Positions 1-41,713 of a stretch of DNA of 41,713 nucleotides are shown here, piece by piece; the stretch's first letter is position 1, and each line of letters begins with the position of its first letter. The DNA comes from Caecitellus pseudoparvulus (taxonomy: Eukaryota > Protista > Bigyra: Bicosoecida). The stretch lies in contig CBFFRQ010000213.1 in assembly GCA_965644315.1 (NCBI GenBank), positions 1 through 41,713 on the forward strand, given 5' to 3'. The notes beneath the pieces are model-generated. The model was given only the letters and a program-made list of their open reading frames with translations. It was not told where the DNA came from and did no database searches. A program made the position numbers and the translations under genes.

Positions 1-371
1 AATCCGTTATATCATGAATTATTAACTAAACCTACAATATTTAAATAATTTTTAAATTTTGTATTATGATTAAAAAAAATAGTATTTTTAAAAATATCAT
101 TTAATACTGATAATTTCATATTATTTATTATTAAAATATTATAACGTTCTTTAAATAAAGCAGTTAAATTATAAAAGAAATATTTTAAATATCAAATAAG
201 TTTTTGAATATTATAAATATATAAATGATTATATTTTCCAAAAATTAATGTATTCATTTGTTGATTGATTGATAAATTTTTATGATTTAAGTGAAAATTT
301 ATTTTCATTAAAAACTGTATAGTAATTTTATCCAAATTTTGAGTAGAAGTTAAATTTGTATTTTTAACCAT
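1..371 (-). CDS. rps2: ribosomal protein S2, 5' part (continues across the origin into 41317-41713; total 255 aa)
   Basis: ATG at 369-371 overlaps the rpl6 stop. The frame is open under code 4 and ends ...NNSWYNG-L, joining ISNW at the other window end to give the S2 W-x-x-G-x-x-[ST]-N-W motif. Confidence 0.85.
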
Positions 372-891
372 TATTTTTTTTACCTTCTTTTAATTTTATA
401 ATTTCGTTAAAATAACGAATACCTTTTCCTTTATAAGGTTCTGGTTTTTTTAATTCTCTTAATTTAGCAAAAGTTTGAGTTAATTTATTATATTCAGGTC
501 CATTTAATATATAAATTGAAACACGTTCTTTAGGTTGTATTATACTAATATTTTTAGGTAATTTATAAAATATTGTATGACTAAAACCTAATTTTAATTC
601 AATCATATTATTTTCTAAAATATTTATTCTAAAACCTAAACCTACTAAATTTAATTTTAATGAGTATTGATATTGATATCCATTAAAAAGCTTTTGAAGA
701 GTATGTAATAAAAACATTTTATTTTCAATATTTTTATTAAGTATATATAATTTATTATTTTTAAGTAAATATAAAGTTGAAGTTTTTTTATGTTTAAAAA
801 CTTTTGAATTATTTGAAAAAGTTGAATTTAGTGTTAATCAATTTTTATTTATAGTTAATTTTAAATTTTTTTTCAAATTAAATAAAAACAT
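364..891 (-). CDS. rpl6: ribosomal protein L6 (175 aa)
   Basis: LVGLGFR, LKLGFSH and PEPYKGKGI motifs; extended through one TGA(Trp) to ATG at 889-891. Confidence 0.95.
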
Positions 892-894
892 TTT

Positions 895-1287
895 TTAATA
901 AATAACACATAAAATTTTACCTCCTACGTTTAATAATCTTGCTTCGAAATCAGTTAATAAACCGTAAGTTGTAGATAAAACATATATACCAAAACCATGT
1001 TTTATTTTTCATAATAATTTTGAATTACAAAAAACAGGATACCCTGGTTTTGAAATTTGTTTTATATTAGTTATAGCTTGTTTATTATCAATATCATATT
1101 TTAATAAAACTATTATTTTTAATTTATTATTTTTATCGTATTTATAACAAAAATTGTTAATATATCCTTCTTTATATAATATTAATAAAAAACTGTGTAA
1201 TTTTTTACTAATATTCATATTAAGTTCTATAAATTTTAAATTATTTTTTTGAGCATTTTTTATTTTTGAAAAAATATTAGTAAACAT
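895..1287 (-). CDS. rps8: ribosomal protein S8 (130 aa)
   Basis: IKNAQ, LYKEGYI, ISKPG and [21 protein letters not shown] motifs; TGA read as Trp; TAA at 895-897. Confidence 0.95.
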
Positions 1288-1291
1288 TTTT

Positions 1292-1591
1292 TTATCAACT
1301 TGATTTTTTAACACCACTTAAATAACCTCGTAAAGCATATTTACGAAAAGCTAATCTAGATAATCCAAATTTTTTTAAAGTACTTTTAGATCTAAAAGTT
1401 ATTGAACATCTATTTGAAAGTTTAGTAATTGAATCATTTTTATTTAAACTGCGTAAATAATATAAAGCTTTATAACGAACTTTTAATGATATATTTTCAT
1501 TTTTTATAATATATTTTAAAATTAAATTTAAATTATTACGTTTTTTAAAATTTTGACGACGTATTTTATCTTTTAAATATAATGATCTCAT
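1292..1591 (-). CDS. rps14: ribosomal protein S14 (99 aa)
   Basis: NRC..T.R and FGLSRLAFR motifs; the typical C-terminus GVKKSSW* appears when TGA=Trp. Confidence 0.95.
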
Positions 1592-1664
1592 TCGGAATAA
1601 TAGGATTTGAACCTATAATCTCTTGTACCCAAAACAAACGCGTTAGCCGTTACGCCATATTCCG
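1592..1664 (-). tRNA. trnP: tRNA-Pro (UGG)
   Basis: Cloverleaf with acceptor CGGAATA/TATTCCG and anticodon TGG. Confidence 0.95.
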
Positions 1665-1678
1665 GATTTTTTTTAAAA

Positions 1679-1762
1679 CGGATAAAGAGGGATTCGAACC
1701 CCCGGTATAAATAATACGTTGATTTTCAAAACCAATGCTTTCGACCACTCAGCCATTTATCC
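1679..1762 (-). tRNA. trnS: tRNA-Ser (UGA)
   Basis: Cloverleaf with long variable arm and anticodon TGA. Confidence 0.95.
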
Positions 1763-1789
1763 AAATTATTTTAATTTATAAAATAATTA

Positions 1790-2323
1790 TTAACTTGCTA
1801 TATCATAATTACGATATTCTTGTGTTAATGAAACCTCTTTATATTCTAATTTTTCAAAAAAATCATTATATAAACATTCTTGAAAACCGCTTAATGGAAA
1901 ATCTTTACGTAAAGGGTGTCCTTTAAAACCATAATCAGTTAAAATACGACGTAAATCTGGATGATTAATAAAAAAAATTCCAAATAAATCTCATACTTCA
2001 CGTTCAAATCAATTTGCACTATTATATAAAAAACATAAACTATCTAAAAATTGAGATGGTTGTATTACTGTAGATATATTAATTCTTGTGTTATAAGTAT
2101 AAGATAAAAAAGTATAGATAACTTCAAAACGGTGTTTTTTTTCTGGATAATCAACGCCTACTACGTCTACTAATGATTTAAATTGAGAATTAAAATTATA
2201 TTTAAGAAAAAAAGCAACTTCACTTACTTTATTATGAGGTACTAAAATAAAAATTTCTCCTTTAATAACAAAAATTTGGGCATAATTAAATAATTTTTTA
2301 ATTTTTTTTAAAATTAAATCCAT
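1790..2323 (-). CDS. nad9: NADH dehydrogenase subunit 9 (177 aa)
   Basis: VDYP..RFEV.Y, WFEREVWDLFG and [24 protein letters not shown] motifs. Confidence 0.97.
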
Positions 2324-2341
2324 TTTATATTTTATAATTTA

Positions 2342-2377
2342 AATACAATAATATATATATATTATAAGTATTGTATT
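2342..2377. promoter_or_regulatory. AT-rich inverted repeat in the divergent strand-switch region (candidate bidirectional promoter/origin)
   Basis: AATACAATA (2342-2350) pairs with TATTGTATT (2369-2377) around a (TA)n core; contains TTATAAGTA; lies between divergent nad9 and rpl2. Confidence 0.35.
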
Positions 2378-2493
2378 AATAGAATTATATATTTTAAATA
2401 TTATATATAATTATTACTATATCCTCACTCACCCCTTCTTATAAAAATTTTTTAGAGGCTTTGATACTAATACAACAATATAACTTTAAATTT

Positions 2494-3294
2494 ATGTATA
2501 TATCTAACTTGTCATTTAAAACTTTAAATAAAAAAAAATTAAGAAAGTCTTATGGACGTAATAATAGTGGAAAAATTACAGTACGTTATAGAAAAAAAGG
2601 ACATAAAAAATTACAACGTTTTATAAATACTACAAATTATTTTAATAATAACAAAATAATAATTTCAATAGATTATGATCCAAATAGAAATGTTTTTTTA
2701 GCAAACACTTTTGATAAAATCCAAAATAAATATAATAAAGAATATATTTTAAGTTCAACAAAAATGAATGTTTTAGAAATGTTTAATTCAAATAAGAATT
2801 TAATTAATAATTTTTCTAATTCAAATATAAAATCATATTATACTAAAGCTAAAAATTTATCTATAGGGGATATTATTTCAAATATTGAAATCATTCCAGG
2901 AAAAGGAGCAAAATTTGCAAAATCTGCTGGATGTTTTGGACAAGTTGTTAAATTATCGGATACTAAAAATAATTTAATTCAAATACGTTTACCTTCAAAA
3001 GAACAATACTTTATTTTCGGTGAATCAAAAGTAATGAAAGGTCGTATGTCAAATTTATTACATAAACAATTAAAAAAATGAAAAGCTGGAGTTTCTTTTA
3101 ATTTGGGTGTTTCATCAAAAGTACGTGGTGTTGCTAAAAACCCTGTAGATCACCCTCATGGTGGTGGTGAAGGTAAAGGTTATATAGGAAGACCTCCTGT
3201 AAGCCCTCAAGGAAAACTTACTAAAGGTGTACCTAGTAGAAAACAAAAAAAAAATAATTTTTTTATAGCTTTAAGTAGAAAAAAATTAAAATAA
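2494..3294 (+). CDS. rpl2: ribosomal protein L2 (true start may be upstream at a non-ATG codon, ~2398-2419)
   Basis: [16 protein letters not shown] and [18 protein letters not shown] motifs; the two track ORFs are joined by TGA=Trp. Confidence 0.95.
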
Positions 3295-3307
3295 ATTAAA
3301 ATCATTT

Positions 3308-3571
3308 ATGAAAAATTTTAACAAATTAAAAAAAAATTTTATTGATAATAAATTATTAGTATTAACATCAAAAACTCAAAATAATCAAAAAAATTTACCT
3401 TTAAAAATAAAAATGAGAAATAGTAGTATATTAAAAATTTTTGATAATAAAAAATTTGATATTTATAATGGGTATACTTATAAATCATTTGAAATAAATT
3501 ATCAATATAATAAATTAAAATTTGGTACATTATTTGGAACTAGAAAATTACCAAATCACAAAAAAAAATAA
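3308..3571 (+). CDS. rps19: ribosomal protein S19 (87 aa)
   Basis: R.S.I, IYNG and KFG..GTRK motifs; position between rpl2 and rps3. Confidence 0.9.
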   Translation: MKNFNKLKKNFIDNKLLVLTSKTQNNQKNLPLKIKMRNSSILKIFDNKKFDIYNGYTYKSFEINYQYNKLKFGTLFGTRKLPNHKKK

Positions 3572-3577
3572 TTTAAT

Positions 3578-5482
3578 ATGGGTCAGAAAATTAATCCGAG
3601 AGGTTTACGTATAGGTACAGTTTTAAAATGAAGAAACAATTGATATTCAGAATCATCAAATTATTTATCTAATTTTTATAAAAATTTAAACATTAAAAAC
3701 CTTATAAAAACATTTTTATTATTAAAATCTGAAAAAAGTTTACTTGTTGATTTTTTTATTTATGATATAAATGGTTATAAATCTTTATTATTAATAAGTT
3801 TTTATAATTTGGAACATAAAAAAAATTCAAAAAAAAAACGAACTGAAAATTTTTTAACTAAATATAAAAAAACATTGAATATTAATAATAATAATACTCA
3901 ATTATTAAAAAAAAAAATTAAATTATTAAAATTGAATAAAAAACCTATTAATAAAATTTTTGTTAAAAGTTTTGAAAAATATAAACTTTTATTAAATTTA
4001 AATAATAAAGTTGATAATACTTTGAATAATTTTTATTTAAAAAAATTTAATAAAATTTATTTAGAATTAAAAAATAAAAAAACTTTAAAATTTTATAAAG
4101 GATTAAATACAATTTTAAATATGCAAAATAATGCTTTTAATTATAATTTTAATCAAAAATTATTAAAATTAAAAAATTTTAATAATTTATCTATAATTTC
4201 AAATAATAAATTAATTAAAAATATTATAAATAAAAATATTATAAAAACAAATGTAAAATTTTTATATGCTTTTATTTTTAAAATTTATTACCAAATTTTT
4301 AAATTTACTTTAAAATTTAAATTAAAAAAATATTTAAAAACACTTACTAATCTTAATGATTTTAAATTATTATCAACTTTAATTTTAACTTATACTTTTT
4401 TAAAATTAAAAAAATTAAATTTTTACAATTTTAAAAATAATATAAATTTGAATATAAATTTTAAAAAACATAAATTTTTATTAATATTAATAAAAAAACT
4501 TACATTTAATTTTAATCAAATAAATAAATTTAAATTAAATAATTTAATTAAATTAAGAAAAATTAAAGAAAATCATTTGATAAATTTAACTACAAATGAA
4601 TTAAATCTAGATAATAATAATTATAAAGATTTGATAATATATTCAAAAAAAAAAAATTTAATAAATTTTTTAAAGTTTTCAAAACTATTTTTAAAAGATA
4701 AACAAAATTTTAATAATTTACAACTTAATAGTATTTTTATTAATAACTATTTAAAATCTAATTTAATAACAAAATCATCAATTAAGAATAAAAATTTAAA
4801 TAGATTAAATTTAAATACTTTTAAATACACTAATTTATATAATTTTAAAAGAGTTTTAAATATTTTAACTAAATTAAACTATAAAGTTTTTTTATATAAT
4901 ATTAAAAGTTTATTTAATTTTAGTAAATTAAATATTTCAACTAATGAATCATTAATAATTCAAAAACAAAAAATTAATCGATATTTTGAAATTTCAAATA
5001 AATTAAAAAAACGATTTAATCGTAGATGAAATAGAATTAATTTTTTAGGTACTGATTTAATGAATATAGCGCAATATAGTTTATTTTTTAAAAATCCTAC
5101 TCTTTTAGCTTATTTTATTTCATATCAATTTACTTTTTTACCAAAAAATAAACGTCAAACTAGTTTTGCAAAATATATTTCAAAAATTTTATTTAATTTC
5201 AAAGGAGAATTTTCAGATATTAAAGGATTAAAATTACAATTTAAAGGTCGTTTTAACAAATGAAGTCGTACTAAAAAATGAGTAGCTCAAGCTGGTAATA
5301 TTTTATTACAATCTTATAATACTTGTGTTGATTATAGTTGTTCAAAAGGTCTTGTAAAAAAGGGTATTTTTAGTACTCGTATTTGAATTCAATATGATTT
5401 AAAAAGTAAATATATTTTAAAAAAAAATATTTTAAAATATTTTCAATATTCTTACATTAAACATAAATTTTTAAAAAATTAA
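3578..5482 (+). CDS. rps3: ribosomal protein S3 with large internal K/N/L-rich insertion (634 aa)
   Basis: N-terminal MGQKINPRGLRIG; C-terminal IKGLKLQFKGRF..RT...KKGIFSTRIWI; continuous frame under code 4. Confidence 0.93.
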
Positions 5483-5488
5483 TAATAT

Positions 5489-5917
5489 ATGAATTTATTA
5501 AAACCTAGAAATGTTAAATATGATAAAATGCATAAAGGACGTATAAAAGTTAAGTATAAACAAAAAAATTCAAATATTAATTTTGGAAGCTTCGGTATTA
5601 AAAGTTTAGAAGCTGGAAAATTAACTTATAATCAAATCGAATCATTTCGTCGAACTATTACTAATAATACAAAAAGAAAAGTTAAAATATGAATAAAAGC
5701 ATTTCCAAACACTTCAATTACTTCAAAAGCAATAGGAGTTCGTATGGGTAAAGGAAAAGGTGCTGTTAAATATTGAGTTTACAAAGTATATCCAGGTAAT
5801 GTTTTATTTGAACTTAGTGGTTTAAATTTAGATATTGTAGAAAAAGCTATAAAAAAAGCTGGTCATAAATTACCTATAAAATTTACTGTTGTAAAAACAA
5901 TTAAATATATTAATTAA
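5489..5917 (+). CDS. rpl16: ribosomal protein L16 (142 aa)
   Basis: KY.KMHKGR, QIESFRR and VRMGKGKG motifs. Confidence 0.96.
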
Positions 5918-5966
5918 TTATATTATATAATCTTATATAGAAATATATTTTTATAAAACTTTAATA

Positions 5967-6040
5967 AAGCTTATAGTTCAATTGGTTAGATCGCGCCACT
6001 CATAATGGCTAGGTTGTAGGTTCAAGTCCTACTAAGCTTA
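5967..6040 (+). tRNA. trnI: tRNA with CAU anticodon, probably Ile (lysidine type, reads AUA)
   Basis: Cloverleaf; anticodon loop CTCATAA; the 5' sequence (x)GCTTATAGTT resembles organellar Ile(CAU); two other CAU tRNAs are present. Confidence 0.75.
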
Positions 6041-6048
6041 TAAAATTT

Positions 6049-7311
6049 ATGCTTTTTTTTATAAATTGACTTTTAATAATTTTAGGTGTGCTATTAGGAG
6101 TAGCATTATTTACTTTACTAGAACGTCAAATTTTAGCTGCGCTTCAACGTCGACAAGGGCCTAATATTGTAGGTTTTTTTGGTATTTTACAACCAATTAC
6201 TGATGGGGTTAAATTAATTTTAAAAGAAACTGTAATTCCTCGTAGTTCAGATACTTTTATTTTTATTTTTGCACCTATATTTACTTTTGCTTTAGCTTTA
6301 TGTTTATGAGTAACAGTACCTTTTACATCAAATTGACATATGATTGATTTTGATTACGGTATTTTATATTTATTTACCGTTTCATCTCTTAGTGTACATT
6401 CAGTAATAATGGCAGGTTGATCAAGTAATTCAAAATATGCCTTTTTAGGTTCATTACGTTCTGCAGCTCAAATGATATCTTATGAAGTATCATTTGGTAT
6501 TATAATTGTTAATATAATTATTTTAGCAAGATCTTTGAATTTAATTAATATTGTTGAACAACAAATAAATCTATGAAATGCTATACCATTATTTCCAATG
6601 TTTATAGTATTTTTTATTTGTGCTTTAGCTGAAACAAATAGACATCCCTTTGATTTACCTGAAGCAGAATCAGAATTAGTTTCTGGATATAATGTTGAAT
6701 ACGCTGCTGTAGGTTTTGCATTGTTTTTTTTAGCAGAATATAGTAATATGATTGTAATGTCTATGTTAACTGTTCTTTTATTTTTAGGTGGTTGATATTT
6801 TATTTCAATTGAATATATTTTTCATATTTTTTTTAATTCTACTTTTTTAGTAAATTTTATTCAAGCTATTATTTTAGTAGGTAAAACAATGATTTTTATA
6901 TATCTTTTCGTTTTAGTAAGAGGTACTTTACCTCGTTATCGTTATGATCAGCTGATGAGATTAGGATGAAAAATTTTTTTACCTTTAACTTTAGCTTATG
7001 TTATATTTACAGCATCAACTTTATATACTTTTGATCAAATTAATTTTTATAATTATATTGTAAATCTTGATTATTTAACAATAAAAAATATAAATAGTAT
7101 TAATAATCATAATATTTTTTTTACTAATTTTTTTCAAAATTCATTTTTTGATTATAAAACAGAAACTACAAATTGATTTGAACAATTATTCAAAGTTACT
7201 AAAGATTCTTATTTTTTAGAAAAAGATTTTTATATAAATAAATATGGAAGACCTTTTGGAGTACCTACTTTTGGAATATATGGTCAATTAGTAAGTGTAC
7301 GTTTAGGTTAA
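6049..7311 (+). CDS. nad1: NADH dehydrogenase subunit 1 with ~90 aa C-terminal extension (420 aa)
   Basis: [26 protein letters not shown] and PRYRYDQLM motifs; frame open to TAA at 7309-7311. Confidence 0.96.
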
Positions 7312-7335
7312 AAATTTCAAAACAAATTAATATTT

Positions 7336-8148
7336 ATGTTTAAAAAAATACATTTTTATTATCATAAACTTTTGGAATATGAATTAAAAATTATTAATAT
7401 AATCCGATGTTATTTTATAAATTTGTATGAAACATATAAACGTAGAAAAATTATTTTATTTTTACGTCAGAAATATCTAAAAATAAAAAAAATATATGTT
7501 AAATATAAATTAATTAAATATTTATTAGATTTTGTTTTTTGATTATTAATACTTATACTGTTACTCTGACAATTTGAATGAGTACGTTATGCAGGTTTTT
7601 ATTTTTTAGTTTTTTTAGTATGATTACCTCAACAAATTTTACGTTTTATTTATTATTTTATAATTACTTTTTTTTTTTATCAAATTATTTTTAAATGAAT
7701 TTTATTTACGATAAAATTAATAATTATATTATTATTTACAGAACCTTTATTTTATTCATTTTTATTAGGTATTATTATCGGAATTTTTTTTTATGAGTTA
7801 GAATATTTTAGATGACATCGTGTAATTTTTAATTATATGCGTTTATGAGTATCAGGAACTAATTATTTTTTAGAAGATGCTATACGTATAAATAGATTAT
7901 TTTGGGAAGATTCTAAAAAATGACAGAATGAATGATATAATTCTAGTCAAATATTATGACAATATAAAAATTTAAATGAAAAATTAAAAATTAAATATTT
8001 AAAAATTCATAAAGAATTACAAAATATTATATTTATAAATTTACGTTTAAAACAAACTATATCTCAATTAATGAAAAAAAATAATAAATTAAATACTTAT
8101 ATAAAAATTTTAGAAAAAGAAAATAAATATTTACGAAAAAAATCTTAA
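7336..8148 (+). CDS. unidentified ORF270: basic N-terminus, 3-4 hydrophobic segments, charged helical C-terminus
   Basis: ATG to TAA, 813 nt open under code 4, filling the gap between nad1 and rps10; several TGA-Trp codons. Confidence 0.75.
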
Positions 8149-8179
8149 ACTAAAAAAATAAAAAAAATATATTTTTATA

Positions 8180-8497
8180 ATGAATTTATATATTAAAATT
8201 TCTTCATATCATTATTCTTTTATAAAAAAATTTATTAATAATGTTGAAATATTATTAAAATCTAATAATATTAATTATTCTTTATATAATTTAAAACTTA
8301 AAAATGATAAATATACAATTTTACGTTCTCCTCACGTTAATAAAAGTGCTCGTGATCAATTTCAAAAAACTACTTATAAAAAAAAATTAAAAATAAAATT
8401 ACCTTTAAATTTTTCTATAATTAGAATTAAACAATTAATTACAATATTAAAAACATTAACAGTTGGAGTTAAAATTAATATAACCTTTAAAAAATAA
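8180..8497 (+). CDS. rps10: ribosomal protein S10 (105 aa)
   Basis: TILRSPHVNKSARDQF motif. Confidence 0.95.
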   Translation: MNLYIKISSYHYSFIKKFINNVEILLKSNNINYSLYNLKLKNDKYTILRSPHVNKSARDQFQKTTYKKKLKIKLPLNFSIIRIKQLITILKTLTVGVKINITFKK

Positions 8498-8513
8498 TTT
8501 ATTTTTTTTTTCT

Positions 8514-8587
8514 GGCGGATATAACTCAGTTGGTAGAGTAATAAGTTGTGACCTTATATGCCGCAGGTTCAAGTCCTGTTATTCGCC
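8514..8587 (+). tRNA. trnH: tRNA-His (GUG), G-1 encoded
   Basis: Cloverleaf, anticodon GTG, G-1:C73 pair. Confidence 0.95.
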
Positions 8588-8598
8588 TTTTTTGTATT

Positions 8599-9738
8599 AT
8601 GAAACAAACTTTCAATATTTTAAAAACAAATATAGGAGCTACTTATAGCAATCATATATGATTTTATCCAACCCCAAGTAATATTTCTTATTTTTGATCT
8701 TTTGGATCATTAGCTGGTTTAGTTTTAGTTTCACAAATAGTAACTGGAGTTTTATTAGCAATGCATTATACTGCTAATATTAATACTGCTTTTGCTGATT
8801 TAGAACATATAATGCGTGACGTTGTAGGTGGATATGGTTTACGTTATATTCATGCAAACGGTGCATCAATGTTTTTTATTATAGTATATTCTCACATTTG
8901 TAGAGGTTTATTTTATGGATCATATACCTCACCTCGTACTCATTTATGAGCATCAGGTATTGTTATTTTTATTTTAATGATGGCTGCAGCTTTTATGGGT
9001 TATGTATTACCGTGAGGTCAAATGAGTTTTTGAGGAGCTACTGTAATTACAAATTTATTTTCTGCTATACCTAAATTAGGTGATCATATTGTACAATTAT
9101 TATGAGGTGGTTTTAGTGTAGATAATCCTACTTTAAACCGTTTTTTTAGTTTACATTTTATGGTACCATTTTTAATAGCAGGTGCTGCTTTTTTACATAT
9201 TGTTTTATTACATGATCAAGGATCAAATAATCCATTAGGTATTAAAGCTGATGTAGATAAAATTCCATTTTTTACCTATTTAGTTATAAAAGATGCTTAT
9301 TCATTATTAGTATTCATTGTGTTTTTTGCGTTATTTGTGGCAAATGCTCCAAATTTATTAGGACATCCTGATAATTATATTGAAGCTCAACCATTAGTAA
9401 CTCCTACACATATTGTACCAGAATGATATTTTTTACCTTTTTATGCGATTTTAAGAGCAATTCCTGATAAATTAGCTGGAGTATTATCAATGTTTTGAGC
9501 TATTGTTATTTTATTGTTTTTAAGTTGATTAGATCCAAGTCCATTTAGATCTAATACTTTTAAACCATTAGCTTCAGTAAACTTTGTATTTTTCGTATTT
9601 ACAGCATTAGTTTTAGGATGATTAGGTCAAGAAGTTGTAGAATTTCCTTTTTTAGAAATGTCTGCTTTAGTATCTTTTTTTTATTTTTTATTTTTCCAAT
9701 TATTATCATTGGAAGATTTTTTTAGTGTAAAAAATTAA
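8599..9738 (+). CDS. cob: apocytochrome b (379 aa)
   Basis: WSFGSLAG, HANGAS, PWGQMSFWGATVITN and HIVPEWYFL motifs. Confidence 0.98.
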
Positions 9739-9769
9739 CGTTAAATTAAAAAAAAATAATTTAACATAC

Positions 9770-9852
9770 GAAGAAATGGCTGAGCGGTCAAAGGCGGTAG
9801 ACTGTAAATCTATTGATTAAATTCATCGTTGGTTCAAATCCAACTTTCTTCA
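9770..9852 (+). tRNA. trnY: tRNA-Tyr (GUA)
   Basis: Cloverleaf with long variable arm and anticodon GTA. Confidence 0.95.
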
Positions 9853-9862
9853 AAACTTTAAA

Positions 9863-10234
9863 ATGGTACAAAAACAAACACGTTTAAAAGTAAGTGATAA
9901 CTCAGGAGCAAAAATTGGAGGTTGTATTAGAGTTTTAAAAGGGTCATACCCTACTTATGCTTATGTAGGAGATTGTATGGCTATATCAATAAAAAAATTA
10001 AAAATGAAACGAAAAGCAAAAAAAAAGGATATTTATTTTTCTGTTTTAATACGTTCAGCAAAAGAAACTCAAAATAAAGATGGTTCTTGATCAAAATTTA
10101 AACAAAATGCTGTAACTTTATTAAATAAAAAAAAAAAACTTTTAGCAAATAAAATTACAGGTCCTTTATCTAAATCATTAAGAAAAAAACAATATTCTCG
10201 TATTTATACACAATTACGTTCTTCTTTAGTATAA
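9863..10234 (+). CDS. rpl14: ribosomal protein L14 (123 aa)
   Basis: MVQKQTRLKVSDNSGAK..CIRV, DGS..F.QNA and I.GP motifs. Confidence 0.96.
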
Positions 10235-10255
10235 ATTATTAAATAATATATTATC

Positions 10256-10822
10256 ATGAATAATTTTAAATATTTAAACCGTATATCAGAAAAAAAAAAT
10301 AATTTTATTGATCTTTTTTTACATACAAAATTTATAAAATTAAAAAAATTAAAAAATACAGAAAAATTAAATTCTATAATATTAACAACAACTTTTGAAA
10401 ATATAAATTTTAATAAAAAACGTATTTCATTATTTTTAGTATTATTAGAAACTATATGTTTACAAAAAACTTATAAAAATATTTCTAGAAAACCTCTTAT
10501 ATTTTTAAATATAAAAAAAGGAAGTTTTATTGGGTGTAAAATAACTTTAAGAAATCAAAATTTATACAATTTTTTAGATTCATTAATTTTATTTTTACCT
10601 CAAGTTAATTATAGATTAAACACTAAATTTTTAAATAAAAATGATATTTCATTTAATTTTATGTTAACTCAAATAATAAATTTTCATGAATTTTTTAATA
10701 TTAAACAAAATATTTTAAATAAAATAAATTTAAATTTTTTGTTTTCATCATGATTATTAGAAGAAAAATTATTTATTTTAACTGGATTAAATTTACCTGT
10801 ACAATTTTCAACAAAAAAATAA
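10256..10822 (+). CDS. rpl5: ribosomal protein L5 (188 aa)
   Basis: LE.I..QK and IGCKITLR....YNFLD motifs; follows rpl14. Confidence 0.9.
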
Positions 10823-10828
10823 CATTAC

Positions 10829-10900
10829 TGGAATATAGCCAAGAGGTAAGGCAATAGTTTTTGATACTACGATGCAAAGGTTCGAATCCTTTTATTCCAA
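10829..10900 (+). tRNA. trnQ: tRNA-Gln (UUG)
   Basis: Cloverleaf, U1:A72 pair, anticodon TTG. Confidence 0.95.
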
Positions 10901-10919
10901 ATAAAATAAAAAACTTTTT

Positions 10920-10992
10920 TGCCTAGAAGTGGAATTGAACCACTGACACAAAGATTTTCAATCTTTTGCTCTACCAACTGAGCTATCCAAGC
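10920..10992 (-). tRNA. trnF: tRNA-Phe (GAA)
   Basis: Cloverleaf with anticodon GAA. Confidence 0.95.
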
Positions 10993-11000
10993 GATTATTT

Positions 11001-11068
11001 TAGTAAAGGTAGGAATCGAACCTACACATGACGGATCATGAGTCCATATGAAACCCTGTAACTTTACT
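11001..11068 (-). tRNA. trnM: tRNA-Met (CAU), probable initiator, with degenerate/shortened D-arm
   Basis: Acceptor AGTAAAG/CTTTACT, anticodon arm ATGGA-CTCATGA-TCCGT and T arm GTAGG-TTCGATT-CCTAC; only 14 nt lie between the acceptor and anticodon stems. Confidence 0.75.
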
Positions 11069-11091
11069 ATTAATATATAATTAAAAATATA

Positions 11092-11922
11092 TTAATGAAT
11101 TTCAGTACCATAACCTCATCAATAAATGAAAAGATATACAAAAATTCATACAACATCAACAAAATGTCAATATCATATAGCATTTTCTAAACCTATATGA
11201 TGTTTTTTAGTAAAATGATGTTTAATTAAACGATCTAAACATACTATTAAAAATAAAGTACCGATTAAAACATGAGAACCATGTAATCCAGTAGTCATAT
11301 AAAATACTGAACCATAAACACTATCAGAAATATTAAATGGAGCTTGAGTATACTCTACACCTTGTAAAAAAGTAAAGAATGCTGCTAAAATAATAGTAAA
11401 TAATAAACTATTTATAGTTTGTTTTCTATAACCAGCTAATAAACTATAATGAGCTCAAGTTACAAAAGCACCTGAATTTAATAAAACAAAAGTATTTAAT
11501 AAAGGTACATGAAATGGATTTAAAGCTTCAATACCTTTAGGAGGTCAAATAGCACCTAATTCAGGAGTAGGGTTTAAACTTGAATGAAAAAAAGCTCAAA
11601 AAAATGCAAAAAATAACATTGCTTCTGAAGCTATAAATAAAATCATACCCATTTTTAAACCTTGACGTACATAAAAAGTATGTTGTCCTTCAAAAGTACT
11701 TTCACGAATAACATCACGTCATCAAAAGATAGCTGATGCTAATAATAAAACAAATCCTAGTTGCATTACACTAGAACCTTTATCATAAAAATGAACGGTC
11801 ATTACTAAACCTACAACGGTTGCAAAAGCTCCAAATGCTGTAAAAAAAGGTCATGGGCTTGGGTCAACTATATGAAAAGGGTGTTTTAAATATCTATTTA
11901 AAAAAGAAGTTTTATTAGTCAT
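11092..11922 (-). CDS. cox3: cytochrome c oxidase subunit 3 (276 aa)
   Basis: [28 protein letters not shown] and WYWHFVDVVW motifs; absent from the ORF track because of many TGA codons. Confidence 0.98.
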
Positions 11923-11949
11923 AATATTTTATATTATTAAAAATTAATA

Positions 11950-12022
11950 AGGTTAGGAGCGGAATTGAACCGCTATCAAAAGATTTGCAATCTTCCGCAT
12001 TAGCCAATTATGCTACATAACC
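11950..12022 (-). tRNA. trnC: tRNA-Cys (GCA)
   Basis: Cloverleaf, anticodon GCA, U73; one acceptor mismatch (U6:C67). Confidence 0.93.
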
Positions 12023-12035
12023 AAAAAATAAAGTT

Positions 12036-12188
12036 TTAATTAATTTTATTAATTTTATTTTTTTTTATTTTTCAATTTAAATTTAAATTATAAGAAGTTT
12101 GTAAAAAAAAAGTTTTTTTTTTTATTCTTCAATTTTTATAAAAAGTTGAACCATCACGTTGTATTATTAAAGAATTAAAACGTTTCAT
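12036..12188 (-). CDS. rpl31: probable ribosomal protein L31 (50 aa)
   Basis: MKRFNSLIIQRDGSTF...NLNW: short basic ORF with the DGS-x-F motif and a distal Trp, as in organellar L31. Confidence 0.6.
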
Positions 12189-12194
12189 ATTATA

Positions 12195-13514
12195 TTAATT
12201 TTTACGTATTAAAGGAAATGTTTCATTATAACGAGTTTTTAATAAACTTAATAATAACATAGTATATGAATTATTACAAAATGAATCAGTTAAATAATAA
12301 TTTTTAATACTATTATTATAATTAAAAAAATAAAAACGAGAAGATGTTTTAGCTTTATTTATAAATCATCAAAAATTAAAAAATTTCTTATTAATATTTT
12401 TATCAAAATAATTATTTAATAAAGTAGAATCAAATAAATTTTCAAAATTTAAGGTTTTATTGAATTGTTTTGAAATTCAATTTTTATTTAAATTTTTTTT
12501 ATTTTTATAAATATATAAATTGTTAATACTATTAAATAAATTATTATTTAAAAAATTTAATAAAAATTTTTCAGTAGCTAAATTTGATAAATTTTTTTTA
12601 ATGTTTGATTGTTTATATATTATTTTAGGACTTTTTAATAATACTCCAGAAAAATTATAAATTAAAGAATTTTTTTCATAATTATTAATAATATTAATAT
12701 ATTTTTTTTTATTTAAAATATTTAATTTTTTTGAGGTATTAGTTTTTTTTGTATTAAAATAATTAAAAATAAAAGAATTAGTAATTTTTAAATTATTTAT
12801 AGGTTCTATAGTATTATTTTGTAAATAAATAACATCTTGTTTTAAATTTATTTTATTAATTAAACCATAATTATTTAAATTATTACTAGTTTGAAATAAA
12901 TTAAATTCGTTATTTATTAATGAAGTTAAATTTGCTGATAATAATAAAAAAGCATTTTTTGAATTATTAAAATTATATAATTTTAAATTTAAAAATTGAT
13001 TTTGAAAGGTAGCATTATTTTTATATTTATTATTTATCATATTTGCTCCAAAAATAGTTAAATTTTTTTTATTTTTAAAAAAAGTTTTTAAAAATTTTGC
13101 TTTTCCTTGAAAAATATTAACCATATATTTATTAGATGAACTTAAAGTTTTATTACGAAAAGTAAGATTATTAAATGAATTTATACTGTATATATTTACA
13201 GGTGATTCATTTGCCATATTACGTAAATTTAAATGAATACTACTATTTTCATAACGAGGATTAGTACCAATCATTAAAATATTATCAAAAAACTTAATTT
13301 CATTAGTTACAAAATTAGAACGATAAAAACATGGTAAATCATTATAAAAAAATTCACCATCATTTTCATATAAAAAACTTAAATTATTTTTATTAGTATT
13401 TGAAAAATAATTATATATTGATAATAGATTAGTTAAATCATTATTTCAACCTAAATTTATTAATTGATTTTGTTGGCATTCTGTTTGAAGTTGTTTATAT
13501 AAATGTTTTTTCAT
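12195..13514 (-). CDS. nad11b: NADH dehydrogenase subunit 11, C-terminal (molybdopterin-fold) part, divergent (439 aa)
   Basis: IGTNPRYE....LNLR, YEK...YNFSG and C-terminal NYYLTDSFCNNSYTM, matching the Nad11/NuoG C-terminus. Confidence 0.85.
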
Positions 13515-13527
13515 TATTATAAAAAAT

Positions 13528-13601
13528 TGAACGTATCAGGGTTCGAACCTGAGGCCTGCGGATTAAAAGTCCGATGCTCTAGCCAACTGAGCTATACATC
13601 C
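13528..13601 (-). tRNA. trnK: tRNA-Lys (UUU)
   Basis: Cloverleaf with anticodon TTT. Confidence 0.95.
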
Positions 13602-13615
13602 TTTTTAAATATATT

Positions 13616-15220
13616 TTAATCTAATTGTAATTTTATATGTTCAATAATATTTAAACATTCAAAATGTAAATTATCAAAAATTATTGATGGTTGTAATCCC
13701 ATTAAAAATAAGAAATATAATAAAACTACAAAAATATAAAATTCATTTCGAGTAAGATCACTATAATTTTTTAAAGTTAAATTACGAAGATTTCCAAAAC
13801 TTATACGATTAAAAGTTCATAAACTATAAATAGCTCCTAAAACCATACTAGTTGACGCTAAAAAAACTAAAGTACTTGTATAATTAAACATCCCCATAAA
13901 TAATACAAATTCTCCTACAAAACTACTTGTTCCTGGAAAACTAATATTACCCATAAAAAATATTAAAAACATTACACATAATAAAGGATTTGTTTGCATT
14001 AAACCTCCAAAATATTTTAATGAACGTACTTTATAACGTTTATATAAAGCACCTACACAAAAAAAAAGTGCTCCAGAAACAATACCGTGACTTAACATTT
14101 GAAAAATAGCTCCTTCTAAATTTTCAACATTTAATAAAATAATACCTAATAAAACAACATTCATATGACCTACAGATGAATATGCAATTATTTTTTTTAG
14201 ATCAATTTGACGAATAGCTATCATACTTGTATATATAATACTTATAATAGCAAGTAAACTTACAAATGCATTAAAATTTATAGTCCCGTAAGGAAATAAA
14301 ACCATACCAAAACGTATAAGACCATATGTACCTAATTTCAATAATAAAGCTGCTAATAAAACAGAACCTATTGTAGGAGCTTCAACATGAGCTTCAGGTA
14401 ATCAAATGTGTAATGGAAAAGTTGGTATTTTAGCTGCAAATGCTAAAAAAAAAAATAATCATAATCAAAATTGATCAGTTTTTGAAAAATTTATAGTATT
14501 CAAAATATAATAAAAACTTGTACCTGTTTTATTATATAAATACATTATAGTAAAAAACATAAAAATAGATCCAAATAAAGTATATACTGATATTAAATAA
14601 CTTGCACGTACTTTACGTTCACGAGAACCTAATAACAATACTATAAAAAAAATTGGAATTAAAGTACTTTCAAAAAATATAAAGAAACCAAAAATATCAG
14701 TTGTTGTAAAAGCTAAAATTAAACCTCATTGTAAAAAAATTAAAAAAAATAAAGTTTCTTTAAAAAATTCTTGATCTTTTGATAAACTTATTATACATAA
14801 ATAAGTAAATAAATTTGTTAAAAATAAAAAGAAAAAAGATAATCAATCTATTTTCAATGAAATTAAAATAGGTATTTGATTTGTAAAAAAAGGTAACAAA
14901 AAATACATATCATAAGTATTATAAGATGTGTTAGTAATATCTAAATTTAAAGAATCATATAAAAGTACTCAAAGTATTATAGATAAAATAAATTGACATT
15001 GACTTAAATCACCTATATATTTATGTAATAATGGATATGTTTGTTTATTATTAAATATTAAAAAGCTTAATATTTGAAATAATAATAATATTACAAAAAT
15101 AAAAAATAAATTTATTGGTAAATTATAAGTAAAATAAAAAACCATAAATAAAAAAAAAGTTATAAAAACAAAATATTGTTTTAATATATTAGAAAATGAA
15201 AAATTTAATAAAAATGACAT
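13616..15220 (-). CDS. nad4: NADH dehydrogenase subunit 4 (534 aa)
   Basis: FFESTLIP, PLHIWLPEAHVEAPT, QIDLKKIIAYSSVGHM and PGTSSFVGE motifs. Confidence 0.97.
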
Positions 15221-15299
15221 TTTAAATAAATAAATTCGTAAACAAAAATCGAAATTAATCGAATAAAAAATAAAATATATATATATTAGTTTATATATT

Positions 15300-15565
15300 A
15301 AATTTATAAATCATTAGTACTTTATAACCAAAATATTACTATTTTTTAATTTAAAGCCTATCAACGTACTAGTCTTGTACAATAAAAAAAATAAATCTTG
15401 AAAAAAGTTTCTTACTTATATGCTTTCAGTAATTATCTTATCCTAACGTAGCTTACCAACAATGCTTTTTTAAAACAATTGATCCACCATAGGTTAGTCC
15501 AGCTTGGTCCTCTCGTACTAAAGCCAGATTTTCTCAATTTTTATAAAGATGGTAGATAGGGACCA

Positions 15566-15603
<38 letters not shown>

Positions 15604-15713
15604 TTTTAATAGGCGAACAGCCTAACCCTTGGAACCTTTTACAGCTCCAGGAAATGATGAGCCGACATCGAGGTGCCAAACGATTCCGTCGATTTGAACT
15701 CTTAAGAATCATT

Positions 15714-15754
<41 letters not shown>

Positions 15755-16188
15755 ACTTTTCCATATAATGTCACCGGATCACTATGACAAACTTTCGTTC
15801 CTACTCGATTTGTTTATCTTGTAGTCAGGCAAATTTATGCCATTGCGCTCTGCAGTTTAATTTTAATAAAACTTGAATTTACCTTTTGTACTCCCCCGTT
15901 ACTTTTTAGGAGGAGACCGCCCCAGTCAAACTACCAATAATATACTGTCTCAATGATTAGTTAAACAAAAAATTAAGAGTGGTATTTCACTGATGCTTAA
16001 ATTTTTAAACTTAATTAAAAACTATAATAAGCTCCCACCTATTCTATACATAATTTTTTCTTTAACAATATAATAATGTAGTCAAGGTGCACGGGGTCTT
16101 TCCGTCTAGCCATCTTGTGTTCGCATCTTCACGAACAATTTAATTTCATCGAAGTTATGTTAGAGACAGTGGGGAAGTCGTTACACCT

Positions 16189-16242
<54 letters not shown>

Positions 16243-17945
16243 GAGTTACAGCCGCCGTTTACTGGGGATTAAATTCAATGCTTACACATATCCTCTTAAC
16301 CTTACAGCACTGGGCAGGTGTCAGACCCTATACATCATTTTACAATTTTGCAGAGTCTTGTGTTTTTGTTAAACAGTCGCTACCCCCTCTTTATTGAAAT
16401 CTCAAACTATTTAAAGCGAGATACTCCTTATTCCGAAGTTACAGAGTCAATTTGCCGAGTTCCTTTAACATAATTCATTCAACGCCTTAGTATTTTCTAC
16501 CAGTCTACCTGTGTCGGTTTAAGTACGTTTTTTTTTTATTCTAAAACAAAAAATTTTTCCAGCAAAGAAATTTTAATTTTTAAAATATATTTAAATTTAT
16601 TAAAATTAAACCTTGATTTTTGTAATTTAAAAAAACCCATTAATAAAAATTTTCATTTTTAATCTTAGGGGACGTTTTACTTATAGGAAGTTTATCTTTA
16701 CCTCAAAAACCTTAGACTTTCGGCGACAATGTTTATTATCATTGTTTATAATTACTCATGTTAACATTTTTAAATTTGATTTAATATAAAAATTTTTCAA
16801 CTTTTATATTATTTTAAACAAATCATTTTGCTACCATTTATATTTTAATATAAATTCGTGAATTCGGTTTACAGTATAGTCCCTATACATTATAAGACAA
16901 ATATTATTAGGTTAATGAGCTTTTACGCACTCTTTAAAGGATAGCTGCCTCCAAGCTTACCTATTAACTGTCATTACAATATTTCATCCTTTACCACTTA
17001 ACATTAATTAAGGACCTTATTCTACAATCTGGGCTGTTTCCCTTTTGACCATGGATCTTCGCACCCATAGTCTGTTTGCTCTAATAAAAGTTTGGCACAT
17101 TCAGAGTTTTTCTAAACTCAGTAAGATTTTCATCCCCCTTGCTTAAAAAGTGCTTTACCTTACCAAATAATCTTAGAACACTTTACTAAAATAAATTTCG
17201 CAAAAAACCAGCTATATCCAAGTTTGATTAGCCTTTCACTCCTAATCACAAATCACCTCAGTATTTTTCCACATACACGAGTTCGGTCTTCCAAAGTTAT
17301 TATCTAACGTATTTCAACCTGTTCATGATTAGATCACCTGGTTTCGGGTATAATTCTATTAACTTAAAAAAACTTTTTTAAAATTTGATTTCTCTACGCC
17401 TTTAATATTAAGCTTGCTAATAAAATTAACTCGTTAACCCCTTATGCAAAAGGTACAACGTAACATTTTAAAATGCACCGTTTATTTATAAATATAAAAA
17501 TTCAGAAGTTTTTCAAACACCTTGTAGGGCCTTTTTCACCTTTCCCTTACGGTACTTTTTCGCTATCGATTCTTAAAAATTATTTAGACTTAGGAAATGG
17601 TCTTCCTATTTTCAAGTAAAATTTCACGTGTTTTACTTTACTTTATTTTATATAAAATATTAAAATAAAAGCCATTACAGGACTTATAACCTATTGTATT
17701 CATAGCTTTTTTATTAATATAACATATAAACTGTCTTTTTTGTGTTCGCTCGCCACTACTAACAAAATCTCTATTGATTTCTTTTTTTTAGTTACTAAGA
17801 TGTTTCAATTCACTAAAATTTTAAAACTTTAATTTAAATAAGTTTCCTTTCAGAGATATTTATGAATCATCATTAAATTCATCATAACTTTTCGTTTTTT
17901 TTACGTCTCTTTTTTTAAGATCTAGGCATCCCTTTTATATTTAAA
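15300..17945 (-). rRNA. rnl: large subunit rRNA (ends approximate, no introns)
   Basis: Peptidyl-transferase and sarcin-ricin loop sequences (e.g. GAGCTGGGTTCAGAACGTCGTGAGACAG, AGTACGAGAGGACC). Confidence 0.97.
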
Positions 17946-17957
17946 AATTTAATATAA

Positions 17958-18030
17958 CTCTCTAAACTGGACTTGAACCAGTGGCACGATGGTTAACAGC
18001 CAACTGCTCTACCGACTGAGCTATTAGAGA
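17958..18030 (-). tRNA. trnN: tRNA-Asn (GUU)
   Basis: Cloverleaf with anticodon GTT. Confidence 0.95.
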
Positions 18031-18042
18031 TTTTTAATTAAA

Positions 18043-18123
18043 TACCAAAGGAGGGACTTGAACCCTCACCTTTCAAAGAATAGAATCTAAACCTATCGTG
18101 TCTACCAATTTCACCACTTTGGT
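18043..18123 (-). tRNA. trnL: tRNA-Leu (UAG)
   Basis: Cloverleaf with long variable arm and anticodon TAG. Confidence 0.95.
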
Positions 18124-18142
18124 TTATTAAAATTGATTTAAA

Positions 18143-18640
18143 TTATTTTTTAAATTTTAATCCACCTAAAATTTTAAATTGGTTTTTAGTATTATTAATA
18201 AATAACATTATTAAATTGATTAATTGTATATCTAATTTTAATAAATTGATTTTTTGTCATTTATAAAATTTTTGATTAATAAAAAAACCTACTATTATTA
18301 AATTTTTTAAATTTTTTATAATAAGTTTTAATTGATTTTGATTTTTATTATTTTTAATTTTTTCATATAATAATATAATATTCCCTTCAAAAATATTAAT
18401 AAAATGATTGTTTGATTTAAATACATTACGTATTAATTTATTTGAAGGTGAATAACTCGAAATATTAAAATCTTTTAATATTTTATTAATTTTTAATCTT
18501 TGATTAGAATCAAAAAATTCAAAAATTACTATAAAATTTAAATTTGAGTTAATAAGAATATTTTTTAAAATAATTTGTTCATTTATTAATTTATTTTTTT
18601 TTATAAATTGTTTTAATTGAATAACGTTTTGTGATGACAT
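18143..18640 (-). CDS. rpl10: probable ribosomal protein L10 (165 aa)
   Basis: Pattern ..SNKLIRNVF....F.NIFEGNIILLY....LIIVGFFINQKFY parallels the L10 KN.L / F.G...L / GG...G layout; size is appropriate. Confidence 0.6.
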
Positions 18641-18661
18641 TAATAAAAATTATTTATAAAG

Positions 18662-18744
18662 CGGAAAAGACAGGATTTGAACCTGCATGTCAAAACTGAC
18701 GCTAACTTAGCAAGTTAGTGCTTTAACCCTTCAGCCACCTTTCC
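18662..18744 (-). tRNA. trnS: tRNA-Ser (GCU)
   Basis: Cloverleaf with long variable arm and anticodon GCT. Confidence 0.95.
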
Positions 18745-18784
18745 ATAAATTAAATAAAATTTTGGATAATTTAGTAAATATCAA

Positions 18785-18885
18785 ATAAAATAATAATTTC
18801 TATATTAATAATAATATATTAATTATATAAATAAAAAAAAAGAGTTCGGAATGTTCTCTTTATTATATAATAAATGTTTTCTCGC
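18785..18885 (-). rRNA. rrn5: candidate divergent AT-rich 5S rRNA (ends uncertain)
   Basis: Minus strand AAAGAG-AACATTCCGAA-CTCTTT gives helix III plus the 5S loop C motif (CAUUCCGAAC); flanked by complementary ATTATATAA/TTATATAAT (helix II) and followed by a TATATT/AATATA-GAA hairpin. Confidence 0.6.
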
Positions 18886-18911
18886 ATTAATTTAAATACA
18901 ACGCAATAAAC

Positions 18912-18985
18912 CGGAAAAAACGGGACTTGAACCCGCAACTTTCAGATTGACAATCTGACGCTCTAACCAATTGAACTATTTCTCC
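18912..18985 (-). tRNA. trnD: tRNA-Asp (GUC)
   Basis: Cloverleaf with anticodon GTC. Confidence 0.95.
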
Positions 18986-19010
18986 TTATATAAATATTTT
19001 AATTTATAAA

Positions 19011-22000
19011 CTATTTTTTTGAATTATATCAATTTCAAATTAAATAAGATATATATAAACAAATTAATGTTATTGAAGCATCTTTTAATCATCGATAAGT
19101 TTCATTAGGAAAAGTAATTTCGTCTCAATATTGTCTAAAAATTAAATAACGACCATAAGTTCAGTAACCAAAATCATTTTTAGGTAAATCTGAATGTCAA
19201 TGATCTTCATTATTACCTTCAAAATTTATTAAATCTACTGATAATTGTTGTATATCTAAAATTTTAGAAGTTAAAAAAGCTTCTTGAAAAATTACTAATA
19301 AATTTTGATTTACAAAAAAAATAAAAAAAATTAAAATAAAAATAAATAATGATGCAAAAAATAAAACATTTGGTTTTACAAAATTTGTAAAAAAATCAAA
19401 ACTTATATTATCAAATTGAATTATTTTTATTAAACGTAAATAATAAAATAAACTTAAAATAGTAAATAATAATACTAAAAAAACTAAAGCATTACGTTCA
19501 GTTGATTCTAATCCTATTAAAATATTTAATTTAATAAAAAAACCAGCAAAAGGTGGAATTCCTGCCATAGAAAAAATTACTAAAGAAAATATAAATTGAA
19601 TAGGTCATGATTTATTTAAAATTGAATTTAAATTTGTTAAAAATTTTGTATCATTTCTTATATAAGATATAAAAAATCAAATTATTAATGAACTTAAATT
19701 ATAAACAAAAAGATATAAAAAAATATATCCATATGCTTGTAAATTTGGAAAAAAAGAAAATGCTAAAAATAAAAAACCTACATCTATCATTGAACTATAA
19801 ACAAAAAATTTTTTAATAAATTTTTCATTAATTGCACTAAATGAACCTATAATTATTGATAATAAACCTAAAATTAAAAAAATATAAATTCAAGTTTCAC
19901 GTAAAAATCCTAAATAAACATCAAATAAATTAATAGCAAATAAAAATAATACTAATTTAGTAAAAATACTTAAAAAAATTACTGAACTTAAAGTACCTTC
20001 ATTATATATAGTAGGAGCTCAAATATGAAAAGGCGCTGCAGTAACTTTAAATGAAAAATTTATTATTAAAAAAACTAAAATTAATATTATTGAAATTATA
20101 AAATAACTTAAAAAGGTAAAATTTGATTCATTAAAAAATAAATCAGAATTATTAAATAAATTTTGATATAAAGGATTATTTGTTAAAAAATTATTAAAAT
20201 TAAAATTTGTTAAAAACGATTCTTTGTTTTTATCAAAAATACTAGTTGATAAAAAAAATAAAGGAAAAATAGCATATTTAATATTTGTATTATTTTTAAT
20301 TTCTGGTATTAAATTATTAAATGTTTCAAAAATATTTCCATTTAAAGGTGATACAATAAAAGTTTGATTTTTAAAAAATTCTTCTAATAGAATAGATTCT
20401 CCGTAATTTATATAATTTAACATAATAGTTGGATTGTAATCATATAATAAATTTTCATTATAATTTAATAAAGTTTCAGTAATTAAAATTTTTTCAATAT
20501 TTATATGATCGTGATTTGATAAACTATTATTATTGAAAATAAACTCATTATTTAAAATATTTGTACTTTTTTTTAACCCTAAATTTATATAATAACTTTC
20601 TTCAATAAATTTAAATTCATTTAATCATAAATTTTTATTTAATAATCAATTTAACTCAGTAGAAGTATTATTATTTAAAAATGCATAAACATTATTAAAA
20701 ATAAATGACGAAACTCAATTTGAAATTTCTACTGATTTTTCAGAAATATTTTTAATTTCAAAAGAATTTATAAATTTATCAAAAATATTATTAACATAAA
20801 TTTCATGTATATTATGTAAATAAGGTTTTATATTTCATAATTTGTTAATTTGTAATTCACTTAAAAAAATATTATTATTATTAAAAAAGTTATCATCAAA
20901 ATTAATAAAAATATTATTTAGTTTTAAAAAATTATTATTTTGAGTAAAAAATAAATTTTCAAAATTAATATTATTTAATAAAGTAAAATTTATTGTTAAT
21001 GATTCTTTTAATAAATTTTGTAAATGTTTAGATGATAAGGTTTCGATTTTAAATAAATTTAAATTTTTTTGATTTAATAAACTTCATAAATTTAATAATT
21101 CGTTTGAATAAAATGATTCAATATCTGTATATATTAAATGAGAATTAAATAAATAAGTTTTATAATCATCTAAAGTTAACTTAGTTTCATTTAATTGAAT
21201 TAATGATTTAATATTTAATAAACGTTCTATTTCTAAATTATGAAAATTTTCATTAAACTTAAAAAAATCAGTACTTAATAAATTAATATTAGTATTTATA
21301 TTATATATAAAATCATTTGTTAAAATTTTATTATAAATTAATTTCTTTAATATATTATTAGACTCAAATTCAATTAATAAAAAATTATTAATAAATTTGT
21401 TATTAGTTGTTTTAAAAAAAGAAATTTCATTTAAATATGTTGAACAATCTAAATTTGAATCAATATTATATAATAACTCAGTAAAATTATTAAAAAAAAC
21501 TAAATCACCGTAACCTAAACTTAAAAAACCGTTTACTAATTGATCAGTGATTAAATTATTTATTTCTTTTTCATTTAAGTTTAATGAATTTTGTAAATAA
21601 TTTTTATATTCATTGGATATTATAAAATCTTCTAAATTTAAATTTTTTAAACTATAATCACTCATTAAATTTAATAATTCTAATTGTTTAGTTATTATAA
21701 AATGATCAATGATTACTTGTTCTTTTAAATTAATAAAATTATTAAAACTTAAAAAAACTTCTTTAAAATTATAATTAATTTCAAATAAATATTTTAAATT
21801 TATAAAAACATCATTTAAAATAGTAAAAAATGAATCTATTAATGAAAAATAAAATATATTTGTAATAAAAATATTATCAAATGATTTATTATTTAAAATA
21901 TTAATTCATTCAGAATTATTATAAATATTATAAGTTAACATATTTTGATTTGAATTAGTATTTAAAATTTCAAAAAAATCTATATATTTAATATTTAAAT

Positions 22001-23096
22001 TACTTTGAAATAAATTATAAATCATATCTACATCAAAACTAGTAAAATCTTTATACATAAAAATTAAACCTAAAATTAAAAAAACTGATGGAATAGCACT
22101 TATAACTAAATAACGAACACCAGAAATTGCACTTAATTTTCTATAACGTTCAAGACTTATTAAAATATATGAACAAAAACTTATACATTCTAAACAAATA
22201 AAAATTTGAATAAAAGTTTTACTAAAAAATAAAAATATACTTGATAATAAAAATAATCATAATAATCAGCTAAATTCAAAATTTTTATTTTCATTAATAA
22301 AAAATTTATCAATAAAACCTAAAAATAAAAAACTTATAAAAAATAATAAGATTAAAATTAAAATTATAGTAAATGAATTAAAAGTAATTTCATTAAAAAT
22401 ATAATCAATACCTACATTATTTGATGAACCTAAATTAAATAATAAAAAAAATTTTTCAAAATCTTCATTAAAAAAAGATATTAAATTATTTAATTCACTT
22501 AACATAAAATAAATATGATTTATATATCAAAAAGCATTTGTAGTATTATATTGATTTAAAAAAAATAAAGTATTACTATAAAAATCTTGAAATTTATCAA
22601 ATTTTAATGAAATTGAATTATCTTCAACTAAATGTAAAATTTCAATTTTATTATTTAATAAATTAAAATTTTGAGTTTCACTTATAATATCTTTATAATT
22701 TGTATTAGTATCTAATACATTTTGTATAGTATAATAATTAGTATATTCTATACTATTAAAAAAATAAAGATTAAAAATTATAAAAATTCAAGTAATTATA
22801 AAACAAAACGAAATAAAATGTAAAAAATTATTACGTATACTTGAAATTTCAATTGATAATGAAAAAATTATTATAAAAGTAAATAATAATAAAGGCATTA
22901 AAACAAAAAACAATACATTATTTTCAATTGAATTTAAAATATTTTCTTGAAAAAAAATATTAGTTATTTTATCAATTTCATATTTATATTCTCCAAATAA
23001 ATCTAAATGTTCTTTAGTTTTTATTGTAGGATTATCGTAAATGTTATTTAAAAAATTATTATTATTAAATGTAAAACAATTTAATAAAGTAAACAT
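19011..23096 (-). CDS. nad2: NADH dehydrogenase subunit 2, giant (1361 aa) with large in-frame insertions and terminal extensions
   Basis: Five track ORFs share one frame and I found no TAA/TAG in the gaps between them. Motifs: CLECISFCSYIL, SGVRYLVISA, FKVTAAPFHIWAP, SMAGIPPFAGFFIK, YYLRLIK. TAG stop at 19011-19013. Confidence 0.92.
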
Positions 23097-23169
23097 TAGG
23101 TAATATTGGACTCGAACCAATGACTTATTCGTTGTAAGCGAATCACTCTACCAATTGAGTTAATTACCC
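23097..23169 (-). tRNA. trnV: tRNA-Val (UAC)
   Basis: Cloverleaf with anticodon TAC; abuts the nad2 ATG. Confidence 0.95.
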
Positions 23170-23189
23170 TTTTTTTTTTATTTAATATT

Positions 23190-23263
23190 TAAGCCTAAGT
23201 AGATTCGAACTACTCACTTTACGCTTATCAGGCGTACACTCTAAACCCCTGAGTTATAGGCTC
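23190..23263 (-). tRNA. trnI: tRNA-Ile (GAU)
   Basis: Cloverleaf with anticodon GAT. Confidence 0.95.
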
Positions 23264-23281
23264 TTTATTTTTTAAAAATTT

Positions 23282-23659
23282 TTATTTAGTTTTATGTTTT
23301 TTAGGTTTTATAAAACCTTTTACACGTTTAAAACTTTTACCATTTGAATGAGTACGTTGACCATTTAATGGTAAAGATAAACGATGTCTTATACCTTCAT
23401 ATACATTACTTTTAATTTTTAAATCAATATTTTTTTTTATTTTTCATTTAAGCTCTTTATCAATATCTAAGTTATTATCAATATAATTACTAATATTATA
23501 TAAAGTACGTTGATTTAATTGTTTTAATTTAATTTTTGGATTTATATTTAATTCATTACATATAATTAAAGCCTGAGCTTTATTTATACCAAAAAGATTT
23601 GATATACCATAAATTATTTTTTTTTTTTCATCTAAAATTGTATTAAAAAGTTTAATCAT
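23282..23659 (-). CDS. rps13: ribosomal protein S13 (125 aa)
   Basis: LFGI...A..IC and YEGIRHRLSLPLNGQRTHSN motifs. Confidence 0.96.
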
Positions 23660-23661
23660 AA

Positions 23662-24030
23662 TTAAATACGTTTTGTACCATATTTTGATCTAGCGTTTTT
23701 ACGATTTTCTAATCCAGAAAAATCATAAACTCCACGAACTAATTTATAACGAATACCTGGTAAATCTTTAACACGCCCTGCACGTGCTAAAACTACTGAA
23801 TGTTCTTGTAAATTATGTCCCATTCCAGGAATATATCCATAAATACGTTTTCTATTACTTAAACGTACTCTAGCCAATTTTCTAGTAGCAGAATTTGGTT
23901 TTTTAGGGTTTCTAGTAATTAATTTTAAAATAGTACCCTTTTTTTGAGGATTTTTTTCCAACGCTGAAAATTTATTGGTTCTATGTTTTTTTTTACGACC
24001 TTTTTTTATTAATTGTATTAAAGTAACCAT
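23662..24030 (-). CDS. rps12: ribosomal protein S12 (122 aa)
   Basis: [17 protein letters not shown] and RVKDLPG motifs. Confidence 0.98.
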
Positions 24031-24045
24031 AAAACTTTTAAAAAA

Positions 24046-24249
24046 TTATTTAAAAATTTTAATATTTTGAATTAAATTAGTTTCATAATTTAAAATATTT
24101 TTTACAGTTTTAAAATAATTGATAAGAAAAAAACGTGCGTTTAATTTTAAAAAGTTTTCACTTATAGATTCATTTGCAAAAGTTTGTAAGAAAATTAAAA
24201 AAGTACAAAAAAAATATTCAATAAAAATTTCTTTATCCATTTGAGGCAT
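24046..24249 (-). CDS. atp8: ATP synthase subunit 8 (67 aa)
   Basis: N-terminal MPQMD followed by a hydrophobic segment and a basic tail. Confidence 0.85.
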   Translation of the reverse strand: MPQMDKEIFIEYFFCTFLIFLQTFANESISENFLKLNARFFLINYFKTVKNILNYETNLIQNIKIFK

Positions 24250-24314
24250 TATATAATATATTAATAAAATATATCATATATTAATATATACTTATATATA
24301 AATTTTAAAATATT

Positions 24315-25229
24315 TTAACCTATACGTTTTTTAGCAAAATAATTAAACATAATAGCAAAATATTCATCATCAATTAAATGACTTTTATCACCAAAAATAC
24401 TTAAAGCAACAACACTTATAGGCATGAATCCATGATTTACACCACAAATCTCACTACATTGTCCATAAAAGTTACCTGGGCGTTTAATAAAAGTACTAGT
24501 TTGATTTAAACGTCCTGGACATGCATCTAATTTAATACCTAAAGCTGGTACAGCTCAACTATGTATAACATCAGCAGAAGTTATTAATAAACGTACTTTA
24601 GTTTTAACAGGTAAATATAAACTATTATCAACTCTTAATAAACGTTCATGTTTATATTGTACTGCATCATCTGGTAACATATAACTATCATAACTAAAAA
24701 TTTTTTCAGCTCCGTCTAAAGCTTCTTTAACAGTATTTGAAAAATCTTTATTATCAGCAGAACTTAAATTATCTAAACCTACTGAATTTCAAAAAGAACT
24801 TCCTTCATCAAAAGCTTTATATAAATCTCCATAACCTTTTAATAAATATAGAGGATCTACCATTTCATATGATCAATATCATTGATGACCTATAACTTTA
24901 AAACTAAAAGAAGATTGGATTACTTCATCAATAGAATATAATAATGAAAATGATGGAATTGCTATAGCAATTAAAATTAAAGCAGGAATTATTGTTCAAA
25001 TAATTTCTAAAACAGGTGCATGAGTTACTACAATAGGTTCTTTAACAGTTTCACTATTAAATAACATAATACAACGAGATAACATATATATAACAAATAT
25101 ACATATAACTACTAAAAAGAAAAATAAATCATGGTGAAAATTAACTATACCTTCCATTACTGGAGTAGCTGCTATTTGAAAACCAAATTGTCAATTAGTT
25201 CCTGATTCTAAAATATTTAATAAAAACAT
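24315..25229 (-). CDS. cox2: cytochrome c oxidase subunit 2 (304 aa) with ~45-50 aa insertion
   Basis: GHQWYWSYE, DVIHSWAVP and CuA motif [16 protein letters not shown]. Confidence 0.98.
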
Positions 25230-25237
25230 TTTTTTTT

Positions 25238-25310
25238 TACAAAAAGAGGGATTCAAACCCTCGACTTTAACCTTGGCAAGGTTACACTCTAATCGCTGAG
25301 TTATTTTTGC
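25238..25310 (-). tRNA. trnG: tRNA-Gly (GCC), non-canonical D and T loops
   Basis: Cloverleaf, anticodon GCC; the D loop lacks GG and the T loop is TTTGAAT. Confidence 0.9.
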
Positions 25311-25338
25311 ATAAAAATTATAAAACTTTTAAAAATTA

Positions 25339-26832
<1,494 letters not shown>

Positions 26833-26841
26833 ATTTAAAAA

Positions 26842-26915
26842 TACTCGTTACCGGACTTGAACCGATAATGTATAGATTTTAAGTCTACTGTGTCTACCAA
26901 TTCCACCAAACGAGC
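26842..26915 (-). tRNA. trnL: tRNA-Leu (UAA) lacking a long variable arm
   Basis: Leu-type D arm GTGGAATTGGTAGACAC, anticodon TAA, 5-nt variable region. Confidence 0.9.
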
Positions 26916-26927
26916 TTAAAATTTTTA

Positions 26928-27791
26928 TTAATTTCATGTATAATCATAAAAATAACGACTTTTATCTGAAATAAAATTTAAAGAGTTTTTTACATCATAA
27001 GTTGGTGTTATTTTTATAATACTTTTAGCTTCTTTTTTATTTTTTTTATTAACAAAATTATTTGAAATATTTTTGTGTCTAATATGAGCTTCAACAAAAG
27101 TACCTGAAGTATTAGTAAAATCAATTATTTTTGTTTTTTTTAATTCTCAGTGACGAGATCTATATTTATGTATATTAGAAGTTAATGCACCTACTGGACA
27201 TAAATCTACTAAATTACCTGAATATTCACTATTAACAAATTTATTTAAATAAGTACCTATTTCCATAGATCCTCCACGTCCTAAAGCTTTTAAAGTTTCA
27301 AAATTACCAAATTTTTCCATAAAACGTACACAGCGTGTACAATGAATACATCTAGTCATAGTAGTTTTAACAATAAAACCTAAGTTTTTATCTTCTACTT
27401 TACGTTTATTAATTTTAAAATTTCTATTTCTATCTGATCCAAAATCTTTTGTATAATCTTGTAAGTCACAAATACCTCCTTGATCACAAATAGGACAATC
27501 TAAAGGATGATTTACTAATAAAAATTCTAAATTATTTTCACGTGCTTTTTGTACTAAAGGGCTATTTAAAAAAATTGATGCTTTATTTACTAAAGGTGTT
27601 GAACACGATACTAAAGGTTTTGGAGCTTTATACACTTCAACAAAACACATTCTACAATTTCCTGCTATATTTAAAAATTCATGATAACAAAATCTTGGTA
27701 AATTATAATTAAAAAAGTCTACTACTTGAATAATAACACTTAAACTATTTTTTCATAAATTATATTGAATATTATTTAATCAAATAATCAT
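26928..27791 (-). CDS. nad11a: NADH dehydrogenase subunit 11, N-terminal Fe-S part (287 aa)
   Basis: PRFCYH...AGNCRMC, HPLDCPICDQGG.CDLQD, RCIHCTRCVRF and DLCPVGALT; ends after SDKSRYFYD. Confidence 0.96.
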
Positions 27792-27841
27792 TTTAATAAT
27801 TTTTTTAAACTACAAAAAAAAATATATTTATTTTTTTTTAA

Positions 27842-29342
27842 TATTTGTCCAACCACAAGTTCCCTTACAGTTACCTTGTTACGACTTCGTCAGGGTTACA
27901 TTTTTGTTCGTGAACAATTGATTAAATTAATAATAAAAAAATAATTTAAAATAATTAAATTATTTCTATATTATTAATTCAGTTAGTGTCTTCTGACCAA
28001 AAAAACTTCCTTGACGTGACGGGCGGTGTGTACAAGATCCCAAAACTATTCACCATGGCGTACTAATCCACGATTACTAACGATTCCATCTTCATAAAGA
28101 TGAGTTACAATCTTTAATTCGAACTAAGATAATTTTTTAAGATTTGCTTATTTTCACAAACTTGCATCTTTTTGTTTATACCATTGTAGCACATGTGTAG
28201 CCCAATTTAAAAGGGCCATGACGACTTGACGTCGACCTTTTTTCATCTTTATAAATATATAAAGATTCTTTTAGAAAAATAAAAATAAATTTTTTTATTT
28301 TAAACTAAAAGTAAGGGTTGCGCCCGTTCTATCCTAAAGGGACTACATCTCACGACACGGGCTGACGACAGCCATGCAACACCTATTAAATAAATTGGTA
28401 AGATTTTACGCGGATTATCGGATTAAACCACATGCTCCACCGTTTGTAAGAGACCCCCGTCAATTCCTTTGAGTTCTAATCTTGCGACCGTAGTTCCCAG
28501 GCGGAATGTTTAACGCGTTAGCTTTAACATTAAATTTAAAATTTAACATCTAACATTCATAAGTCACAGCACAGACTACCAGGGTATCAAATCCTGTTTG
28601 CTACCCGTGCTTTTGTCTTATCAGCGTCAGTTTTAAGTTAATTGTTTGTCTTCACCCTTGGTACTCTTTCTTTTATTTAAAAATGCCACCTATCCATAAA
28701 AAATACTAACAATTTGACTTAAACTCTAAGTTATATAGTTTATAATTAATTTAAAATTTAATTTAAAATTTAAAATGTTTATACTTACATAAAACCGCCT
28801 AAAGACTCTTTACGCCCAGTTCGACCGAATAACGCTAGCCCCCTTCGTATTACCGCGGCTGCTGGCACGAAGTTTGCCGGGACTAAATTAAAAAATGTCA
28901 TTTTCCTTTTTTAATATAGAGTTTTACAACTTATTGTTTTTAAAAGCCGTCATAATCACCCAAAAGACATCGCTGGATCAGAATTTCTTCCATTGTCCAA
29001 TATTCCCCACTGCAGCCTTATAAAAGTTAGGGCCTTGTCTCAGTCCCAATGTGGTTGTACGTCCTCTCAGACCAACTAAGAATTATGGGCTTGGTAAGCT
29101 ATTACCTTACCAACAACCTAATTCTATATTGTAATATCACCAAGCAAAATTTTTCTTTTTATAAAAATTCCTTGAAATTTTTAAATTATTCAAGATTATT
29201 TAATTACTTGAACTTGGAGGTTAATTTTAAACAATACATTACTCACCCGTTTGCTACTCAAAAAAAAATTTTTGTGTTAAACTTGCATGTGTAAAGCATG
29301 CCCGAAGCGTTTATTCTGAGCCAGGATCAAACCCACACTCTT
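27842..29342 (-). rRNA. rns: small subunit rRNA (ends approximate)
   Basis: GTTTGATCCTGGCTCAG, GTGCCAGCAGCCGCGGTAA, GTACACACCGCCCGTCA and AAGTCGTAACAAGGTAAC. Confidence 0.97.
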
Positions 29343-29414
29343 TATTAATTAATTTAATATACTAATATTAAAATTATATCAAAAATCACTATAAAATTTA
29401 TATTATTAGTTTTT

Positions 29415-29486
29415 TATCTATTACGAGAATCGAACTCGTGTTTTTACCGTGAAAAGGTGATGTCCTGACCACTAGACGAAATAGAC
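29415..29486 (-). tRNA. trnE: tRNA-Glu (UUC)
   Basis: Cloverleaf with anticodon TTC. Confidence 0.95.
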
Positions 29487-29591
29487 ATATATTTATTTTA
29501 ATATTAAATAAAAATAAATAAAATTGGAAAGATTTTAAGTATATTTAATAAAATATACAAATTAATTTAAACTTTTATATAAATAAAAATC

Positions 29592-30092
29592 TTATTTTAT
29601 AAACTTATTATAAATTTTTTTTCGTTTTAAATAACGTTTATTTTTTATAACTAAATCGTAATGATTTAATTTTAAACTTGAGTTTCAATTTTCGATTTGT
29701 TTAAAAAGTTTTAATTTATTAAAAATATGAGAATAAAGACTTGAACTCCCTTTTTTTATATTTAATTCATTTTTTAATCATAACATAGTATTATAATTTG
29801 ATTTTGAATTATATAACGGTACTAATTTATAACGAATATTTTTTAAATTCTGACGTTTAAATTTTTTATTACCTTTAAGATCTTTTAATAAAAAAATATA
29901 ACTTTTATTTTGTTCAAATCATGTATGTATCATTTTTAAACTCTTTCAATTAGTAACAATTAAGTTGTTAATATTATTATACTTAACTTGTTTTATATTT
30001 TTATAAAAATATTTAAAAAATTGACTTATTAATAATTTTTTTTTTCCACGTTTAGTAAAAAATTGTAATATTATTTTAATTTCGTTTTTCAT
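29592..30092 (-). CDS. rps7: ribosomal protein S7, divergent (166 aa)
   Basis: FTKRGKKK, LVPL......MLWL and K...H.....NKRY layout of S7; not in the ORF track because of TGA codons. Confidence 0.7.
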
Positions 30093-30102
30093 AAATAAAA
30101 TA

Positions 30103-30486
30103 TTATTGTCAATCTAAAGCTCCCATATAAATTTCATAAACAAAACCTATTATAAGAATAATTAAAAAAATCATCATTGAAAAAAACGATATAGCTGGTA
30201 ATACACTAAAAGAAACTCCTCAAGGTACTAAATAAATAACTTCAATATCAAAAATTAAAAATAAAATAGCTACTATATAAAAACGCACATCAAATTTATT
30301 ACGAGCATCTTCAAACGGTTCAAAACCACATTCATAGGCTGATATTTTTTCTTTATAAATTTTTTGTTGAATTAAAACATAAGATACTACAACTAAAAGT
30401 AAAACTAAAATTAAACTAAATAAACCAAAAAAACATATTATTTCAATCATAGGTTTGTAAACTAATTGATTATAATAAAAAAGCAT
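30103..30486 (-). CDS. nad3: NADH dehydrogenase subunit 3 (alternative start at 30450)
   Basis: [17 protein letters not shown]...PW and C-terminal GALDWQ motifs. Confidence 0.96.
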
Positions 30487-32471
30487 ATAAATAAAAATAA
30501 AATTAAAAGACGTAAGTCAATAAAAGTTATTAAAAATGGTAATAAAAATAAAATAATCATTATTAATAAACTTGTTATAAAAATAATATAAACATAATGA
30601 TATAAAAAACTAAAAGTTAATTTATTAGTTTTTAACATTTGATTATAAATTAAACTTGAAATACCATGAGGTCCTATAATTTCTAATAAACCGCGATCAA
30701 TATTTTGATAAACATTTTTATAAGAAACATTTAAAAAACCTTGTGAAATTCATTCATTATAAACTTTATCAAAAAATCATTTTCTATTTAAAAAATTATA
30801 TATTTTTTGGGTAAAACTATTTAATTTTCATTTAAAAAAATTAAATGAAAAAAAATCTTCAGTATATAATAATGAAGCTAAAAAAGCACTTGTAAAACCA
30901 AGTAATAAAGGAATATCTTTTAGATAAAAATCTAAATTTTCAGCTTCAAATAATAATCAATTTTGAGTTTTAACATAAATAACATTTGATCAATAATTTA
31001 TACCTACACCTATTATAAAATCTTTTGACATATAACCTATATATAAAGCAAAAATACTTAAAATAGCTAAAGGTATAGCCATTATATAATTACTTTCATG
31101 AGAATTTAATAAACTTTTTTTAAAAGCTAAAGGATCTTCAACAAAAGTATAAAAAAATGAACGGGTTGAGTAAAAAACTGTTGTTAAAACTGACAAATGT
31201 CCTAAAAAACTTGCAAAAGAACCCTCAGTAGTAAATTGTACATTAGCTACTTCTAAAATAGCATCTTTTGAATAAAAACCTGTTGAAAATGGAAAACCTT
31301 CTAAAGCTGATGAACCTATAATCATACATAAACTAGTAAATATTATAAAATCTGATAAACCTCCCATTTTACGCATATCCTGTTCATCACTTAAAGCATG
31401 AATTACAGAACCTGCACTTAAAAATAAAAGCGCTTTAAAAAAAGCGTGGTTATATAAATGAAAAAAACTTATTTGATAATTCGATAATCCAGCTACTAAA
31501 AACATGTACCCTAATTGACTACAAGTCGAATATGCTATAACACGTTTTAAATCATTTTGAGCTAAACCTACAGTACCTGCTAAAAAAGCAGTAAAAGCTC
31601 CCATAAAAGTTATTATAACTAAAATTGACGGAGTATATTCAAAAATTGGAGAACATCTTATGATTAAAAAAACACCTGCAGTAACCATTGTAGCCGCATG
31701 AATTAATGCAGATACTGGTGTAGGTCCTTCCATCGCATCTGGTAATCATGTATGTAAACCTATTTGAGCTGATTTACCCATACAACCAATAAAAATGAAT
31801 AAACAACCTAAAGTTAAAATATTAACTTCAGTATTAAAAAATATAAAATATTTATTACTAAATTCAGGTGCTAATGCAAACATAGTATAATAATTAATAC
31901 TTTTAAATAAATAAAAAAAAATGAAAATACCTATAGCTAATGCAAAATCACCTACTCTATTTATAATCATTGCTTTAATAGCTGCTTTATTTGCTTGTAT
32001 ACGTTGAAATCAAAAATTTATTAATAAATATGAACATAAACCAACACCTTCTCATCCTACAAACATTTGTAATAAATTATCTCCTGTTACTAAAATAATC
32101 ATAAAAAAAGTAAATAAAGATAAATATGATATAAAACGTTTTATAAAAGGATCTTCTCCCATATATTCTAATGAATATATATGAACAGCAGTTGAAATAG
32201 ATAAAATAACAAATAACATCATTACACTTAAACTATCAAAAATAAAACCTCAAGAAATATCAATTGTTGTACAAACAATTCAATTACCTAATTTTAAATA
32301 AGCTTTAGTGTCACATAAAATAACTTCATAAATTAAAAAATAGGTTAATAATAATATAAAAACCATATTAAAACAAACTAATCTTAATAAATTTTTTTTA
32401 TTTAATAAAAAACCAAAAAGTTGTATAATTAAAGTATTTAATAATGGAATAAAAATAATAAATAAAAGCAT
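30462..32471 (-). CDS. nad5: NADH dehydrogenase subunit 5 (669 aa)
   Basis: [42 protein letters not shown] and HAFFKALLF; TAG stop at 30462-30464. Confidence 0.97.
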
Positions 32472-32502
32472 TATAATTAAAATAAAAAAACCCTACTTAA
32501 AA

Positions 32503-32576
32503 CACATTCTAAAGGATTTGAACCTATGACCTGCAGCTTAGAAGGCTGTTGCTCTATCCAACTGAGCTAAGAATGC
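32503..32576 (-). tRNA. trnR: tRNA-Arg (UCU)
   Basis: Cloverleaf with anticodon TCT. Confidence 0.95.
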
Positions 32577-32606
32577 CTATAAAAATTTTTTCTTATAAAA
32601 ATTTTG

Positions 32607-33239
32607 TTAAATAAAATTAATACTACGTTTATAATTTGATTGTAATCCTGGATCTTGTTGAAATAAAAATTTATGGTTTATAGGTTCTACAGTTAAAACA
32701 ATTGCACCTACCATACCAATAAACAAGATAAAACCACACTCTAAAAATGGTACTAATTGTTTAGTAAATAAAAAAGTACTGAATTCATATAAGAAAGAAG
32801 ATTGAGTATATAGTTGTTCAAATGAAAAATAATCAACATAAATACTACTAGTTAAATTTATATTATTATCAATTAAAAAATTAATATTTGATTTCATAAT
32901 ATTTAAAATATCTAAGTAATTATTGTCTAAATAATATAAAATTATAATAAAAAATAAAAAAATAAAATCAACAAATTTTCAATATTTTAAATAAACATTA
33001 TGATCATTAGATACTTTAATATCAATCATCATAACAATAAATAAAAATAAAATAGCAATTGCTCCTAAATATACTGCTAAAAAAACTAAACCTATAAACA
33101 TAAGTTTTAAAATTACTATAAAAATAGTAGTTGTAGTAAATAATCCTATTAAATTTAAAATACAATGAATAGGATTTAATGATAAAATACTTAATAAAGC
33201 AAAAGTTAATAATAATGAAAAATTAAAAAAATGTATCAT
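32607..33239 (-). CDS. nad6: NADH dehydrogenase subunit 6 (210 aa)
   Basis: NPIHCIL.LI, VYLGAIAILFLFIVMM and LFIGMVGAIVLT motifs. Confidence 0.95.
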
Positions 33240-33254
33240 ATCTAATATATTTAT

Positions 33255-33327
33255 TATGCCTGGAAAGATTCGAACTTTCATCAATAGATTCGTAGTCTAC
33301 TACTCTAGCCGATTAAGCTACAAGCAC
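33255..33327 (-). tRNA. trnR: tRNA-Arg (ACG)
   Basis: Cloverleaf with anticodon ACG. Confidence 0.93.
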
Positions 33328-33387
33328 TTAAATAAAAAATAAGTAAAAACAAGATATTATTCTTGCCTTTACGATTTAATTAAATAA

Positions 33388-33642
<255 letters not shown>

Positions 33643-33682
33643 TCAAAACCGTTTTATAAAATAAATATATATAAAATTTTAA

Positions 33683-35911
33683 TTAAAATCCTAAATCTTT
33701 ATAATAATTTAGAATATTTTTTATTGATAAATTAAATGAATAATTTATATCATTATAAGTAGGATCTTTTATAACTCCACCACGTAAAGTTTTTAAATCT
33801 AATTCAATATAAGATGGTATAAATCAATATTCATTAAAAGGTCTTTCAAATTTATTTTTTTTTAAAAAACGTCAACGTGTTTTATTCAATAGTTTTTTTT
33901 TAATTTTTTTTAATCTATTTAATGAATGACGTTGTCTGGTTTTATTTTTTAATAATTTTTTATTTAATTTAAATCAAATAAAAAAACGTTTTTTATAAAA
34001 ATAATTTGACATTAATAAATTTTCAGAATATTTTTTAGTTAAATTTTTAAAAAAGACAAAAAATTTTTTATTTTCTTTTAATGAATATTTTATATCTTTA
34101 TATAAACTTTTATTCAAATTTTGATAATTTTCAATTAATTTTAAAATATATAAACGTTTATTTAAATTATTTGAAATTTTAAATTTTGTTAAAAAAATAT
34201 TATTTATTTTTTGTGAATTTAAATTTAACAAATTACTAAAAAACTTAATATAAAAATTATTTATTAAAATTTTTAAATTAAAAATAAAAATTTTAAAAAA
34301 TAAATTTAAAAAAATTATTTTTTTTTTAATTTCAAAAATATTATTTATATTTTTATTATGAGTTAATATAAAATCATCTTTAAAATTTGAAATTTTATTA
34401 GATTTTTTATAATTTAAATTAGTAAATATATTAAAAATAAAATTATTTGAATAAAGATTAGAAATTTTATAATTATTAATTTGCTTATTTTTAATAATTT
34501 TATCAAAAAATAATGAATAAAGACTTAAAATAGTTTTTTGTTTTAATGTATTATTCACTTTAGTTAAATTAATATTTTTTATCATAAATTTTTTTATAAT
34601 AGATTTAAATATAATTAATTTTTTTGAAGTTTTTTTATCTTCTAAAATATTAAATTTAATTTGTTTATATTTAATATATAAAAATAATCATAAAAAATTT
34701 AAATTTTTATTATTTAATAATTTAACTAATTTATAAAAATAATTCAATTTATTTTGTATTTTAACTAATCTATTTAATAATTTTATTTTAATCAATTTTT
34801 CTTTAATATTTTGATATTTAATAAAAATAAAATTATCAAATTTTAAATTTAAATTTATTTTATTTATTTTAGTTAAACGTTGATCTGATATTTTTTTAAA
34901 ATAAGAATTTTTTTCTTGTTTATTATTAAGAAATTTTTTTAATATTTTAGGTACATGTTTATTATTTGATTTTTTCTTATTAAAAAATTTTTCACTTTTT
35001 TTTATATTTTTGTAATTATAAAAATTTACAAAATAACGTTGAGTTTTGTATAACTTTTTAATATTTAATTTTGATTTTAATAAATCTAATTGTTTATTTT
35101 TATTAAATTTATAAATATTTACTTTTTTTTTCAATAAAAAAGAATTATTTGAATCTAAAATATATTTATTTTGATTTAAAACATTAATTAATTTTGCTTC
35201 TTTTTTATAATTTAAATTAGTTAAAAGTGTTAATTTTTTTTTATTTAAAAAACGACGTTTATTTAAATAAGATAATAAATAATATTTTTTATACATTTTT
35301 TTTTTTCTATTAAATAAAGAAATTAATCGACTTAAACGTTTATAAATCTTATATTCAAAAATATATAAAAAAAAAAATCAATATTTTTTAGGTACTGAAA
35401 TAATATCTCCTACTTTAACAACTAAACTTGTATTATCAGTTTTATTACCATTTATAAAAACACCATTAGTTTTTATAAAAAAATGGCTTGCAAAAATAGT
35501 AGGAAAAAATTTCATTCTAAATAAAACAGTACTTATACGAAATTCAAAAGCTTTTAAAAAACTATTTAATTTGTTTAAACGAGATTTTTTATAATTTAAA
35601 AATAAAATACGTTTAAAATTTGTAAAATCATTTTTACCATAAAATAATAAAAAACTTTTACGTTGAATTATAGCATTATTAAATTTAAAATTTTTATTAC
35701 TTTTTTTTCATTTTTTTTGAGAACGTAAAAAACGACGTTTTGAAATTCATTTTAAATTTTTTAATTTTAAATATTGTCTATGTCAATAACCTTTTCTAAG
35801 ATACTTACGTCCTCGAATGTCATTGAATTTTCATAATCTAGAATTTTTGTAAGGATTTATTTTAGAATTTAATTTTAAAACTAATTTTAATCTTGGTTTG
35901 TAAAAATTCAT
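33683..35911 (-). CDS. rps4: ribosomal protein S4 with large K/N-rich insertion (742 aa)
   Basis: S4 domain FEFRISTVLFR..F.PTIFAS......V.ING.....S..VKVGDIIS and C-terminal PSYIELDLKTL; continuous frame under code 4. Confidence 0.92.
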
Positions 35912-35916
35912 TTTTA

Positions 35917-35989
35917 TGGAGATAATCGGAATCGAACCGATGACCAAATATATGCAAAACATTCATTCTACCAATTGAACTATATCCCC
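35917..35989 (-). tRNA. trnA: tRNA-Ala (UGC)
   Basis: Cloverleaf, anticodon TGC, G3:U70 identity pair. Confidence 0.95.
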
Positions 35990-36017
35990 TTTTTATTTTA
36001 TTTATAAAATTTTTTTA

Positions 36018-36317
36018 TTAAAAAGAAAAAACAACATTATTAAAAACTTTATAATATAATACTAATAAACCTAAAGCAATTGCAGATTCAGTAGCTGCAA
36101 CTGTCAAAATAAAAATAGATACTATAAGACCTTCCATATCATGTATTGATATAGCAGAACTTACTAAAAAATAATTTATACCAAAAAACATTATTTCAAT
36201 ACAAATTATACAAATAACTAAATTATATCTATTTAAAATTAAACCAATTAAACCAAAAAAGGATACTAATAAAGATGCGTTTAATCACATTGAAAAATTG
36301 AAAAATACACTTAACAT
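36018..36317 (-). CDS. nad4L: NADH dehydrogenase subunit 4L (99 aa)
   Basis: CIEIM and ILTVAATESAIALGLLV motifs. Confidence 0.96.
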
Positions 36318-36326
36318 TTGTAAATT

Positions 36327-37013
36327 TTATTTAAAAGTTTTTTGTTTCTTTAAAAAACTATTTAATATTTTTATATGTTTTATATCTAACTTAATAAAAT
36401 TTTGTTTAAATAATAGAAATTTAATATATAAAATTTTAACTGATTGATAAAAAATTGATATATAATTATTTATAAAAAATATAATCAAAAATAAACTTAA
36501 AAAAAAATATATTAGAATTACATTATTAAATATAAATAATAAAAGATAACTTATCATAAATCAAAATAAAGTTATTTTTCATTTAAAATCAATATATAAA
36601 AAACTATATATACTTATATTAATTAGTATTAAAACCAAAAAAATTTTTAAAAATTGTGAATACAAATTAATTTGGTCAAAAATATTAATTTTAATTATAT
36701 CAAAATTTATAAATTCAAATAAAAAAAATTCATTTCTATTATATAAAAAATAAAATTTTGTTAAAAAAAATAATCAAAAACAAATTAAAACAAAATTAAA
36801 AAAAAGAATTAAACGTAATTGAATTAATTCATATCAATATAAAAAATTTTTTAAAAATACTAATAATATTCAATACAAAAAAAAACTTATTAAAAATATA
36901 AGTATAACAAAATTTTTATAATATAAATATTTCAAAATATATAAAAATTGTAAATTTATTAAAAAAAATAATAAATTAAAAAAAAATAAAAGACAAAATA
37001 ATACAATAAACAT
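36327..37013 (-). CDS. multi-pass membrane ORF228, possibly a highly divergent TatC (MttB)
   Basis: Open 687 nt with about 5 hydrophobic segments; FLKNFLYWYE recalls the TatC F..P.L...E motif and IKINIFDQINLY recalls the TM3-4 loop. Confidence 0.45.
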
Positions 37014-37022
37014 TAAATACTA

Positions 37023-38219
37023 TTAACGATCTACTTCACCAAATACAATATCTTGTGTACCAATAACAGTAACTAAATCAGCTAACATATGTCCTTTTGT
37101 CATTTTATCTAAACCTTGTAAATGTGCAAAACCAGGTGCTTTTATTTTACATCTATATGGTTTATTAGTACCATCAGAAATTAAAAAAACACCAAATTCT
37201 CCTTTTGGAGCTTCGGTTGCTACATAAACTTTATTTTTTTTAACTTTAAAACCTTCAGTATAATATTTAAAATGATGTATTAAAGCTTCCATTGAATTTT
37301 TCATTTCATTACGACTTGGAGGATTAAATTTATAATCATCACTTTTTATTAAACCTTCTGGCATATGATTTAAACAGAAATTTATAATGCGTAAACTTTC
37401 GCGCATTTCATTTATACGTACTAAGTAACGATCATAACAATCACCATTTTTACCAATACATACATTAAAAGGTATTTTATTATAAACTTCATAAGGTTGA
37501 GTTTTTCGTAAATCTCATTTAATACCAGAACCTCTCAAAAGAACTCCACTAAAACCTCAATTTTCAGCTGCTGAAGCAGTAACTACACCTATATGAACCA
37601 AACGTTGTTTTCAAATACGATTATTTGTTAATAATTCTTCTAACTCGTCAATACGATCTTTGAAACGTTCAATAAAAACTGAAATATCTTCTAATAAACC
37701 AAAAGGTAAATCAGAATGAACACCTCCAGGGCGGAAATAACTTGCATGCATTCTAGCTCCAGAAACACGTTCATAAAATTCCATTAAACGTTCACGTTCT
37801 TCAAAACTTCATAATAATGGAGTCATGGCACCCACATCAATAGCATGACAAGCTACAGCTAATAAATGATTTAATAAACGTGTTAATTCACAAAATAAAA
37901 CACGAATATATTGTGCTCTTAAAGGTATTTTGATATCAGTTAATTTTTCCACAGCTAATGAATATGAATGTTCTTGATTCATCATTGAAACGTAATCTAA
38001 ACGATCAAAATATGGTAATGCTTGTAAATAATTTTTATGTTCAATTAATTTTTCAGTACCTCTATGTAATAAACCTATATGAGGATCAGCTTTTATAATA
38101 GCTTCTCCTGATAATTGTAAAATTAAACGTAAAACCCCGTGGGCTGCAGGGTGTTGTGGACCAAAATTTATACTAAAAACTTTTAAGTTTGATGCATTTG
38201 TATGTTTGCGTACTAACAT
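37023..38219 (-). CDS. nad7: NADH dehydrogenase subunit 7 (398 aa)
   Basis: [29 protein letters not shown] and DIVFGEVDR motifs. Confidence 0.98.
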
Positions 38220-38231
38220 TTTTGTTTTTTA

Positions 38232-38304
38232 TAACGAAAGCCAGATTTGAACTGGCATCAGACAGAACATGAAACTGCTATTTTACCGATTAAACTATTT
38301 CGTC
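38232..38304 (-). tRNA. trnM: tRNA-Met (CAU), probable elongator
   Basis: Cloverleaf, anticodon CAT, U31:U39 mismatch. Confidence 0.85.
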
Positions 38305-38348
38305 AAAATAATATATTTTTTTGTGCTAAAATAGACACTTTTTTTTTA

Positions 38349-39452
38349 TTAATGACCTACAAAAATATCACTTAAATATAAATAAGTTAAAATTACAAAT
38401 ATATAAGTTTGAATAAATGCAATTGCAGTTTCTAATACAGTAAATATAAATAAAACTACAAAAGGTATATAATGCATTAAAACATAAATATCACCTAATA
38501 ATAAACTACTTCATCCAAAACCTGCTACAACTTTCATTAAAGTATGTCCAGCCATAATATTAGCAAATAGACGAGTAGCTATACTTACAACTCTAAAAAT
38601 ATATGAAATAATTTCAATAGGATTTAAAATTAATACTAAAATTAATGGACAACCTGCTGGATAAAATAAACTAAAAAAATATAAAACACCTTTTTCAGTA
38701 ATTATAGTTAAAATAATATTTATAAATACAGCTAATGCAATATAAAAAGTATTTACAAAACTACTAGTAATAGTAGTTGAATAAGGTACCATACCTTGTA
38801 CATTTGAAATTAAAATAAATAATAATAACCCGTGAGTTTTTATAAAAAATTCTTGATATTTTTTAACATCATGATTATTTTTTAAATCTAAAACACTAGC
38901 AAATAAATTTAAATTAGCTTTATACATATATTCATCTAAAATTTCAATTAAAGTACGAGGTATTAATAAAGTATCAGTAAAATTTCAATTTGATAACATT
39001 CAAACAAATAAAAATAATGAAATAAAACTTACACTTTCTTTAATAAAAAAAATATTGATAAAACCGCTTTGATATGAAACTGCGTTTAAATCAAAACTAC
39101 CATCTAAAGTTTTAAAGATTTCATAATAATAAAAACTTTGAATACCAAAAATATGAAAAATTAATTGAGTTAATACTACAAAAGCAAAAACTACTACAAA
39201 ACTATAAAAATTTTCATTAGTTTTTTCATTATTTAAGATATAAAAATAAACAGTTAAAATTAAAGCAAGTAATAAATATGAAATAAAAAATTGACCTTGA
39301 GATCAAAAATGAGGTATAAAAAATGAATTAGTATCATTTAAAGTATCAAAAAAACTTCCTCCTAAATTAAAATTTTCATTAGGAAGAGAAACAGTAGCTA
39401 TATTATAGTCATAAGCAAAACTTTTAAAACCTTCTAATGGATTAAATAACAT
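38349..39452 (-). CDS. atp6: ATP synthase subunit 6 (a) with ~110 aa N-proximal insertion (367 aa)
   Basis: N-terminal NPLEGF (cf. SPLEQF), RLFANIMAGH and LETAIAFIQTYIF motifs. Confidence 0.95.
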
Positions 39453-39467
39453 TAGATTATTAATTTA

Positions 39468-41225
39468 TTAAAATTTAGTATAACTACGTATATCTAGAAT
39501 GTCACGACAAACTAAATATTTAAAAGTATTATCAATTGCTCCAGTTTCTTGTAAATATTGATTACTTTTAATTTTACCTTCTTCTTTTTTTTTTAAATGT
39601 TCATTTACTATTTCTTTTAATGAAGAAATTTGTTCAAGTTCTAATAAATCTAAAACACCTGAAATTCCTAAATAAACAAAAATAATTTGAGTTGAAATAT
39701 CTAATGGAACATATTGTCCTTGTTTTAATAATTCAATTAAACGTGCACCACGATTTAATTGACGTTTGGTTTCAGCATCTAAACTTGCACCAAATTTAGA
39801 AAATTCAACAACTTCACGGTATTGTGCTAATTCTAATTTTAAAGTACCTGCAATTTGTTTCATAGGTTTATATTGTGCTGCAGAACCAACACGACTTACA
39901 GATAAACCTACATTAATTGCTGGACGTACACCTTGATTAAATAATTCTGATTCTAAGAAAATTTGTCCATCAGTAATTGAAATTACATTAGTAGGAATAT
40001 ATGCTGAAACATCATTAGCCATAGTTTCAATAATAGGTAATGCAGTTAAAGAACCACCACCTACATTATCAGATAATTGAGCAGCTCTTTCTAATAAACG
40101 TGAATGTAAATAAAATACATCACCAGGATAAGCTTCACGACCTGGAGGACGACGTAATAATAAAGACATTTGACGATAAGCTACAGCTTGTTTAGATAAA
40201 TCATCATAAATAATTACTGCGTTTTCACCATTATCACGGAAAAATTCACCTATAGTACAACCTGAGTAAGGTGCTAAAAATTGAATAGGTGCAGTATCTG
40301 ATGAAATAGAACTAATAATTATACTATAATTTAATGGTCTAAAAAAAATACTACGTTCTTTATCAAGAAAACGTTCAAATAAATTACGAGGTTTTGCTAA
40401 TACTTTTGATAAACGAGCTATAGTAGATTGTTTTTGACCAATACCTACATAAATAGAATAACAAGGTTTAGCTGATAATAATTTATTAGTTTGAGTTTTT
40501 TTACTTAAAGTTATATTACGTAATAACTCATTAATAAATGATTGATTAATAATTAAATCAACAGCAATTGCAGTTTTACCAGTTTGACGATCACCAATAA
40601 TAAGTTCACGTTGTCCTAAACCAATAGGAATCATACTATCAATAGCATTTAAACCAGTTAATAAAGGTTTGTTTACTGATTTACGTACAATAATACCTGG
40701 TGCAATTAATTCTACTGGACGTCTATAACCTGCGATTTGAGGTCCTAAAAAATAATTACGTAATTTTGAATCTACAGGACTTTCAGTACTTATAGCTTTA
40801 TTTGGATTATCAATAGGTTGACCTAAAGGGTTAATAATACGTCCTAATAAACCTATAGAAACATATAAACTAACAACATTTCCACGACCAATTAAACGAT
40901 CATTAACTTTAACTAAACGTTCATTACCTAAAACAACTACAGAAGTATAGCTTGAACTAACACCAACAACCATACCATCTACGAAATTTCAAGGTTTATC
41001 ACTAGTTTGTTTATATTTTTTTAAACGAGTTACTGAAGGAATAAATAAAACAAGTTCCCCAAAAGTTACATTACGTAAATTTACTACGAATGCAACACCA
41101 TCTTTAACTCTTATAACTTTACCAAAATGCTTTGCATTAAAAATTAATTTTTTAATTTCAGGTTGAGTACAAAATTCTCTTTTGTTAATATTATTTAACG
41201 AATTAATTATAGATAAATTTTTCAT
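39468..41225 (-). CDS. atp1: ATP synthase F1 subunit alpha (585 aa)
   Basis: Walker A GDRQTGKT and [26 protein letters not shown]; the two track ORFs are joined by TGA=Trp. Confidence 0.98.
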
Positions 41226-41243
41226 AATTTAAATAAATTTAAA

Positions 41244-41317
41244 CAGGAAAAAAGGGATTTGAACCCTTACTCTTTAGTTTTGAAGACTACTGCTTTACCA
41301 AATTAAGCTATTCTCCT
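41244..41317 (-). tRNA. trnW: tRNA-Trp (UCA)
   Basis: Cloverleaf with anticodon TCA, consistent with UGA=Trp. Confidence 0.95.
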
Positions 41318-41713
41318 TATTTTTTTAAAATTTTATAAATTTTTTTTAATAATATCAATTTAAAAATTTTTTGTTCTAAATAAATACTATTAATAACACT
41401 TAACTCAATTAATGTTAATATAAATTCAATTGAATAAATGGACTTAGTATTACCTAAAACATAATATAAAAAATTATCTGAATTTGAAATATTATCAGTA
41501 TAACTTATTATAGGTAAATTTAATTTTAAACTTTCTTTTAATCCTTTTTTATTAATATCAAAAAATAATAATAAATCAGGAACTGATGGATTTGATAATC
41601 TGTATTTAAAATTATTTAAAATATTTTTAATTTTTAATTGTTTATTAGTTAATTTAGTAGTATTATAATTTAATTTATTAATTAATTCATAAACAATTTT
41701 TCAATTTGAAATT
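41317..41713 (-). CDS. rps2: ribosomal protein S2, 3' part
   Basis: ISNW, PDLLL, E...LNLPII..D and GN..S motifs; TAA at 41317-41319. Confidence 0.88.

Follow-up and report, generated by a model that had tools for sequence, protein, structure and literature searches.

An acidic insert of about 627 residues under purifying selection in the mitochondrial Nad2 of a bicosoecid stramenopile

The nad2 gene of a bicosoecid mitogenome raises the question of whether some 630 codons lying in frame between two conserved membrane helices are part of the mature complex I subunit, and if so how they arose and what they may do there, or whether they represent an intron, an intein, a segment cut out of the protein or an error of assembly.

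The nad2 frame and its mitogenome

The window, which is the whole stretch of 41,713 nucleotides that was analysed, is one entire contig and represents a compact, apparently intron-free mitogenome with 21% GC and genetic code 4, in which rns and rnl are present and the tRNA set includes trnW(TCA), with no trnT. The closest named proteins to its Atp1 are those of Cafileria marina (81%) and Cafeteria roenbergensis (71%), and in an Atp1 tree the window sequence groups with Cafileria (100/99); thus, the host is a bicosoecid stramenopile. The host is distinct from Cafileria, in which the mitochondrial DNA is 42,797 bp long and without trnA, trnG and introns, and rns and rnl lie in tandem (PMC6723347), and from Halocafeteria, whose nuclear GC is 46.8% compared with 64-69% in three nuclear samples of the window's organism; Caecitellus is a tentative candidate. 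Several other proteins of these genomes are swollen (rps3, rps4, atp6, nad1 and atp1), with Rps4 at 759 aa in the window and 1641 aa in Cafeteria, and Atp6 at 367-452 aa.

The nad2 gene is a single open frame of 4086 nucleotides on the minus strand, from the ATG at 23096 to the TAG ending at 19011, and is adjoined on its upstream side by trnV. Its product of 1361 aa contains 20 tryptophans encoded by TGA and none by TGG. The frame proposed in the initial annotation is thereby confirmed and assigned to the minus strand, and five other public assemblies (L002, L003, L005, L006 and L007) contain the same 1361-aa ORF, with 0-5 codons differing. Fourteen sequencing runs contain at least 90% of the words of the nad2 region. 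Thus, misassembly is excluded. In all eight full sequences compared, Nad2 is a single ORF, and the ciliate-style split with a stop and a new start between the halves is absent. At ~1360 aa, nearly three times the usual size, the Nad2 described here is the longest among the sequences compared; solved ND2/NuoN chains have 341-571 aa.

Two blocks of the protein form the recognizable core. TM3-TM6 (22029-22391), with 91-98% identity among relatives, aligns to solved ND2/NuoN structures and matches PF00361 (E 1.3e-9), which matches again after the main insert in TM7-TM14 (19293-20123, 92-97% identity); two PF00361 pieces are above the Pfam cut-off and a third scores 20.8 against a cut-off of 21.5. 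The best solved-structure matches of the core are ND2/NuoN, the match of TM7-TM14 to Paracoccus NuoN being weak when taken alone. The pump residues are intact by motif, namely Glu303 in TM5 (22188-22190), Lys1017 in TM7, Lys1047 in TM8 and Lys1189 in TM12, which we take to be the counterparts of the E. coli NuoN residues. TM1-TM2 (aa 59-114; 22755-22922) were recognized by hydropathy and are 71-89% identical among relatives.

From the glycine of the TM6 motif (aa 326) to the APT that follows FKVTAAPFHIW (aa 1027) the distance is 701 aa, compared with 74 in Arabidopsis Nad2 (7ar7_N); thus, there are ~627 extra residues between TM6 and TM7. This main insert (aa ~357-991; 20124-22028), with a net charge of -28 and an omega of 0.15, corresponds to the insert of about 630 codons that the initial annotation had placed at approximately 20125-22020. 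Another ~250 extra residues are distributed over three extensions: an acidic N-terminal extension (aa 1-58; 22923-23096), predicted from hydropathy, charges and the topology of NuoN to be on the lumen side; a TM2-TM3 loop of ~120 aa (aa 115-235; 22392-22754), also predicted to be lumenal and acidic (14 D/E, 5 K/R), which has 118-121 aa in all five lineages compared and for which convergence of the codon model was unreliable; and a C-terminal extension of ~90 aa (19014-19292, omega 0.12), in which a conserved Trp/Tyr-rich motif precedes an extra hydrophobic helix and lysines at the terminus. The best explanation of these sequence features is that Nad2 has an ordinary and presumably functional proton-pump core with an enlarged loop.

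Conservation and selection in the insert

The composition of the insert includes 20% N, 15% L, 11% I, 11% F, 7% E and 6% K. The chance of its being free of stops at its own base composition is ~1e-27, and no open run in 2000 shuffles exceeded 161 codons. Four syntenic mitogenomes of relatives, in which Nad2 is called at 1312-1342 aa, were retrieved via rps12 and together with the window make up the five lineages. All four diverged relatives keep an insert of 598-608 aa in frame, its length varying within ~5% inside this clade. Identity among the five lineages is 91-98% in the core and 37-64% in the insert, with synonymous sites near saturation (pS 0.3-0.5). The alignment has 29 gap intervals in the insert, all of them frame-keeping, and none in the core. 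Invariant columns (106 of 644 in the insert) are clustered as motifs that include Gly, Pro, Gln, Trp and Tyr. One cluster is the best-predicted helical segment (aa ~458-520; 21537-21725; pLDDT 70-85 by AF2), which contains invariant Q460, D464, Q471, L472, N476, Y481, E489, F491 and Y497; the most conserved motif (aa 898-927; 20316-20405) is invariant at 15 of its 30 positions in the five lineages.

Maximum-likelihood codon models gave an omega of 0.146 for the insert (2dlnL 357 versus omega = 1) and 0.017 for the core, with values of 0.12-0.21 in each third of the insert and a range of 0.03-0.22 for the insert across models. Controls gave 0.41-3.4 in shifted and reverse frames and 0.82-1.05 with shuffled columns; the control value of 0.41 comes from the frame on the reverse strand in which third codon positions presumably coincide. 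Simple NG86 ratios of the window against its relatives are ~1 and were set aside as saturated and AT-biased, and they indicate that the omega value of the insert is model-dependent. Within codons of the insert, position 2 is the most conserved and position 3 the least. The initial description of the insert as poor in lysine also holds: in each of the five inserts AAA (Lys) is depleted relative to AAT (Asn) when four-fold sites serve as the reference (OR 0.28-0.56, p 1e-5 to 0.04), and the corresponding OR is 0.8-2.7 in the matrix proteins Rps3, Rps4, Atp1, Nad7 and Nad11b. The insert is under protein-level purifying selection and evolves much faster than the core. Thus, the frame-keeping indels, omega, the codon-position pattern and lysine depletion show a protein-level constraint that is loose for the insert as a whole and tight at aa ~458-520 and 898-927. 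The earlier suggestion that so long an open stretch implies selection for translation, and that dN/dS against related mitogenomes would reveal it, is borne out by the codon models and their controls.

The same loop is expanded in all Nad2 sequences of the group that were examined, namely those of the window's clade, of the Cafeteria type and of L052, and either one ancestral insertion with complete turnover or several separate origins may account for this. The Cafeteria-type sequences (L034-L038, L040 and L049) and L052 resemble the window in having an acidic insert in this loop and code-4 mitogenomes, and differ in that the insert is shorter (+323 residues in L040, +371 in L049, +186 in L052) and unalignable and the C-terminal extension is missing (L040, L049 and L052). 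L034-L038, in which the called Nad2 measures 793-806 aa and is acidic in a stretch right before TM7, carry an Atp1 that UniRef names as C. roenbergensis Q9TAH9; for L052 we infer membership of the bicosoecid Atp1 clade, with gene order among the grounds. The Nad2 cores of L040 and L049 are 71% identical, yet their inserts share no detectable similarity, and the inserts of L040, L049, L052 and the window could not be aligned with one another better than shuffled sequences. What the inserts share is charge, -4.4 to -8.0 net per 100 aa in all eight inserts from four lineage groups. The unlikeness of the inserts between lineages argues against one conserved partner. No paper was found that remarks on the Nad2 inserts of the Cafeteria type or L052.

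Origin, probable export and fate of the insert

Inserts were searched for homologs as TGA-free pieces. No match was returned by phmmer among 1.84 billion representatives; the same search did not return even the relatives, indicating low sensitivity for such biased sequence. A length-limited word-indexed search, PDB sequences and, with pieces of five lineages, Pfam (endonuclease, RT and Hint domains included) gave no match either, the only ESM Atlas matches were unnamed clusters with low recognition, and a first metagenome scan was blank. No donor was found in the organism's own genome (a 30.6-Mb assembly) or among the other mitochondrial ORFs compared. AF2 models of two TGA-free pieces, built on five-row alignments, are mostly helical with mean pLDDT of 45 and 43, and the insert is probably largely helical as modelled. 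Foldseek and Atlas fold searches with these low-confidence models gave no standout match; structure prediction, as advised in the initial annotation, has thus supplied a helical character and one better-predicted segment (aa ~458-520), with low confidence elsewhere and no assignable fold. Similarity to histone-fold helices (best VIA Z 6.3 to an insert model) was rejected as a generic helical match, an internal repeat hinted at by a MAFFT misalignment was ruled out by hhalign against shuffles, and DNA repeats are AT noise. As to a possible replacement of lost nuclear subunits by the insert, nuclear-encoded NDUFB7 and NDUFB10 are still present; the Pfam models NDUFS5, NDUFC2, PF10785 and NDUFA13 were blank, a result uninformative on absence.

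The lack of a donor or homolog in these searches, the fast evolution of the insert and the presence of unrelated acidic inserts in three other lineages fit growth of a permissive loop in situ, and the initial proposal of a novel structural domain grafted onto complex I goes too far in this respect. On balance, it is probable that an acidic domain of ~630 aa has grown in place in the TM6-TM7 loop of Nad2 and is translated, exported and retained, likely as a scaffold. The nad2 mRNA would keep the insert and be translated straight through it; the TM6-TM7 loop would pass into the crista lumen, presumably through Oxa1, as the protein is inserted into the membrane; the domain would stay on mature complex I; and together with the other lumen-facing extensions it may form a lineage-specific scaffold for accessory subunits or neighbouring complexes. 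Two public sequences (L028 and L030; JGI 3300017613 and 3300017527), which may be MMETSP transcriptome contigs, read 240 and 200 codons beyond the 5' junction of the insert and are not counted as evidence here. The periplasmic side of NuoN carries its N-terminus together with the TM2-3 and TM6-7 loops; by this topology, all four Nad2 extensions would project into the crista lumen. A matrix location suits the TM5-TM6 loop, which is basic, and the lysines after the extra C-terminal helix, and the acidic character of the extensions would agree with the positive-inside rule and export of the Oxa1 type. To our knowledge, no internal loop of such length has been directly demonstrated to be exported.

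A more ambitious version of this proposal must be considered tentative: that a lumenal domain of an estimated ~75 kDa has a new fold, replaces or organizes lumen-side subunits, links complex I to other complexes and shapes the tubular cristae; that this loop serves as a hotspot at which each lineage evolves its own unrelated domain de novo out of AT-rich DNA; and that mitochondria are able to export an internal loop of 630 residues.

The strongest competitor to a scaffold, unlikely as it is, is a tolerated passenger, translated and retained without a specific partner by constructive neutral growth, with selection only for a loop that stays open, soluble, poor in lysine and exportable. Lengths of 186-627 extra aa with sequences unrelated between lineages would be expected of such a passenger, as would the many indels and low pLDDT of the insert, the low-complexity D/S/E/G/T composition of part of the L040 insert, and the likewise swollen rps3, rps4, atp6, nad1 and atp1. 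However, a passenger does not readily account for an insert length held within ~5% in the window's clade, for invariant Gly, Pro, Gln, Trp and Tyr motifs, for omega of 0.12-0.21 in all three thirds, or for a burden of 1.9 kb kept in a compact 41.7-kb genome.

Less likely still, the insert might be translated and then excised or nicked by a lumenal protease into Nad2a and Nad2b, the loop serving as an assembly chaperone or pro-segment. Ciliate ND2 functions as two chains (PMC10060162), inserts in cox2 occur at sites where other lineages split that gene (PMC5695614), and the transient assembly factor GLDH sits on the lumenal face of plant Nad2 (10.1101/2025.06.10.658862), but no conserved cleavage motif was seen at either junction of the insert, and the precedents examined keep their inserts.

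Removal at the RNA level, for instance as a degenerate intron with an in-frame ORF, is improbable. RNA runs contain only 13-37% of the words of the nad2 region; these words, not localised within it, could derive from exons alone. However, the insert has 12% GC and no endonuclease or RT domain, is in frame with both flanks and free of stops in all eight sequences, and is conserved according to codon position; Rfam gave no match at E<=10 in the window and only chance matches in L015, and introns are absent from Cafileria mtDNA (PMC6723347) and not evident elsewhere in the window. An intein or a captured mobile-element or foreign gene is very improbable: the size and in-frame position would suit an intein with an endonuclease domain, but neither a Hint or endonuclease match in Pfam nor a conserved Cys, TxxH or terminal His-Asn was found, homologs are lacking in the 1.84 billion representatives, the word search, the Atlas, the own genome and other mitochondrial ORFs, and no intein has been reported from mitochondrial DNA (PMC9895450). 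The failure of Pfam, Rfam and inspection of the alignment to reveal LAGLIDADG, GIY-YIG or RT motifs, an intron core or intein termini agrees with the initial reading of the sequence, and a profile match of this kind, which could have overturned that reading, did not appear. An assembly artefact can be dismissed outright, given the five other assemblies, the 14 runs and the orthologous inserts of diverged relatives.

Comparison with known systems

In-frame insertions in core subunits of mitochondrial complexes are a known class, of which the bicosoecid Nad2 is an extreme case. In the literature searched, which included few subscription journals, a Nad2 of such size, proof of selection on such an insert, and recurrent unrelated acidic inserts in one loop were not described. 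If the loop is retained as proposed, the mitochondrial insertion machinery is able to pass an internal loop of 630 residues, part of a 14-helix pump, across the membrane. The series in bicosoecids (+186, +323, +371 and ~+600-627 aa in one loop, with unrelated sequence and equal charge density) constitutes a natural experiment on protein gain by a core subunit, in which functional and tolerated gain may be told apart; this question is open to direct experiment, since the organism occurs widely in marine samples and Cafeteria, whose insert in this loop is shorter, can be cultured.

The nearest precedent is in the diatom endosymbionts of the dinotoms Durinskia baltica and Kryptoperidinium foliaceum, in which nad2 has an in-frame insert of ~165 aa that RT-PCR showed to be unspliced (PMC3423374). 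It is likewise homolog-free, lies between two conserved helices of the same gene in stramenopile mitochondrial DNA, and evolves faster than its flanks (~40% identity versus 88-93%; PMC3423374), as does the insert described here. It starts at aa 213, which by position rather than alignment fits the TM6-TM7 loop (~aa 203-218 of the 499-aa Arabidopsis chain). The bicosoecid insert differs in its length of ~627 aa, in being accompanied by three further extensions, in its recurrence across bicosoecids, and in being known here from DNA.

Larger inserts are known from cox2, in frame, in brown algae (up to ~1000 aa), ciliates and the bivalve Scrobicularia (PMC5695614, PMC7194472, PMC9895450), the last of these being expressed as an enlarged protein (PMC9895450). 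These resemble the Nad2 insert in being very large, free of homology, clade-wide and located after a membrane helix of a core respiratory subunit. However, they belong to complex IV and occupy a domain boundary, whereas the Nad2 insert lies between helices 6 and 7 of a 14-helix antiporter-like subunit, which requires export of the loop and return of the chain into the membrane.

No stramenopile complex I structure was found in the structures and literature searched. In Tetrahymena, cryo-EM has shown that a COX2 insertion recruits a Tim hexamer and that extensions of core subunits form supercomplex contacts (PMC10060162). The contacts are solved there, ND2 is split into two genes and not enlarged, and the analysis showed no sequence or fold link to the bicosoecid insert. 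Nevertheless, Tetrahymena has tubular cristae, and its COX2, COX3a/b and ND5a are mitochondrion-encoded core subunits whose extensions run to hundreds of residues; they offer a functional model for the Nad2 insert.

Split and extended complex I genes

In the window, nad11 is split into two ORFs, one encoding the N-terminal part (26928-27791, 287 aa) and the other a protein of 439 aa (12195-13514) with a weak match to Molybdopterin (E 3e-4). Separate molybdopterin ORFs are likewise present in the intermediate lineages L031 and L044. Nad1 (6049-7311) has 420 aa, including a C-terminal tail of ~90 aa, versus 330-336 aa in L031 and Cafeteria. The C-terminal tail of Nad2 (19014-19292), rich in Trp and Tyr and containing an extra helix, has been kept in the five close lineages that share the large Nad2 insert, with an omega of 0.12, and is missing from the Nad2 proteins of L040 and L049 (Cafeteria-type) and of the further lineage L052. 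This tail could be a fused element resembling an accessory subunit. Close strains differ at five sites of nad2; four of these changes are non-synonymous, and the insert holds three of the four. The mitogenome as a whole is 99.7-100% identical to those of L002, L003 and L005-L011 over many marine samples and cultures; the flagellate is cosmopolitan and of low diversity.

Conserved spacer, tRNAs and further ORFs

An AT-rich spacer between trnD and trnS (18760-18910, minus strand) is strongly conserved in the five lineages, although its flanks are not. An Rfam search of the spacer gave no match reaching the gathering score; it would fit a cryptic mitochondrial 5S rRNA. Searches with ARAGORN and Rfam found no trnT in the mitogenome, and a low-scoring extra tRNA detected by Rfam (11001-11068, 34.8 bits) was not called by ARAGORN. 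Three ORFs are candidates for tatC (36327-37013, 228 aa), atp8 (24046-24249, 67 aa) and an rpl10-like gene (18143-18640, 165 aa), all three without matches in a Pfam search. If the candidate tatC is genuine, a Tat channel would be relevant to the export of large lumenal loops. A basic ORF of 270 aa (7336-8148) has hydrophobic stretches and 11 Trp residues; its possible counterparts in L031 and L044 have 247-252 aa.

Size changes in oxidase, ATP synthase and ribosomal proteins

Cox1 (25339-26832) is short at 497 aa and lacks the usual C-terminal tail, and Cox2 (24315-25229, 304 aa) carries a short acidic insert of ~45 aa on the C-terminal side of its helices. Atp6 (38349-39452; L031:11801-13159) has an N-terminal extension of ~110 aa with extra hydrophobic helices that is common to all bicosoecid-like lineages seen, in which the protein has 367-452 aa. 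The sizes of Rps3 and Rps4 represent extreme growth of mitoribosomal proteins: Rps3 has 634 aa in the window (3578-5482) versus 871-896 aa in the intermediate lineages L039 and L044, and Rps4 has 759 aa in the window (33683-35962), 840 aa in L039, 997 aa in L032 and 1641 aa, containing an acidic island, in Cafeteria (L034:3276-8201).
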